A stretch of 64,000 nt of DNA, taken from NCBI GenBank assembly GCA_963842945.1, contig CAWJIM010000024.1, positions 192,001-256,000 on the forward strand, in the 5' to 3' direction. Below are positions 1-64,000 of this stretch, piece by piece (within the stretch, counting starts at the first letter, position 1; each line of letters begins with the position of its first letter). The notes below the pieces were generated by a model. It saw only the letters and a list, made by a program, of their open reading frames with translations. It made no database searches and had not been told where the DNA came from. Source of the stretch: an uncultured Gemmatimonadales bacterium (GTDB lineage: Bacteria; Gemmatimonadota; Gemmatimonadetes; Gemmatimonadales; GWC2-71-9). The position numbers and the translations under genes were made by a program.

Positions 1-75
1 GGAACGGAAGAAGGCTCGACGCTCACTCATGAATGCAAGGTCGGATGGGGTCCGGCCCAAGTCAAGCGAGTCTCG

Positions 76-480
76 CTATGGCTTCAAGTCCAGGCGGTAG
101 GAGGCCGGATCTCGCGCGACATACGTGGCGCGAGCAGCCACCTGGTTCACGCTGGCCGAGTACTGCGAGGCAAGCCGCTCGTCGGCAATGTGAAGCTGCG
201 CCACGTTCCCGGAGCTCAGATCGCCGGTCAAGATCACCTGCAGCGTCGTGGCGTCCGGCCGGCTGGTGTAGATGGTGTACCCGGCTGCATCCACCGAGTC
301 CACCCGTCCGCCCGTGACAGTGAAGAGCAAGCCGCCGTCGTCATTGAACGGAGTGGACAGAGAGACTTGAAGCGTCGCCGCGACCGGACCGGAGGGCTGT
401 CCCGAACAGCCGCTGAGCATGGCCAGTGCGGCGGCCACCACGACAACCCAGTCCAGAGAGGGTATCGAGGCTCTGTTCAC
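76..480 (-). CDS. small putative lipoprotein, beta-rich
   Basis: GTG at 480 overlapping an out-of-frame TGA (GTGA); hydrophobic stretch then lipobox-like LSGC; C-terminal part of ORF 76..879. Confidence 0.55.
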   Translation of the reverse strand: MNRASIPSLDWVVVVAAALAMLSGCSGQPSGPVAATLQVSLSTPFNDDGGLLFTVTGGRVDSVDAAGYTIYTSRPDATTLQVILTGDLSSGNVAQLHIADERLASQYSASVNQVAARATYVARDPASYRLDLKP

Positions 481-2738
481 CGGTTGGTGCTCCCCGCTAT
501 CTCCACGGACGGTGCCGACGACTGGGGAGCGATCCTCAGCCGCCAGAAAATCTCCCAGGTCGTACACTCCGTTTCGGTTCCCCGCAGCATCGAGAAATGC
601 CGCCTCCTCCGGCCGCAGGTTCGCCGTGCCGAAGAGCGCGTCGGCGGCTCCGGTCAGCTGGACCTCCTGAACGGCGATGAAGTTCGCGGTGAGGTCGAAG
701 GGGTGCCGCATGATCAGCGTCAGGGTGTCACTCGCCGCGGTGGTGTCGCCGCTCCAGCCCAGAAACACGGCCCCCGGTTGCGGAGTTCGCCCGGAGTGAC
801 GCCTGCGAGCCCTCGGCCAGAAATACTCCGGTGCTGATATCTCCCCCGACCGGGGAGGTGATCGCGGCTCCGGTTGCACCCAGTACGCTGGTGCGCAGGC
901 GATGAGCCGCTGCCACCTGAGCCACTACCGTGTCCGGCTCTTCCCCGATGGTGATGCTGTGGGTCCGCGCCCCTCCGTCACTCCAGGCCAGAAAATCGAA
1001 CTTGGTTCGGCCAGACTCATCGAGCTGGGTGGAGTCGACCGCGAGCTCGACCGTGCTTCCGGAACTGAAGAACTGGTCGATCCGCGACACCGCGGTGCCG
1101 TTGACTCGAATCTGGGCAGGAGGATGATCGGCAGCGAACACCGAGCGGTAAGCGATGTATCGGAACGCCATGCTTCCGCCCGGAGTGACCTGGGCAATAT
1201 GGTCGAGACAGAAGTGAGCGAAGACACCGTGGTTGTCGGTGACCGCGGGTCGGGTCGTGCGGCAGAGCGGATGTGTTCCCGGCCGAGCCGGGATAGCTAT
1301 CGCCGTTGTCTCCCCGATTCCCGCGACCGGCAAGCCCGAGATCGTTGCGGCCGTCGGCCTGCACCAGAGCCACACCATGCGTTGGCCCCGCGTTGACCCG
1401 GTTGTCCTGGTCGAACCCATGCTGGTCGATCTGGCCCTGATCGATATGCCAGACCAGCAATCCGGGCGACTTCTGGCGCAGCCCAAAGGCGGAGTTCATC
1501 TGCGCGGTATCGCTCTCCTGGGCCTGCCGGTTCTCCAGAAGGTAGAACTCATCGGTGCCGGGCACCGGGAAGTACAGGACGGTGTCGGAGCTCGCTACCG
1601 GTCCCAGCACCATGTCCCGGCCGGAAGCCAGCGTATCAACGGCAGACCCAGCCCATCTCGAACAGTGACCAGGCCTCGTACCGCGATGGGCTGTAGGGGC
1701 GAGCATAATTGCCGCTGCCCATCAGCCCCCACTCCCCGATTCCCTGGGTGGCGAGTGAGCTGTTCAGCTCGGTGTCGTACAGATCGGGCAGGCCGAAGGT
1801 GTGCCCGGTCTCGTGGGCTACCGTCCCGATTGGCATGGGTGCCAGCACGTCGCAGGCGGTGGTGCCTCCGAGCGCGCTCTGCATGATGTAGTCGTCAACC
1901 TTGAGAAACTCGCCCGGGTGGCCGGTCCACGGTGTGCGCGTGACATAAGGAGAGCCTCCGTTCCACGCCCGAATGATGAAACGGTGAGCCCAGATATGGG
2001 GAGAGCCGGGACAGGCTCCGTCCTGATCCGCTTGCAGGAAGGTGACGAAATCGACGAAGCCGTCGTCATCACCCGAGTTGGGCTGGCCGTCGGGTCCATC
2101 GTTATCGAACTGGCCCCACATGTTCGCGGTGCCGGTGGGGAGGGACACCTTGTCCAGCGCGCCGATCAGCAGTTCGCCATTCGGCTGACGGCTCGCGACG
2201 GACAGGGCGCGAGCACACCGATCCCGTTGCAGCCATCTTCATAGTACGTGTCCGTCGTGTCCGATATCACCCAGGGAAACACTCGGCCTTCCACGGTGAG
2301 GTTGCCGTTGGAGAGCTGTTCGTAGAAGGACTTGAGGCTGTAGGGACTGCCCGGGCGGAAGGGAGCTGAAGAACAGCTCCTCATACCGACTCGTTGGATA
2401 GGGCGCCGGTACGTTCTTGAAGGCAATCGGAATGACCGGGATGATGATCCGGCCACTGACTCGGGCGGCACCAAAGGCAGATGGGCGCGGCGAGATTCAG
2501 GGCGGCGATGGAGCCGGCGCGAAGCGAGCCGGTGACGGGCCGTACGGACAGCCGTCACCCGCTTCCGCCAGGCGCCATCCCGGCGAAAGTCAAAGCCGCG
2601 AACTTCGAACTGACCTCTCTGAGCACGAGGGAATTGCGCCTGAAGGGGACCCGGGGCGAGCAGCACCATCGCGCACGCCGCCGTCACCCAGCGAGACACA
2701 CCGAGCAACAAGCTGCACCTGTGGTTGGGACCGGGCAA
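477..2738 (-). CDS. M6 family (immune inhibitor A-like) secreted metalloprotease, split by several frameshifts
   Basis: Signal peptide (ORF 2166..2738); FDNDGPDG..DDDGFVD and AHETGHTFGLPDLY zinc motif (ORF 1636..2148); EFYLLENRQ/GLLVWHID (ORF 1017..1706). Confidence 0.8.
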
Positions 2739-2905
2739 AAGTAACCTGGTGTACCGCCCGGATCACAGGCGCGCGCCTCCGTTGCGCGGCTGCGAACCGC
2801 CCTGATCGGGGCGGCTTGTGCCGTCCCCCCCGGCAGCACTAGTTTAAGCCTTTCCTGGACATAGTGATGTGGGGATTACTCGACCTCCACTTGTGCCGAG
2901 GTACT

Positions 2906-4113
2906 GTGGATACACAAGAACTTCAGCAGGTCGCGCTATTCGAGAAATGCCGTCAATTCACGAAAGCGCGTGAATTGCAGGCCGTCGGGCTGTATCCGTA
3001 CTTCAATCCGATTTCCGAATCGGAGGACACCGTCGTGGTTATTGACGGTCAGAAGCGGATCATGCTCGGGTCGAACAACTACCTCGGCCTTACCCACCAT
3101 CCCGAAGGTCCTCGAGGCCGCTTCCCGCGCGCTCAGTCGCTACGGCTCAGGGTGCACCGGCAGCCGTTTCCTCAACGGAACTCTCGATCTCCACGAGCAG
3201 CTGGAGGGCGCCCTGGCCGAGTTCTTCGGCAAGGAAGCCTGCCTGGTCTTCTCGACCGGATACTCCGCCAATCTCGGTCTGATCTCCGGACTGGTGGGAC
3301 GGGGTGACGTGGTCTATCTCGACAAGCTGGACCATGCCTCGATCGTGGACGGTGCCAAGCTCTCCTACGGAGAGACCGAGCGATTCAATCACGGCGATCT
3401 GGCCAACCTCGAGCGCCGGATGGAGCGGAACGGCACCGGACGCGGCGCCATGATCATCGTGGACGGCGTGTACTCCATGGAGGGCAACATCGCCGACGTT
3501 CCGGGGCTCTCGCGGATAGCGCGGAAGCATGGTGCCGCGCTGGCGCTGGACGATGCCCACGCGCTCGGCGTGCTCGGCCCCAACGGCGACGGCACCGCGG
3601 CGCACTTCGGGATGACCGAGGACGTGGATATCATCGCGGGGACGTTCTCCAAGTCACTGGCCTCGATCGGCGGCTTCGTCGCCGCCTCGGACAACGTCAT
3701 GCATTATCTCCGCCATCACAGCCGGCCGCTGATCTTCACCGCCTCGCTTCCCCCGGCCAATACCGCCGGTGTGCTGGCCGCCCTCGAGGTGCTCCAGCGG
3801 GAGCCCGAGCGGCGCGATCGGCTGTGGGCCAACACCCGGCGGCTGCAGGACGGGTTCCGGGAGCTCGGCTTCGACATCGGCCCCACCGAAACGCCGATCG
3901 TTCCGGTTCTCATCGGTCCGCTGGAGAGAGACCTTCCTCATGTGGCGCCGGCTGTTTGATGCGGGCGTGTTTACCAATCCGGTCGCGCCTCCCGCAGTAC
4001 CGCCGTCCCAGTGCCGGCTGCGTACCAGTCTCATGGCAACCCACACCTTCGAGCAGATCGACTTTGCCCTGGAGCAGTTCGCGGTGATCGGCAGGGACCT
4101 GGGGGTCATTTGA
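2906..4113 (+). CDS. spt: alpha-oxoamine synthase, probable serine palmitoyltransferase (2 frameshifts)
   Basis: [33 protein letters not shown] and GTFSKS PLP-lysine motifs; GTG at 2906 after GAGGT; operon context. Confidence 0.75.
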
Positions 4114-5246
4114 CCGATCGCCTTCGCGTCCAAGCGGCGCGCGAAGGGCGGGATCTTCATCACTTCATCGATCTGCCATACCGACTGCACGCGCGGGACC
4201 CTCTCTGGGTCCCGCCTTTGCGTCGGGACGTCGCGACGCTCCTCTCCCGCACCAAGAATCCCTTCTTCGAGCACGCCGAAGCCGAGTACTTCATCGCGCT
4301 GCGGGGTAATGAGGTGGTGGGCCGTATTGCGGCCATCAGTAACCGTCTGCACAACGAGACCCATGGCGACCGGGTGGGCTTCTTCGGCTTCTTCGAGTGC
4401 ATCGATGATCAGGATGTCGCCAACGCACTCCTGAGCACTGCCGCGGACTGGTGCCGCGCAAGAGGCCATGACGTGATTCGAGGGCCTGCGTCGTTCTCGG
4501 TGAACGATGAGTGCGGTCTTCTGGTGGACGGGTTCGAGACCCCGCCTACCCTGATGATGCCCCACAACCCCCGCTATTACATCCGGCTGCTGGAACAGGC
4601 CGGCTTCGCCAAGGCGAAGGACCTGTGGGTATACCAGGGCGGAAGCATGGAGAGCTACGTGCCGGTACCGGAGCGGCTGACCCGGGCCACGGAGCTGATC
4701 CGGCAGCGGCACGGCATTACGCTGCGGCCACTGAACATGAAGGACTTCAAAGGCGAGGTGGAGCGGATCAAGGAGCTGTACAACGCCGCGTGGGAAAAGA
4801 ACTGGGGCTTCGTACCCATGACCGACCACGAGATCGACCACCTCGCCGAGCAGTTCAAGCCGGTGGTGATCCCGGAGCTGGTGCCGATGGCCGAGAAGGA
4901 TGGCAAGCTCATTGGTTTCGGAATCGCGCTTCCCGATCTCAACGTGGTCTTCCGCAACAACCGCTCGGGCCGGCTGTTCCCGATAATCTTTCGGCTGCTC
5001 TGGGCCCTCAAGATGAAGCGGATCCGGCGGGCGCGAATTCTCCTCCTCGGCGTGGCCCCGGCCCATCAGGGCAAGGGAATCGATGCGGTGCTGTACCATT
5101 GGATCTGGACCAAATCAGGAGAGCGGGGGATCTACTGGGGCGAAGCCGGCTGGATCCTGGAAGACAATCCGGCCATGAACGCCGGGTTGGAAAAGATGAC
5201 ATTCAGGGTTTACAAGACGTACCGGCTCTACGACCGCCGGCTATGA
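4110..5246 (+). CDS. GNAT-fold protein of the bacterial ceramide synthase (bCerS/YghO-like) family
   Basis: FIDLPYRL..DPLWVPPL, KNPFF, VGRIAA, GFFGFFE, MMPHNPRYY, WGFVP, WILEDN motifs; TTG overlaps the spt stop. Confidence 0.75.
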   Translation: MTDRLRVQAAREGRDLHHFIDLPYRLHARDPLWVPPLRRDVATLLSRTKNPFFEHAEAEYFIALRGNEVVGRIAAISNRLHNETHGDRVGFFGFFECIDDQDVANALLSTAADWCRARGHDVIRGPASFSVNDECGLLVDGFETPPTLMMPHNPRYYIRLLEQAGFAKAKDLWVYQGGSMESYVPVPERLTRATELIRQRHGITLRPLNMKDFKGEVERIKELYNAAWEKNWGFVPMTDHEIDHLAEQFKPVVIPELVPMAEKDGKLIGFGIALPDLNVVFRNNRSGRLFPIIFRLLWALKMKRIRRARILLLGVAPAHQGKGIDAVLYHWIWTKSGERGIYWGEAGWILEDNPAMNAGLEKMTFRVYKTYRLYDRRL

Positions 5247-6205
5247 GAGCGCTGGTTACCGGCGCCACCGGCTTCGTAGGGAGTCATCTGGTGGATGCCC
5301 TGCAGCGGCGTGGGGCAACAGTGACCGCTCTGGCCCGGTCTCCCGAAAAGGCGGCAGCCCTCGCCTCGCAGGGCGTTCGCGTCGCCGCCGGGCACCTCCA
5401 CGATGAGGCCGCCCTGGTTCAAGCCGCACGAGACCAGGATGTGGTGTATCATGTCGCCGGCATCGTGGCGGCCCGGAACGAGGCGGAGTTCCTCCGGGGC
5501 AATCGGGATGGCACCAGGCACATCGTTGCGGCCGCCGAATCGGCCGGGGCTCAGCGCTTCGTCTTCGTCTCGTCGCTGGCCGCGGGCGGCCCCTCGCCCC
5601 GCGGGTTGGCCCTGGACGGGAGCGAGCCTCCTCGGCCGGTGACCGCCTATGGCCGGAGCAAGTTGGCCAGCGAAGAGATTGTCCGATCCAGCCGGCTACA
5701 TTGGTCGATTGTCCGGCCTCCCATGGTCTACGGGCCAAGGGACCGAGAGGTGCTCAAGGTATTCCGCCTGGTGCGATATGGGATCGCTCCACTCTTCGGC
5801 GACGGAAGCCAGGAGCTCTCCGCGGTTCATGCCGCCGATCTTGCCAACGCCCTGGTTCTGGCTGCTGAGGCTCCGAAGGGCCGAACCTACGTGGCCTGCC
5901 ACCCCGAGGTTTTCACCAGCGCGGAGTTTGCTCGCGTGATCGCTCGCACCATGGAGCGATCGGTTACAACGCTGAGAGTCCCCCGGGTACTCGGGCGGGC
6001 GCTTCTCTCCGTTACCGAGGCATCGGCGCGGCTCACCGGCCAAACCACCATCCTGACGGCCGACAAGGCCAATGAGTTCTTTCAGGCGGCGTGGACCGGA
6101 AACCCAACACCGTTGATCAGCGACACTGGTTGGCAGCCGACGTATAACCTTCAGGCCGGCCTGGCCGACACCTACCGCTGGTATCGAAAGGCAGGATGGC
6201 TTTAG
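5243..6205 (+). CDS. NAD-dependent epimerase/dehydratase (candidate CerR-like ceramide reductase)
   Basis: VTGATGFVG Rossmann motif, YGRSK catalytic motif; ATGA overlap with the upstream gene. Confidence 0.8.
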   Translation: MRALVTGATGFVGSHLVDALQRRGATVTALARSPEKAAALASQGVRVAAGHLHDEAALVQAARDQDVVYHVAGIVAARNEAEFLRGNRDGTRHIVAAAESAGAQRFVFVSSLAAGGPSPRGLALDGSEPPRPVTAYGRSKLASEEIVRSSRLHWSIVRPPMVYGPRDREVLKVFRLVRYGIAPLFGDGSQELSAVHAADLANALVLAAEAPKGRTYVACHPEVFTSAEFARVIARTMERSVTTLRVPRVLGRALLSVTEASARLTGQTTILTADKANEFFQAAWTGNPTPLISDTGWQPTYNLQAGLADTYRWYRKAGWL

Positions 6206-7083
6206 CTCCACCGATGACTGCAGCCGAGACGGTCCTTTCCCCCACCTCATTGCGAGCCATAGACTGGTTGCTGCTGGCGTACCTGGGGATCGTTTCAGTT
6301 GTCGCCGGTCTTCGCGCATCGACCCAGCCCGAATGCTGGTGGCTCCTGGTGGCGCACGTCCTGTTTGTCGTGTTCCTGGTCTTCCTGACCCGGCCGGGAC
6401 AGGGCGTTGTCGGGAGGAGCTTTCGCGAGTTGTACCCGCTGTTTCTGCTTCCGGCGCTATACAGCGAGCTCGGCATTCTCAACGCTCCTTCAGTTCTGGT
6501 GCATGATCGGCTGGTGCAGCACTGGGAGCTACTGGTCTTCGGAATGCAGGTGAGCCGGGAGTGGTGGCAACGCGCACCCAGCCGCTTCTGGTCAGCTGTG
6601 CTGCACACTGCCTACCTGTCTTACTACGTCATCATCGCTGCTCCGGCTCTGTACTTCGCCTGGAAGGGAGATCTCCCGGCGGTCCGCCGATTCGTGCTGG
6701 TGGTGATGACCACCTTTGTGCTCTGCTATCTGATCTTCATCTTCTTTCCTGTCGCAGGGCCTTACTACATGTTCCCCCGCCCTGCCGCCTGGTTCACCGA
6801 CAATCCACCGGCTCGGCTGGTCTATGACGCCCTGGCCAAGGGGAGCTCCTATGGGGCGGCGTTTCCCTCGTCTCATGTGGCGGCTTCCCTGGCGGCGACA
6901 CTCTCCGCCGGGCGCACCTCACGGAAACTCGGGTGGCTGCTCGCGGTGCCTACGCTGCTGCTGACCGTTGGAGTGGTCTACTGCCAGATGCATTACGGAG
7001 TAGATGCCCTGGCGGGTCTGGTGATGGGCGCCGTTATAACCGGAGCCGTCCTCCATAAAGCAGCGACCCTCCGGTTCCAATGA
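6196..7083 (+). CDS. PAP2 superfamily membrane protein (PAP2_3 / IPC-synthase-like)
   Basis: Multiple TM segments; FPVAGP, AAFPSSH and HYGVD motifs. Confidence 0.75.
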   Translation: MALAPPMTAAETVLSPTSLRAIDWLLLAYLGIVSVVAGLRASTQPECWWLLVAHVLFVVFLVFLTRPGQGVVGRSFRELYPLFLLPALYSELGILNAPSVLVHDRLVQHWELLVFGMQVSREWWQRAPSRFWSAVLHTAYLSYYVIIAAPALYFAWKGDLPAVRRFVLVVMTTFVLCYLIFIFFPVAGPYYMFPRPAAWFTDNPPARLVYDALAKGSSYGAAFPSSHVAASLAATLSAGRTSRKLGWLLAVPTLLLTVGVVYCQMHYGVDALAGLVMGAVITGAVLHKAATLRFQ

Positions 7084-7097
7084 ACCAGAGGGTCGCT
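7062..7097. terminator. hairpin between convergent genes, probable bidirectional terminator
   Basis: AGCGACCCTCCGGTTC-caat-GAACCAGAGGGTCGCT. Confidence 0.6.
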
Positions 7098-7124
7098 TAC
7101 GCCCTTCCGGGCCGCTGACAGTCC

Positions 7125-7634
7125 TTACTGAACGGTCAGCTTGGCCTTCATGCCCAAGGCAAGATGGGGCAGGCAGTAGAACTTGTACTCGCCCTTGGGT
7201 GCACCGGCAAAGTTGATTTCATACACCGCATCCACCTCGGTCTCGAGCGGACTCTGCAGGGGGGCCATCTGATTGGGCATGTTCTTCGTCAGGACGGCCG
7301 AAGCTCCGCTGGGAATGCTGTCGGGCCAAAAGGAAACGTTATGGGGCCCGCCGCTCTTGTTGTGGAACCGAACGACGTCGCCCGCCTTGATCGTCAGTGT
7401 TGCTGGATCGAACTTGTACGACGATCCCTCGAGCACCATGTTGACGTCGTGGGTCTTTCCGGTGCCGGCCGGAGCATTGGCTGCCGGGGCATTGGCTGCC
7501 GGCGCCGCCGAGCTGTCCGCCGGAGCAGACTGCTGCTCGGGAGCCGCCGTCGCCCCCTGATCTTCGGTCTTCTTTTCGCCGCCGCAGGCCGCCAAGACCA
7601 AAGTCAGCCCCGCCACCATCGAAGTAATCCGCAT
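7125..7634 (-). CDS. plastocyanin/azurin-family blue copper lipoprotein
   Basis: Lipobox LAAC, Ala/Pro linker, PHNV and YCLPHLALGM type-1 Cu ligands. Confidence 0.85.
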   Translation of the reverse strand: MRITSMVAGLTLVLAACGGEKKTEDQGATAAPEQQSAPADSSAAPAANAPAANAPAGTGKTHDVNMVLEGSSYKFDPATLTIKAGDVVRFHNKSGGPHNVSFWPDSIPSGASAVLTKNMPNQMAPLQSPLETEVDAVYEINFAGAPKGEYKFYCLPHLALGMKAKLTVQ

Positions 7635-7736
7635 GTTGCCGCTCCGCCTCCAGAACATTGAGTAAATCGACTTTGTGAACCCATTCACTATAAGCGGGGG
7701 CGGTGCAAACGGAAGTGGGTCAGGATAGCTTTTTGC

Positions 7737-8534
7737 ATGCCTCCCGCTCTCCCAACCCTGCAACACCGCCGCTCCGGCGCCCCCCCTCCTTGCCGGAGCC
7801 TCGGCTCCCAGTGCCGGGGAATCCCGGTCACCCTGCGGGTCGGTGCGCTGGAAGAGGGAAACCGGTCGCTCGATCATGAAGCCACCTGGCTGATCGGGCA
7901 CACCCAGCGCATCAGCTTTTACGACCTGTGGGAGGACGAAGGGGAGTTGTACGTCGACGCGATGCTCCACGTTCCCTGCCGCTACCTCCAAGCCGCCGGC
8001 AATAGCGCTCGCTGCGCGGCGCACGGCTTTGCCGGCCCGAACCCACGAGGGCCCCACAAGCCGAGCCAGCCTCGCCAGCTGGGCGGCGACGGGTTCGTGG
8101 TGGTGGAGAACCGTCGGGAGACGGCTCGCCGCCTGTCTGCCCCGCCCCGGCGGCTACCGGTGCTCACCAGCGGTAACCCCTGCGCTCTGGCCGCCTGCCG
8201 GACGGCAGACAACCTGCGGGGGGCGGCCTGCTGCCGGGACCTCCAGATCGAGATCATGTGCACCAAACGGCAGCACAAACTGGAGGCCCTGGTGCGGTCG
8301 CGCCGGTCGCCGTATCTCTGCAAGGTGGAACGTGCGGGCGACTACTCGATCGAGGCGGAGATGATCTCGGCCTGCGGGTATCTGGACGACGATGGAATCG
8401 GCTGTACCCTGCACGACCGCCGTCGAGCGGACGGCCGCCCGGCCAAGCCCGACCTGTGCAGCGAGTGGCCCCCGAAGAAACACACGCTGCACCCGGGCTG
8501 TGTTTTTGCCCGCCGCGGTATGCGCCCGGCATGA
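7737..8534 (+). CDS. cysteine-rich protein, YkgJ/CxxCxxCC-like
   Basis: GAACCRD, ACGYLDDDGIGCTLH, KPDLCSEWP; a second PCRYL..ARCAAH unit in the N-terminal half. Confidence 0.55.
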   Translation: MPPALPTLQHRRSGAPPPCRSLGSQCRGIPVTLRVGALEEGNRSLDHEATWLIGHTQRISFYDLWEDEGELYVDAMLHVPCRYLQAAGNSARCAAHGFAGPNPRGPHKPSQPRQLGGDGFVVVENRRETARRLSAPPRRLPVLTSGNPCALAACRTADNLRGAACCRDLQIEIMCTKRQHKLEALVRSRRSPYLCKVERAGDYSIEAEMISACGYLDDDGIGCTLHDRRRADGRPAKPDLCSEWPPKKHTLHPGCVFARRGMRPA

Positions 8535-8570
8535 CGATGTTGTGCAATTTCCCTCAAGTCGGCCGTCCTC

Positions 8571-9137
8571 ATGGGCGACCCGGCGGAAGTAGCCCGGCCC
8601 GGTGTCCCTGGAGCGCCAGTCATGGATGAGCTCGAGCAGCTGTACCAGACCACCTACACGGCGGTGGTGCGCTTCCTTTACCGAAAGGTGTGGGACGCGG
8701 AGCGAGCCGAGGATCTGGCACAGGAAGTGTTCGTGCGTGCGCTGGCTCACCGACCGGAGAAGCCTCGCGCATGGGTGTTTGCGGTGGCGGCCAACCTGGC
8801 CCGGGACGAGGCTCGGGCGGCCGTGCGGAGAAAGCGGCACCTGACACTGCTCAAGGCCGATCCGGTCGCCCAACCCACGATAGAGCCGGCGGCAGATACG
8901 ATGGTCGAGCATGACGAGAGGATGGCTGCGGTACAGGAGGCACTCAGCACCCTGACCCCGAGGGATCGGGAGATCCTGCTGCTGTGGGACGCGGGGCTCA
9001 GTTACCCGGAGATCGCGGGGCAGACGGGGCTGGCTCTAGGCGCGGTGGGCACAACACTGGCTCGGGCGCGGCGGCGTCTGGTGGAAGCACATGACCGGCA
9101 GCATGCAACCAAAGGCGGCCATGCGGCACATTCCTGA
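8571..9137 (+). CDS. ECF RNA polymerase sigma factor
   Basis: AEDLAQEVF, WVFAVAANLARD (region 2); GLSYPEIA..GTTLARARRRL (region 4); start may be 8622. Confidence 0.9.
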   Translation: MGDPAEVARPGVPGAPVMDELEQLYQTTYTAVVRFLYRKVWDAERAEDLAQEVFVRALAHRPEKPRAWVFAVAANLARDEARAAVRRKRHLTLLKADPVAQPTIEPAADTMVEHDERMAAVQEALSTLTPRDREILLLWDAGLSYPEIAGQTGLALGAVGTTLARARRRLVEAHDRQHATKGGHAAHS

Positions 9138-10138
9138 GGACGAGCTCCACGCCTATCTGGACCAGGGGCTCAGTCGTTCCCAGTGTGTGGAAATCGAAAG
9201 CCACCTGGCCGCTTGCCCCGCCTGCCAGGCAGAGCGCGACAGCATTGCCGCCCTCCGCGACCGCACCACCGCCTTGCTGGCCAAGCTGGCGCCACCCCGG
9301 GGCTTCCCCCCCGCGTTCGAGACCCTGCAGCGCCGGGCCCAGGCCCAAGCCTCCGCGCACCGCCGGCGGATGCAGATCGGCGCCTGGGCGGCAAGCCTGG
9401 TAGTTGCCGTTGGGCTCGGCTGGACCGCGAACTATTTGACTATGAAGCCTCAAACTCCGGTCCCAGTTTCTATTCCTGCCAGCAGCCCCTCCGTCGCTTC
9501 CGTACCCCGAACTCCTCTCCCCAGCACCCCCGTCGCCACCCGCGCTGTCCTCCGTCAGACTCGCAAGAGCCCGCTACGCTCGGGTGAGGCGGCCCAGGGG
9601 CGTCCGACGGCAAAGCCGGTGAGCCCGGTCGCGGTGGTCGAGTCGCTCCCGCCGGTGGTGCCGGCACCCACGCTGGAGCTGACCTCGGTCGACATCCCGC
9701 GGTCGCGAGCCCGAGCTGGATGGCATGTGGCGCACGCTGTCCTGGGATGGCGCCCAGGCCGAAGCCGGTGACCAGGTCCCCCACATCGACGGCCTGCCGG
9801 TGGTGCAGGTGCAGCTCCAGGCCGTGGAGCAGGGCAAGCAGCCGCTGATGGTGGTGGCTCAGCAGCTGTCCTCCGGAGAAGTCATTCGCACGATCGAAGG
9901 CCCCATGAGCGATGTGTCCCACCTGCTGGCGGGCCACAGCATATCCAACCCCGACTCGACGGCCCGATCGGTGATCGCCGGAGCGGACTCAAGCCGGCCC
10001 GCGCTGGGGCCAGATCACACCGACCGCACCATGGCCATGCAGCGGGGCGACCGCATGCTGGTGATCACGGGGGCGCTCCCGTCGGACAGCCTGCTGGCGA
10101 TGATTCGGAGGTTGAACGCGGAGATGCGTAGTAAATAA
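9121..10138 (+). CDS. zinc-binding (zf-HC2/ZAS) anti-sigma factor, frameshift near 9715
   Basis: HLAACPAC motif, one TM helix, Pro-rich linker; continues in ORF 9725..10138. Confidence 0.75.
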
Positions 10139-10142
10139 GAAA

Positions 10143-10278
10143 GCGTGAGCGGGAACAAGAACAGCGTGAGCGGTAAGCGGGAATTCCTCAAACAAAGACC
10201 CTCCGGTGTCAATGACGCCGGAGGGTCGCTATTGCGATCCCGCTCACCGCTCACGTTGGTCTTCCCGCTCACGCTGTT
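10143..10278. repeat. inverted GCGTGAGCGG(G) arrays around a hairpin
   Basis: Forward copies 10143-10181, hairpin GACCCTCCGG..CCGGAGGGTC 10197-10227, reverse CCGCTCAC copies 10239-10276. Confidence 0.8.
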
Positions 10279-10281
10279 GAT

Positions 10282-11649
10282 TTACCGAGGCCTGCTCCTC
10301 CGCTCCAGCAGCTCATCCGGAACGTAGTCGCCGGGCCCTTCCTCGTGATCGAACTCAGCCGACACGATCGCGTGGCCTCGCTCGCGATCCAGCGTGATCT
10401 CCGCCAGCCTGGGCGATAGCATGGGGAACGTCCGGCCGAAGAGAGCGTAACAGACCAGGAACAGGCCGAGAAAGGTCAGGGTGGCACCCAGCTCGGGTTG
10501 CCCGAAGATCGGCGCGGGAGACGCCGTGACCGAAGGCATGACCAGCAGATAACGCTCCAGCCAGAGCGCGATGAGACTCACCGAGGCAAAGAAGCCCAAG
10601 GTGGCCCGCACCTTCTTGGGCCGGACGCCCAGGAGTCCGAAGAAGGGAATGATGAACACCCCCCAGCCCACAGCCACACCGATCGGCAGCCAGTGGCCCC
10701 AGAGACGGGCGAAGACGAACCCGGTCTCCTCCGGCAGGTTCCCGTACCAGATCACCAGGAACTGCGCCCACATCAGGTAGGTCCAGAATACGCTGAAACC
10801 GAAACAGAGCTTGCCCAGGTCGTGCCGCTGCTTGGGTGACACCAGGTCGGCCACGCCCAGGTGCTTGGCGCCGTAAATCATCAGCAGCGCAAGGAGCATG
10901 TGGGCCCCCAGAAACGCGCCCATGAAGATCCAGCCGCCGAGCAGGTTGGAGAACCAGTGCGGCTGCAGCGCCATGATCCCGTCGAATGCGACCAGGGTCA
11001 ACACGTAGGCGTAAAGCACCGCATAGGTGGGAGCCAGCCGGTAAATCCGGACATCGTGCGCCGCTATTGTGGCCGAGGCCGTATCGTACCCCTTGGCCCA
11101 CCGCTCGTAGCGGAACCGCCGATCCTCGGGCGCCGCGCGCTGCACTGCGTACATGTCGGGCTTCATGTCGGCCCAGACCAGCTTCCAGCCGACGATGGTG
11201 AGCGCAAGCAGGCCGAGCCCCAGCCGGGCGAACATGAAATCGTGGGACAGCCAGACCGCCTTCGAGTGCTGCAGCTCGTGCAGGGCGCCCTGCATCGGGC
11301 CGTAGATCGAGTCGTATCCAGCGGTAAAGATCAGCACCAGCCCGATCAGCGAGACCGGCAGGAAGGCGACCAAGGCCTCGGCGAACCGGATGATCATCCC
11401 GGACCACTTGGCGTTGGTGATCTTCTGCACCGCCGCAAAGGCGACGCCGCCGGCAGACAGTCCGGTGAAGTAGATCCAGTTGACGTGGAACAGATGCCAG
11501 GCTCGATCGGCCATGGCCGGTCCGGCGAGAAGTGCGCGGACGAACAGAATCAGCCCCAGGATGGCGAACCCGGCACCAATGGCCAGAAACATGTCGTATC
11601 TGCCGGCCACGGAGCGCTCGGCCAGACGTTCGTGCAGGGTCGGAGTCAT
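10282..11649 (-). CDS. actF: alternative complex III subunit ActF
   Basis: Polytopic membrane protein; HDLGKL.FGFSVFWTYL.WAQFLVIWYGNLPEE motif; operon position. Confidence 0.85.
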   Translation of the reverse strand: MTPTLHERLAERSVAGRYDMFLAIGAGFAILGLILFVRALLAGPAMADRAWHLFHVNWIYFTGLSAGGVAFAAVQKITNAKWSGMIIRFAEALVAFLPVSLIGLVLIFTAGYDSIYGPMQGALHELQHSKAVWLSHDFMFARLGLGLLALTIVGWKLVWADMKPDMYAVQRAAPEDRRFRYERWAKGYDTASATIAAHDVRIYRLAPTYAVLYAYVLTLVAFDGIMALQPHWFSNLLGGWIFMGAFLGAHMLLALLMIYGAKHLGVADLVSPKQRHDLGKLCFGFSVFWTYLMWAQFLVIWYGNLPEETGFVFARLWGHWLPIGVAVGWGVFIIPFFGLLGVRPKKVRATLGFFASVSLIALWLERYLLVMPSVTASPAPIFGQPELGATLTFLGLFLVCYALFGRTFPMLSPRLAEITLDRERGHAIVSAEFDHEEGPGDYVPDELLERRSRPR

Positions 11650-12327
11650 GGCGCGGTTCCGGTTGATCCCGTGGCGCTGGGGCCAGGCGGAACCGGGGTG
11701 GCCGCGCCAGGAGCGGCCGGCGGGGCGGGCGACTGGCGCTGCAGCTTCCGCACGTGATTCACGATGGCCCACCGTTCCACCGGCGCGTACACCTTGTCCC
11801 CGTATCGGGGCATGACGCCTCGGCCATAGCGAATGATGCTGTAGATGTACCCATCGGTATATGCTCGTGCCCGTGCCGTGAGCAGCGAGGGAGCCCCGAT
11901 CTGGCTGGAAACCGTCCCATCGGCATTGCCGGTGGGACCATGACAGACGCTGCAGAAGTTTTGATAGAGGGTGTCACCCGCCGCCTCGACTTCCCGGGGG
12001 ATCACCGTCGCCCGAGGACCCGGTGGGCTCGGCTTGACCGCCGGTAGAAAACGGATTCCGGAGCGCGTTGGCGGTAGCGGGGTTTCCCGCCACCCATTCC
12101 GCCGACCAGTCGAGCTCACCCCCACTCACCGGCACCGTGCCCTCGGGCGTGTTCCTCGGCACGTTCTGCGTCTCATAGGGACGGATGTACCGGGCGTGGA
12201 TCATGTGGTCGAACCAGGGAATGATGTGCCAGAGATCGTCCGGAGATGGAATGCGGTAGTAGTAGTAATCACAGGCGCCGCACATCAGCGTCAGCAGGGT
12301 CAGCGCCAGGATTTCAAGCCGCTTCAT
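11646..12327 (-). CDS. actE: alternative complex III monoheme cytochrome c lipoprotein ActE (frameshift)
   Basis: Lipobox-like CGAC, PEGTVP, CSVCH, GRGVMP, RWAIVNHVRKLQ. Confidence 0.8.
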
Positions 12328-12841
12328 GACGAACCTCGACGGCACCGGCGGACCGGAGCAGGTTCTCCGCCCGGCCTATGTCATCGGAGCCGGCAGGGAC
12401 GAAGATCCCGATCTGGTCGTCGCTGAAGCGGGGATCGTAGGCCACCCCTCGCTTGCCCAGGAGCACTGAAAAGAGTCCCACGGCCGCTACGGTGCTCAGC
12501 GCCCCCAAAAGGATGGTGAGCTCGAAGGCAATCACGACGTAGGGCGGGATCGAGGCGATCGGCTTTCCGCCCACCAGTACCGGCCAGTCATACGACATCC
12601 AGATCGTCATCCCGAATCCGGCGGCACAGCCGGTGAGTCCCCCGATCAACGTGAACAGCCGCACCGGGCTCACCCGGTGATTCAGCGCCTCCTCCAGCTC
12701 GTGATTCGGGGACGGGCTGTACACGACGAGGTTCCGGTAGCCCATGGCCCGCAGCCCTCGGATGGCGTCCACCGCAGCATCGATGTGGATGAAGGAGGCC
12801 AGGAGCCCGGGCATGCGCTTGGCGCGCTTGAGCAGACCCAT
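12314..12841 (-). CDS. actD: alternative complex III subunit ActD (DUF3341)
   Basis: VYSPSP, DWPVLVGGKP, FELTILL, YDPRFSDD. Confidence 0.85.
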   Translation of the reverse strand: MGLLKRAKRMPGLLASFIHIDAAVDAIRGLRAMGYRNLVVYSPSPNHELEEALNHRVSPVRLFTLIGGLTGCAAGFGMTIWMSYDWPVLVGGKPIASIPPYVVIAFELTILLGALSTVAAVGLFSVLLGKRGVAYDPRFSDDQIGIFVPAGSDDIGRAENLLRSAGAVEVRHEAA

Positions 12842-14205
12842 CAGTGGTGGCTCCCGCGGAGCCGCGGCATGGGGATCATTTCCTTGATCTCCTGGATAGC
12901 CACGATGGGAAACCCCTTGGCGAACAGCATGAACCACATCCCGAACCAGCCGAAGGAGCCGGCCAGAATGCCCCAGTCGGCCCAGGTGGGATTCAGGATG
13001 CCCCAGGCCCAGGGCACGTAGTCGTTGCTCAGCGACGAGACGATGATCACGTAGCGCTCGAACCACATCCCGATGTTGATGAAGATGGAGATGACGAACA
13101 GGGCGGTGATGTTGGTCCGGATCTTTCTGAACCAGAGCAGCTGGGACACGAACGCATTGCAGATGATCATGGTCCAGCCGGCCCACCACATGGGCCCGAA
13201 TGCTCGCCGGAAAAAGGTGGTCTGCTCGAAGGGGTTTCCACTGTACCAGGCGATGAAATACTCCATGCCATAGGCGTAGAGCAGGATCGATCCGGTCAGC
13301 AGCGTCAGCTTGGCCAGGTTGTCAAAATGGTACTCGGTGATCATGTGCTCGATCCTGAGTGCCCGCCGAAGCGGAATGATCAGGGTGAGCACCATGCCGA
13401 TGCCGGAGTAGATGGCCCCGGCCACGAAGTAGGGGGCGAAGATGGTGCCGTGCCAGCCGGGCACGATGCCGACGGCGAAGTCCCACGACACCACCGAATG
13501 CACCGACAGCACCAGCGGAGTCGCCAGAGCGGCCAGGTACAGATAGGCCCGGGAGTAGTGACGCCACTGATTGTCGGTGCCGCGCCAGCCGGCTGCGGTC
13601 AAGGTATAAACCGTCTTGCGCCAGCCGGACACCTTGTCGCGCACGGCGGCGATATCGGGGAGCAGACCAAACACCAGGAACGTGGTCGAGACCGTGAGGT
13701 AGGTCGAGATCGCGAACACGTCCCAGATCAGCGGCGACTTGAAGTTGGGCCAGAGGAAGCGCTGGTTCGGGTACGGCAGGAGCCAGTAGAAGATCCACTG
13801 CCGGCCGATGTGAATGATGGGAAACAGGCCCGCGGTCATGACGGCAAACACCGTCATGGCCTCGGTCGAGCGATACACCGCGGTGCGCCAGGGCGAGCGG
13901 AACAGAAAGAGAATGGCCGAAATCAGGGTGCCGGCGTGCCCGATACCCACCCAGAACACGAAGGTGGTGATGTACACGCTCCAGAAGATCGGCGGATTGT
14001 ATCCGGCGTGCCCCAGACCATCCTTGATCAGCATCAGGAAGGTCAGGATGCCGATCAGAAAGAGGGACACCGCCCCCAACAGGAGAAGCACGTACCCTCG
14101 GCTGGCCGGCCCGAGGGTGGCGACCACATCGCGGGTGACATCCGCGTGCGTTCCCGTCGGATGGCCTTCCGGGACGACTCGGGGAGCGGAAGTAGCGACA
14201 GCCAT
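12841..14205 (-). CDS. actC: alternative complex III subunit ActC (NrfD family)
   Basis: FVFWVGIGHAGTLISAIL, SPLIWDVFAISTY, LVLSVHSVVSWDFA. Confidence 0.92.
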   Translation of the reverse strand: MAVATSAPRVVPEGHPTGTHADVTRDVVATLGPASRGYVLLLLGAVSLFLIGILTFLMLIKDGLGHAGYNPPIFWSVYITTFVFWVGIGHAGTLISAILFLFRSPWRTAVYRSTEAMTVFAVMTAGLFPIIHIGRQWIFYWLLPYPNQRFLWPNFKSPLIWDVFAISTYLTVSTTFLVFGLLPDIAAVRDKVSGWRKTVYTLTAAGWRGTDNQWRHYSRAYLYLAALATPLVLSVHSVVSWDFAVGIVPGWHGTIFAPYFVAGAIYSGIGMVLTLIIPLRRALRIEHMITEYHFDNLAKLTLLTGSILLYAYGMEYFIAWYSGNPFEQTTFFRRAFGPMWWAGWTMIICNAFVSQLLWFRKIRTNITALFVISIFINIGMWFERYVIIVSSLSNDYVPWAWGILNPTWADWGILAGSFGWFGMWFMLFAKGFPIVAIQEIKEMIPMPRLRGSHH

Positions 14206-14208
14206 GAT

Positions 14209-17200
14209 CTACGCCTCGTCCGGCAGGGTGACTTTGGCCAGGTAGGTGATTGCCGAACGGGTGTTGAGGTCGTCGAGCACGCGATACCCTCGATTATCCT
14301 GGCGCAGGCGAGCCACCCTGCTGGCGGAGTCGGTGAGATTTCCGAAGACGATGGCATCGGATGGGCAGGCCTGGGCGCAGGCGGTGGTGAATTCGCCGTC
14401 GCGGAGCGGCCGATTTTCCAGCCGGGCGTCGTTCTGGGCTCCCCGGATCCGCTGAATGCAGAAGGTGCACTTCTCCATGACCCCGCGGGCTCGCACGGTG
14501 ACGTCGGGGTTCAGTTGGAGATGCAGTGGGGCCGGCCAGGCCGACTCGTTGTACTTGTACCAGTTGAAGTACCGCACCTTGTAGGGACAGTTGTTGGCGC
14601 AGTACCGGGTGCCCACACAGCGGTTGTAGACCTGACCGTTCAAGCCGTCGGCCGTGTGATACGCGGCATAGACCGGGCAGACCGGCTCGCAGGGCGCGTT
14701 GGTGCAGTGCTGACAGAGCATCGGAACAAATCGCGCGGTGGCCCCGGCACCGGGCGCCTTGTCCTCCTCCCAGTAGCGCTCGATCCGGATCCAGGTCATC
14801 TCCCGGCCCTTGTAGATCTCGCTCTCGCCCACGGTCGGAATGTTGTTCTCCGCGTAGCACGCGGTGACGCAGGCCTGGCAGCCGGTGCACTTGGCCAGAT
14901 CGATGGCCATGCCCCAGCGAGGATTGGCGGCTGCGTAGTCCCCATGTTGCGTCGCCTCAGCCTGCTCCTGGCTCCATCCCTTGACCGCTTCGAGCTCCTG
15001 CTCGGTGTTGACCTCGTGCTTGCCTCGACCCTCGGCGATGTAGGCCTGCTCGATGGTGAGTCCCTTCCGCGCGGCGTCGAGGGAAATGCTCTCCGCAATG
15101 CCCCTGCCCAGCTGGCGCGGGGTTCCCTCGATGGTGGCGAGCCGCTTATAGTGGCCGGTCTTGGCGACCCCAACGCGGGTCGAGACGTAGGGCAGAAATG
15201 GTCCGGCCGGCGCGCCCAGCAAATCGAGCGCATTCACCCCGCGACCCTGAGCAAACTGTCCGTATTCGGTATGCCCGAAGCCGAGCGGCATGGCGACGAC
15301 GTTGGGATGGACACCGGCATAGATGTATGCCGGAGCCTCGATGGTGCCATGGGGCGAGGTGAGCCGCAGGACCTCTCCGTCCCGCACGTCCAGCCGCTGC
15401 GCGAGATCAGGATGGATCTCGACCCAGGAATGCCAGGTGATCTTGGTGACCGGGTCGGCATTTTCCAGTAGCCACGGCTTGTTGGCGCCGCGGCCGTCGT
15501 ACAGCATCCCGTGAGGATAGGCGACGAAGATCAGCTCGCCGTTTCCTTCAAAGCTGGGGCGGGTGTACTTGATCTGGCTGGCTCCCGAGGCGAGCGAGGC
15601 CGCTGGCGGCTTGGCTGGTGCCGGAGCAAAGAAACCGCCGCGCTGCAGTGCACCGTGCCAGAAGCCGGCGAGGTCTCGCTCGCCGTGCTCAGTGGCGAGC
15701 GCCTGCCAACGCGACTGCAGATGTGCCTCGTAGGACGCCGCGGTGAAGCGGGCCAGCGCTCCGCCCGCCTTCTTCGCGGTCCGGAGCAGAACGTCACCGG
15801 CCGGCAAAGTGTCGAAGACCGGCTGCATGACCGGCTGCATCAGGTTGTACACACCGGTCCGGGGGCGGAGGTCGTCCCACCGCTCCAGCGCATGGTGCTG
15901 TGGCAGGATCAGGTCACAGAGGGCGCTGGTCTCATCCAGGTACATCGAGGTGGAGACCTTGTAGCCACCTTCTGGAAGCGGGCAGCGAAGCGGGAGGCCT
16001 TGGGCAGGGCGTAGGCCGGATTGGCATCGTGAATCAGGGCGACCTTCACCTGGCCCGCGTCCATCGAGGTCAGCACGGCCTCCAGCGCAGCGTAGCCGTC
16101 GGCGCTGTCCACGTCGGTTCCAAAGCTGACGGTCTGGCCGACGTTGCCGGCGACGTAGTTGAGCAGGTTGACCGCCGCGCAGAGCTCGGTCGCTCCGCTG
16201 TGCTGGGTCCCGATTCCCCCTGCAACCGCGAGGCTCGGACGCTGCGCGGCGAATTCCCGGGCCAGGCGCTCGATGGTGGCGGCGGGAATTCCGGTTTCCT
16301 TCGCCGCCATCTCCGGGGTAAAGGCCGCCAGCGATGACCTGAGCTCCGCACTGCCCCGTTCGCCGGAGACCACGTTGGCCATGGCTAGACGCGAGCGCTG
16401 TCTCAGAGCCCGGTTGAACCGGGTACCACTCGTCGGCGTTGAGGCCGGTCAGATCCCGCCGGGGGGCCAGATACACGAACTTCGCCACCCCTGCCCCGCT
16501 GAACCCATGGGACTGGGCAAACCCGCGCTGGTGCTCGATGGCGCCGGGCCACGACTCCAGGAAGTCGGCGCCGAAGGAAACGATGTGCTTGGCCTTGGCG
16601 AAGTCATACGAGGCGAGCTGGTTCAGTCCGAAGACCTGGCGATTGGCCGCCCGCATTGCCTCGGCGGCGAACGGCTGGTAGCGAACCACCCGCCCCCCCA
16701 GGGCCCCGATCCAGTCGCCGAGAAGATCGGAGAAGGTCCCCCGCCCCGCGCCCGAGACGGCAACGATCTGCCCACCGCCGGCGGTCAGCTTGCCGGCAAG
16801 GCGGCCGATGGCATCGTCCCAGGTGATCTCCTGGAACTTCCCGTCGGCACCGCGGGCCATGGGGCCCTTGAGCCGTCCCGGGTTGTAGAGCCCCTGGAGC
16901 GCGGCCTGACCCCGGGAGCACAGCTTGCCCTGGTTGATCGGGATGCTCTGGATTGCCTTCCAGCTTGACGGCCCGCCCCTCACGGGTCCGCACGTGCAGG
17001 CCGCAGCCCGAAGCGCATTCGGTGCAGCTGCTGGCGTACTAGGTGGCCACGCCGGGCACCTGGTCTTCGGACTGGACCAGGTAGGGAATCAGCTTCTCGA
17101 CCCGCTCGGTGGAGCAGCCGGCGAGCGCCACCGCTCCCGCCGCCCGAAGCACCGAGTACGGTCAGGAACCGCCTGCGATCTAACGCGGGTGGCTCAGTCG

Positions 17201-17258
17201 CGAGTCGCGAGTCGCGAGTCGCGGGACTGGAGTTGTTGCCTTCTTTTTCGTGACTCAT
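14209..17258 (-). CDS. actB: alternative complex III subunit ActB (molybdopterin-oxidoreductase-like plus 4Fe-4S), several frameshifts and one in-frame TAG
   Basis: Tat motif DRRRFL, KLEGNPEHP, CTGCQACVTAC, CQHCTNAPCEPVCP, CVGTRYCANNCP, MEKCTFC. Confidence 0.85.
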
Positions 17259-17280
17259 GACTCGTGACTCGCGACTAGTA
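17196..17280. repeat. inverted GACTCGC heptamer tandem repeats
   Basis: (GAGTCGC)n 17196-17225 and (GACTC(G/A)(T/C))n 17249-17278. Confidence 0.75.
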
Positions 17281-17874
17281 GTGACATACCGAGCAGTCCC
17301 GCGACACCTTCCGCTCCGTATGGCAGGTAATGCAGAACCCCATCCGATCCACGTTGTTCACCTTGAAGACCTGCGGCATCCGCTGCACTTCGCCATGGCA
17401 GGTGCCGCAGGCGTTGGGTCCCAGCGCTTTGATGTGGCGCTGGTGCGGAAAGTGGGCGTGACGGGGCAGGTAATGGATGCGGACCCACTCGATCGGCTTC
17501 TTCTCGGTCCAGGCCTGGCGCACCTTCTTGATCTCCGCCTGGTGCGAGCTGTCACGGCCGCCGATCACCAGATGGCAGCCCATGCAGGTCTGGACCGAGG
17601 GAATCCCCGGTTCGGGCGATACCGTGACGGAGTAGTGGCAGTACTGGCACTGGATCTTGTACTGCCCGGCATGGATGTCGTGACGAAAGAAGATCGGCTG
17701 GCGGGGGCCTTGCAGACTTCCTGTATCGCCGGCGGCGAGAGTCGGTGCGAAGGTGGAATCCGCTTTGGATGGGGCCTGCTGGGCGCGGGGACCGGCACCG
17801 CCGAACGTGAGGAGAGCAGCCAAGCCTCCGGCTGCAACGCCACCGACGACGAAAGCCAGCTTACGCATCATCAT
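17275..17874 (-). CDS. actA: alternative complex III pentaheme cytochrome c ActA
   Basis: Five CxxCH motifs (CQYCH, CMGCH, CGTCH, CITCH, CSVCH); QPIFFRHDIHAG. Confidence 0.88.
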   Translation of the reverse strand: MMMRKLAFVVGGVAAGGLAALLTFGGAGPRAQQAPSKADSTFAPTLAAGDTGSLQGPRQPIFFRHDIHAGQYKIQCQYCHYSVTVSPEPGIPSVQTCMGCHLVIGGRDSSHQAEIKKVRQAWTEKKPIEWVRIHYLPRHAHFPHQRHIKALGPNACGTCHGEVQRMPQVFKVNNVDRMGFCITCHTERKVSRDCSVCHY

Positions 17875-17977
17875 CTCACTGCTGAAGAAGACCTGGGCCC
17901 CGCCTCGGGCAAATGCGCGCCGAAGTATAGTGCGGCCATTTCATTGCACAACCCGAGCGGCACGTAATCCGACTGAT

Positions 17978-18496
17978 TCAGTCGGCTTCTGCCGCTTCTC
18001 CTCCTCGTCCGCCATGTAGTCGCGGAGCCCGCCGAGGCGCGGGCCGCTCGGCCAGCCACTCCACTTTTCGGCGGGCCAGATTGAGAAAGGCATCGATCGA
18101 ACGCCGGTCGCTCAGGCCCAGCCAGCACCACTTCACCGGGCCGGTGCGCTGTCCCTCCACCAGCGCCCGCGCGATGACCCCCGCCACCTTCGCTCCCTTG
18201 GTCAGCCGGCTCTCGTCGCTATCGGAAAGGGTGAAGGTGACGTCCAAGCTGTTCCTCATCAGATGAAGCCAGCACACCTTGCGATTTCCCACTCCGTATT
18301 CCCAGGCCCAATGCCAGGTCGGTCCCATGAAGCGAACCTGTTCGCCTACTCCCGGAAGCTTGAGCAGACCCTCGCGGACCACGCGAAAGCGCTCCGCCAG
18401 CGGCGGAGCGAGATCGGTCAGCGGGGCCGCGGGATCGGGCTCCACATCTTCGGAGAGATACAGGTTGGACTTCCAGTAGGCGCTCGAGCGACCCAT
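17978..18496 (-). CDS. hypothetical protein (DUF3788-like)
   Basis: Coupled to the upstream gene; W.WEY..G.RKVCW motif. Confidence 0.5.
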   Translation of the reverse strand: MGRSSAYWKSNLYLSEDVEPDPAAPLTDLAPPLAERFRVVREGLLKLPGVGEQVRFMGPTWHWAWEYGVGNRKVCWLHLMRNSLDVTFTLSDSDESRLTKGAKVAGVIARALVEGQRTGPVKWCWLGLSDRRSIDAFLNLARRKVEWLAERPAPRRAPRLHGGRGGEAAEAD

Positions 18497-19242
18497 CAGG
18501 ATTCTCCTGAGTGTACCCGGTCCAGGAACCGCACGACTTCGATCCCCATAGCCCGGAGCAGTGAAGCTTCACGGCCATCGACCTCCGCCCGGAACACGAT
18601 CTCGCGAAAGGATCGCATCACGTTGTCCGGTTGTCTCGTCTTGAAAAAGTCGATAGCCCACAACGCGCGGGTCCAGTCGGCGAAGAGCTCCTCCAGCTGG
18701 TCCGAGGTTGCGGGCGCGGCCCGATTGCGCGGCGGCTTGATCGGCAGGCTCTCGCCCCCACGTGCGTTCCATGTCTCATAGGCCATGATCGCCACCGCCT
18801 GGGCCAGATTGAGCGAACGGTGCCCCGGATCAGTCGAGATGGTGACCAGCGCGTGACACAGGTCCAGCTCGGCGTTGGTGAGGCCGCTGTCCTCCCGCCC
18901 GGCGATCATTGCCACGGGTCCGCTGGCAGCCGCGTCGACCAGAGCCGTGGCGGCTTCGCGGGGCCGAAGCACCCGCCGCTTGGCTGCGCGCTCGCGCGCG
19001 GTCAACACCGCGGTGAAAACGCAATCCTCGAGGGCCTGCTCCAGCGAGTCGACGATCTCGATCCGGGCAACCAGGTCTGCAGTGTTGTGGGCAATGCCTT
19101 CGATACGGTAGGGGTCGAAGACCTCAGGGTTCACCAGCCTCATGCGGTCGATCCCGAAGTTCTTGGCGATCCGCACCGCGCTGGCGATGTTCACGATGTC
19201 CTGCGGGTTGACCAGAACGAGGATCGGCGGCGAAACGCTCAT
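18496..19242 (-). CDS. SPOUT RNA methyltransferase, TrmJ/LasT family
   Basis: LVNPQDIVNIASAVR.AKNFG, GREDSGLTNAEL, SLNLAQAV. Confidence 0.85.
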   Translation of the reverse strand: MSVSPPILVLVNPQDIVNIASAVRIAKNFGIDRMRLVNPEVFDPYRIEGIAHNTADLVARIEIVDSLEQALEDCVFTAVLTARERAAKRRVLRPREAATALVDAAASGPVAMIAGREDSGLTNAELDLCHALVTISTDPGHRSLNLAQAVAIMAYETWNARGGESLPIKPPRNRAAPATSDQLEELFADWTRALWAIDFFKTRQPDNVMRSFREIVFRAEVDGREASLLRAMGIEVVRFLDRVHSGES

Positions 19243-20757
19243 TCTCCCAGAAACGATACGTCGTACCGCTTGGCCTTCAGCGCAGCGAGAATACCCTGCT
19301 TCTCGACCGACTTCATGTACGCTTCCTTCGGTTCCACCAGCTTGGCGTCGACCAGTTCCATCAGCGCGTCGTTCAACGTCACCATCCCACCCTTCCGGTT
19401 GGTCTGCATGATGGAGGGGATCTGGAAGGTCTTGCCCTCGCGGATCAGGTTGGAGACCGCCGGAATGGAGAGCAGAACCTCCCTCGCGGCTACCCGGCCG
19501 CCTCCGATTTTCTTGCACAGGGTCTGGGCGATGACCCCCCGGAGGGATTCGGACAGCATCACCCGCACCTGCGACTGCCGGTCGGGGGGAAACTGGTCGA
19601 TGATCCGGTCGATGGTGGAGGATGCGGTGGTGGTGTGGAGCGTGCCGAAGACGAGGTGCCCGGTTTCCGCGGTCTCGATTGCGATGGAGACGGTTTCCAG
19701 GTCCCGCATCTCGCCGACCAGAATGATGTCGGGATCCTCTCGCAGAGCCGCCCGGAGTGCATGCTTGAAAGACCGGGTATGCACGCCAACCTGGCGCTGC
19801 GTCACCAGGCATTTTTTGCTGGGATGAACGAACTCGATGGGATCCTCGATAGTGATGATGTGGTCCGTGCGAGTTCGATTGATCAGATCCACCAGGCCCG
19901 CGAGAGTGGTGCTCTTGCCCGAGCCGGTTGGTCCGGTCACCACCACCAGCCCCTTGGTGAGATAGCAAAGGTTCTGTACCTCCTGGCTCAGGCCCATCTC
20001 CTCTGCGGTGCGGATCTGGTTGGGGATGACCCGGAACACCCCTATAGCGCCGTAGCGGTCACGACCCGCGTTGCAGCGGAAGCGCGCCAGGCCGTCAATC
20101 TCGTACGCCCAGTCGGTGTCGCTGCCCTCGCGGAACTCCCCGATCTCCTTGGCCGTCATAATGCTGACGAGCATGGTCTCGAGCCGCTCGGCTGAAAGCG
20201 GTGGCTGGTCCTGCCGGGCTCAGCTCGCCGTGGACCCGCAGCATGGGCGGCTCGTTGCTCCGCAAATGAAGGTCGGAGGCGCCCGACTGGACCAGGGCGC
20301 GGAACAGGACGTCCATGGCCGCACGATGTTCCGACAAATCCTGGGTCGAGCGAGCGGCTGGTGAAGGTGTTGAGGAAGACGGTGAGAAGGGAGCCGAGGT
20401 CGGCGGTGCGGCAGCGGGAGGAGCGGAGCCGGCGGCCGGCGAGGCGGCTCCGGGTTGGGCTGATGCCGGCCGCAGCACCGCGAGGCCATTGGCACCGGCC
20501 TTGAGCTCCACCCGCACCTCACCGTACGGAGATCGATAGGCAAATGCCACCGGGTCGGCGGTGCCCAGCTGGGACGCCGCCTCCGGTGAGGCGATTTCCC
20601 GCACCAGGCCCTGGATCTGGGCATCACTCAGCGGCTCGCGGGTGATGGGGCGAAGCGATCCATTATACATGAGTGACGCTGGCTTGCCGACGGCGAGCTG
20701 GAGCGCTTCGGCCCGCTGCTCCTGCATCACCTGAATCAGTCTGTCGAGTCGTGCCAC
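19239..20757 (-). CDS. pilT: type IV pilus retraction ATPase PilT with N-terminal extension (frameshift near 20215)
   Basis: ASDLHL, GPTGSGKSTT, TIEDPIE, ALREDPD..LVGEMRD, TGHLVFGTLHT. Confidence 0.88.
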
Positions 20758-20766
20758 GGTTGCATC

Positions 20767-21228
20767 TCAGTCGAGTGGGCGGATCAGGCGTACCTGGGAC
20801 TTGTTGATGTATTGCATGATCCCGTCAGTGGCCAAGGTAAAGAACCGGCCCGGCGCATTGACGTAATCGAGAGCCCGGGCCCGGTTGGGTGGAAGCTCGA
20901 ACGAGCTGCGGCCCCGGTACTCCACTCCGTCGGTCAGCTCGACCGACAGCATGACCAGTTTGGCGGCGGACGCGCGATCAGGATCATCGCGCGGCTCCAG
21001 GTTCTGGCAGGACACCACCGTCACCTGGGCTTTGGAGACGAAGGCGACCCCGCCCACGCTCAAGGTCAGGGCAAAGAAAGGGTCGTCGCGATTCAGCATT
21101 TCCAGCGGGCTTTCGCTGTCAGACGGGTAGGTGGCCCGGGCCAGCAGGTGCAGCTCCCCCGCCAGCACGACACCCTCGGCAAGCCCCACCCGGGCGGCAA
21201 CCCGCTGTGTGGCGCCCCAATCGCTCAT
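20767..21228 (-). CDS. hypothetical protein
   Basis: Compact ORF co-oriented with pilT; two similar halves (..LN..DPFFAL / ..VNAPGRFFTL). Confidence 0.55.
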   Translation of the reverse strand: MSDWGATQRVAARVGLAEGVVLAGELHLLARATYPSDSESPLEMLNRDDPFFALTLSVGGVAFVSKAQVTVVSCQNLEPRDDPDRASAAKLVMLSVELTDGVEYRGRSSFELPPNRARALDYVNAPGRFFTLATDGIMQYINKSQVRLIRPLD

Positions 21229-21292
21229 TGGATTGTTCGGTGCATGGCGCCGGAAACTGAACGGACCGGCCTAGCGCGGGCAAGTGCCGGCG

Positions 21293-22184
21293 TCAGCCCC
21301 GGATCTCTACGGCGGCCCGTTCTTCGATCCACCTGATCGCCTCGAGGTAATCAGCCTCCTCACCTAGAGCAGTCCGAGCCTCGTCCAGCAGCTTCCCCGA
21401 AGTGGCGATGATGGCCCCGGCAACACCGGTGTCCTTCAGAAGGTCGCGGGCGATGCCCACATCCTTGTCCAGCAAGGCCAATCGGAAGGTGCGGGGCCAG
21501 GCTCCGGTCAGGACCCGCTCGGGGACGAGCGATTCGCTCACGAAGGAACGTCCGCTGGAGGCGTTCAGGACCTCGACCGCGGTCCGCGGCGGGGACGCCC
21601 GCCTTTGACCAAAGCCGCCAGACCTTCTCCGACAGCGAGGAGGTTGACCGCCAGAAGCGCATTGTTGACCGCCTTCATGGCGTGCCGGTTCCAACGGGCC
21701 CCATGTGCTCGATACGCTGTCCGAACGCCTCCAGGACCGGGCGGGCTCGCCGGTAGGCGCTCTCGTCGGCCCCGACCATCACGGTAAGCGTTCCCGCCTC
21801 GGCGCCGTTGGTCCCGCCGCTCACCGGGGCATCGGCAAACGCAATGTCCTTCTCGGCCAGCCGCTGGGCGATTCGCCGAGAGCTGGCCGGATCACCCGAG
21901 GTACAGTCGAGCAACATGGCCCCGCGCTTCAGACCGGCCAGCAATCCGTCGGATCCATCCAGTAGCGCCTCGACTTCACGGGAGGTAGGAAGACAGGTAA
22001 CCACGACATCGGCATCCGTCGGCCGCTTGCCTGGGTGTGTTAGCTACCCGGGCGGCGGTAGCGACGGGCAAAGTCGAGCGGCTCGCGCGATTGTCCGATT
22101 GTAAACGGTGAGCTCGTGCCGTTGGGCCAGGTGCATCGCCACGGGCCAGCCGATGGCTCCAAGACCGACAAAGGTGACACGCAT
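21293..22184 (-). CDS. NAD(P)-dependent beta-hydroxyacid dehydrogenase (3-hydroxyisobutyrate dehydrogenase family), frameshifted
   Basis: FVGLGAIG, DAPVSGG..GAEAGTLTVMVG, F.L.LLDKD. Confidence 0.8.
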
Positions 22185-22237
22185 GCGGCAAATTAGCCGC
22201 CGGTGGATCATGCTGGCAGCCCTCGACAAAGAGTCGG

Positions 22238-23034
22238 GTGAGCGCGACGATTGTGCATGGACGTCCGTTGGTCACGTGTGTTACTGGCCGGCGCTCGGGG
22301 CCTGCCTGGTGCTCTTCGTGGTGGGGCCGCTCCTTCGGCTGCTCCTGGAATCGTCGCCCCGGAGTCTGGCCGAGGCCATTCGAGATCCAGAGCTTCGCGC
22401 CTCGATCGCCCTGACGGTTTTCACCGCGACGGCCGCCACCGTGCTGGGCGCGCTGCTCGGCATTCCTCTGGCGTATCTCCTGGCTCGCCGCAGCTTTCCC
22501 GGACGCAGAATCGTTCAGGGAATCATCGATCTGCCAGTGGTGATCCCACATCCCGTCGCCGGCATAGCCCTGTTGCTGTTTCTGGGCCGCCGATCCACCG
22601 TCGGGGGCATCCTGTCACAAATGGGACTGGAGTTCGTCAGCCATGTCCCCGGCATCGTGGCGGCAATGCTGTTTGTCTCCGCGCCGATTCTGGTCAGCGG
22701 AGCGCGAGAGGCATTTCGCGGAGTCGATCCGCAGCTCGAACGGGTCGCTCGCACCCTGGGCGATACGGCCTGGGGAGCCTTCCGCCGGGTGACGCTGCCG
22801 CTTGCGGGAAGAGGGATTCTCGCCGGCTCCATTCTCGCCTGGGCCCGCAGCGTCAGCGAGTTCGGCTCGATCGTCATTCTGACGTACAACCCGAAAGTGG
22901 CGAGCATCTTCATCTTCGATCGATTCACCGCGTTCGGGCTGCCGGCAGCCGTGCCCGCCGCCGTGATCCTGCTGGTGGTGGCTCTGGCGGTGTTCCTCGT
23001 GGTCCGAGTGCTGCAGCCCGAGGAACCGGCGTGA
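22238..23034 (+). CDS. molybdate/tungstate-type ABC transporter permease (start approximate)
   Basis: IDLPVVIPHPVAGIALL, EAA-like loop LERVARTLG, WARSVSEFG. Confidence 0.8.
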
Positions 23035-24094
23035 TCCGACTGGTAGATCTGCAGGTCAGAGTGGGAAGTTTCCACCTGCGGGATATCTCCCTGGAAGTGC
23101 CGAGCGGCGGGTACGCCCTGATCATCGGTCCCACCGGTTCGGGAAAAACCACGCTGCTGGAGGCCATTGCTGGACACGCCAGGCTTCTGGGCGGCAGGGT
23201 CTTCATGCACAATGACGACGTCACCGACCTGCCGCCGGAGCGGCGCGGACTGGGGTTCGTGTATCAGCAGTATCATCTGTTTCCCCACCTCACCGTGCGG
23301 AACAACATCGGCTACGGCCTCACCGGCCGGGGAGGACAGAACGGCGCCGGCAGCCGGGCGGAAGAGCTGGCGGCCCTGCTGGGAATCACGCCGCTGCTCG
23401 ACCGGCCGGTGCGGGGGCTCAGCGGCGGCGAGCAGCAACGAGTGGCGCTGGCCCGGGCGCTGGCCCCCAAGCCATCGATCCTGCTGCTGGATGAGCCGTT
23501 CGCCGCCGTCGATCCAGCCACCCGACAGGTGCTCCGCCGCGAGCTGCGCCAGCTGCACGAGCGGGAGGGCATTACCACGCTGCAGGTCACCCATGACTTC
23601 GACGAGGCGCTCCGGTTGGGAGATCTGGTGGCGGTGCTATCCGAGGGGAGGATTGCCCAGAGCGGCACTCCGGAGCAGGTGTTTCGATACCCTAACTCGG
23701 CATTCGTAGCGCGGTTTGTCGGCAGCGGAAACGTCATTGCAGGAACCGTCCAGCGGAACGACGCCGCGGAACAGGGAGTGCCCTTTCGCGGACGGTTTCA
23801 GGGCAGAAAATCTCAGCCTCGATGTCGTGGCCGAGCGCGAGGGGCCGGCGCATGCCGTGATCCGGCCGGAAGACATCGTGCTGAGCCTGACTCCGCACCC
23901 GGACTCGGCCCGCAATCACAAGGAGGCTGTGGTGGTTCGGCTGGAGCGGCTGGGGCCGGTTACCCTGGTTCACCTCGATGTGGGCCGGCCGCTGATCGCC
24001 TCGGTGACCACCGCGTCGTCCGACGAAATGGCGCCTGCACCCGGGGCTCAGGGTCATCATCGCCTTCAAAGCAACCGCCATTCTCCTGGTGTAA
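23031..24094 (+). CDS. ABC transporter ATP-binding protein with C-terminal TOBE-like region (frameshifts)
   Basis: GPTGSGKT, LSGGEQQR, LLLDEP, VTHD. Confidence 0.85.
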
Positions 24095-24102
24095 GCTCCA
24101 GT

Positions 24103-25300
24103 ATGCCCGCCCGACTCCTCCACGTCGACCTCGATGCCTTCTTCGTCGAGGTCTGCCGCCAATACCATCCCGAGCTCCGCAGACATCGAGCTGCTGGTGG
24201 TGGGCGGACGCCGGGATCAGCGGGGGGTGGTTCAGTCGGCCTCGCACGCGGCCCGCCGGTTCGGCATTCACGCCGGAATGCCGATTGCCGAAGCCGTTCG
24301 ACTCTGCCCTCAGGCCACGTTCTTTCAGGGCTCATTCGTGCACTATCGCGATGCATCCCACGCGGTACGGGCTGTTCTGGAAGATTTCTCCCCCACCGTG
24401 GTGATGGCGTCGCTGGACGAGGCGTACCTCGATTTCGCCGGCACGGAACGCCAGTACCCCACATCGCTGCTCCCGGTGGCGGAGCAGGTCCGCGATACGG
24501 TCAAACAGCGAACCGGTCTCGACGCCAGCGTCGGCATCGGGCCCAACCGCATGATCGCCAAGATGGCATCAGACTACGCCAAGCCCCGCGGCCTGATGGA
24601 AGTGCGGGCCGGATGGGAGAAAGGTTTCCTGGCCGGGCTTCCCCTCTCCGCCCTTCCCGGCGTGGGGCCCAAGACGGCCGAGCGATGGGCCGTGCTGGGA
24701 CTGGTGAACGTGCACCAGATTCAGGAGATGACGGAGCGAGAGCTGGAGCAGCTCATCGGAGCCGATGCCCGATCTCTCAAGCTGCGGGCGAATGGCCGGG
24801 GTGGGACGGTGCTCCGGCCGGACCGGCTACCCAAATCCGTGAGCCGGGAGACCACGCTCTCGCGCGATCTGCGGGATCCGGAGGAGCTCGAACGAATTCT
24901 GGCGCTGCTGACCGCCCGGGTGGCCGCTCAGCTCCGGGACGAGCAGATCCTGGCGCGGTCGGTAACTCTCAAGCTCCGGCACGACGATTTTCGAACGGTA
25001 ACCCGCCGGCGGACCCTGGAAACGGGGACCGATCTGGACCCCGAGATCTACCGCGCCGCCAGGGAGCTCTTTCGCTCGGCGTTTGAGGATGTGCGGGAGC
25101 GGGACCGTGGAGTTCGGCTGATCGGCGTGGCGGCGACGAACCTGGGCACCGCTGCCGAGGAGGACCTGTTCGAGGCTCCCGAGCGGGTTCGGCTGCGGCA
25201 CCTCACCGAAGCGGTGGACAAGGTGCGCAACAAGTATGGATTCGACGCAGTGACTCCGGGGTCAATCGTCGACCTCAGGCGGAAGCGGCCGCGTCCCTAA
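24103..25300 (+). CDS. dinB: DNA polymerase IV (frameshift near 24180)
   Basis: LHVDLDAFF, SLDEAYLD, AKMASDYAKP.G, GVGPKT, KSVSRETT. Confidence 0.9.
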
Positions 25301-25301
25301 C

Positions 25302-25953
25302 TCAGCGAAAGTCCTTGGCCTCGAATCGAAGGCCGATGGTGCCGTTGGCCGCAGTCACTCGAGGTCCGAGATCCCGGAAAGTGGCGGTTCGGCCGGTGCT
25401 GTCCCGGGCCCGCACCGTGCTGTTCTGGTAGAGCCGGTAATACCCTATGAAGACCCGGCTGGCCCCGGGTCTGATGGCGCAACCACAATCAACGGCACCC
25501 TCCAATCCGGCGTTGGTGGTGATCCGGAGCAGCTCCTGACTGGCGTTGGTGATCAAGGGAGCGAAGTACGCGGTACCACTCTCCCGGATCGTCGCACTCC
25601 GCCGAATGACTCCCCGTTTTTCCCGAATAACTGCGGAGCCCCGCAATTCCTCTCCCATCGGACGCTGATTGGCGGAGAGCGGGCGGGCCAGATTCCACTG
25701 TACCACGACCGACCCGGACGGAAGCTCCACCGTTTGAGCCGTCCCCGGTGCGAGAGTGACTGGAGCGCGCTGAGCCACGGCCAGCCAGATGGGAGCGGCC
25801 AGCTCGTTGCTGAATACCAGCCTGCGTCGCCCGGCGAAGTACCACGCCGCCAATGCCCCAACAATCAGGACCACAATCGCCAGGGCCGGCGCGATCCTGG
25901 GAGGATGCCGTCTCGGCCGGGTTACCGGAGATTCGATGGTGGGACCGGTCACG
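25302..25953 (-). CDS. hypothetical membrane-anchored protein
   Basis: Single N-terminal TM helix, beta-rich domain with CGC; start approximate. Confidence 0.5.
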
Positions 25954-26142
25954 TGGGCTCGCCGGAAAGGGGTTCGACGGTACAAGGATAATGGTGAGCG
26001 CTACTTGGGGCATGGCCGCCATCATGCGAGAGCCTGTACGCCATTCTTTGCACATTCTCCAGAATTTCTGCCTTAGACTCCATAATAGTGCCATAACTTT
26101 GCAGAAGCGTCCGGCATTTTCTGCAAAAGATGCACAAATGGC

Positions 26143-26171
26143 TTGACACGGTGCCGGGGAGATTCTATACT
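26143..26171 (+). promoter_or_regulatory. sigma70-type promoter of the glnA operon
   Basis: TTGACA (26143-26148), 17 bp spacer, TATACT (26166-26171). Confidence 0.75.
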
Positions 26172-26211
26172 CAGGCCAGGTGAGCATCTCAGGCCCCTGA
26201 AACGAGACACC

Positions 26212-26304
26212 ATGTTCCGCCCGATCTTTCTCAATCCCAATCCTGGTGGTCAGCGAAACCGGAGCCTGCCTTCGGTCGAACCGCCTGGACCTTGGCCTGA
26301 GTAG
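26212..26304 (+). other. putative leader peptide (30-aa uORF) in the glnA 5' leader
   Basis: ATG at 26212 after GAGAC, TAG at 26302-26304, immediately before a terminator hairpin. Confidence 0.4.
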
Positions 26305-26318
26305 TCTCTGTGCCGGCT

Positions 26319-26363
26319 GATGCCCCCGCGTTCGACGAACCCGCGCGGGGGCATCGTCTTTTT
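26319..26363 (+). terminator. intrinsic terminator/attenuator upstream of glnA
   Basis: GATGCCCCCGCG..CGCGGGGGCATC 12-bp stem followed by GTCTTTTT. Confidence 0.65.
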
Positions 26364-26404
26364 AGGGAACCCGACAACACCTGACCCCCAACTCCGAGAG
26401 ATCC

Positions 26405-27868
26405 ATGGCCACGACGGTTCGACCCGCAGCTGACCCCCAACCCTCCACCACCAGCGACGTCCAGCAGGTGATGGAGCTGATCAAGGAGAAGAAAATCCAG
26501 GTGGTGGACGTGAAGTTCTGCGACCTGCCCGGTACCTGGCAGCACTTTTCGATCCCGGCGGCCACTCTGGACGAGGCGATGATCCGGGAGGGGTTGGGCT
26601 TCGACGGGTCTTCTATCCGTGGCTTTCAGGCCATCAACGAGAGCGACATGCTGCTGCTGCCCGACGTGTCGACCGCTTTCATCGATCCGGTCCTCACGGT
26701 GCCGACGCTCTCGCTGACCTGCAACATCTACGATCCGCTGACCCTCGAGCCGTATACTCGCGATCCCCGGTTCGTCGCGTTCAAGGCTGAGGAGCACCTC
26801 AAGACCACCGGCATCGCGACCACCTCTTATTGGGGACCCGAAGCCGAGTTCTTCATCTTCAACTCGGTGCGATTCGATCAGAACGCGCACGAGGGGTACT
26901 ACCACATCGACTCCGAGGAGGGCGTGTGGAACTCGGGCCGGAATGGGGTTCCGAACCTGGGTCACCGCCCCCGCCATAAAGAGGGATACTTCCCGGTTCC
27001 TCCGGTCGACCGGCTGCAGGATGTGCGCTCCAAGATCATGGTGGCGCTGATCGAGGCCGGAGTTCCGGTGGAAGTTCAGCACCATGAGGTGGCCTCCGCC
27101 GGGCAGGCGGAGATCGACTTCCGGTTTGGCACGCTGGTCAAGACGGCCGACCGGCTGCTGGTGTACAAGTACATCGTCAAGAATGTGTGCCACAGCCTGG
27201 GGCTCACGGCCACCTTCATGCCCAAACCGCTCTTCGGGGACAACGGCTCGGGAATGCACGTGCACCAGTCGCTGTGGAAAGCGGACAAACCGCTGTTCTA
27301 CGACGAGAATGGTTACGCGCTCCTCTCGGAGACAGCTCGGCACTATATCGGCGGTTTGATCGAGCACGCTCCCGCGCTGCTGGCGCTCTGCGCCCCGACC
27401 ACCAACAGCTATCGCCGGCTGGTTCCCGGATTCGAGGCGCCGGTCAATCTGATGTACTCCGCCCGCAATCGCTCGGCGATCTGCCGGATCCCTTGTTACT
27501 CCAGCAACCCCAAAGCGCGGCGGATCGAGTTTCGGGCACCCGATCCCACGGCCAACCCGTACCTGGCCTTCTCGGCTCTCCTCATGGCGGGTCTGGACGG
27601 GATCAAGCGCAGGCTGGAGCCGCCGGCACCGATCGATGAGGACCTGTACGAACTGCACGACGAGCGGAAGCAGACGATCAAGACGGTTCCCGGCTCGCTG
27701 GATGAGGCGGTGTCGGCGCTGGAGCGGGACCACATGTTCCTGCTCGAAGGCGACGTCTTCACACCCGATGTGATCGAAACCTGGATCGCAATGAAGCGGA
27801 GCAAAGACATCGCTCCGGTCAATCTGCGGCCACATCCGTACGAGTTTTTCCTGTATTACGACGCGTGA
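26405..27868 (+). CDS. glnA: glutamine synthetase type I
   Basis: FDGSSIRG, EAEFFIF, HHEVA, FMPKP.FGDNGSGMH.H, RNRSA, EFRAPDP. Confidence 0.97.
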   Translation: MATTVRPAADPQPSTTSDVQQVMELIKEKKIQVVDVKFCDLPGTWQHFSIPAATLDEAMIREGLGFDGSSIRGFQAINESDMLLLPDVSTAFIDPVLTVPTLSLTCNIYDPLTLEPYTRDPRFVAFKAEEHLKTTGIATTSYWGPEAEFFIFNSVRFDQNAHEGYYHIDSEEGVWNSGRNGVPNLGHRPRHKEGYFPVPPVDRLQDVRSKIMVALIEAGVPVEVQHHEVASAGQAEIDFRFGTLVKTADRLLVYKYIVKNVCHSLGLTATFMPKPLFGDNGSGMHVHQSLWKADKPLFYDENGYALLSETARHYIGGLIEHAPALLALCAPTTNSYRRLVPGFEAPVNLMYSARNRSAICRIPCYSSNPKARRIEFRAPDPTANPYLAFSALLMAGLDGIKRRLEPPAPIDEDLYELHDERKQTIKTVPGSLDEAVSALERDHMFLLEGDVFTPDVIETWIAMKRSKDIAPVNLRPHPYEFFLYYDA

Positions 27869-27928
27869 TGAGTCGCGATTCGGGACTCGCGACTCCAGGC
27901 TCCTGACTCGAGGCTCCGACTCTCACTA
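27869..27928. repeat. degenerate GACTCGC-type heptamer repeats
   Basis: gagtcgcgattcgggactcgcgactccaggctcctgactcgaggctccgactctc in the glnA-amtB spacer. Confidence 0.55.
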
Positions 27929-27931
27929 GAA

Positions 27932-29242
27932 ATGGATCATCACGTGCAATCCATCAATCCCGCCGACACCGCCTGGATGCTGGTCTCGACCGCGCTGGTG
28001 CTGCTCATGACCCCGGCACTCGCCTTTTTCTATGGAGGGCTGGTGCGGAACAAGAACTCGCTCAACACCATGATGATGAGCTTCGTGGCGCTGGGCGTCG
28101 TCGGGGTTACCTGGGCCATTGCGGCATACAGTCTTGCCTTCAGCGATGGAGGACCGTTCCTCGGCGGTCTCGCCAACCTCGGCCTGCGCGGCGTCGGCAC
28201 CGAGGCAAAGGGCACCATCCCCCACGTGCTGTTCATGGCTTACCAGGCCACCTTCGCCATCATCACCGCGGCGCTGATCTCGGGTGCCGTGGTCGAGCGC
28301 ATGCGGTTCGGTCCCTATGTCGCCTTCATCACCCTGTGGACCCTGCTGGTGTACGCCCCGGTCGCGCACTGGGTCTGGGGCGGCGGATGGCTCATGAGCC
28401 GCGGGGCGCTGGACTTTGCCGGCGGGACCGTAGTGCACATCAACGCCGGAGTTTCGGCCCTGGTGGCGGCACTGGTACTCGGCTCCCGGAAGGACTACGG
28501 ACGCACGGCGGTCCTCCCTCACAACGTGCCGTTTGTGCTGCTGGGTGCCGGCCTGCTCTGGTTCGGCTGGTTCGGATTCAACGGGGGGAGCGCGCTCGCG
28601 GCCAACGGGCTTGCAGCCCTCGCGTTCACCAACACGTTCCTGGCCCCCTCAGCCGCGCTCGTCGCTTGGACCCTATTGGACTACTTCCGCACCGGTAAGG
28701 CTACTGCCGTCGGTGGGGCGACTGGTATTGTGGTTGGCCTGGTGGCGGTCACGCCGGCCGCGGGATTCATCAGTCCGCTGAGCGCCCTGATTCTCGGCGC
28801 TGTGGCGGCGTTCCCCAGCTATTTCATGATCCAGCTCCGCTCCCGTACCCGGATCGACGATTCACTCGACGTCTTCGCCGGCCATGGCGTGGGCGGACTG
28901 ACCGGTGCCCTGCTGACCGGCGTGCTGGCCCAAAAACTCTGGAACCCCGCCGGCAGCGACGGTCTGTTGTTCGGAAACCCGCATCAGCTCGCCGTTCAAG
29001 CGCTCGCCTGTTTGAGCGCTGCTGCGTACGCCGGAATCATGACGTTCGCGATCCTGAAGCTGTTGGGTCTGGTCACCTCACTCCGCGCGGTGTCCCGAAT
29101 CGAGGGCGTGGGCATGGACCTGAGCCAGCACGGCGAAGAGGCCTACGCCAGCGGCGAAGGCTCGATCCTGGTGCACCCGGACGTGCTCGTGGCCGAAGAG
29201 CTCTCCGGGGTATTGGTCCCGGCCACGGCCTCAGCCCGATAG
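27932..29242 (+). CDS. amtB: ammonium transporter
   Basis: DFAGGTVVHINAG, LLWFGWFGFNGGS, DDSLDVFAGHG. Confidence 0.95.
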   Translation: MDHHVQSINPADTAWMLVSTALVLLMTPALAFFYGGLVRNKNSLNTMMMSFVALGVVGVTWAIAAYSLAFSDGGPFLGGLANLGLRGVGTEAKGTIPHVLFMAYQATFAIITAALISGAVVERMRFGPYVAFITLWTLLVYAPVAHWVWGGGWLMSRGALDFAGGTVVHINAGVSALVAALVLGSRKDYGRTAVLPHNVPFVLLGAGLLWFGWFGFNGGSALAANGLAALAFTNTFLAPSAALVAWTLLDYFRTGKATAVGGATGIVVGLVAVTPAAGFISPLSALILGAVAAFPSYFMIQLRSRTRIDDSLDVFAGHGVGGLTGALLTGVLAQKLWNPAGSDGLLFGNPHQLAVQALACLSAAAYAGIMTFAILKLLGLVTSLRAVSRIEGVGMDLSQHGEEAYASGEGSILVHPDVLVAEELSGVLVPATASAR

Positions 29243-29254
29243 GAGATACCGTTC

Positions 29255-29623
29255 ATGAAACTGATTGTCGCCATCATCCGGCCCGACCGCTTGAACGAGG
29301 TGCTGGAGGCGCTCTATCGAAGCGAGGTGCGAGGGCTCACCGTCTCCCGAGTGCTGGGCCACGGCGGTGAGACCGAGCGGGTGGAGACCTACCGGGGCAC
29401 GACAGTCAAGGTGGACCTGCAGGAAAAGGTGCGCCTGGAGATCGGCGTCTCCGAGCCGTTCGTCCTGCCGACGGTGAATGCCATTCTCAAGAGCGCGAGG
29501 ACCGGTGAAGTCGGAGACGGAAAGGTCTTTGTGCTGGATGTTGCCCAGGTCTTCCGAATCAGGACCGGGGAAGAAAACGAGGCTGCGGTTACGCCCGCCG
29601 AACCGGTGGGGGCAGGCGGGTAA
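29255..29623 (+). CDS. glnK: PII nitrogen regulatory protein
   Basis: AIIRP, T-loop ETYRG, ARTGEVGDGKVFV; linked to amtB. Confidence 0.9.
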   Translation: MKLIVAIIRPDRLNEVLEALYRSEVRGLTVSRVLGHGGETERVETYRGTTVKVDLQEKVRLEIGVSEPFVLPTVNAILKSARTGEVGDGKVFVLDVAQVFRIRTGEENEAAVTPAEPVGAGG

Positions 29624-29792
29624 GGGAGCAGCCCGCAGTTAAAGTGTCACCCTGTCCCTATCCTCGTCTGGGTAGCCTCGACTCGGGGCGATATCTCGGT
29701 TGGAAATCACGGCTTCGGGGTGGAGATACACCTTCTTGCCCTGCCCCTACACGTGCTGCATCAAGATGCGGCCTAATGTTAGGCTGCGCCGC

Positions 29793-30338
29793 TCACCGAG
29801 CGGTTCCCTTGAAGGTCATCGCGCAGTGTCGCTCAAGTCGCACCGAGTCAGCCGAGCTCGGGCGTTGGACGAGTCGCCGGAAGCATGGTTCAACCTCACC
29901 CTCAGCAAAAATGCCTACCACCGAGGCGGTGTCCCGTCCGGTGTTCTCTACGCCGGTCCAGGTGGCCGCCGGGATGTAAACCAACGTGCCCGCCTCGGCG
30001 ACCACCCGGCGAGCTCCGAGAGTTATTGTGACCCGCCCTCGATGGAGGAACAACGCCTCTTCGTGCCGTTCGTGCCGGTGCAGCGGGATGGCGGTCCCGG
30101 GCGGCATCTCCTCCGTGGCGATGAAGAGCTCCTGAGAGCTCGTGAGGCTCGGTCCGATCTTAAGCAGCATGGTGCGGCCATCTCGAAACGGCGGCACCCG
30201 TTCCCCGTCCGTGGGCCGGAGGATAACACCCGTGTCGGAGCGAGCCGGGTCCAATGACTGGCCAAGCGCTGGCGAACTGCTTCCGGCAAGTACAAGGAGG
30301 AGAATTAAGCCTCCGCCGAGCCTCAAGTGCATCCACAT
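29793..30338 (-). CDS. secreted cupin-domain protein (gene cassette)
   Basis: Signal peptide; IPLHRHERHEE; GCCTAAC core just after the stop. Confidence 0.7.
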   Translation of the reverse strand: MWMHLRLGGGLILLLVLAGSSSPALGQSLDPARSDTGVILRPTDGERVPPFRDGRTMLLKIGPSLTSSQELFIATEEMPPGTAIPLHRHERHEEALFLHRGRVTITLGARRVVAEAGTLVYIPAATWTGVENTGRDTASVVGIFAEGEVEPCFRRLVQRPSSADSVRLERHCAMTFKGTAR

Positions 30339-30371
30339 GGTGGCCTCTCCAACTGCGATCTATGTGGCGCG

Positions 30372-30472
30372 GGCTAACGGACCGCGCATCAGCTGCGGCG
30401 ACGACTTGACTGCATCGTTTTCTAACGCTCCCTAGAACTGAAGCGCCCGCCAGCTACAGGGGCTCATTAGGC
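30372..30472 (-). mobile_element. attC site
   Basis: Minus strand GCCTAAT..GTCGCCGCAGCTGATGCGCGGTCC GTTAGCC; same family as the 39.8, 41.9 and 44.5 kb sites. Confidence 0.75.
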
Positions 30473-30688
30473 GGCGCCGTGACGCGGTGCCCGCGCTAGT
30501 TAATTTCACGTCTACGGCGTCCTGTCCCGGCCAATCTGATGCGGTTACCGAGTTCAATGGGTACCTGGCGGTGATCGCGTCCGGCGATGGGCCCTTCAGT
30601 GCTGATCTAACCGAGTTGAGTGCACGAAGGACGACGGCGTAATAGAGAGCAGCTGGAACTTCAGAAGGCCATGAAGCTGCATGCATGA

Positions 30689-31204
30689 TTAAGCTGTAGG
30701 CCTACTGAGACCGTTTTGGTTGCCCTCGACGGTAGGTCGGCCTAACACAAAGATCAGAAGGACGGCCCCACAAGTGATCGCGATGTCTGCAACGTTGAAG
30801 ATATAGAACCGTGTCGCTCCGACCCCGACGTCTATAAAGTCCACCACTCCACGCGCTGATCGCAGCCGATCAAGCACATTGCCCAGTGCGCCTCCGGTCA
30901 CTAGGGCCAGTCCGATTGCTGGTAGGCCGACGCCCGGCGATAGGCGCCGGTAGAGTAGGCCGAGCAGCAGCAACGCTGCTCCCGCCAGAATGGAGAAGCC
31001 CACCCGGGAGTAGGGTCCCAGCGACAGGCTCATCGCGGCTCCCGGATTGTAGCTCAGCGTAAACCGAAGGAACTCGCCCAGAACTGGATGCGGCAAGTGT
31101 GCCGGTGCAAGGGCTGCTTCGGCAACGCGCTTGGTGGCGCAGTCGGTCAGAAGAATGCCAAGCGCCAAGGGGAAAAAGTAGCGCGCCTTGCGCGTCCACT
31201 GCAT
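30689..31204 (-). CDS. lspA: lipoprotein signal peptidase II
   Basis: YNPGAA, GGALGNVLDR, GVVDFI, IFNVAD. Confidence 0.88.
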   Translation of the reverse strand: MQWTRKARYFFPLALGILLTDCATKRVAEAALAPAHLPHPVLGEFLRFTLSYNPGAAMSLSLGPYSRVGFSILAGAALLLLGLLYRRLSPGVGLPAIGLALVTGGALGNVLDRLRSARGVVDFIDVGVGATRFYIFNVADIAITCGAVLLIFVLGRPTVEGNQNGLSRPTA

Positions 31205-31262
31205 TCTCAAACCCTCCGATGTTTGGGTGGCAATTGAGATGTCCGTGCGTCCGCCGTCCTCC

Positions 31263-31754
31263 TCACTCTGGGGGTGCGGGGAACTGAACGAAAGGACCGC
31301 CAGGTTTCTGGTCGGGCGCCAGGTATTGTGGGGCGGGCTGCCCGGCTGGACCGAGATGCTTTGGATACGCGTAAATCGCCTTGACATCGCGATCGCTCAT
31401 GGTGCGCAGGTTATACCACGGCATCGGGGGTCGGAGCTGGCTGCGCGCCTGCGTCATGAACTGATCTGCCGTCAAGCTCTGTACCAGCAAACGCAGGTTG
31501 GATGCATAGGTTGTACCCCACGGGCCACGCCAGCCAAGCTGGTTACCGGTGAGCCACAGCGCCTCTTCAACCTCGCCGCCCGAGGTCGCATAGCCAGGCG
31601 TGTGGCAGTCGTTGCACCCTCCGATCTGCACCAGGTATTTCCCCTGGGCCGCGTCAGTCGAGAGCTTCTTATCGGCTTTCTCCTGCGCGACCACGGCGCG
31701 CGGAAGGATCGACAGGATCGCCACGGTTGCGACCGCCGACACGGGTTTATTCAT
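31263..31754 (-). CDS. monoheme cytochrome c
   Basis: Signal peptide; GKYLV..GGCNDCHTPG; PPMPW. Confidence 0.8.
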   Translation of the reverse strand: MNKPVSAVATVAILSILPRAVVAQEKADKKLSTDAAQGKYLVQIGGCNDCHTPGYATSGGEVEEALWLTGNQLGWRGPWGTTYASNLRLLVQSLTADQFMTQARSQLRPPMPWYNLRTMSDRDVKAIYAYPKHLGPAGQPAPQYLAPDQKPGGPFVQFPAPPE

Positions 31755-31789
31755 GGGGGATACCTCCTCGCCCGAAGTAAAAGGAGCCG

Positions 31790-31817
31790 CCGTCGCGGCA
31801 TGCGCTTGTTAGGCCGC
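31790..31817 (-). mobile_element. partial attC (R'' arm)
   Basis: Minus strand GCGGCCTAACAAGCGCATGC. Confidence 0.5.
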
Positions 31818-31896
31818 TTGCGGGTACGGTATCAGTTGATGGGTGACAGAATGTTATCGGCTGCGTCGGTAAGCTTGCAATACGCGATGACGAGAC

Positions 31897-32622
31897 TCAT
31901 GGGGGCGACACCGCAATCTGCCGAATCGATATGCTCTTGTACCACGCCTCGGCCGGCGGCCCGTCGTGGATCTGAAGGCAGACTTTGCCGCCAGGTGGAA
32001 CGTTTCCCTTCTCTGTGAAATCCACGGTGGTTGCGCCATTGAGCTGCAGCCGTATTCGCGGCCCGACGGCGACCACGGCGATATCGTTCCAGTCGTCTGG
32101 CCACAGCACTCGTTTGACAAGCCTGCTCGGGGCAACCACGAGGAACCGAACCGGCTGGGCGGGATCGGGATATCGGTCTGGTTCTGGTCTGAACTCGTCG
32201 GCTAGACTACCCCACAACGGATATGGCTGCTCCAGACTGTCCGGAACCGTGTCGGACAACATTGCGATGATCCGGCCAGGGGCGAATCCAATGTCGGCTT
32301 GGTACCCCGCGACTTCGTTCGAGCCCGGAACACGTTGACTCCGAAAATGCACCCCCGCATTCGGTCCCGTGATCCGGGCGCTGAGCCGCAATTCGAAGTT
32401 GACGAATTCCGCCTGCGTGCAGAGGTAGGAGCTCTGGGTTACTGGCGTCTTCAGCGTCCCACCGACGATGGCACCGTCGACCACCCGCCACAAAGCGGTA
32501 TCACCCTCCCAACCGTCGAGCGAGAGGCCGTCGAACACCCGCACCCCACCGGGCGTCTGACCGTCGCCACACGCTCCCGCCACGAGAAGCCCTGCCAGCA
32601 TCAACAACCCGAGCCTGGTCAT
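31897..32622 (-). CDS. DUF1080 (3-keto-disaccharide hydrolase family) lipoprotein
   Basis: Lipobox AGAC, FDG.SLDGW, NFELRL, NAGVHFR, GYQADI, LQIH. Confidence 0.8.
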   Translation of the reverse strand: MTRLGLLMLAGLLVAGACGDGQTPGGVRVFDGLSLDGWEGDTALWRVVDGAIVGGTLKTPVTQSSYLCTQAEFVNFELRLSARITGPNAGVHFRSQRVPGSNEVAGYQADIGFAPGRIIAMLSDTVPDSLEQPYPLWGSLADEFRPEPDRYPDPAQPVRFLVVAPSRLVKRVLWPDDWNDIAVVAVGPRIRLQLNGATTVDFTEKGNVPPGGKVCLQIHDGPPAEAWYKSISIRQIAVSPP

Positions 32623-32637
32623 ACCCCCTCCGTTCAG

Positions 32638-32734
32638 CGCCCTACGGACCGCGCATCGGCGGCGGCGATTTCTTCAGTGAGCACAAGCCGGTGTTCCTTA
32701 AGAGTGAATTCCCTAGCTGCGCACGCATGGGGCG
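32638..32734 (-). mobile_element. degenerate attC site
   Basis: Plus strand CCTACGGACCGCGCATCGGCGGCGGCGA..GTTCCTT..AGCTGC. Confidence 0.5.
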
Positions 32735-33026
32735 AGCCCAACTGCCCTGCCTCGCAGAACGTAGTGTCCGTGGCCGTTGTCGTCGCCCCAAGCAGCCGTC
32801 TTCGGGACATCGATCTTGTCGATCCATGGGGTTGTCTCGGAGCTGAATGCCTTCGACGGGCCAGCGGTACCTGAGGCGAGGAAGATCTACCCGGCCCAGG
32901 GGACCGTAACCGGAGTCTAACCCCGGGGTGCCCAGGCGACCGAGCCGCAGGCGGGTTGACGGGAGTAGCGCCTACAGCTAACTTGCTGAACAGCAAGCAA
33001 GCTGCAACCTCTTGCACGAGAGCTAA

Positions 33027-33695
33027 TTGGATACAAGGTCCGACCGCACTCGCGATGCCGAACGGAGCCGAACCGCCATACTGGATGCGGCGGAGCGCCT
33101 GTTCGCCGAGCAGGGGTCCGACGCCACCAGCCTTAACCAGGTTGGTGCCGCCGCCGGTGTTTCCCGGGGCACTCCGGGCTACTTCTTTCGCACCAAGGCC
33201 GAGCTCTATCAGGCGGTTCTGGACCGCTCGCTGGCCGAGGTTCGGGAGGCGGTGCGGGTGGGCCGGGAACGGGCGCTGGCGAGCAACGAGAGCGCGGAGA
33301 CTATTCTCGCCGGCGCCGTGTCCGACTACTTCGATTTTTTGGCTGCCCGTCCGTACTTCATCCGGCTGATCGAGCGCGAGGCGCTGAGCAACGCGCCCCC
33401 GCCGGCCGGGGTGGACCATCTCTCCGCCGGGCAGGAGGCCTTGGCCGCGATCAGCGCGGAGCTGGGCCTGGACGACTCGCCGTCAGGCGAAGCGTCACAG
33501 CTGCTGCTCAGCATCATCTCGCTCTGCTGGTTTCCCCTGATCCACGGGCGCACCGTCGCGCCGGCGGTCGGCGTCAGCCTGAGTGACCCTGACGCGCTGG
33601 AACGCCGCAAGCATCACGTGATCTCCCTGGTGCTGCACGGTCTCCGCGGTGCCCCTGTTACCTCAACCTCCACCGAGCCCTCGACCCATGACTGA
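33027..33695 (+). CDS. TetR/AcrR family transcriptional regulator
   Basis: [25 protein letters not shown]...YFF.TK. Confidence 0.88.
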
Positions 33696-35583
33696 TCTTC
33701 TCACCCAACCGGTCCGGACTACTCACACTCCGTTGGCCACGGAGCAGGAAGCCCGCGAAGTCGCCGAGGCAGCGAGAGAGAAGGATTGGCAGGCGCCCAG
33801 CTTCGTGCGGGAGCTGTTCGAGGGGAACTTCCGGCTCGACCTGGTGCATCCCTTCCCCCAGCCGGATCCGGCCGATCTGGCCCGGGCCAAACCGTTCATG
33901 GAAAAGCTCGAGCGGTTCATGCGGGAGCGGGTGGACAGTGACAAGATCGACCGCGAGGGCAAGATCCCGCCCGAGATCGTGAAGGGATTGGGGGAGATCG
34001 GCGCCTTCGGGATCAAGATCCCGACCGAGTACGGCGGCCTGGGGCTGAGCCAGTACAGCTACACCCATGCGGTGGGATTGGTGACCAGCCAGGACGGCAA
34101 CCTCACTGCCCTGCTCTCCGCGGCGCAGTCGATCGGCGTTCCGACGCCGCTCAAGCTCTTCGGCACGCCGGAGCAGAAGAAGAAGTACCTGCCCCGCCTG
34201 GCGCGCGGCGCCGTATCCGCCTTTGCCCTCACCGAGAACCAGGTCGGATCCGATCCGGCGGCCCTGAGCACCACGGCGACGCTATCGCAGGACGGACGGC
34301 ACTACATCCTGAACGGCGAAAAGCTCTGGTGCACCAACGGCACCATCGCCGAGCTGATGGTGGTGATGGCGCGAACCGGCCCGAAGAGGATTTCCGCGTT
34401 CATTGTCGAGACTACCTGGCCCGGCGTCGAGGTGGTGCAGCGGCTCCACTTCATGGGACTCAAGGCCCTGGAGAACGGCATCATCCGGTTCACCAACGTC
34501 AAGGTACCGGTGGAGAACGTGCTCTGGGGTGAGGGCAAGGGCCTGAAGCTGGCGCTGATCACCCTGAACACCGGGCGGCTCACCCTGCCCGCGTCGGCGG
34601 TGGCCGGAGCCAAGCGGGCGCTGGAGATCGTCCGCCGGTGGGCGGCGGAGCGGGTCCAGTGGGGCCAGCCGATCGGGAAGCACGATGCCATCGCCCAGAA
34701 GATCGGACGGATGGCGGCCGACATCTTCGCCATGGAGGCGGTAAGCGATCTCGCCTCGCTGATGGCCGACCGGGGTAACGCCGACATCCGGCTCGAGGCC
34801 GCGATGGCCAAGATGTGGAACACCGAGGTGGGCTGGCGGATCGTGGACGACACGCTTCAGATCAAGGGCGGCCGGGGATACGAGACGGCCGACAGTCTCC
34901 GGAGCCGGGGCGAGCGGCCCGATCCGGTCGAGCGGATGATGCGGGACTACCGGATCAACCTGATCTTCGAGGGCTCCAGCGAGATCATGCGGCTGTTCAT
35001 CGCGCGGGAGGCGGTAGACACCCACTTGAAGCTGGCGGGCGACCTGATCGATCCCAAGGCGCCGATGGGAAAGAAGATTCAGGCGCTGCTCAAGTCGGGG
35101 GCCTACTACGCCTACTGGTACCCCAAACTCTGGCTGGGCTTGGGGTGGCTGCCACAGTACAGCGAGTTCGGCGCGCTGGCCACTCACGTCCGGTTTGCCG
35201 CCCGGTCCAGCCGCCGGCTGGCGCGGACCTTGTTCCACTGCATGGTGCGGTTCGGGCCCAAGCTGGAGAAGCGCCAGGCGGTCTTGGGCCGGCTGGTGGA
35301 GATTGGAGCCGAGCTGCTGGCGATCACCGCGGCGTGCTCGCGAGCGTTGGCGCTGGCGAAACGGGGCAGCGGGGCAGAGGGGCAGCGGGGCAGTCCGGAA
35401 GAGGCAAGAGGCGCTATCCAGTTGGCGGACCTCTTCAGCCGCCACGCACGCCGGCGGGTGGAGGAGAAGTTTGCGGCCGTCTTCGACAACGATGACGTCC
35501 GGACGTATGAGGTGGCGCAGCAGGTGCTCAGGGGCGAGCATAGTTGGATGGAGACGGGGATGGTGAGGGAAGAGAAAGCGTAA
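33688..35583 (+). CDS. acyl-CoA dehydrogenase (long, VLCAD-like)
   Basis: [41 protein letters not shown]. Confidence 0.9.
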
Positions 35584-35611
35584 GCGGGAACAGCAACAGC
35601 GTGAGCGGGGA
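35578..35611 (+). repeat. GCGT(A/G)AGCGGG tandem pair containing the gene's stop codon
   Basis: GCGTAAGCGGG and GCGTGAGCGGG, 21 bp apart. Confidence 0.75.
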
Positions 35612-35618
35612 AACAAAG

Positions 35619-35697
35619 TGTCACCCCGAGGAGCGGTAGCGACGAGGGGGCCATAGCTGAATTCAGCTTCGGCCCCCTCGCTGCGCTCGGGGTGACA
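35619..35697. repeat. REP-like palindromic element
   Basis: TGTCACCCCGAG..CTCGGGGTGACA outer stem with inner CGAGGGGGCC..GGCCCCCTCG; half copies at 41676-41708, 46575-46596, 48188-48212. Confidence 0.7.
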
Positions 35698-35732
35698 GCT
35701 TATCTTTAGAGCGTACCGAACCGGGAAAGAAC

Positions 35733-36131
35733 ATGGCCATCGCAGAAGGCAGGACCATCCCCTTTGTCGGTCCGGAGACGATCGATGTAGCCGTACTGGA
35801 GACCTTCGAGTACTCCGGGCCGGACCAGGAGATCGTCACCGAGACCCGGGAGTTCAGCGCGGTCTGCCCTTACAGCGGCCTGCCCGACTTTGCCACACTC
35901 ACCATCAAGTACGTCCCATCCGCCCGCTGCGTGGAGCTCAAGAGCCTCAAGTACTACGTGACCAGCTACCGCAACGTGGGCATCTTCCAGGAGCACGCCA
36001 CCGCCCGGATGGCGGAGGATCTCTTCAAGCTGCTGGAGCCGCAGTCGCTCGAAGTCACCACCCTCTACAACGTGCGCGGCGGGTTCGAGACCAGGTGCAC
36101 GGTGAGATTGCCACCTCCGAAACCAGCCTGA
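35733..36131 (+). CDS. queF: preQ1 synthase (7-cyano-7-deazaguanine reductase), unimodular
   Basis: EFSAVCP.SGLPDFA, VELKSLKYY, QEH, RGG. Confidence 0.92.
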   Translation: MAIAEGRTIPFVGPETIDVAVLETFEYSGPDQEIVTETREFSAVCPYSGLPDFATLTIKYVPSARCVELKSLKYYVTSYRNVGIFQEHATARMAEDLFKLLEPQSLEVTTLYNVRGGFETRCTVRLPPPKPA

Positions 36132-36199
36132 CCGCATCCGCGTAGAAGCAGTAGGACAACGCCGCTGCCGCAAGCGGTGGCGCTACCAGTGCGCCCTCC

Positions 36200-36682
36200 T
36201 CAGCGTGCAGCTGAAAAGGCTTTTGCTCCTGCCTGCGCGACCTGGCCGTCTTGCTCCGACATCACCCCGCTCACCCCGATAGCGCCCACGACCTGATCTC
36301 CCACGAGCAGGGGAACTCCGCCCTCGATCGGAATCGCGCCGGGCAGTCGGAGCACGGCAGTCCTTCCGGACGCGACGGCATCGGCAAAGGCTTTCGTGGG
36401 ACGGCGGAACAAAACGGCCGACTTGGCCTTTTCCTCTGCCACGGCCACGCTACCGAGCTGGGTACCGTCCAGCCGCCGGAGATGCACCAGGTACCCACCG
36501 CCGTCCACCACGGCGATGACCACGTTCCACTTGTTGCGGGTTGCCTCCGCTTGCGCGGCGTCGGCGATCCGGGTCGCTGCTTCCAAGGTGAGAACCCTGG
36601 CTGCTGCGATTGCGCCGCGGCGTGCGCCGGGAACCGCGAGACAGCCGCCCAACATGATCCCTACTGCGAGTGTCCAGTGCAT
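36200..36682 (-). CDS. GlcG/HbpS heme-binding family protein
   Basis: VIAVVDGGG, KAKSA, GGVPL, GAIGVSG..QD. Confidence 0.85.
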   Translation of the reverse strand: MHWTLAVGIMLGGCLAVPGARRGAIAAARVLTLEAATRIADAAQAEATRNKWNVVIAVVDGGGYLVHLRRLDGTQLGSVAVAEEKAKSAVLFRRPTKAFADAVASGRTAVLRLPGAIPIEGGVPLLVGDQVVGAIGVSGVMSEQDGQVAQAGAKAFSAAR

Positions 36683-36770
36683 GCTTTCCTCCCAGAGCTT
36701 CAATGCGAGTCACGGCGGCAGTGAATTACTCGTCCTGCGGCACTACGGCGGTGGGCGCGGAGTGACGCCG

Positions 36771-37106
36771 CTAGGTCAGGTTCTCCTGTATGAAGCGCGG
36801 ACTGAGGTGGACGTCTACCTGGACCAGCGGCTCGTCTCCGATACACTTAAAGCTGTGGATCTCGCCGGCCTTGATCACCAGGATGTCTCCCGCGCCCGCC
36901 TCGAACTCTTCTCCGTTCACGACATAGCGGCCCCTGCCCTCCCTCAGGAACTGGACCTCGTCGTACGGATGGCGATGCGGACCGGGCCCCCGGCCGGGCA
37001 GAGCCCGGAGCAGGAACACCGAAATGTTGACGTCGCCCTGGTCCGCGCCGACGAACTGGTGTGAGCTCCCTTGGAAGGGCAGATCCTGCTGACGAACCCG
37101 ATACAT
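36771..37106 (-). CDS. cupin domain protein
   Basis: GPGPHRHPYDE, GEIHSF; GGAGAG RBS. Confidence 0.8.
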   Translation of the reverse strand: MYRVRQQDLPFQGSSHQFVGADQGDVNISVFLLRALPGRGPGPHRHPYDEVQFLREGRGRYVVNGEEFEAGAGDILVIKAGEIHSFKCIGDEPLVQVDVHLSPRFIQENLT

Positions 37107-37162
37107 GCCGGCGCTCTCCTCGAGTTGGAGCGGTCAATTCACCAGGGGAATGTAGGCATGCC

Positions 37163-38226
37163 TCAGGTGACTGATAACGAAACCGGAACGCCGAGGAAGC
37201 GCTGGTAGCGCGTCACCGCTTGCGCCAGTCGGCGCCGCTCGAGCAGGGTGAGTCGCCTCAGCGGCCGAACGTGCACTACCAACCCCTTTGGCCTCTGGAT
37301 CGTTGTCCAGGTGCCCGCCACCTGCCCGCCGACCAGGAGCGCGTGCTGAAAGTCGCCCAGCACATACGCCGGCCGGGGCACCACCCGATGATCGCGGTAG
37401 GCGACCAGATATTCGTCGTAGATCGGTAGGAGATGCACACCCGATCCTGGAGCGCGGAACGCGGGCCGGTTCCCGGGGCAGGCTCCAGTAGTTCAAGCCG
37501 TCCACCGCCCGTGCGCTGCGCCCGGGTCATCTCCAGACCGCGTCGGGCATCGCGGTGCTCGAGGCCGGACCACCAGACGAAGTCGCGAAGCGTCGCCGGC
37601 CCATGGCTCCTCAAATACCGCCGAGTCAGCTCGGCGAGCGCCTCGTCGCGATCGAACCGAGGCGCGGCCGGGGCGCGATCGGCGAGCAGCGCATAGGTGG
37701 ATTGCTTGCCCCGGCGACGGCCGCTGCAGATGACTCCCCCAGCTCGGCATGCATCACAACGTGCGCCAGCTCCCTGGTTCCCGCAGGCAAGCCCGCCCGC
37801 GCGAGCTCGGCGCCCAGCTCGCGCCGCGTCAGAGTGACCCCGGTCGCCCAGCGCCCGTTCGATGATTCCTGTCGCGCGGGTCATTATGCCGGCATCGAGC
37901 CCGAGCTGGCGGTCGTAGGTCGCCATCCGGCGCTGCACGTGGGGTGCGGTGAGCTCCAGCATCCAGCGGATGTCGTCCCGGGCAACGAAGTGCCAGGTGG
38001 GACGCAGGATGTGAGTGCGGAGGATGCGGCCCTGCTCGATCGCGTGCTCGATCGCGGCGTCGGTCGCGCCTGTCGCCGAGCGCAGCGCGAGCCCCCACTT
38101 GGCGGGCCCGTATTCCTGGGCCTGCACCGCGCCGAACCACGCGACCATCCTGGCCGGCGCCAACCGACCGGGTCGGGTGATGCGCTGGTTATCAAGTCTC
38201 TGCTGGGCAATCCACGCGCTCAGTGC
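37163..38226 (-). CDS. winged-helix HTH_42 (AlkZ/YcaQ-like DNA glycosylase) family protein, frameshifted
   Basis: GAVQAQE (QxQ), RTHILRPTWHFV, YLRSHGPATLRDF.WWSGL, LLPIYDEYLVAY. Confidence 0.8.
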
Positions 38227-38979
38227 GCCACCCTGGTCAGGGTGACGATCTGCCCGGCATGACGAGCCGAATGCCAGCGGCGTGTTGCCAGACAATCCTA
38301 GGGTGGTCGATGGTAGCTCTGCTCGCTGCGCGGCACCTCCCGGCCGGTTGAAGCAGACTGTCCTCGGAGACGGCCCGGCAGATACGATACATGGCAGCCT
38401 CCAGCCGCCGGGAAGCCGAGCCAGCAGCAGACTAGCTCGGGACGGTCTGGGGTCAACCGTGCAGGTCCGCAGCAAGGGCTGCTAGCTGTCGGAGGTGAGA
38501 CTTTCGCCACCGAGATCGCGCCACAGCCGGTCGAGACTACCCGGCAGGTGGACCATGACCGGAACCGATAGAAATCGAATTCCGGGCCGGGCCCATAGCG
38601 GTGCGGGCGAGAGCTTCTCGGCAATGGGTCAGCACGGGAGCCTCTCCCAAGGGGGCCAGGGTGACGACCCGCGCGGCTTAGCAGCGGCTGAAGGCCTCGA
38701 CAGGACGACCGGCACGACCAAAGCCAGGTATAAGATGGAGGCCGATCGGTGGCGCAGCGCGTCAATGAAGGAACCAGGGTGCGATGGTTTCTCCGAGTGG
38801 CGGAATCAGTGCGCTGGAAGCTCACCTTCCGGCAGAGTCAATTGGCTACCATGGTGAGTAAGGCGGGAACCAGTGGTTGCGCGGAAGCATTTCGCTCCGG
38901 ATAAAGCAGGAGGCGTTGCTACCTTAGCCCCCGGGGCTGATCAGCTGGACGGGTTTGGTCGTCGCACGGCGCTCCGCGC

Positions 38980-39282
38980 CTATCTCTTGCCCAATATACT
39001 CCGCACCCAGTGCTCGATGATCGCTCCGACCAGCAACACGATCGCGCTGCAAAAGAGCACCGCCGGCACCAGTCCCCAGAACTCATGAGCATGCACCGCG
39101 AACGTCGGGCTTTGGAGCAACAGCCGGCCGACGATGACGATATAGGGCAGGCTCAGGATGTCCAGCCAAATGTCGTAGACAAACGTCCCACGCCTGGCAG
39201 CGGCATCCAAGTATGCCACCACGAACACGACGAGATAGATGGCCACCAGGAGCCAGCCGAGCCGGGATCGCATCACTCGCAT
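38980..39282 (-). CDS. small membrane protein (probable cassette)
   Basis: Three hydrophobic segments; degenerate GGTCCGTAAG core upstream. Confidence 0.55.
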   Translation of the reverse strand: MRVMRSRLGWLLVAIYLVVFVVAYLDAAARRGTFVYDIWLDILSLPYIVIVGRLLLQSPTFAVHAHEFWGLVPAVLFCSAIVLLVGAIIEHWVRSILGKR

Positions 39283-39318
39283 TGAGCTCGGACGCTTACG
39301 GACCCTGGAGCCAGTGTT

Positions 39319-39735
39319 TCATCGGGGCCGCACGAGGTTGGGCTTGCCCCGTACCCCAGCGAACACCACCAGCAGCTTGACCGGAGTCGATCCTCGATTC
39401 TTGCCGTTGTGCCAGGCATTAACAGCCTCGACGAATGAATCTCCAGCCTTATAGCTGTGGCTTCCACCGCCCTCTATCTCGACCTCGACCGCTCCTTCCA
39501 GCACGTAGACAAACGCCGGATACAGATGCAGGTGTCGACCCGTTTCGCCGCCCGGGCCGATGTCCACCCGCAATGCGGTGACCTCCGCACTGTCGGTCGC
39601 GGGATAGGTGATGCGTCCGCCTGCATTCGTGACGCTGGTTTGGAGAATGGGCGTTGACGAGAAGTTCACTTGGGCCGCGAGAGGTGGGGCCAGAATCGCG
39701 GCGACAACAATGGCAAGAAGCTTTCTCTGGATCAT
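39319..39735 (-). CDS. secreted cupin domain protein (cassette)
   Basis: Signal peptide; TGRHLH, YVLEG, WHNG; GGGAGA RBS. Confidence 0.8.
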   Translation of the reverse strand: MIQRKLLAIVVAAILAPPLAAQVNFSSTPILQTSVTNAGGRITYPATDSAEVTALRVDIGPGGETGRHLHLYPAFVYVLEGAVEVEIEGGGSHSYKAGDSFVEAVNAWHNGKNRGSTPVKLLVVFAGVRGKPNLVRPR

Positions 39736-39761
39736 GGGCGTCTCCCAATTCCAGGGGCGCT

Positions 39762-39861
39762 GCCTGACGGACCCGCCTCAGCTGCGGCGACTTTTCCACT
39801 TAAACACTACCTAAGGTTCCTTTGACCTGAGGCGCCCGCCAGCTGCATGCGCTGGTTAGGC
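39762..39861 (-). mobile_element. attC site
   Basis: Minus strand GCCTAAC CAGCGCATGCAGCTG..GTCGCCGCAGCTGAGGCGGGTCC GTCAGGC. Confidence 0.8.
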
Positions 39862-39887
39862 TGCGAGCAGCCGCGTCACATCCGAGC

Positions 39888-40295
39888 TCAGCTTCCGGCA
39901 GGTCCATCGTTCCAGATGTCTATCGCGCAACGCCAGGTCCCGTCCGGTTCGCGGCGCCATACCGTCACTGCGCGACCGTGGGCTGTCACCGGCTGCCCCT
40001 CAGGTCCCGGCATCGTGACGGAGTTGGTACTCAGCAGGTAACCCAGCTGGCCGTCCGGTGACAGGTTGGCTTCCGACGTAGTCCATGTGATATGGAAACC
40101 GGGGATAGCCAAGGCCCCCTCAACGTAGCTTCGGAGCGCCGACTTCCCGCTGAATGCCGGTAGTCCCGGCGCCAGCACCTGGGCGTCATCGGTCCAGAAG
40201 GAGAGGATGCGCTCAACGTCGCGGCCGGCTGATGAGAGGGCCGCCCACTCGGCATCCCGGTCGAGTAGTCGTTTACGCTCGCGTTCAAGATCCAT
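39888..40295 (-). CDS. NTF2-like DUF4440/YybH family protein (cassette)
   Basis: FWTDDA, VTVWRREPDGTWR..DIWN. Confidence 0.8.
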   Translation of the reverse strand: MDLERERKRLLDRDAEWAALSSAGRDVERILSFWTDDAQVLAPGLPAFSGKSALRSYVEGALAIPGFHITWTTSEANLSPDGQLGYLLSTNSVTMPGPEGQPVTAHGRAVTVWRREPDGTWRCAIDIWNDGPAGS

Positions 40296-40355
40296 CGGGA
40301 CCCGTCGGTTGCGAATGATGTATTCTAGTCGGAGTACTGGAGCTCGCGGCCTAAG

Positions 40356-40487
40356 GACCGTCACCAGGGCGTCCTGGGCCAGTTTTTCTGCGATGCCGAT
40401 ATCGCGGGTGACTCGGGCAATGGCGGCGATGAGCCGTGTGGACTCGATCTTCCACAGGGACTCAATCGCCTTAGGCACATCTTTCAT
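40356..40487 (-). pseudogene. N-terminal remnant of an ECF42-type sigma factor
   Basis: AIESLWKIESTRLIAAIARVTRDIGIAEKLAQDAL ends abruptly at a cassette boundary; downstream of YciI. Confidence 0.65.
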
Positions 40488-40539
40488 GCCTGCTGGATTA
40501 CGGCGTTCCGGTATTCACTGACGATGTCGCGTCGTCGAA

Positions 40540-41122
40540 CTATCCGGTCTTCAAAGGCCCGGCGACCTTGTAAGTACTGAGGATGATGCCGGACGGCATT
40601 GCTTTCGTGCTGACGAGCTCGAATGAGCGTGCCGGGGTTCCCTCCGCAAAGAAGCGCTTCCCCGTGCCCAACAGGACCGGATAGACGGCCAGCAGGACTT
40701 CATCCGCAAGCCCATGTTCGAGCAGCGTCGATGTCAGCGTGGAGCTACCCGAGAGGATAAGGTCCGGGCCGTCCTGCGACTTGATGCGGCGAATGCCCTC
40801 GACGATGTCCGGTCCAAGGCCCTCGAACGGGCCCCATTCAAGACTTTCCGGACGGTGGGTAGCGATATATTTCGTTGCCGCATTGAGGCCGTCCGCCATC
40901 GGACTGCTCGGCGCCTTTGGCCAGAAGCCCGACCAGATATCGTAGGTGCGACGGCCAAGCAGCAGATCGAAGCTCTCGCCATGCGCGGCGAGCGATTGCG
41001 TCCCGGCCAGCGGGGGTCCGATAGGGCGCGGTCCAGTCGCCGTAGGGGAAATCGCCGTCATCGCCGGAGTGCTGGATCACGCCGTCCAGCGAGATGTGTT
41101 CGATGATTTTGAGCTTTCTCAT
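40540..41122 (-). CDS. RibD C-terminal / dihydrofolate reductase family protein (frameshift)
   Basis: ISLDGVIQ, LLLGRRTY, GSSTL, PVLLGTGKRFF. Confidence 0.82.
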
Positions 41123-41136
41123 TTGAGTCTCGTAGC

Positions 41137-41544
41137 TCACTTGAACTTCACTTTCGCGATTTCCGGGTTCGGCGTGAACCCGTCACCGAAATCCTCGACG
41201 TCCATCAACTTGCGGATCTCGACCTCCGCCTCGCCGTTCGGAAAGACGTTCGGAGCGCGCTTCACCCACTCGATCGCTTCTTCCATCGACTTCACCTGAA
41301 TGATCGAGAAGCCCGCAACGAGCTCTTTCGTCTCGGCGAACGGACCATCGATGACGGTGCGCTTGTCGCCGCTGAACTTCACGCGCGCACCCTTCGAGGT
41401 CGCGGCGAGCCCCTCGGCGGCGAGGAGGACGCCAGCCTTCACGAGCTCGTCGTTGTACTTCTGCATCGCGGCGAACGCTTCTGGCTTCGGCGGAGGGCCC
41501 GCCTCGGATTCCTTCGTTGCCATGCCCATGACCATGAAACGCAT
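41137..41544 (-). CDS. YciI/DGPF family protein
   Basis: VIDGPFAETKELVAGF; AGGAGAG RBS. Confidence 0.9.
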   Translation of the reverse strand: MRFMVMGMATKESEAGPPPKPEAFAAMQKYNDELVKAGVLLAAEGLAATSKGARVKFSGDKRTVIDGPFAETKELVAGFSIIQVKSMEEAIEWVKRAPNVFPNGEAEVEIRKLMDVEDFGDGFTPNPEIAKVKFK

Positions 41545-41603
41545 TGTTCTCTCCTGGATTCGGTTCGTGTCGGTTGCCGCGCCCTTCGCGGCCTCACTAA
41601 CAC

Positions 41604-41630
41604 GTCGAACGAGACCGGTCAAAATCGACA
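41604..41630 (-). promoter_or_regulatory. ECF42-type promoter
   Basis: TGTCGA-17 bp-CGAC upstream of the DGPF gene. Confidence 0.6.
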
Positions 41631-41900
41631 CGAGCTTCGAGAAAGCCGTAAACTGTCGGGTTCAAAGAACTTAGCGTCATGCCGAGGAGTGAAACGACGA
41701 GGGATCTCCTGTACCGGTCGAGTTAGATGCGTCTCGGCCCCGACAGAAGATCCCGTATCCGCTGCCGCAACTGCTTGAGCCGTACTCGTGACGAAGGAGA
41801 CAAAGCGGCGGATGAGTGGCGAACATCGGGAACGATTAGCTGTCCAGAGTCTCGTGATTACAGGTCAATGGACTCTGCGAATGACGAAGCCCCGTTCGCT

Positions 41901-42002
41901 TTCTAACGGACCGCGCATCAGCTGCGCCGACTTGGCCGCCTGATCACTATCCGACGTTCCTTTGAAATGAAGCGGCCCGCCGGCTGCATGCGCTGGGTAG
42001 GC
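41901..42002 (-). mobile_element. attC site (slightly degenerate)
   Basis: Minus strand GCCTACC CAGCGCATGCAGCC..GCAGCTGATGCGCGGTCC GTTAGAA. Confidence 0.75.
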
Positions 42003-42019
42003 GGCGGCGAGATGCCGCC

Positions 42020-42409
42020 TTAGGACCTGGATCCGACGATGACCTGGCGGGGAGCCTCAGCGCTATCGACCCCTGGCCAGAGGTCACTATGCCATTCCAC
42101 CAGCGCCTCGATCTCAGAAAGCCGGACCCAGAGATTGCCTTGATCCAGCTTCGGATGTAGCCGTTCGATGTTCTCCAACTCCTCCCGTGATTCCACGGCA
42201 CTCAAGCGCCGCAACACGGTATCCAGGTCGGCTTGGGCTAGGGCTCGCATATCCCAGACGCAGAGCGGCACCATCTCCGCCTGCTCGTCGACCGCAAACA
42301 CGCGCTTGAGATAAAAGGACTTCCCAGAGCGAAGGATAAGCTCCAGCATCAGCGGTGGGATGGTCTGGTCCTTGGTCCGACTCAGGTACTCTGTGACGCT
42401 CAAGCTCAT
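42020..42409 (-). CDS. hypothetical protein (cassette)
   Basis: ORF bounded by GTTAGGC core (42459-42465) upstream and attC downstream. Confidence 0.6.
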   Translation of the reverse strand: MSLSVTEYLSRTKDQTIPPLMLELILRSGKSFYLKRVFAVDEQAEMVPLCVWDMRALAQADLDTVLRRLSAVESREELENIERLHPKLDQGNLWVRLSEIEALVEWHSDLWPGVDSAEAPRQVIVGSRS

Positions 42410-42572
42410 GAGCTCAACCGGCCCCGACTCAAGGAAGAAACGAAGTGGGTTTACCGCAGCCTAACTAGTAATTGGACCTGCGTCCCTAGGCAGTCTATCC
42501 GACAATTAACATCACCGAAAGCAACCTATCACGCCATCGCTGCTGGCTCACAGGCCCGCGGCCCCTCGGCTC

Positions 42573-43994
42573 CTAGTGGATCTCACCTCCGGTCGAGCTA
42601 AGGGAATCGGCATAGATCAAGAAATCGGCTGCGACAGCGGGACGAATCCGCTGATAACCCCACTGAAACCGCACCAGCCGGGCTCACGCAACCATGCTTC
42701 AACCGCCGGCTCCTTTGCTGCGGCGTCAAGATCCAGCAGGAGCCATCTGATGCCCGAGCTCTCCCAGTGCCGATCCGAGACTTTCCCGATTGACCGGATC
42801 TTGCTCTTCGACGTCATAACCGAGCGCCCGGGCGTCGGTGCCGATGACCAAATACCTGCTGCCGAGCGCGGCCCTGAGCCGCTTCCCAAGCAATGTGGGC
42901 GCGCGGGAACGTGGCGGCCCCAGGGTGACGGAGCCGGTGTCGGCGAACACATGCGCGTTGTGGGCGAGGATCAGGAGGCGTCCGCCCTGGGGCAGCTGGC
43001 GAAGAACCCAGAGCACGTTCTCCGCCATGAGTGAGTCTCGCATCTGCACCAGACGCCAGAACTCCGGACGCTCGCGAGGATGCTCCCCGAGGGTGGCTTG
43101 GAAGCCTAGATAAGCCATCATGTGGCGGGCCTCGGCCAGGCATCCGAGCGCCCAGGCGCGCGCGAGCGAGGGGTCGCCGGTGTTCTGGGGCGGTGCCCGC
43201 CGGACGACTGCTTCGGCGGAATCCAGCAGGGCGCGCAACGAGTCACGTGCCACCAGCGACAGTTGGGGAAGGCCAGTTTCGGAGAAGCGGGGCAGGAACG
43301 GCGCGAAGGCCTGGCCAATGCTTTGCGCTCCCGCCGGGTCCAACTGGGTGAGGAATCGGAGGAGCTCATCGATTGAGCGTCGGGCGCGATTGAAGGCGCC
43401 CGATCCGTCTGCCCCGGTGAGATCGATGCCGTACAACCGGGTGCGGCGCTGGTATGGTTGTCTTGCGTTGTACCCGCGCACTGACTCGGTGAGCGCTTGC
43501 ACCTCGGGCAGCCCACCCCAGCCGTAGCTGATCCGCTGGCGGGTGAGCTCCGCCACCGAGTGTGCCGGTTGCAGGAGCGCCTCGTGCAAGGGGGCCATGT
43601 CGGCAAACCCGGACTCGAGAGCCACGGCGGTGACCCCAAAATGAGCGGTCAGGCACCGCACCAGGCGATTGCGGAACAGGTGAAGCTCGCGGGCATCATG
43701 GATCAGCTCCCCCAGGGCGATCACCCGGGAATTCGCGACCGCTGACCTCAACAGCTCGAGGTCAGCGCAACCTGAGGCGTCGGGACCAGCGAGTGGGGTA
43801 GAGTGGGTGCGAGCCCAGCTAATGAAGAGCGACCTGCCGGAGGCCTGCTGTGCGACCGCGGTCGAGCCGATGAGGGCAGCAAGGAGTGTGGCGAGAGCCA
43901 GCCTACTTGCGGGGCGAATCACTGCCACGAAGCGAAGACTCGGCCGCGCATCGGCTGCGAACGTTCCTTTGACCTGAAGTGCCGTCAGCTGCAT
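42573..43994 (-). CDS. erythromycin esterase family protein (C-terminal frameshifts; start uncertain)
   Basis: VIALGE..H, ALESG, LYGID, RDSLMAENV.W, ILAHNAHV, LGKRL...LG.RY. Confidence 0.8.
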
Positions 43995-44008
43995 GCGCTT
44001 TGTTAGCC
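43938..44008 (-). mobile_element. internally deleted attC site
   Basis: Minus strand GGCTAAC AAAGCGCATGCAGCTGACGGC..GCAGCCGATGCGCGGCCG; R' core lost. Confidence 0.6.
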
Positions 44009-44024
44009 GGCGACGTGAAAGCGC

Positions 44025-44390
44025 CTACGTCCTAAACAGGCGAACCAAATCGAGGAGCAGTACTGGAGATAAGGCTATCGCAAGGCCAGCGAAGAATGCC
44101 CCCACGCCTCTTAGAACGACGCCTATGGATAGTTGGCTGGTAGGATCACGGCGCAGGCGTTTCCGCACTGATAGAGTCGCTGAGCCGAGGCTCGCCAGTG
44201 CGAAGACAAGGCCACCGAGAAACAACTTTAGATCGATGGTCCAGGCGGGGACGTTGCCGAAAGCAGCGAATTGGCGGTGAAGGCGCAAGACACCCACGGC
44301 AGTTGTGGCAATTGCGATTACCAGGCAGAGTGGTAGCAAGACCGCAACCCCATTTCGTCGAGCGATGTACCACGCTCCGACTGTGTACAC
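44025..44390 (-). CDS. small membrane protein (cassette)
   Basis: 3-4 hydrophobic segments; flanked by attC sites. Confidence 0.55.
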   Translation of the reverse strand: MYTVGAWYIARRNGVAVLLPLCLVIAIATTAVGVLRLHRQFAAFGNVPAWTIDLKLFLGGLVFALASLGSATLSVRKRLRRDPTSQLSIGVVLRGVGAFFAGLAIALSPVLLLDLVRLFRT

Positions 44391-44475
44391 TCCCGCGAGG
44401 AGAACGCATCCTACGATCCCCGTTAGGAGGACGGCCAGAGCCTGGCTAGTAGTCAGAGATCCCCCGATCTCGTCC

Positions 44476-44576
44476 GGCTAACGGACCGTGCATCAGCTGC
44501 GGCGACTTCCTAGCGTGCGCACAATTCCGCCGTTCCTTAGATCTGAAGCGCCATCAGCTGCATGCGCTTGTTAGAC
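44476..44576 (-). mobile_element. attC site
   Basis: Minus strand GTCTAAC (contains the upstream TAA stop) AAGCGCATGCAGCTGATGG..GCAGCTGATGCACGGTCC GTTAGCC. Confidence 0.85.
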
Positions 44577-45101
44577 AGCGGCGGCGACTTGGACCCGATA
44601 ACGCAAGCCGACCAGACCGCTTGCATACTTCTGCACGTGCTCGAGTGCGAGCTGTGTCAGCGGTGCTCCCGCTTCTAGGAGTGGGATACCGCCCCCGAGC
44701 AGAACCGGCATGACCAGCACCTCCACCAGGTCCACCTGCTTGGCCTCAAGCAGGCTCCGGAACAGACTCCCACCGCCAAAGAGCCAGATCTCCCTGCCGG
44801 GCGCAGCGCGGAGCGCAGCAACGCGTGCCGCAGCGTCGTCTCTTACGATCGTGACGGCCGGGTGATCCTCCGGCGTCAGGGTTCGTGAGAAGACATAGAC
44901 CTGCCAGCCCTGCGGCCAGGGAGGTGCGCCCGGTTGGCGGGTGAGTTCATAGGTGCGCCGCCCCAGGAGGACCGTGTCGACCGACTCGTAGACCTTCGCG
45001 AAGTCCACTGCGGGGTCGTGGACGATCCAATCCACCTCGCCATGTGGCCCGGCGATGTACCCGTCAACGCTCGCGGCAACTCGGTATAGGACTTCGCGCA
45101 T
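44571..45101 (-). CDS. RibD C-terminal / DHFR family protein (cassette)
   Basis: AASVDGYIA, LLGRRTY, IWLFGGG, PVLLGGGIPL. Confidence 0.85.
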   Translation of the reverse strand: MREVLYRVAASVDGYIAGPHGEVDWIVHDPAVDFAKVYESVDTVLLGRRTYELTRQPGAPPWPQGWQVYVFSRTLTPEDHPAVTIVRDDAAARVAALRAAPGREIWLFGGGSLFRSLLEAKQVDLVEVLVMPVLLGGGIPLLEAGAPLTQLALEHVQKYASGLVGLRYRVQVAAAV

Positions 45102-45129
45102 CTGACTTTCGGGTGAGCAAACAGCCGCT

Positions 45130-45196
45130 GTCTAACTAAGAGCTGAACCGCCGCCAGCCTCCTGAGGAGTTCGCTAGCTCCGTGCGCTAGTTAGGC
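45130..45196 (-). mobile_element. short attC site of a different sequence type
   Basis: Minus strand GCCTAAC (contains the Imm8 stop) TAG..AGCT....AGCT..TA GTTAGAC; canonical cores. Confidence 0.75.
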
Positions 45197-45544
45197 CTCA
45201 GCCACGCGAAAGTTGTCGAACTCCCAGTGCAGCTCCTTATTCAGCTCTGCTGCCACTTCTTCCCACGTTGGCCGCACGCAATGGGCCAGCAGCAGGGCCA
45301 ACGCGTGCGTCATAGTCTCCCAGCTGAACTCGTCCAGAATCAGGTAACCCCGCCCCCACGTGGGCCCGACTGAGCGCCGAAGATAGGCCGGAGTTACGGC
45401 GGTGAAGCCAAAGGCCTCTGCCCCTTCCCTCCCCCGTGGGCCGATCAGGGCCTGGAACGGCACGGCGCAATCCGCGGGATTCTCCGGCATCGCTGGAGGG
45501 GCGAGGTCTGGGCTCAGTAAATGGCGGAGCTCGGGATAAACCAT
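45191..45544 (-). CDS. Imm8 family immunity protein
   Basis: SPDL, IGP.G.EGAE.F.F..VTP, GRG.LI, WEEVA.EL...HWEF; AAGGAG RBS. Confidence 0.7.
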   Translation of the reverse strand: MVYPELRHLLSPDLAPPAMPENPADCAVPFQALIGPRGREGAEAFGFTAVTPAYLRRSVGPTWGRGYLILDEFSWETMTHALALLLAHCVRPTWEEVAAELNKELHWEFDNFRVAEA

Positions 45545-45545
45545 G

Positions 45546-46560
45546 TTACTCCTTGAGGTCCCGGTGGGTCGCTAAGAACTCCCGCATTGACTGGATCACC
45601 TCGGCCCGATTTGAGTCGAACACATAGTGGTTGGCGGCGTGCAGCTCCAGAACCTGCGCCGTGGCGAGCTCGCGGCGGACCCGGGCGCGCTCGGCCGCGG
45701 CCCAGCGCTGCAGGGCGGCGGTAAACCGCCGCGCGGCGTCCTGATGAGGTGCATCGAGTGCGGCATAGTAGGGGAACACCTGGCCTACGGAGTCCACCAC
45801 GGCATCGATGACCAGCGCCGGAGCGCGCACGGCCGCATAGTTGGGATGGCCACAGCCGGCCAGGATGAGCGAGTCGACGATCGGGGGCGTCACGTCGGCA
45901 ACGAGCTGGCCAACAGAATCATACCGGCCGATGGCGCGCAGCTGGGCCTCGGGGATGTGCATCCCGTACATCCGCCGGAGATACGCCTGCACCGCGCTAG
46001 GGGAGGAGGAGTCGCGCGGCTGCATCGGTGGTGCCGCCGGAAACTGGCCGAGCTGGTCCCGCAGGCTGCTGTGGTCGTAGGCCGCGTCCAGGTAGACCAG
46101 CCCGGTCACCCGAGCGGGATACGCGCCGGCAAAAGCAGTGAGCTCGTCGCCCGCGATCGAGTGGCCCACCAGGACAACCCGCAGGAGCCCCAGCGAATCG
46201 AGCACCGCGCGAAGATCCGCCACCCGGCCGGCCAGATCATATCCCGATTCCGGCCGGCTCGACGCCCCATAGCCTCGGCGAGTGATCGCGAGAACGTGGT
46301 GATCAGTTGGTGAACTCGGGGGCGAGGTCGTCGAACCCATGGGCCACATCCTGCAACCCGGAGAGGAAGACCAACGGCGGGCCCGAGCCACCCCAGTCGA
46401 GCACCTCGAGCCGCACATCTGGCGCGACCGATACAAAGCTGACACGGTGCAGGGAGGGATCGGTCCACGCCGCCGCTGGGCGCTGGGCAGGGCCGCCGGA
46501 ACGGGTACACGCCAGCAGGAGCACACCGACGCCCCAGAGGCTGATCCGCGCTAGTACTCT
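45546..46560 (-). CDS. alpha/beta hydrolase (frameshift; start approximate)
   Basis: LDWGGSGPPLVFL, TRRGYG.S, GHSIAG nucleophile elbow, ANHY. Confidence 0.8.
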
Positions 46561-46645
46561 CAGAGCTCCGCCCTCTCGCTGCGCTCGGGGGTGACAACGA
46601 CCGCTTACCGCCCCCTCCCTCGATGCCTCGGGCATGCTTACCGTC

Positions 46646-48160
46646 CTACCGACTCACCGCTATTCCCGGCGACGGCTTGGTCGGCACCGGCTGGACCGGA
46701 GTCCTGGGTCCCCGTGGCAACAGCTCCGGCAGATTCGCCAGCTCGAAGGCTGTGACAGCCATGACCGCCGCCGCCTGCTTCAGGTCGCCCTCCACTGCGT
46801 GGTCGTAGGTGTCGGTCTCGGAGTGGTGCGTGTGGTCGTAGCCCCGCTCCAGCTGATCGAAGTTGAATCCGGGCACGCCGTACGGCAGGAACGACAGGTG
46901 ATCGGTGCCGCCCTTGTTGGCGTCGCGCACGCTGTCGGCCTTGAGTGAGGCAACCGGCGCGAGCAGCTGCTTCCAGAGCCCCTCCAGATCCTTCCTTCCC
47001 TGCAGCGCCTGGCCCTTGATGGCACCGGTTCCATTGTCCAGCACCAGCACCGCCTGGATGCTGTCGGCTTCCGGCTCATGTTGCGCGGCATAGGCACGGG
47101 AGCCGAGCAGGCCCTGCTCTTCCCCGCTGAACAGAATGAACCGGATCGTGCGCTTCGGCTTGAGCCCGGACCGGGCGATCGCGCGAGCGGTTTCCAGGAC
47201 CACCATCGAGCCGGTGCCGTTGTCGGTGGTACCGGTGCCAAGGTCCCAGCTGTCGAGGTGAGCGCCGAGAATGACCACCTGGCCTGGGCGCTCGCTGCCC
47301 CTGATCTCGGCTACGGTATTCCACTGCTGCACCGGCGACTTGCCGAGTTGGTTCTGCACCCGCGCTTCGACTTTGGGTGTCACCCCTGCCCCGAGGAGCC
47401 GGGTGAAGAGGGTGTAATCCTCATGGGAGACGACCAGACTGGGCAGGGGCGACAGCCGAAGGGGCGAGCCGCTCATGGTCATCAACCCGTGCTCCTTGGA
47501 GCCGTCGATCAAGGTGCCGAGCGCGCCGGCGGCCTTGAGCATGTAGGGGAGGTCCAGCTGGAACTGCCGCCGCGCCAGAACCGCGGGCGCCGAGGTGTCG
47601 GCCGTGAGAGTGGCGCGGAGCTTTCGCTGCTCATCCAGGCGGGTCGAATCCTGCGCCGTCATGTCCGGTCCGTCGGGGTTCCACAGCGTGAACGGAGGCC
47701 GGGGCAGGACCCAGGCGCCCTTCACCTTCGACTTGTAAACGGCCAGGCTTTCGGGGGTGGAGAGATCGGTAAGCACCACCGGACCGGCCACTCCCTTCCC
47801 GCCGGTCCCCTCGGTCCAGGCCCAGCTGTGCGCGGTGATCGCACGGCTGAACGGCTGGAGCAACCGCAGGGTAGCGTCGCCCCGTTGCCAGGTGACCCCG
47901 AACTCATACTGCTCCAGCTTGGTCGAGAGGCCATAGGCCTGGAAGCGGGATGCGGTCCATTCGTTGGCTCGGCGCATGGCGGGAGAACCGGACAGCCGGG
48001 GCCCGATGACGTCGCTGAGATGCTGCAGGTTCTGCATCACCTCGGAATGATTCATGGCCTGGTCGATCAGGCGTCCGGTGCCGGCGGTGTCCACAACCGG
48101 CGACTGTGCGAATGCGGGCGCGGCAGCTACAAAGAAGGTGAGGGTGATGAAGGGCCGCAT
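46646..48160 (-). CDS. M28 family peptidase (carboxypeptidase Q-like)
   Basis: Signal peptide; GAHLDSWD.GTG..DNG, GEEQGLLGS, TDH..F, HH...D. Confidence 0.9.
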   Translation of the reverse strand: MRPFITLTFFVAAAPAFAQSPVVDTAGTGRLIDQAMNHSEVMQNLQHLSDVIGPRLSGSPAMRRANEWTASRFQAYGLSTKLEQYEFGVTWQRGDATLRLLQPFSRAITAHSWAWTEGTGGKGVAGPVVLTDLSTPESLAVYKSKVKGAWVLPRPPFTLWNPDGPDMTAQDSTRLDEQRKLRATLTADTSAPAVLARRQFQLDLPYMLKAAGALGTLIDGSKEHGLMTMSGSPLRLSPLPSLVVSHEDYTLFTRLLGAGVTPKVEARVQNQLGKSPVQQWNTVAEIRGSERPGQVVILGAHLDSWDLGTGTTDNGTGSMVVLETARAIARSGLKPKRTIRFILFSGEEQGLLGSRAYAAQHEPEADSIQAVLVLDNGTGAIKGQALQGRKDLEGLWKQLLAPVASLKADSVRDANKGGTDHLSFLPYGVPGFNFDQLERGYDHTHHSETDTYDHAVEGDLKQAAAVMAVTAFELANLPELLPRGPRTPVQPVPTKPSPGIAVSR

Positions 48161-48308
48161 GAACGAGATGTCCTTCGATGGTTGAGGGATCCTTCGCTGC
48201 GCTCAGGATGACGCCAAGTAACCTACCGCCGTTCCGTCGTTCCGTCGTTCCGACTATAGTTGGAGTCGGAAGCTAACCTGCACCACCTCATCGCCAAGGA
48301 TACCGCTC

Positions 48309-49637
48309 GTGCCGAAGGACAGCGTCACCATCACCGACAACCGGACTGGCCAAACCTACGAGTTGCCTATCACCGAGGGCACCATCCGGGCGACCGATTT
48401 GCGCCAGATCAAGGTGGCGGAGGACGACTTCGGGATGATGACGTACGACCCGGCGTTCATGAACACCGCTGCCTGCCGGAGCGCCATCACCTACATCGAC
48501 GGTGACAAGGGGATCCTGCGCTACCGGGGCTACCCCATCGAGCAGCTGGCGGAGCGGGCGTCGTTTCTCGAGGTGGCCTATCTGCTGGGTGAGGGAGAGT
48601 TGCCCAACCGGGAGCAGCTGGCCAAGTGGGAAGAGACGATCAGGTATCACACCTACGTCCACACCAACATCACCAAGTTTCTCGAGGGGTTCCGCTACGA
48701 CGCCCACCCAATGGGCATGCTCCTCGGAGTGGTGGGCGCGCTTTCCACCTTCTACCCCGACGCCAAGCACATCGAGGACCCCGCGAACCGCTATCTCCAG
48801 CGGGTCCGCCTGCTGGCCAAGCTGCCCACCATCGCAGCCTTCGCCTTCCGGCACTCGCGCGGCCTTCCCTACGAGTTTCCCCGGAACGACCTGGACTACA
48901 TCGGCAACTTCGTCAACATGACCTTCAGCATCGGCGGGCGGCACCAGCCCAACAAGGTGTTGCAGCGGGCGCTGGAGATCCTGCTCATCCTCCACGCCGA
49001 CCACGAGCAGAACTGTTCGACCAGCGCCGTGCGGGCAGTCGGGTCCTCCCACGTGGATCCGTTCTCCGCGGTCAGCGCGGGGATCGCGGCGCTGTACGGT
49101 CCGCTGCACGGCGGGGCCAACGAGGCCGTGCTCCAGATGCTGGAGGAGATCGGCGACAAGAAGAACATCCCTGCATTCATCGAGAAGGTGAAGGGGGGAT
49201 CCGGCTCCCGGCTGATGGGGTTTGGACACCGGGTCTACAAGTCATACGACCCACGGGCCAAGCTGATCAAGAAGGTGGCCGACGACGTCTTCGAGCAGAC
49301 CGGGATGAATCCCAAGCTGGAGATCGCGCTGGAGCTGGAGCGGATCGCGTTGGAAGACGAGTACTTCATCAAGCGGAAGCTCTATCCCAACGTGGATTTC
49401 TACTCCGGGCTGATCTACCAGGCAATGGGATACCCCACCGCGTACTTCACCGTGCTGTTCGCCATTGGCCGCACCCCGGGATGGCTGGCGCAGTGGGAAG
49501 AGATGCTGCTGGACAAGGACCAGAAGATCGCCCGGCCGAGACAGGTCTACGTGGGCAAAGAAGAGAGACCGTTCGTACCCATCGAGCGACGAGGAGATCG
49601 GCGGAGTGTCGAGAGAGAGCGGGTCAGCAAGCGATAG
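48309..49637 (+). CDS. gltA: citrate synthase
   Basis: LHADHEQNCST, GPLHGGANE, MGFGHRVYK, YPNVDFYSG. Confidence 0.96.
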   Translation: MPKDSVTITDNRTGQTYELPITEGTIRATDLRQIKVAEDDFGMMTYDPAFMNTAACRSAITYIDGDKGILRYRGYPIEQLAERASFLEVAYLLGEGELPNREQLAKWEETIRYHTYVHTNITKFLEGFRYDAHPMGMLLGVVGALSTFYPDAKHIEDPANRYLQRVRLLAKLPTIAAFAFRHSRGLPYEFPRNDLDYIGNFVNMTFSIGGRHQPNKVLQRALEILLILHADHEQNCSTSAVRAVGSSHVDPFSAVSAGIAALYGPLHGGANEAVLQMLEEIGDKKNIPAFIEKVKGGSGSRLMGFGHRVYKSYDPRAKLIKKVADDVFEQTGMNPKLEIALELERIALEDEYFIKRKLYPNVDFYSGLIYQAMGYPTAYFTVLFAIGRTPGWLAQWEEMLLDKDQKIARPRQVYVGKEERPFVPIERRGDRRSVERERVSKR

Positions 49638-49688
49638 AAGCGGGGAAGGAACAGCGTGAGCGGGGAAGAAACAACGTAAGCGGGAAAA
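49637..49688 (+). repeat. GCGTGAGCGGG-family array, left flank of the four-helix-bundle gene
   Basis: AGCGGG at 49639, 49659 and 49679 (20-bp period). Confidence 0.8.
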
Positions 49689-49757
49689 CGGCGTATTAAC
49701 GGTCCAGCTGGCGAAGCTGGCTTACAAGTTCTGGTTTCGAGTGCTGCACAGTTTGGG

Positions 49758-50117
49758 GTGCGCGATCACCGATCACTGCATTCATGGCAGGAAGCCCAGG
49801 CAGTCGTGCTTGGGACGCTTGAGTTAGCTCGGAATAGCTGGAAGCCCTACGCCGCTGCTTTGTTCTCCCAGCTTCAGCGAGCCTCCCTGTCGGTTCAGCT
49901 CAATATTGCGGAAGGGTACGCTTTCGGAGAGTCACCGACCTACGTACGTCACCTTCGCATAGCCTACGGATCCGCGGTTGAGACTGGAGAGTTGCTCGAA
50001 ACCGCCCTCAAGGCAAACGTGATTGCTGTGGATCCAGGAATAGATCTCCTAAACCGTAATCGTCGAAGCCATCGGCTTCTCTTAGGTATGTTGCGGAGCA
50101 GGAGCCGTACAACCTAG
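49758..50117 (+). CDS. four helix bundle protein (23S rRNA IVP / bAvd-like family)
   Basis: L..WQ.A, SQLQRASLSV.LNIAEG, HLRIAYGSAVE. Confidence 0.85.
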   Translation: MRDHRSLHSWQEAQAVVLGTLELARNSWKPYAAALFSQLQRASLSVQLNIAEGYAFGESPTYVRHLRIAYGSAVETGELLETALKANVIAVDPGIDLLNRNRRSHRLLLGMLRSRSRTT

Positions 50118-50133
50118 ACCACCGCGGTTTTCT

Positions 50134-50186
50134 TTCCCGCTCACGCTCTTTGCAGTTCCCGCTCACGCTGTTTCCCCGCTCACGCT
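50134..50186 (-). repeat. GCGTGAGCGGG-family array, right flank (inverted)
   Basis: CCCGCTCACGCT at 50136, 50158 and 50175; first unit on the minus strand contains the speA TGA. Confidence 0.8.
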
Positions 50187-52114
50187 TTGTCTTCGATCGG
50201 GACATCCCCTTCCAGATAGGTATAGCCCTCCAGCCCCGCGACGTAGTCCGCGATGAAGCTGTTGGCATCGTGCCGGCTGAGATCCTTGGCGTTGGCCACC
50301 TTGCGGCGGAAGGTGGCCAGCAGATCCGAGGCATTGAACTGGACGTAGTTGAGCACCTCGGTCACGGTGTCTCCGTGGACCAGGTCGGTGATCTCGTAGC
50401 CCTGCTCGGTGAGCCGGACGTGGACCGCGTTGGTGTCACCGAAGAGATTGTGCAGGTCGCCCAGGATCTCCTGGTATGCGCCGGTCAGGAAGATCCCCAG
50501 TATGTAGGGTTGCCCTTCGTCCACCGGATGGAGCTCGAGTGAGGGCTTCCCCTTCCGTCCGCCGGTGAACCGGTCGATGACCCCATCGGAATCGCAGGTG
50601 ACGTCCTGTAGCGTCCCCCGCCGAGTCGGCGGGTGGTTGAGCCGGTGAATCGGCATGATGGGGAACAGCTGGTCGATGGCCCAGTGGTCCGGCAGCGATT
50701 GAAAGACGGAGAAGTTGCAGAAGTACCGATCCACCAGCTCCGACTCGATGTGGTTGACGATCTCGGGGAATGCGGCCTTGTCGTCGCCGATGGCGTGGGA
50801 GAGCGCGCCCAGGGTCACCAGATACAACTGGTCGGCGTCCGCCTTGTCTCGCAGAGAAAACACTCCGCTGGCGAAGAACTCCTGGGCCCGCCCCTTGGCG
50901 AACACGGCGTCGTGGAAGACTTCCTCGATCCGGTCCTGGCTCAGGCCCTCCAGATTTTCCGCCATCTCCAGCAGCAGCGGATGGGGGTCCTCCCGAAGCG
51001 GAGGAGCCACCGGCTCCACCTGAGATTCCACGTCGATCACGTTGATCAGCAGCAGCGAGTGATGCGCGGTGAGCGCCCGCCCGGACTCCGAGATGATGTG
51101 CGGCATGGGAAGCTCGTGGCTCCGGCACACTGAGCTCAGGGTGTACACCACGTCGCTGGCGTACTCCCGCATGGAGTAGTTCATGCTGGCCGGGCGAGTC
51201 GAGCGGGAGCCCTCGTAGTCGACACCCAGTCCGCCCCCCACATCGACATGGGTTATATCGAAGCCCATGTTCCGGAGCTCGACGTAGTAGCGTGCGATCT
51301 CCTCGAGGCCAGCCTTGACGTAGCGGATGTCGGTGATCTGGCTGCCCAGGTGAAAGTGGACCAGCTTGAGGAGGTTCTTGCGGTCCAGCCGATCGAGTCG
51401 GTCCAGCAGCTTCATCAGCTCGACCGAGTCGAGGCCGAACTTGGAGCGCTCCCCACCGCTCTTGGCCCAGCGCCCCGATCCTTCGGTGGCGAGCTTGATC
51501 CGGACGCCGGCGGTGGGAACCACGTTCATCTCGTCGGCCACCTTGAGCAGGACCTCCAGCTCGCTCAGCTGCTCCAGCACGATCATCACGCTGTGCCCCA
51601 GCTTCTGGCCCATCAGCGCCAACCGCATGAACTCCTCGTCCTTGTACCCATTGCAGACGATCAGGTGGTTCGTGCTCTCGTTGAGACCGAGCACAGCCTG
51701 GAGCTCGGGCTTGCTGCCGCACTCCAGTCCGACGCCGTGGGAGGCCCCGAACTCCACGATCTCCTGCATGACGTGGCGCTGCTGGTTGACCTTGACCGGA
51801 TACACAGTGGTGTAGCGCCCCTGGTAACCGGTTTCCTTGATGGCGTTGCTGAACTCGGTGGCGAGCGCCTGGATTCGGGAGCGCAGGATGTCGGAGAAAC
51901 GAAGCAGGAGTGGCAGCCCGACACCCTGGGCGTGGAGATCCATCGCGAGGTGGTAGAGATCCAGTCCGCGCTTCCGGTTGGCGTCGGGGTGGACGGTGAC
52001 ATGCCCGTCAGCGTTGATCCGGAAGTAGCCGAGTCCCCACCCACTCATGTTGTAGAGCTTCTCGGCGTCCTTGGTGGTCCAGCCGGGCGGGGACGGAGCG
52101 ACGGTAGTGGCTAT
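50180..52114 (-). CDS. speA: biosynthetic arginine decarboxylase
   Basis: YPVKVNQ, GLECGSKPEL, HFHLGSQI, DVGGGLG, ESGRA, TCDSDG, GAYQEILG; homology extends to an ATA codon at 52114. Confidence 0.93.
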   Translation of the reverse strand: MATTVAPSPPGWTTKDAEKLYNMSGWGLGYFRINADGHVTVHPDANRKRGLDLYHLAMDLHAQGVGLPLLLRFSDILRSRIQALATEFSNAIKETGYQGRYTTVYPVKVNQQRHVMQEIVEFGASHGVGLECGSKPELQAVLGLNESTNHLIVCNGYKDEEFMRLALMGQKLGHSVMIVLEQLSELEVLLKVADEMNVVPTAGVRIKLATEGSGRWAKSGGERSKFGLDSVELMKLLDRLDRLDRKNLLKLVHFHLGSQITDIRYVKAGLEEIARYYVELRNMGFDITHVDVGGGLGVDYEGSRSTRPASMNYSMREYASDVVYTLSSVCRSHELPMPHIISESGRALTAHHSLLLINVIDVESQVEPVAPPLREDPHPLLLEMAENLEGLSQDRIEEVFHDAVFAKGRAQEFFASGVFSLRDKADADQLYLVTLGALSHAIGDDKAAFPEIVNHIESELVDRYFCNFSVFQSLPDHWAIDQLFPIMPIHRLNHPPTRRGTLQDVTCDSDGVIDRFTGGRKGKPSLELHPVDEGQPYILGIFLTGAYQEILGDLHNLFGDTNAVHVRLTEQGYEITDLVHGDTVTEVLNYVQFNASDLLATFRRKVANAKDLSRHDANSFIADYVAGLEGYTYLEGDVPIEDKA

Positions 52115-52419
52115 GGTGGGCTCCAGGGTCGGGGCGAAAGGGCAATTCTAAACGGATCGGACTCCCGATGAAAGCGGGCCTGCAGCCGAGACTTAGCTTG
52201 CGACCGCGCCCCAATCCCAGTGGCGAGACCGCTACAGGGCACCGGTTGACGCGGTACTGCAGACCTTGGAGTTCGGGTCTAACAAATTATCGGCTGCTTA
52301 CTTAGCAAGTGGAGCCCGGGCCGGCAAAGCAACCCGCTCCGGGCACGAAGATCGCATTTCGGAAAGACACTCACCGCGCCAAGTTTTGCAGTTGGATCGC
52401 TTCTGAAAAGAGGGACAGC

Positions 52420-53091
52420 ATGACTGCACCAAGTCTGATGGTTGGCCGCCGTTTTCCCGCTCCCACTCGGCTCCGGCTCCAGCTGGTCTTCGCCCGGGCC
52501 CTCGAGGCATTGGCGGATACCTACCAGCATCAGGCGGCCGAGTTCGTTCGCCGGCTCAAGCCGCGGCTTACTGTGGACGAGGCGCTGCAGCGCTATTTCC
52601 GGGAAGTCGGCGTCCCCGCGGGGATCGAAGAGACGGTGCGATCCCGGGCGCTGATCTCCCTGGCCGGGCTGATCGAGAACCAGCCTCAGCAGGAGGGACG
52701 GGCTTCGAGCTGGACGATTCTCCGGCCGGATTACCTGATCGGGGGGCTGCGGCGCCGGGTGCAGTACGTGGAGGAGACGAATCTGGACTGCCGGTTGGCG
52801 GCCTCGATCTCGGATGAGGCGGTGGCGGCAACGCACGTGCGGATGGCGCTGGAGACGGCAGGGGTTCTGGCCGACGAGGTGACACCCGACCAGGCGATCA
52901 TGCTCTACGTGAAGACGCTCAACCTGAACTCGCTGGATGCCCAGGTGGTGTTCCGTACAGCGATGTCGCAGTGGGCCGAGCTGCATCCGCTGCGGGGTGA
53001 GGCCAAGGTGGTGGTTCCGGCGGTCGAGCCGGAGCGGCCCAGATTGGAGCTACGGAATCGGGCACAGTTTGGATTGAAAGTGATCGTCTAG
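52420..53091 (+). CDS. hypothetical helical protein
   Basis: GAGGGA RBS, GC3-biased codons; no motif recognised. Confidence 0.6.
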   Translation: MTAPSLMVGRRFPAPTRLRLQLVFARALEALADTYQHQAAEFVRRLKPRLTVDEALQRYFREVGVPAGIEETVRSRALISLAGLIENQPQQEGRASSWTILRPDYLIGGLRRRVQYVEETNLDCRLAASISDEAVAATHVRMALETAGVLADEVTPDQAIMLYVKTLNLNSLDAQVVFRTAMSQWAELHPLRGEAKVVVPAVEPERPRLELRNRAQFGLKVIV

Positions 53092-53339
53092 GGCGCCATC
53101 GGACCGCTGAGGTCCGAGCATCGGCTCCGGCGGAACGGGCCCAGGCATTCGGGCAGTCTCCGCGACAGCCACCCCACTCTTCCCCTGGGAGACTGCCCTC
53201 AACCCCGGCCCATTCCGCCTACGCCCGTCTGAACAGAAGCAACTTCCTAAGCTGACTGGCCTGAGATCAGGCCTCGAAGGAAACGCTGACCCCGCCGCGC
53301 TCACGCTATCTTACGGGAAGCTGAGCGAGAGGCGAGCAG

Positions 53340-54425
53340 ATGCGCTGGTCGTACACGATCGGGAGGATCGCAGGTACCGACATCAAGGTGCACGTCACCT
53401 TCCTGCTGATCCTGGGATGGTGGGCGCTGATCGGCTATTCGGAGGGCGGGCCGGGTGCGGCGGTGACCAGCGCGCTGGCGCTGCTCGCTCTCTTCGCTTG
53501 CATCCTGCTGCACGAGTTCGGGCACATCCTGATGGCGCGACGCTTCGGGGTGCGCACGCCTGACGTCATTCTCCTTCCCATCGGTGGTGTAGCCCGCCTG
53601 GAACGCATCCCCGATGAGCCACGGCAGGAGCTGCTGATCGCTCTGGCCGGGCCAGCGGTGACGCTGGCGATCGCGGGGATACTTCTGGCCATCCTCCGGC
53701 TGAGCGGAAGCCATGCGGAGGTGGCCCGGCTGAACGAGAACCAGCCGTTCCTGGCCCAGCTCGTCAGCGTCAACCTGTACCTGCTCCTGTTCAATCTGAT
53801 ACCGGCCTTTCCCATGGACGGCGGCCGAGTGCTGCGTGCGCTGCTGGCCAGCCGGCTGGGTTTGCTGCGGGGAACCCGCATTGCGGCGACGCTGGGGCAG
53901 ACGTTTGCCGTGCTCGGCGGACTCTATGGCATCACCAAGCCGGAGCCGCTGCTCGTGCTGGTGGCGTTCTTCGTGTTCCTCGGTGCCAATGCGGAGGCGG
54001 CCACAGTGGAGACCAGGCTGGCCGGCCAGGGACTCCAGGTGAGCCAGATGATGGTCACGGATTTCCGCACCATTCCGGTTCACGCGACGCTCAATCAGGC
54101 GGTCGAGCTGCTGCTCAGCGGGGAGCAGCGGGAGTTCCCCGTGCTAGACAACCTGGGTCGCACCGAAGGGATTCTCACTCGCGACAACCTGATCCGCGGC
54201 CTCTCGCAAAAGGGTCCGAACTCCACTGTGGCCGAGGCCATGACCACCGGTGTGCCAAGCGTGCCGCCGACGCTGGCGTTCCAGGAGGCGCTCGACCGGC
54301 TGCGGGCCAGCCGCCTGCCGGCGCTTCCGGTGGTGGACGTGAGGGGTGTGCTGGTCGGGCTTCTCACGATGGACAACATCACCGATTTGTTGCTGGTCCG
54401 GAGAGCGGGGCAGGTGGTTAGGTAG
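53340..54425 (+). CDS. site-2 protease (M50) with CBS pair
   Basis: LHEFGH, ALAGP, FNLIPAFPMDGGR; two CBS repeats. Confidence 0.92.
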   Translation: MRWSYTIGRIAGTDIKVHVTFLLILGWWALIGYSEGGPGAAVTSALALLALFACILLHEFGHILMARRFGVRTPDVILLPIGGVARLERIPDEPRQELLIALAGPAVTLAIAGILLAILRLSGSHAEVARLNENQPFLAQLVSVNLYLLLFNLIPAFPMDGGRVLRALLASRLGLLRGTRIAATLGQTFAVLGGLYGITKPEPLLVLVAFFVFLGANAEAATVETRLAGQGLQVSQMMVTDFRTIPVHATLNQAVELLLSGEQREFPVLDNLGRTEGILTRDNLIRGLSQKGPNSTVAEAMTTGVPSVPPTLAFQEALDRLRASRLPALPVVDVRGVLVGLLTMDNITDLLLVRRAGQVVR

Positions 54426-54440
54426 TCGCCAGTCACGAGC

Positions 54441-54478
54441 TCTTCCCCGCTTCCCAGCTTCCTCACTTCCCCGCTTCT
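54441..54478 (+). repeat. CTTCCCCG-type octamer tandem repeat
   Basis: cttccccg cttcccag cttcctca cttccccg cttctac. Confidence 0.65.
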
Positions 54479-54546
54479 ACCCACTAGCGCTTTTCCCCAA
54501 CGCCCTGCATCTTGGCCCCTCTCATATCACACTCACAGGAGGATTC

Positions 54547-55411
54547 ATGCATCAAGGAACGCGACTCGGCGCAGGCTTGGCCATCGCTGCCCTTCTCGCG
54601 GGCTGTGCCCCCGACCGGCACGAGACCAAGGAAGGATCGGTGTCGGAGAATCCCAGCGCCAAACCTGCCGCCGTTACCGTGACTGCCAGCGACTACGGCT
54701 TTCAGGCGCCGGACAGTATGGCGGCCGGAGCAGTGACGGTTCAACTGGTCAACCATGGCAAGGAGCTGCATCAGGCGCAGCTGATCAGGCTGGAGCAGGG
54801 CAAGACCCTGGCTGATGTTGCCCAGGTGCTCAAGAGCGGGGGAGCCATACCATCCTGGATCAAGTTCGTAGGAGGTCCCAACGGTATTGCGCCGGGTCAG
54901 GAGGCCCAGGCCACCGCGGTTCTTCCCCCCGGGAACTACGCCTACATCTGCCTGATCCCGAGCCCCGATGGGGTGATCCACGCAGCTAAGGGAATGGCGC
55001 GTCCCTTTACGGTGACGGGAAGCCTCGTCCACGCCCACGTCTCAGATGCCCACGGCGGAGGTCACCATCAAGCTGCTCGACTACGACTTTCAGCCCTCTC
55101 AGCCGCTCAAGGCCGGCCGGCAGACCATCATGGTCGAGAACGCGGGGCCCCAGCCCCACGAAGTGGTGCTGCTGAAGCTCGCTCCCGGTAAGACCACCGA
55201 GGACTTTGCCATGTGGGCCGAGCACGGCATGAAGGGCCCGCCACCGGCTCAGCCCCTGGGTGGAGTGACCATTCTGGATAAGGGAGGCCGAGGCTCGTTC
55301 ACCGCCGATCTGACGCCGGGCAATTACGGCTTCATCTGCTTTTATCCCGATCAAAAGGACGGAAAGCCGCATCTCGCTCACGGGATGATGAAGAACTTCA
55401 AGGTGAGCTGA
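54547..55411 (+). CDS. lipoprotein with two cupredoxin-like domains (frameshift near 55030)
   Basis: Lipobox LAGC; H..YICLIP....HAAKGM and PHE..FICFYP....HLAHGM. Confidence 0.7.
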
Positions 55412-55916
55412 CGCAGCGACCCCGGCGGAAATCGCTGGGTAAACAGTCGAAAGCATTTTGAGACCAGAGGCCCGTGCGCCGAGCACGGGCCTCTTCTTGC
55501 GCCCTCCGCAGCCGATCCGCGTACCTCACATTGGGCGGCACGGTGTAGAGGACGGCCCACCCGTCGCGCACCATCGATTCGTTGACCAGCGTGGATCCCG
55601 CCCAGACGTACGCCAGAGCTCGGCCATACTGATCGTGAGGAGCAACGTCCGATTCCAGGCGTACGGTGGATCCGAGGGGCAGCAGCCGGAGAAGCGCCGC
55701 CCGGGCTTCCGCCCCGATGGGCTGCTGCTGAGATTCGGGGCTGTCGATGCCGATCAGTCGCACCCTCCTGCCGTCGCTGCAGCGGAAGCTGTCGCCATCT
55801 GACACCCGGCTCACGGTGCAGCGGTCGGCGACCGGCGGCCGGGCGTGCTGCGCGGAGCAGCTCACCGGCATCAGCCAGAACAGGAAAGGAAGCAGAGTGA
55901 CCGAGGAACGCGGCAT
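55398..55916 (-). CDS. thermonuclease (SNase) family protein
   Basis: DGDS, VRLIGIDSPE, DQYGRALAYV, A...R.GLW. Confidence 0.9.
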   Translation of the reverse strand: MPRSSVTLLPFLFWLMPVSCSAQHARPPVADRCTVSRVSDGDSFRCSDGRRVRLIGIDSPESQQQPIGAEARAALLRLLPLGSTVRLESDVAPHDQYGRALAYVWAGSTLVNESMVRDGWAVLYTVPPNVRYADRLRRAQEEARARRTGLWSQNAFDCLPSDFRRGRCVSSP

Positions 55917-56847
55917 GGCCTCAGATCTTCACCTGGTGATCACCGGAGCCGGAGGCCTGATCGGCTCTGCCTTGCTCCCGAGCCTGGCAGCCGACGGGCA
56001 TCGGATCACTCGGATGACTCGACGGGCCGCGGGACCGGGCGAAATCAGCTGGGACCCCACTCGCGGCATTCTCGATCTGCGACAGCTTGGGCGGGTGGAC
56101 GGCGTCATTCATCTGGCCGGAGAGAACATCGGCAGCCGGTGGACGTCGGCCCGAAAGCGCCGAATCCAGCAAAGCCGAGTTCTGGGGACCGGCCTGTTGA
56201 GTCAGGCGCTGAGCCGGCTGCAGCCCAGGCCGGAGGTTCTCATCTCGGCTGCCGCCATCGGCATCTATGGGGACCGGGGAAACGAAGCCCTGACCGAATC
56301 GAGTACTCCGGGAGACCCCGCGCAGGACTTTCTGGTGAGAGTATGTCTGGACTGGGAGGCGGCGGCGGAACCTGCCCGTGAGGCCGGCATCAGGGTGGTT
56401 CACCCGCGATTCGGAGTGGTCCTCAGCCCCGACGGCGGCGCACTGGCCAAGCTCCTCCCTCCATTTCGGCTGGGACTGGGCGGGCATCAGGGACATGGCT
56501 ACCAGTGGATGAGCTGGATTGCGATCGATGACGTGGTCGGCGCCGTTCGCCATCTGTTGAGCGATCGACAGCTGAGCGGCCCGGTCAATGTGACGGCACC
56601 CGGAGCGGTGGTCAATCGCCATTTTACGCAGATCCTGGGACGGGTACTTCGCCGTCCCACACTCTTCCGCGTTCCCGCCGCCGCGCTGAAACTGGGCCTA
56701 GGCGAGATGGCCCAGCGCACCGTGCTGGCCAGCGCCCGAGTACAGCCTTCCAAGCTGCTCCTGAGCGGGTATCGATTCGGGTATCCCGAGCTGGAGGGTG
56801 CTCTGCGGCATGTCCTGGAAACAGAAACGAGCGGTAGCTTTCCCTGA
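55915..56847 (+). CDS. TIGR01777 family oxidoreductase/epimerase
   Basis: [39 protein letters not shown]. Confidence 0.88.
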
Positions 56848-57560
56848 TGAGCAAACCCACGGCGGTCCTCCTGCTGAGCGGCGGAATGGATTCGGCTACC
56901 ACCGGCGCGATAGCGAGAGACCAGGGATTCGATCTGGTGGCGGTCAGTTTCCGCTACGGCCAACGGCATGCGGTGGAGCTGGAGGCGGCTCGGAAGGTGG
57001 CCCGGCTACTCGGCGTGCACCGGCATCTCATCCTGGACATCGACCTTCGCGCGATCGGAGGGTCGGCGCTCACCGGCGACCTCGCGGTCCCCAAGGATAC
57101 GCCGCTGGAGGCCATCGGCGAGCGAATTCCATCCACCTACGTGCCCGCTCGGAACACCATCTTTCTGTCGTTCGCGCTCGGCGTAGCGGAAGTGGTGGGC
57201 TCCAGCGACATCTTCATCGGGGCGAACGCGCTGGACTATAGTGGATACCCTGACTGCCGCCCGGAATACTTCCAGGCCTTTCAGGGCATGGCCAACCTGG
57301 CCACCCGCGCCGGCGTCGAGGAGGGACGCCGGCTTACCATCCACACGCCGCTGATCCAGCTCACCAAGCGGGAGATCATCCAGCGGGGGCTGTCCCTGGG
57401 ACTGGATTACACTATTACGATCAGCTGCTACGATCCGTCCCCCGATGGTGCCGCCTGCGGCAGGTGCGACGCCTGCCAGCTTCGGGTCAAGGGGTTTCGA
57501 GAGCTGGGTCTCCAGGATCCGGCGGAGTATCAGGCGGTAAGCGGGAGAAGAAAAGCGTGA
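56847..57560 (+). CDS. queC: 7-cyano-7-deazaguanine synthase
   Basis: SGGMDS, YGQRH, YVPARN, YPDCR, SCY..CGRCDAC. Confidence 0.95.
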
Positions 57561-57588
57561 GCGGGACTAGGACAAGCGTGAGCGGGAG
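57534..57588 (+). repeat. GCGTGAGCGGG-family array overlapping the queC stop
   Basis: AGCGGG at 57540, 57560 and 57581. Confidence 0.75.
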
Positions 57589-57603
57589 GAACAGCACGGT
57601 TTT

Positions 57604-58239
57604 ATGAGTTACGCCGTCAAGGAAATCTTCTACACGCTCCAGGGTGAAGGGGCCAATACCGGCCGGCCGGCGGTGTTCTGCCGGTTTGCCGGCTGCAACC
57701 TGTGGAGTGGCCGGGAGCAGGACCGGGCCGATGCCACCTGCCGTTTTTGCGATACCGATTTCGTGGGGACCGATGGCCCCGGCGGCGGTCGCTTTGCCTC
57801 AGCGGATGAGCTGGCCGGGGCCGTGCTATCAGCATGGCCGAGCGATGGGGCCAATCGGCCGTTCGTGGTATGCACCGGCGGCGAGCCGCTGCTGCAGCTG
57901 GATCAGCCGCTGCTCGACGCGCTCCACCGCGCGGGATTCGAGATCGCGGTCGAGACCAACGGGACCCAACCGGTGCCGAGCGGAATCGACTGGGTATGCG
58001 TCAGCCCCAAGGCAGATGCCACCCTGGTCGTACATAGCGGGGACGAGCTCAAGCTGGTGTTTCCCCAGGACGGCGCCGAGCCGAGCCGGTACGAGAGCCT
58101 GGAGTTCAAGCACTTTTATCTCCAGCCGATGGACGGACCGGAACGTGAGGCCCACACTGCCGCGGCACTTCGCTATTGCCTGGCCCACCCGCGCTGGCGG
58201 CTCAGCCTGCAGACGCATAAGCTTCTTGGAATTCCGTAG
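57604..58239 (+). CDS. queE: 7-carboxy-7-deazaguanine synthase (radical SAM, Cx14CxxC type)
   Basis: EIFYTLQGEG, GCNLWSG...CRFCDT, TGGEP, SLQTHK. Confidence 0.95.
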   Translation: MSYAVKEIFYTLQGEGANTGRPAVFCRFAGCNLWSGREQDRADATCRFCDTDFVGTDGPGGGRFASADELAGAVLSAWPSDGANRPFVVCTGGEPLLQLDQPLLDALHRAGFEIAVETNGTQPVPSGIDWVCVSPKADATLVVHSGDELKLVFPQDGAEPSRYESLEFKHFYLQPMDGPEREAHTAAALRYCLAHPRWRLSLQTHKLLGIP

Positions 58240-58357
58240 CGGGGCAGTGGGGCAGCGGGGCGGCGGGGCGGTAGAAGCAGCGCCAATGGGTTGCTTCACT
58301 CGATCCTGCCACTGACCTCCTCCTGCCCCGCTGCCCCGCCCCCCTTCTGCCCCGCTG
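58238..58357. repeat. inverted GGGGCAGC octamer arrays
   Basis: (GCGGGGCA)n 58238-58272 and (TGCCCCGC)n 58323-58357. Confidence 0.7.
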
Positions 58358-58360
58358 AGA

Positions 58361-58978
58361 ATGAACGGCTATTCCGACCGCATCAATCACGCGTTTGCCT
58401 TTGCCGCCAAGTATCATGGTGCCGTGGCGCCGGTCGGCGCGGGGATGGACTATCTGGCCCATCCGGCCAACGTCGCCATCATCCTGGCCCGCTACGACTG
58501 CGATCAGATCACCATCGTAGCCGGAATCCTCCACCATGTGCTGGAGGAAGCTCTCCCCGACAACAGGCCGGAGCTGGAGCGGAAGATCGCCGACAAGTTC
58601 GGGCCTGTTGTCCTGGCCGTGGCCAAGGACGCGCTGGAACCGAAGATCGACCGCCGCGGCGGCGAGCGGGCATGGCAGGCGCGAAAGCAGGAGTACTTGA
58701 GCCAGCTGGCGATCGCCGAGCCCAGGGCACTCGACATCTGCGTGGCCGATGAGATCCATGCCTGCGGGTCGACCATGACCGCGCTTCGGCGACTCGGGGT
58801 GGAATATCTCCGCACGGTTTCTCGCGCCGGGTCGGATCAGACCATCTGGTGGTACCGGTCCATGCTGGAGATCCTGACTTCGCGAACCGACTGGCCTCAG
58901 CGGGAGATGATGTCGGAGCTCCGGCTCATGAGCGCCGACCTGGTTCGCAGCCTGCGGCAGCGGGAGGTGGATCTGTGA
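58361..58978 (+). CDS. HD-domain protein, small alarmone hydrolase/Mesh1-like, degenerate motif
   Basis: AFAFAA.YH, YLAHP..VA, AGILHHVLEE, FG..V. Confidence 0.7.
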   Translation: MNGYSDRINHAFAFAAKYHGAVAPVGAGMDYLAHPANVAIILARYDCDQITIVAGILHHVLEEALPDNRPELERKIADKFGPVVLAVAKDALEPKIDRRGGERAWQARKQEYLSQLAIAEPRALDICVADEIHACGSTMTALRRLGVEYLRTVSRAGSDQTIWWYRSMLEILTSRTDWPQREMMSELRLMSADLVRSLRQREVDL

Positions 58979-59802
58979 AGTACCTCGCGCTGCTGATGCT
59001 ATCGCTCATCCTGAGCTGCTACAGCGGCGCGCCGCCGCCGATACCGCTCGACCCGGTTCGCTTTCTGTCCATCAACGACGTGCAGGTGGCAGATACGCTG
59101 CCCAACGGATTGGGAGGGCTCGCCCGGGTGGCCACGGTACGACACCGGCTGGCGGATCAGGGCCCGGTCCTCTTTGTACTGGCCGGCAACGGGCTGGGGT
59201 CCGATGGGAAGCGGATGGTGGAGCTGCTCAACGTGGCCAAACTGGATTTTGCCACCCCCGGGGAGCATGAGCTGAACCTCGGCCCGGATGCCCTGACCCA
59301 GCTCGTGGCCCAATCCCAGTTCACCTGGATCTCCAGCAATTGCACCCGGCCGGACGGAACGCCGTTTCCCAAGGTGGTTCCCTGGGACACGCTTCGGGTG
59401 TCGGGTCACAAGGTTGGTCTGTTCGGGGTGACCCTTCAGGGAGCGTATCCCGAGGGCGTGCGGTGTACCAATCCCGACAGCGCTGCCCACCGGACCATTC
59501 AGACGCTGGGGTCCGAAGCCGCAGATGTGATCGTGGCCATCACGCACCAGAGCACCGACGCCGATCGCAACCTGCTCGCGCGGGAAGCCAAGCTGGACCT
59601 GATCCTGGGTGGACACGTTCAGAAGGCCACCGACTCGATCGTGTCGGGCCGCCACGCGGTCAAGGCGGACGAAAACGCCCAGAGCGCTCAGTTCGTGACC
59701 TTGTGGGGGGGAAAGGATAACTGGCGCCAGGCGGTGGGACTGGTGCAGATCAACGGTGCTCTGCCCCCCGACACCGCGGTGGCAGCTGCTCTCAAGCGTT
59801 GA
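58975..59802 (+). CDS. 5'-nucleotidase-like metallophosphoesterase N-domain lipoprotein
   Basis: Lipobox LSC, FLSIND, GGLARVAT, GEHE, AITHQ, LILGGH. Confidence 0.7.
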   Translation: MKYLALLMLSLILSCYSGAPPPIPLDPVRFLSINDVQVADTLPNGLGGLARVATVRHRLADQGPVLFVLAGNGLGSDGKRMVELLNVAKLDFATPGEHELNLGPDALTQLVAQSQFTWISSNCTRPDGTPFPKVVPWDTLRVSGHKVGLFGVTLQGAYPEGVRCTNPDSAAHRTIQTLGSEAADVIVAITHQSTDADRNLLAREAKLDLILGGHVQKATDSIVSGRHAVKADENAQSAQFVTLWGGKDNWRQAVGLVQINGALPPDTAVAAALKR

Positions 59803-60033
59803 ATTCCCGACCGGACAGATACGGGATATAAACACAAATCCCGGCAGAGCAGTGCTTGCCGGGACCAGGAGCTTTAGCAGTTTTCATCACCCAGGCTGCA
59901 AAGCCGAAATCCCTGGGGCCCCAAAGGGGCTATGTCGTACAAATCCTTAGAAAGAAGCTAGCGGGTCATCGGCGGCAGCACAAGCCTCTCTAGCGGCTCC
60001 CCCGAAGGAAGGGGTGCTGGTACATTTGGGACC

Positions 60034-61369
60034 ATGGGTTCCACCCCTTCCCCATCCATCGCCAACCTACCCAGCGCCTTTGCAGCAGCCTGCCGGCTCT
60101 CCCGAACGGAAGGGGAGCTGTTCGAGCGCTGCCGGGTGGCTCTGGTGCGGCGATTTCAGAGTGAGCGGATCTGGCTCAGCATCACGCTCCTCGACCGAAT
60201 CGACAGCCCAGGTGGGACCATCGCTCGGGTTCGAGCATGCGGCGGAGGTCGCCCGACTGGCCAGCGGCCAAACCGAAGTAGCAATCCATGCCGACCCCCT
60301 GGTCGCGGAAGAGATGCGCTCGGTAGCCATGCCGCTGGCCCTGGGACTGAGCGTGGTGATCGAGCTGCGCAGCATCCTGCTCGAGCGGCAGGCCTCCCTG
60401 GACGACGCCGTGTTCCAGCTCCGGGCCCTGAGGCAGGTCGCCCGGCTGCTCTCGTCGGTTCACTCGACTGAAGAGACCGAGCAGCTGATTCTGGATTTCA
60501 TGGCCGAGGTTTTCTTCGCCTGGTGGGCCTGCCTCTACCGGGCCGAGGGGGAGACCTACGTGCCCCGGGTCTTTCGCTCGCTGAACGACCGCCTGCGGCC
60601 CGCGCCGATCGACCGCGGCGCCCTCGACCTGGCGCTCCCCCCCGGCAGCAGCGCGATCGGGGGGGACGATATCTCGATCGGGGAGCTGGTAGGACCGGGA
60701 GCGGAGCTGGTGGTGCCGCTGGACGCCGGCGCCGAACGGATGGCGGTGCTGGTATTGGGCTCCCGAATCAGCGACAAGCTGTATGGGAGAGCCGAGTCGG
60801 AGCTGGCCGCCACCCTCTCCTTTGCCGCCGCCATTGCCCTCAAGAACTCCGAGCTGGTCGAACAGCTGCACAGCGCCGCCACGACCGACGAGCTGACCGG
60901 ACTGTGTAACCGCCGGGCGCTGGAAGACCGACTGGCGGCCGAGATTGCGCGAAGTCTGCGGCATCAACTCCACACCAGTGTTCTGCTGCTCGACCTGGAC
61001 CGGTTCAAAGTGGTGAACGACACCATGGGCCATGCGGCCGGCGACCGGCTGCTGGTGCAGGTGGGTCAGGTGCTGCGGAGACAGTGCCGGGCGCTGGACG
61101 TGGTGGGACGCCTGGGCGGAGACGAGTTTCTCGTGATACTGCCCATGACCAAACCGGCGGAGGCGCGCGTCTTCGTCGCCCGGGTGCAGGCCAGTCTCCG
61201 GGAGTTCGAGAAAACCAACCCGGAGTTCGGCAGCTGTACCCTGAGCATGGGAATTGCCGAATCGCCCCAGCACGGCACCACCGTAAGCAGCGTGCTTGCC
61301 GCAGCCGACAACGCCTTGTACCGGGCCAAGCGCGGCGGCAGGAATACCGTGGAAGTCGCGGAGAGCTAG
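60034..61369 (+). CDS. GAF-like plus GGDEF diguanylate cyclase (frameshift near 60210)
   Basis: DELTGL.NRR, DLDRFK.VND..GH..GD, RALD I-site, GGDEF, AD.ALY.AK. Confidence 0.88.
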
Positions 61370-61371
61370 CC

Positions 61372-61920
61372 ATCACCACCCCATCCGAGTTCACCCTGCT
61401 GGGTGACGCGATCTGGCTCGATTTCGTCAACACCGCGCGCGGCCGAACGCCGGCCCCGCCTGACCTGCTGCCGGATGACGCAGCCATTGCGCGCTGGGCC
61501 GACGCGCAAAGTTTGCACTCGAGCCATGAGCAGCCTGGGCTGGAAGAGGCGCTCGGTCTGCGCCAGCAGCTGACCGCCCTTGCCGAGGCCCTCGATCTCG
61601 GCCTCCAGCCTCCCGGCGGGGCGATTGCGGCGATCAACCAGCAGCTGGCCCGTGAGCCGGGACACCATCAGTTGATCCGGACCGGCGGGGCATGGCAGCT
61701 CCGGTTTGCTCCGACCCGGCGTCCCCCTCTCCTCGCCGCGATCGTCCAATCGGCGGCGGCCACCCTGGCCCAGCCCTTGATCTACGTCCGCCGGTGCGCG
61801 GGCGAAGGGTGCTCGCTCTTCTTCACCGACGATTCCGCCAATCAGAGCCGCCGCTGGTGTAACCCGGCGGTGTGCGGCCGCGAGGTCAGGGTCGAGCGCC
61901 GCCGCGGACTCCTGCGCTGA
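61372..61920 (+). CDS. ABATE / CGNR zinc-finger protein
   Basis: LDFVNT; RRCAGEGC..FF.D.S....RRWC....CG. Confidence 0.82.
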   Translation: MTTPSEFTLLGDAIWLDFVNTARGRTPAPPDLLPDDAAIARWADAQSLHSSHEQPGLEEALGLRQQLTALAEALDLGLQPPGGAIAAINQQLAREPGHHQLIRTGGAWQLRFAPTRRPPLLAAIVQSAAATLAQPLIYVRRCAGEGCSLFFTDDSANQSRRWCNPAVCGREVRVERRRGLLR

Positions 61921-63671
61921 GCGCCACCGAGCCCTACCGCTACTTCCAGCGGACCCAGGAGACCCTGGGGCACCGCTATCGCCTGGAACGCACCGTCGCC
62001 GCTACGCCGGAGCAGGTTCTGTTCGAGGCTCATGACCTGATCCTCAAGCGTCGGATCAGCTTGCGGGTCAACTTCTACGAAGATCCGGCGATACGCGCGT
62101 GGTTTCTGCGTGAAGCCGAGGCGCTCAGTCGACTGGATCACCCGGCGATCCGGCACGTGTACGACGCGGGGATCATCGGCGACCTGGCATTTCGGGTGGG
62201 CAACTGGATCGAGGGAGAGGGACTGCAGCAGGCGCTGCACCGGGGGCCGCGTCCGATTCCCATGGTGCACACGATGGCCCGCGACACCCTGGGCGCGCTG
62301 GAACATGCCCATGGCTACGGCATCATCGTACGGCGGATCGTCCCGCCTTCGGTGATGTTGAGCACCGCGGGGCGGGCCACGATTACCGACCTGCGCTTCT
62401 GCAGTTATACGCTTCCCGCGATTCCGCCCGGAACGGTGCCCATGTCCCTGGCCTACATGGCTCCGGAGGTGCGCGACGGGGCTCCGGGCGATGCCACCAG
62501 CGACGTGTATACCGCGGGGGCCCTGCTCTACGTCGCCATCACCGGCCAGGAACCGGCCCTCGATCCGCGCCAACTTCGCCGGCCCAGCGAGCTCCGGCCC
62601 GCCTGTCCCCGGGCAATCGAACGCATCATTCTCCGCTCGCTGCAGCCGGCCCAGGACGATCGCTACCTGACCGCGGCGGAGATGCTGGAGGACTTCGCCT
62701 CGGACGCCGGGAGCTTCGAGACTCCGGCCGTGGCGGTGGCGCCGGGGTCGCTGGCCGACGCGGAAGACAATGCCCGCTGGGAGAAGCGGCTGCGCCGGGC
62801 GCTGGGCGACGATTACGAGCTGCTCAACCTGCTCGGCACCGGCGGTTTCGGACGGGTGTACCGGGTGCGTGACCTCAGCCTGGAGCGCGAGGTTGCGCTC
62901 AAGGTGCTGCAGCCGCTGCTCACTCGAGACCCCGAGGTGGTGGAGCGCTTCCGGCGCGAAGCCCAGCTGGCTGCCGGCCTCAGTCACCCAAACATTGTCA
63001 ACATTTTCGATATCGGGGGCCGGTCGGGTCTGCTCTGGTACACCATGGAGCTGATCAACGGGCCCAGCCTGGCCCAACTGGTAGAGCGAGAAGGCCCTCT
63101 GCCGCTGGACAAGGTGCTTCGGCTCCTGCGGGAGGCGCTCTCCGCTCTGGCCCACGCCCACGGATCGGGTCTGGTGCACCGCGACATCAAGCCGGAAAAC
63201 ATGCTGATCGATCAGACCGGCAGCCTGCAGATCACCGACTTCGGATTGGCGCTGGCGCTCCGGGGAAAGTACGGGGGTGCCACCAGCCAAAGCGGCACAC
63301 CGCAGTTCGCCAGTCCGGAGCAGCTGCTGGGAGAGCGAGTGGACCAGCGGTCCGATCTGTACAGTCTGGCCGCGGTGGCCTACTACGCTCTGCTGGGCAC
63401 TCCTCCTTTCCCCGGATTGACCACGGAACAGGTGCTGGCAAAACAAACGACGAATCAGTTCCCCACATCGAGAGGGCAGCGCGACGATGTGAGCGAGGCG
63501 CTCGAGCGGGTGCTGGATCGGGCACTCCGGGCGGACGTGAGCGAGCGCTATCCGTCGGCGGCCGAGTTCCTCCAGGCGGTCAACCAGGCCGCGGGAGCGC
63601 CCGGACGAGAGCCGGTGACCGACTGGGCCCGGGCAGCAGCCCGGTGGTTTCGCGGCTCCCCCCTTGACTAA
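61917..63671 (+). CDS. Ser/Thr protein kinase with tandem kinase-like domains
   Basis: C-domain G.GGFG, VALK, HRDIKPEN, DFG, SPE; N-domain degenerate; start uncertain (61872 or CTG 61917). Confidence 0.85.
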   Translation: MSATEPYRYFQRTQETLGHRYRLERTVAATPEQVLFEAHDLILKRRISLRVNFYEDPAIRAWFLREAEALSRLDHPAIRHVYDAGIIGDLAFRVGNWIEGEGLQQALHRGPRPIPMVHTMARDTLGALEHAHGYGIIVRRIVPPSVMLSTAGRATITDLRFCSYTLPAIPPGTVPMSLAYMAPEVRDGAPGDATSDVYTAGALLYVAITGQEPALDPRQLRRPSELRPACPRAIERIILRSLQPAQDDRYLTAAEMLEDFASDAGSFETPAVAVAPGSLADAEDNARWEKRLRRALGDDYELLNLLGTGGFGRVYRVRDLSLEREVALKVLQPLLTRDPEVVERFRREAQLAAGLSHPNIVNIFDIGGRSGLLWYTMELINGPSLAQLVEREGPLPLDKVLRLLREALSALAHAHGSGLVHRDIKPENMLIDQTGSLQITDFGLALALRGKYGGATSQSGTPQFASPEQLLGERVDQRSDLYSLAAVAYYALLGTPPFPGLTTEQVLAKQTTNQFPTSRGQRDDVSEALERVLDRALRADVSERYPSAAEFLQAVNQAAGAPGREPVTDWARAAARWFRGSPLD

Positions 63672-63879
63672 CTACGCTGGTTATACAAATTTGTCCCCGC
63701 GATTAGAACCCAGTTGCAGGTCTGACCGATCGGAATCTTTTTCGAATGGCGTTCAAGACCCGGGACATCGCCTCGGGTCTTTTCATTTTTTATGACGCAG
63801 GACAGGCCTGCGCTCATAAAAACTCGGCATTCCGGATATTCCGGAGCCGACGCAGTCAAATAAACATGGAGTAGTCTCA

Positions 63880-64000
63880 ATGGCTCGCACCATCGGCACG
63901 GTGAAGTGGTTCAATGATGCAAAGGGTTTTGGTTTTATCACCCCGGAGAATGGGGACAAGGATTGTTTCGTCCACCACACCGCCATCAAGGCGGAAGGCT
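63880..64000 (+). CDS. cold-shock protein (runs off the window end)
   Basis: [28 protein letters not shown]. Confidence 0.93.

Follow-up and report, generated by a model that had tools for sequence, protein, structure and literature searches.

We found that a small gene in the window (the whole 64,000-nucleotide stretch that was analysed), together with the inverted arrays of short repeats on its two sides, forms a gene-plus-cognate-repeat cassette of a kind that is real and widespread, and that this cassette is probably mobile. Our preferred explanation, held with moderate confidence, is that gain, loss and reversal affect gene and inverted arms jointly, as a single cassette, and that the encoded protein binds the 7–8-base repeat of its own subfamily, residue 103 reading one base. 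The relevant features are as follows (window coordinates and strand).

48309–49637, plus strand: host gene gltA (citrate synthase), whose stop adjoins the left arm
49638–49687, plus strand: left arm, three purine-rich units, AGCGGG at 49639, 49659 and 49679
49747–49752, plus strand: predicted leaderless promoter, a degenerate −10-like hexamer that precedes the GTG start by 5 nt
49758–50117, plus strand: four-helix-bundle gene, TIGR02436/PF05635, 119 aa, from profile matches and a fold model
50064–50075, plus strand: codons Arg103 to Arg106 on helix 4, predicted base-reading positions
50129–50190, minus strand: right arm, three units inverted relative to the left arm, at 50136, 50158 and 50175
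50180–52048, minus strand: speA, arginine decarboxylase, host gene
10142–10275, no strand assigned: convergent junction with a gene-less inverted pair of GGTGAGC-type arms that enclose a short hairpin
35577–35609, plus strand: one-sided array beginning at a stop codon
57534–57586, plus strand: one-sided array overlapping a stop codon

A sequence-only reading of the window had described a lone 119-aa gene of IVP/bAvd-like fold and atypical codon usage, placed between convergent gltA and speA outside any rRNA or DGR context, and most of this description was borne out. The open reading frame at 49758–50117 (plus strand, GTG start) matched PF05635 at 60.9 bits (cut-off 33.8, E 1.6e-16) and TIGR02436 at 58.3 (cut-off 24), and its GC3 of 0.575 fell below the first percentile (0.645) of 4242 script-called genes of the host genome. 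Both neighbours were confirmed as gltA and speA, no Rfam match, including Gut-1, was obtained in 49400–50400, and the PF00078 reverse transcriptase was not found in the host genome (G000, 87% complete). The structure model of the protein had four helices (pLDDT 96); its best Foldseek match was Xcc0516 (2GSC, TM 0.88), in which residue 103 is Leu, and the comparison with Avd (8UBE) gave TM 0.68, E 0.33 and 10% identity. By analogy with Xcc0516, whose structure 2GSC is described as a homopentamer (PMC4990558), and with Avd, we infer that the protein forms a positively charged pentamer. Against its two closest relatives the gene had dN/dS of 0.073/0.70 and 0.106/1.10, and, judged from these substitution rates, it is under purifying selection.

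Phased arrays had been claimed on both sides of the gene. The AGCGGG units of the left arm indeed have a period of exactly 20, which in our reading may represent a degenerate 6+7+7 trimer of the GGTGAGC heptamer, and the three inverted CCCGCTCACGCT units of the right arm are present, but with spacings of 22 and 17, so that phasing holds for the left arm and not for the right. Allowing at most one mismatch, AGCGTRAGCGGG occurs in 14 copies in the window compared with 1.43 ± 1.12 in 100 shuffles. The same arrays had been noted without the gene at 10.1, 35.6 and 57.5 kb, and all three are there, the first as an inverted pair and the others one-sided. The window also contains arrays built from two further unit families, GGGGCAGC and GGAACGAC, at about 35360, 48230 and 58240; among the seven paralogs found in the 87%-complete genome, none is cognate to GGAACGAC. 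Besides, a GTCACCC-type palindromic element occupies 35610–35700, after the one-sided array and ahead of a gene that we take from its sequence to be QueF-like.

It had been proposed to examine genome-wide whether paralogs of the gene are flanked by repeat families. A genome search of the host recovered seven family paralogs, so the gene is not a lone one, and inverted short-repeat arms were present at all seven. Each paralog subfamily had its own tandem, non-palindromic unit of 7–9 bases, and GGTGAGC-type units were common to the three most similar paralogs (3 of 7), the window protein among them; two of the seven were frameshifted and one further paralog was a fragment. Nor were arms equally frequent at all gene ends. 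Under a fixed scoring scheme, an arm score of at least 4 was reached by 60 of the 117 family loci whose flanks were complete and by 76 of the 4217 host genes. The collected proteins numbered 125, and on a tree built from the 116 intact ones the repeat unit tracked the protein clade. In a fresh set of 171 further loci, 163 of them with full flanks, arms were found at 131, that is, at 45 of 60 in this order, 62 of 73 in other phyla and 24 of 30 on viral contigs (L371–L401). The arms at viral-contig loci suggest that phages may move the cassette.

A de novo scan of the host genome returned 311 tandem-array hits, and most of the commonest tandem units were arm units of the PF05635/TIGR02436 family. 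Seven unit families accounted for 218 intergenic arrays, of which 142 had no partner. Among array pairs of opposite orientation within 700 nt, the purine-rich arm came first in 38 of 38, and the gaps fell into two classes, 33 of 4–123 nt and five of 423–569 nt; all five wide pairs enclose a family gene, one of them identified by coordinates. These results bear on the simplest alternative, that slippage-born repeats accumulated at gene ends and an unrelated gene happened to lie between two of them. The same repeat does occur at many junctions without the gene, but arms at every paralog, subfamily-specific units, a 38:0 polarity and the residue–base covariation described below all speak against chance, and the excess in arm score and the polarity and gap anatomy of the arrays already contradict it. 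We regard this explanation as scarcely credible.

Of the junctions in the host genome, arrays occupied 47 of the 410 convergent ones, 107 of the 1891 co-directional ones and 14 of the 559 divergent ones. In relatives, arms were also found to enclose nothing or, often at the gltA–speA junction, REP-like hairpins in place of the gene. Genome G073 (99% complete) carried 37 repeat copies though the cognate gene was not found, and the repeat load in 11 versus 16 related genomes had medians of 37 and 23, a modest difference; the 103-genome tallies include one unpublished genome, G065, on which no claim depends. Repeats in genomes with no detected cognate gene fit long-lived remnants, and they also fit partial independence of the repeats from the gene.

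The gltA–speA junction was then compared among relatives, as had been suggested for filled and empty alleles. Among 33 loci examined, 28 had a readable junction, whose length from stop to stop ranged from 15 to 585 nt. The gene was present in only three of the 28 (G000, G105 and G072) and is thus not stably syntenic. The G105 copy has the same orientation as the window gene and is 86% identical to it, and the G072 copy, from another sublineage, is reversed and 73% identical; a metagenome contig (L215) provided a fourth gltA–speA junction with the gene. Among 76 loci, seven junctions were used in both orientations. An empty allele was seen in two contigs from two runs of one study, at a depth under 3. 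Over 111 nt in one contig and 285 nt in the other, they differed from the gltA end of the window at 1 and 2 positions, respectively; they left it at 49636 and reached speA-end sequence after 12 nt; the strains carrying this allele are about 99% identical in gltA. As the left edge of the empty allele is also the left edge in the empty sister species G068, the cassette was probably gained here recently, with a breakpoint in the outermost unit. Old vertical descent followed by many losses would also fit, since the divergence of the gene between G000 and G105 at fourfold sites (26/61) equals that of gltA (22/53) and speA (20/52), in a synonymous-rate comparison in which the host genes are near saturation. 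The earlier claim that gene and repeats form a unit stands in that they are gained, lost and reversed together, and its suggestion that the arms pair in RNA was weakened, as described below.

Several further observations concern these junctions. No target-site duplication and no catalytic family were identified for the cassette. That empty arms in G000 correspond to filled sites in relatives is not claimed as a general rule, as only a few of the 22 junction ends checked had arms in G000. A four-helix-bundle cassette in decay, its left arm of GTRAGC and its right arm of GTRAAC type, lies at G000 C16:133590–134170, and its junction is filled in five related loci. Two gltA-end copies each were present in G034 (L084, L112) and G114 (L070, L098), with junctions that differ in G034; these are possibly mixed bins.

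Junction contents were hypervariable between close relatives, and at the gltA–speA junction both arms switched unit family together (GTRAGC, GTRAGA and CACRGAG). Such joint switches, with a hairpin, nothing or a gene as cargo, would be expected if the protein and a host enzyme wrote the repeat at segment edges, arms being installed around any junction content and the gene being one beneficiary. The position of the speA stop points the same way: in the window it is contained in the outermost right-arm unit (50180–50186), and it lies within a GTRAG unit in 19 of the 28 loci. However, such switches are equally explained if a donor sequence replaced the whole interval, the 87%-complete genome yielded no reverse transcriptase, and no polymerase or terminal-transferase motif is known in this fold. 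We therefore judge repeat-writing to be unlikely. As a separate observation, the outermost repeat unit often supplies host stop codons, so arm turnover rewrites the last codons of the host genes.

The same variability bears on another explanation, in which the protein is a domesticated host regulator or nucleoid protein, the gene-end arrays tune termination or mRNA decay, the arms around the gene are autoregulatory and the gene undergoes ordinary gain and loss. This is consistent with the hundreds of arrays at gene ends, with purifying selection on the gene, and with the proposal that similar paired sites in Geobacter are sites of unidentified global regulators (PMC2700814, in the portions considered here). 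In contrast, hypervariable junctions, a gene reversed at the same site in relatives, and two frameshifted paralogs of seven with one more reduced to a fragment are poorly compatible with such a role, which we consider distinctly unlikely.

Evidence that the protein reads the repeat came from covariation between residues and bases. The unit of the clade can be written N1-G-T-R-A-N6-N7, and in a scan of 64 clade rows residue 103 ranked first for N1 and residue 106 first for N7. Eighteen rows were dropped because of a higher-order or GGGGA unit consensus or a truncated protein. In the remaining 46, concordance was found in 44 for Arg/Lys103 against A at N1 and in 43 for Arg106 against C at N7, each the best of 82 columns. 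The window protein was among the dropped rows, and its Arg103, Arg106 and C-G-G site fit by inspection. Residue 55 was the top column for N6, but other columns scored close to it, so phylogeny is a possible cause and no link is claimed. For rows outside the clade a rule was fixed beforehand, namely that the unit contains YGG or YAG. In 49 such rows the ratio was 8:0 for Arg/Lys103 and 9:18 for Glu103, and in the 131 fresh loci it was 19:1 and 10:36 (p 1.8e-8), with 3 and 31 rows uninformative. In total, Arg/Lys103 occurred with G in 59 of 60 rows, and Glu103 with A in 59 of 77 and with G in 18 of 77; position 103 was the best of 214 residue states in 178 distinct pooled rows. The corresponding rule for residue 106 (C versus T) failed outside the clade, on the fresh loci (p 1.0).

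Phylogenetic control reduced this signal. Independent pairs contrasting Arg/Lys with Glu gave 5.3 same and 0 opposite of 8 (median sign-test p 0.06), those contrasting non-Glu with Glu gave 6.1 same versus 0.2 opposite of 11 (median p 0.03), and cherries gave 5 same, 1 opposite and 7 with no change. The sequence comparisons thus give modest support to the view that residue 103 of helix 4 tracks one repeat base, also on fresh loci from other phyla, a relationship that is marginal after phylogenetic control. The covariation favours binding, and it is likely that the protein binds its own repeats.

The nature of the bound nucleic acid depends in part on how the gene is expressed. Of 44 clade genes, 25 have TANNNT at a distance of 5–8 nt ahead of the start, as against about 4% of the 4234 host genes, and on this basis a leaderless promoter is predicted downstream of the left arm; the left arm would then fall outside the gene's own transcript. 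The window copy of the −10-like hexamer has C at position 1, and a sigma-70 scan revealed no full promoter ahead of the gene. Sigma-54 promoters space their GG and GC elements by 10; an upstream GG-N8-GC motif has a spacing of 8 and a patchy occurrence, and a sigma-54 reading of it was rejected for both reasons. With regard to transcripts, one RNA run (X9) contained a single 221-nt contig identical to 49648–49868, strandless and at a depth of 2.4, for which DNA carry-over is possible and which we do not count as evidence of expression, and another (X20) had no contig matching the gene region.

It has been reported that, in Coxiella burnetii 23S rRNA, the S23p ORF-bearing intervening sequence (IVS) has a 28-bp stem and tandem heptamers and is cleaved by RNase III at the first repeat (Warrier et al. 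2016, PMC4990558). To the extent that this account was considered here, the window locus resembles such an IVS in its PF05635 protein, in a gene placed inside inverted termini and in tandem heptamers upstream of the ORF. The locus could accordingly be regarded as an intergenic twin of the rRNA IVS, in which the arms pair as an RNA stem in read-through transcripts that RNase III cuts and the protein binds repeat RNA or is a passenger; the cassette would then be a variant of the IVS. The window arms are complementary and by prediction could form a stem: in the predicted fold of the region they are paired with each other (z −3.36), and the arm duplex was computed at −71 kcal/mol with an uninterrupted run of 17 bp. 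A Glu–adenine contact suits single-stranded RNA, and the preference of arrays for 3' ends, with convergent junctions occupied more often than divergent ones, is also in favour of the IVS-like reading. In addition, Avd, which shares the fold, is described in the consulted part of its report as binding RNA (10.1101/2023.10.23.563531).

Nevertheless, the units showed no G-U asymmetry, the A variant being found in 52 of the 210 left units and in 46 of the 190 right ones (14 versus 15 loci); when 11 candidates were ranked for pairing, a locus's own arms came on average at 4.2, little better than foreign arms; 142 of the 218 arrays have no partner; and with a leaderless promoter, as predicted, the gene's own mRNA would lack the left arm. 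Unlike an rRNA IVS, the window gene lies between protein-coding genes, has its own predicted promoter, is under purifying selection, occurs in both orientations in relatives and is accompanied by hundreds of gene-less arrays genome-wide. The portions of the Coxiella account considered here (PMC4990558) contain no proposal that the protein reads the heptamer. Thus the arms can pair, as the sequence-only reading had suggested, and we consider an IVS-like RNA stem somewhat unlikely as their role.

We return to the preferred explanation, a mobile cassette whose protein binds its repeats. The cassette would move at gene junctions as one unit of gene and inverted repeat arms, and the four-helix-bundle protein would recognise the 7–8-base repeat of its subfamily, residue 103 being predicted to read one base. 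A pentamer may sit on the tandem units, more likely as double-stranded DNA than as an RNA stem, a leaning that follows from the lack of G-U asymmetry, the predicted leaderless promoter and the weak preference for pairing with own arms. Since a purine-then-pyrimidine arm pair reads alike from both strands, an existing arm pair or a single unit could take up a cassette either way round, the breakpoints falling in the outermost units. The many arrays that lack a gene would be remnants, either collapsed or non-autonomous, and our guess is that host recombination or repair acting on protein-bound arms might do the cutting and joining.

By the features compared here the cassette falls outside IVS, RAYT–REPIN and DGR systems, and by analogy its logic works most like RAYT–REPIN. 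As in the sections of Bertels and Rainey (2011, PMC3337134) considered here, a short gene lies between copies of its cognate repeat, repeat families differ from paralog to paralog, and inverted doublets lacking the gene are dispersed in extragenic space. However, the window protein is not an HUH/Y1 tyrosine transposase, its Pfam and NCBIfam matches being to four-helix-bundle family models only; the one Y1_Tnp gene of the host genome is on another contig. Also unlike RAYT–REPIN, the window units are tandem non-palindromic 7–9-mers rather than imperfect palindromes, site and orientation vary for the cassette gene itself, and closely related paralogs occur together. Avd of DGRs, described in the part of its report consulted as a positively charged pentameric barrel (10.1101/2023.10.23.563531), has the same fold, but Avd serves a partner enzyme, and the neighbours of the window gene are gltA and speA.

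Paired heptamer and octamer arrays have been described in Xanthomonas and Nostoc (Rehm et al. 2015, PMC4692102) and in Geobacter metallireducens (Aklujkar et al. 2009, PMC2700814). By published description, in the portions considered here, they resemble the window arrays as tandem 7–8-mers in convergent pairs near stop codons; those portions name no binding protein and propose G-quadruplexes or IHF/HU-type regulators. The term "four helix" is absent from the main texts of both papers, and "xcc0516" from the main text of PMC4692102. A literature search that covered mainly openly readable papers, in their main texts and abstracts, found no publication linking a PF05635/TIGR02436 gene to repeats. 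If the preferred explanation is true, a very common protein family lacking a function, with matches in 105 of the 121 genomes of this order that were sampled, would acquire one, and the bacterial heptamer arrays left unexplained in published studies would have a candidate binding protein. The residue-103 rule is testable by one point change and two oligonucleotides. More tentatively, and as a possibility that we would not yet call probable, the S23p/TIGR02436 proteins may form a large family of rings that bind nucleic acids sequence-specifically by a simple helix-4 code, driving transposase-free swapping of elements between strand-symmetric arms and leaving the heptamer and octamer arrays of many phyla, ORF-bearing rRNA IVSs being copies that landed in rRNA.

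Other small genes were also observed within arms of their own. All three GxxExxY (TIGR04256) genes of the host (G000 C24:146431–146778, C18:60365–60574 and C19:168241–168441) have inverted arms of CACAGAG/CACGGA type, and arms of this type, some around decayed coding sequence, fill the gltA–speA junction in G011, G098, G126 and G034. Similarly, two small GIY-YIG genes (G000 C19:679757–679972 and C2:225059–225220) lie inside GTCATCC-type palindromic arms, and GTCATCC-type hairpins are also found gene-less between heptamer arms in relatives. The GIY-YIG genes in their own arms and the gene-less hairpins suggest that small-gene cassettes with arms of their own make up a guild whose members compete for the same junctions.
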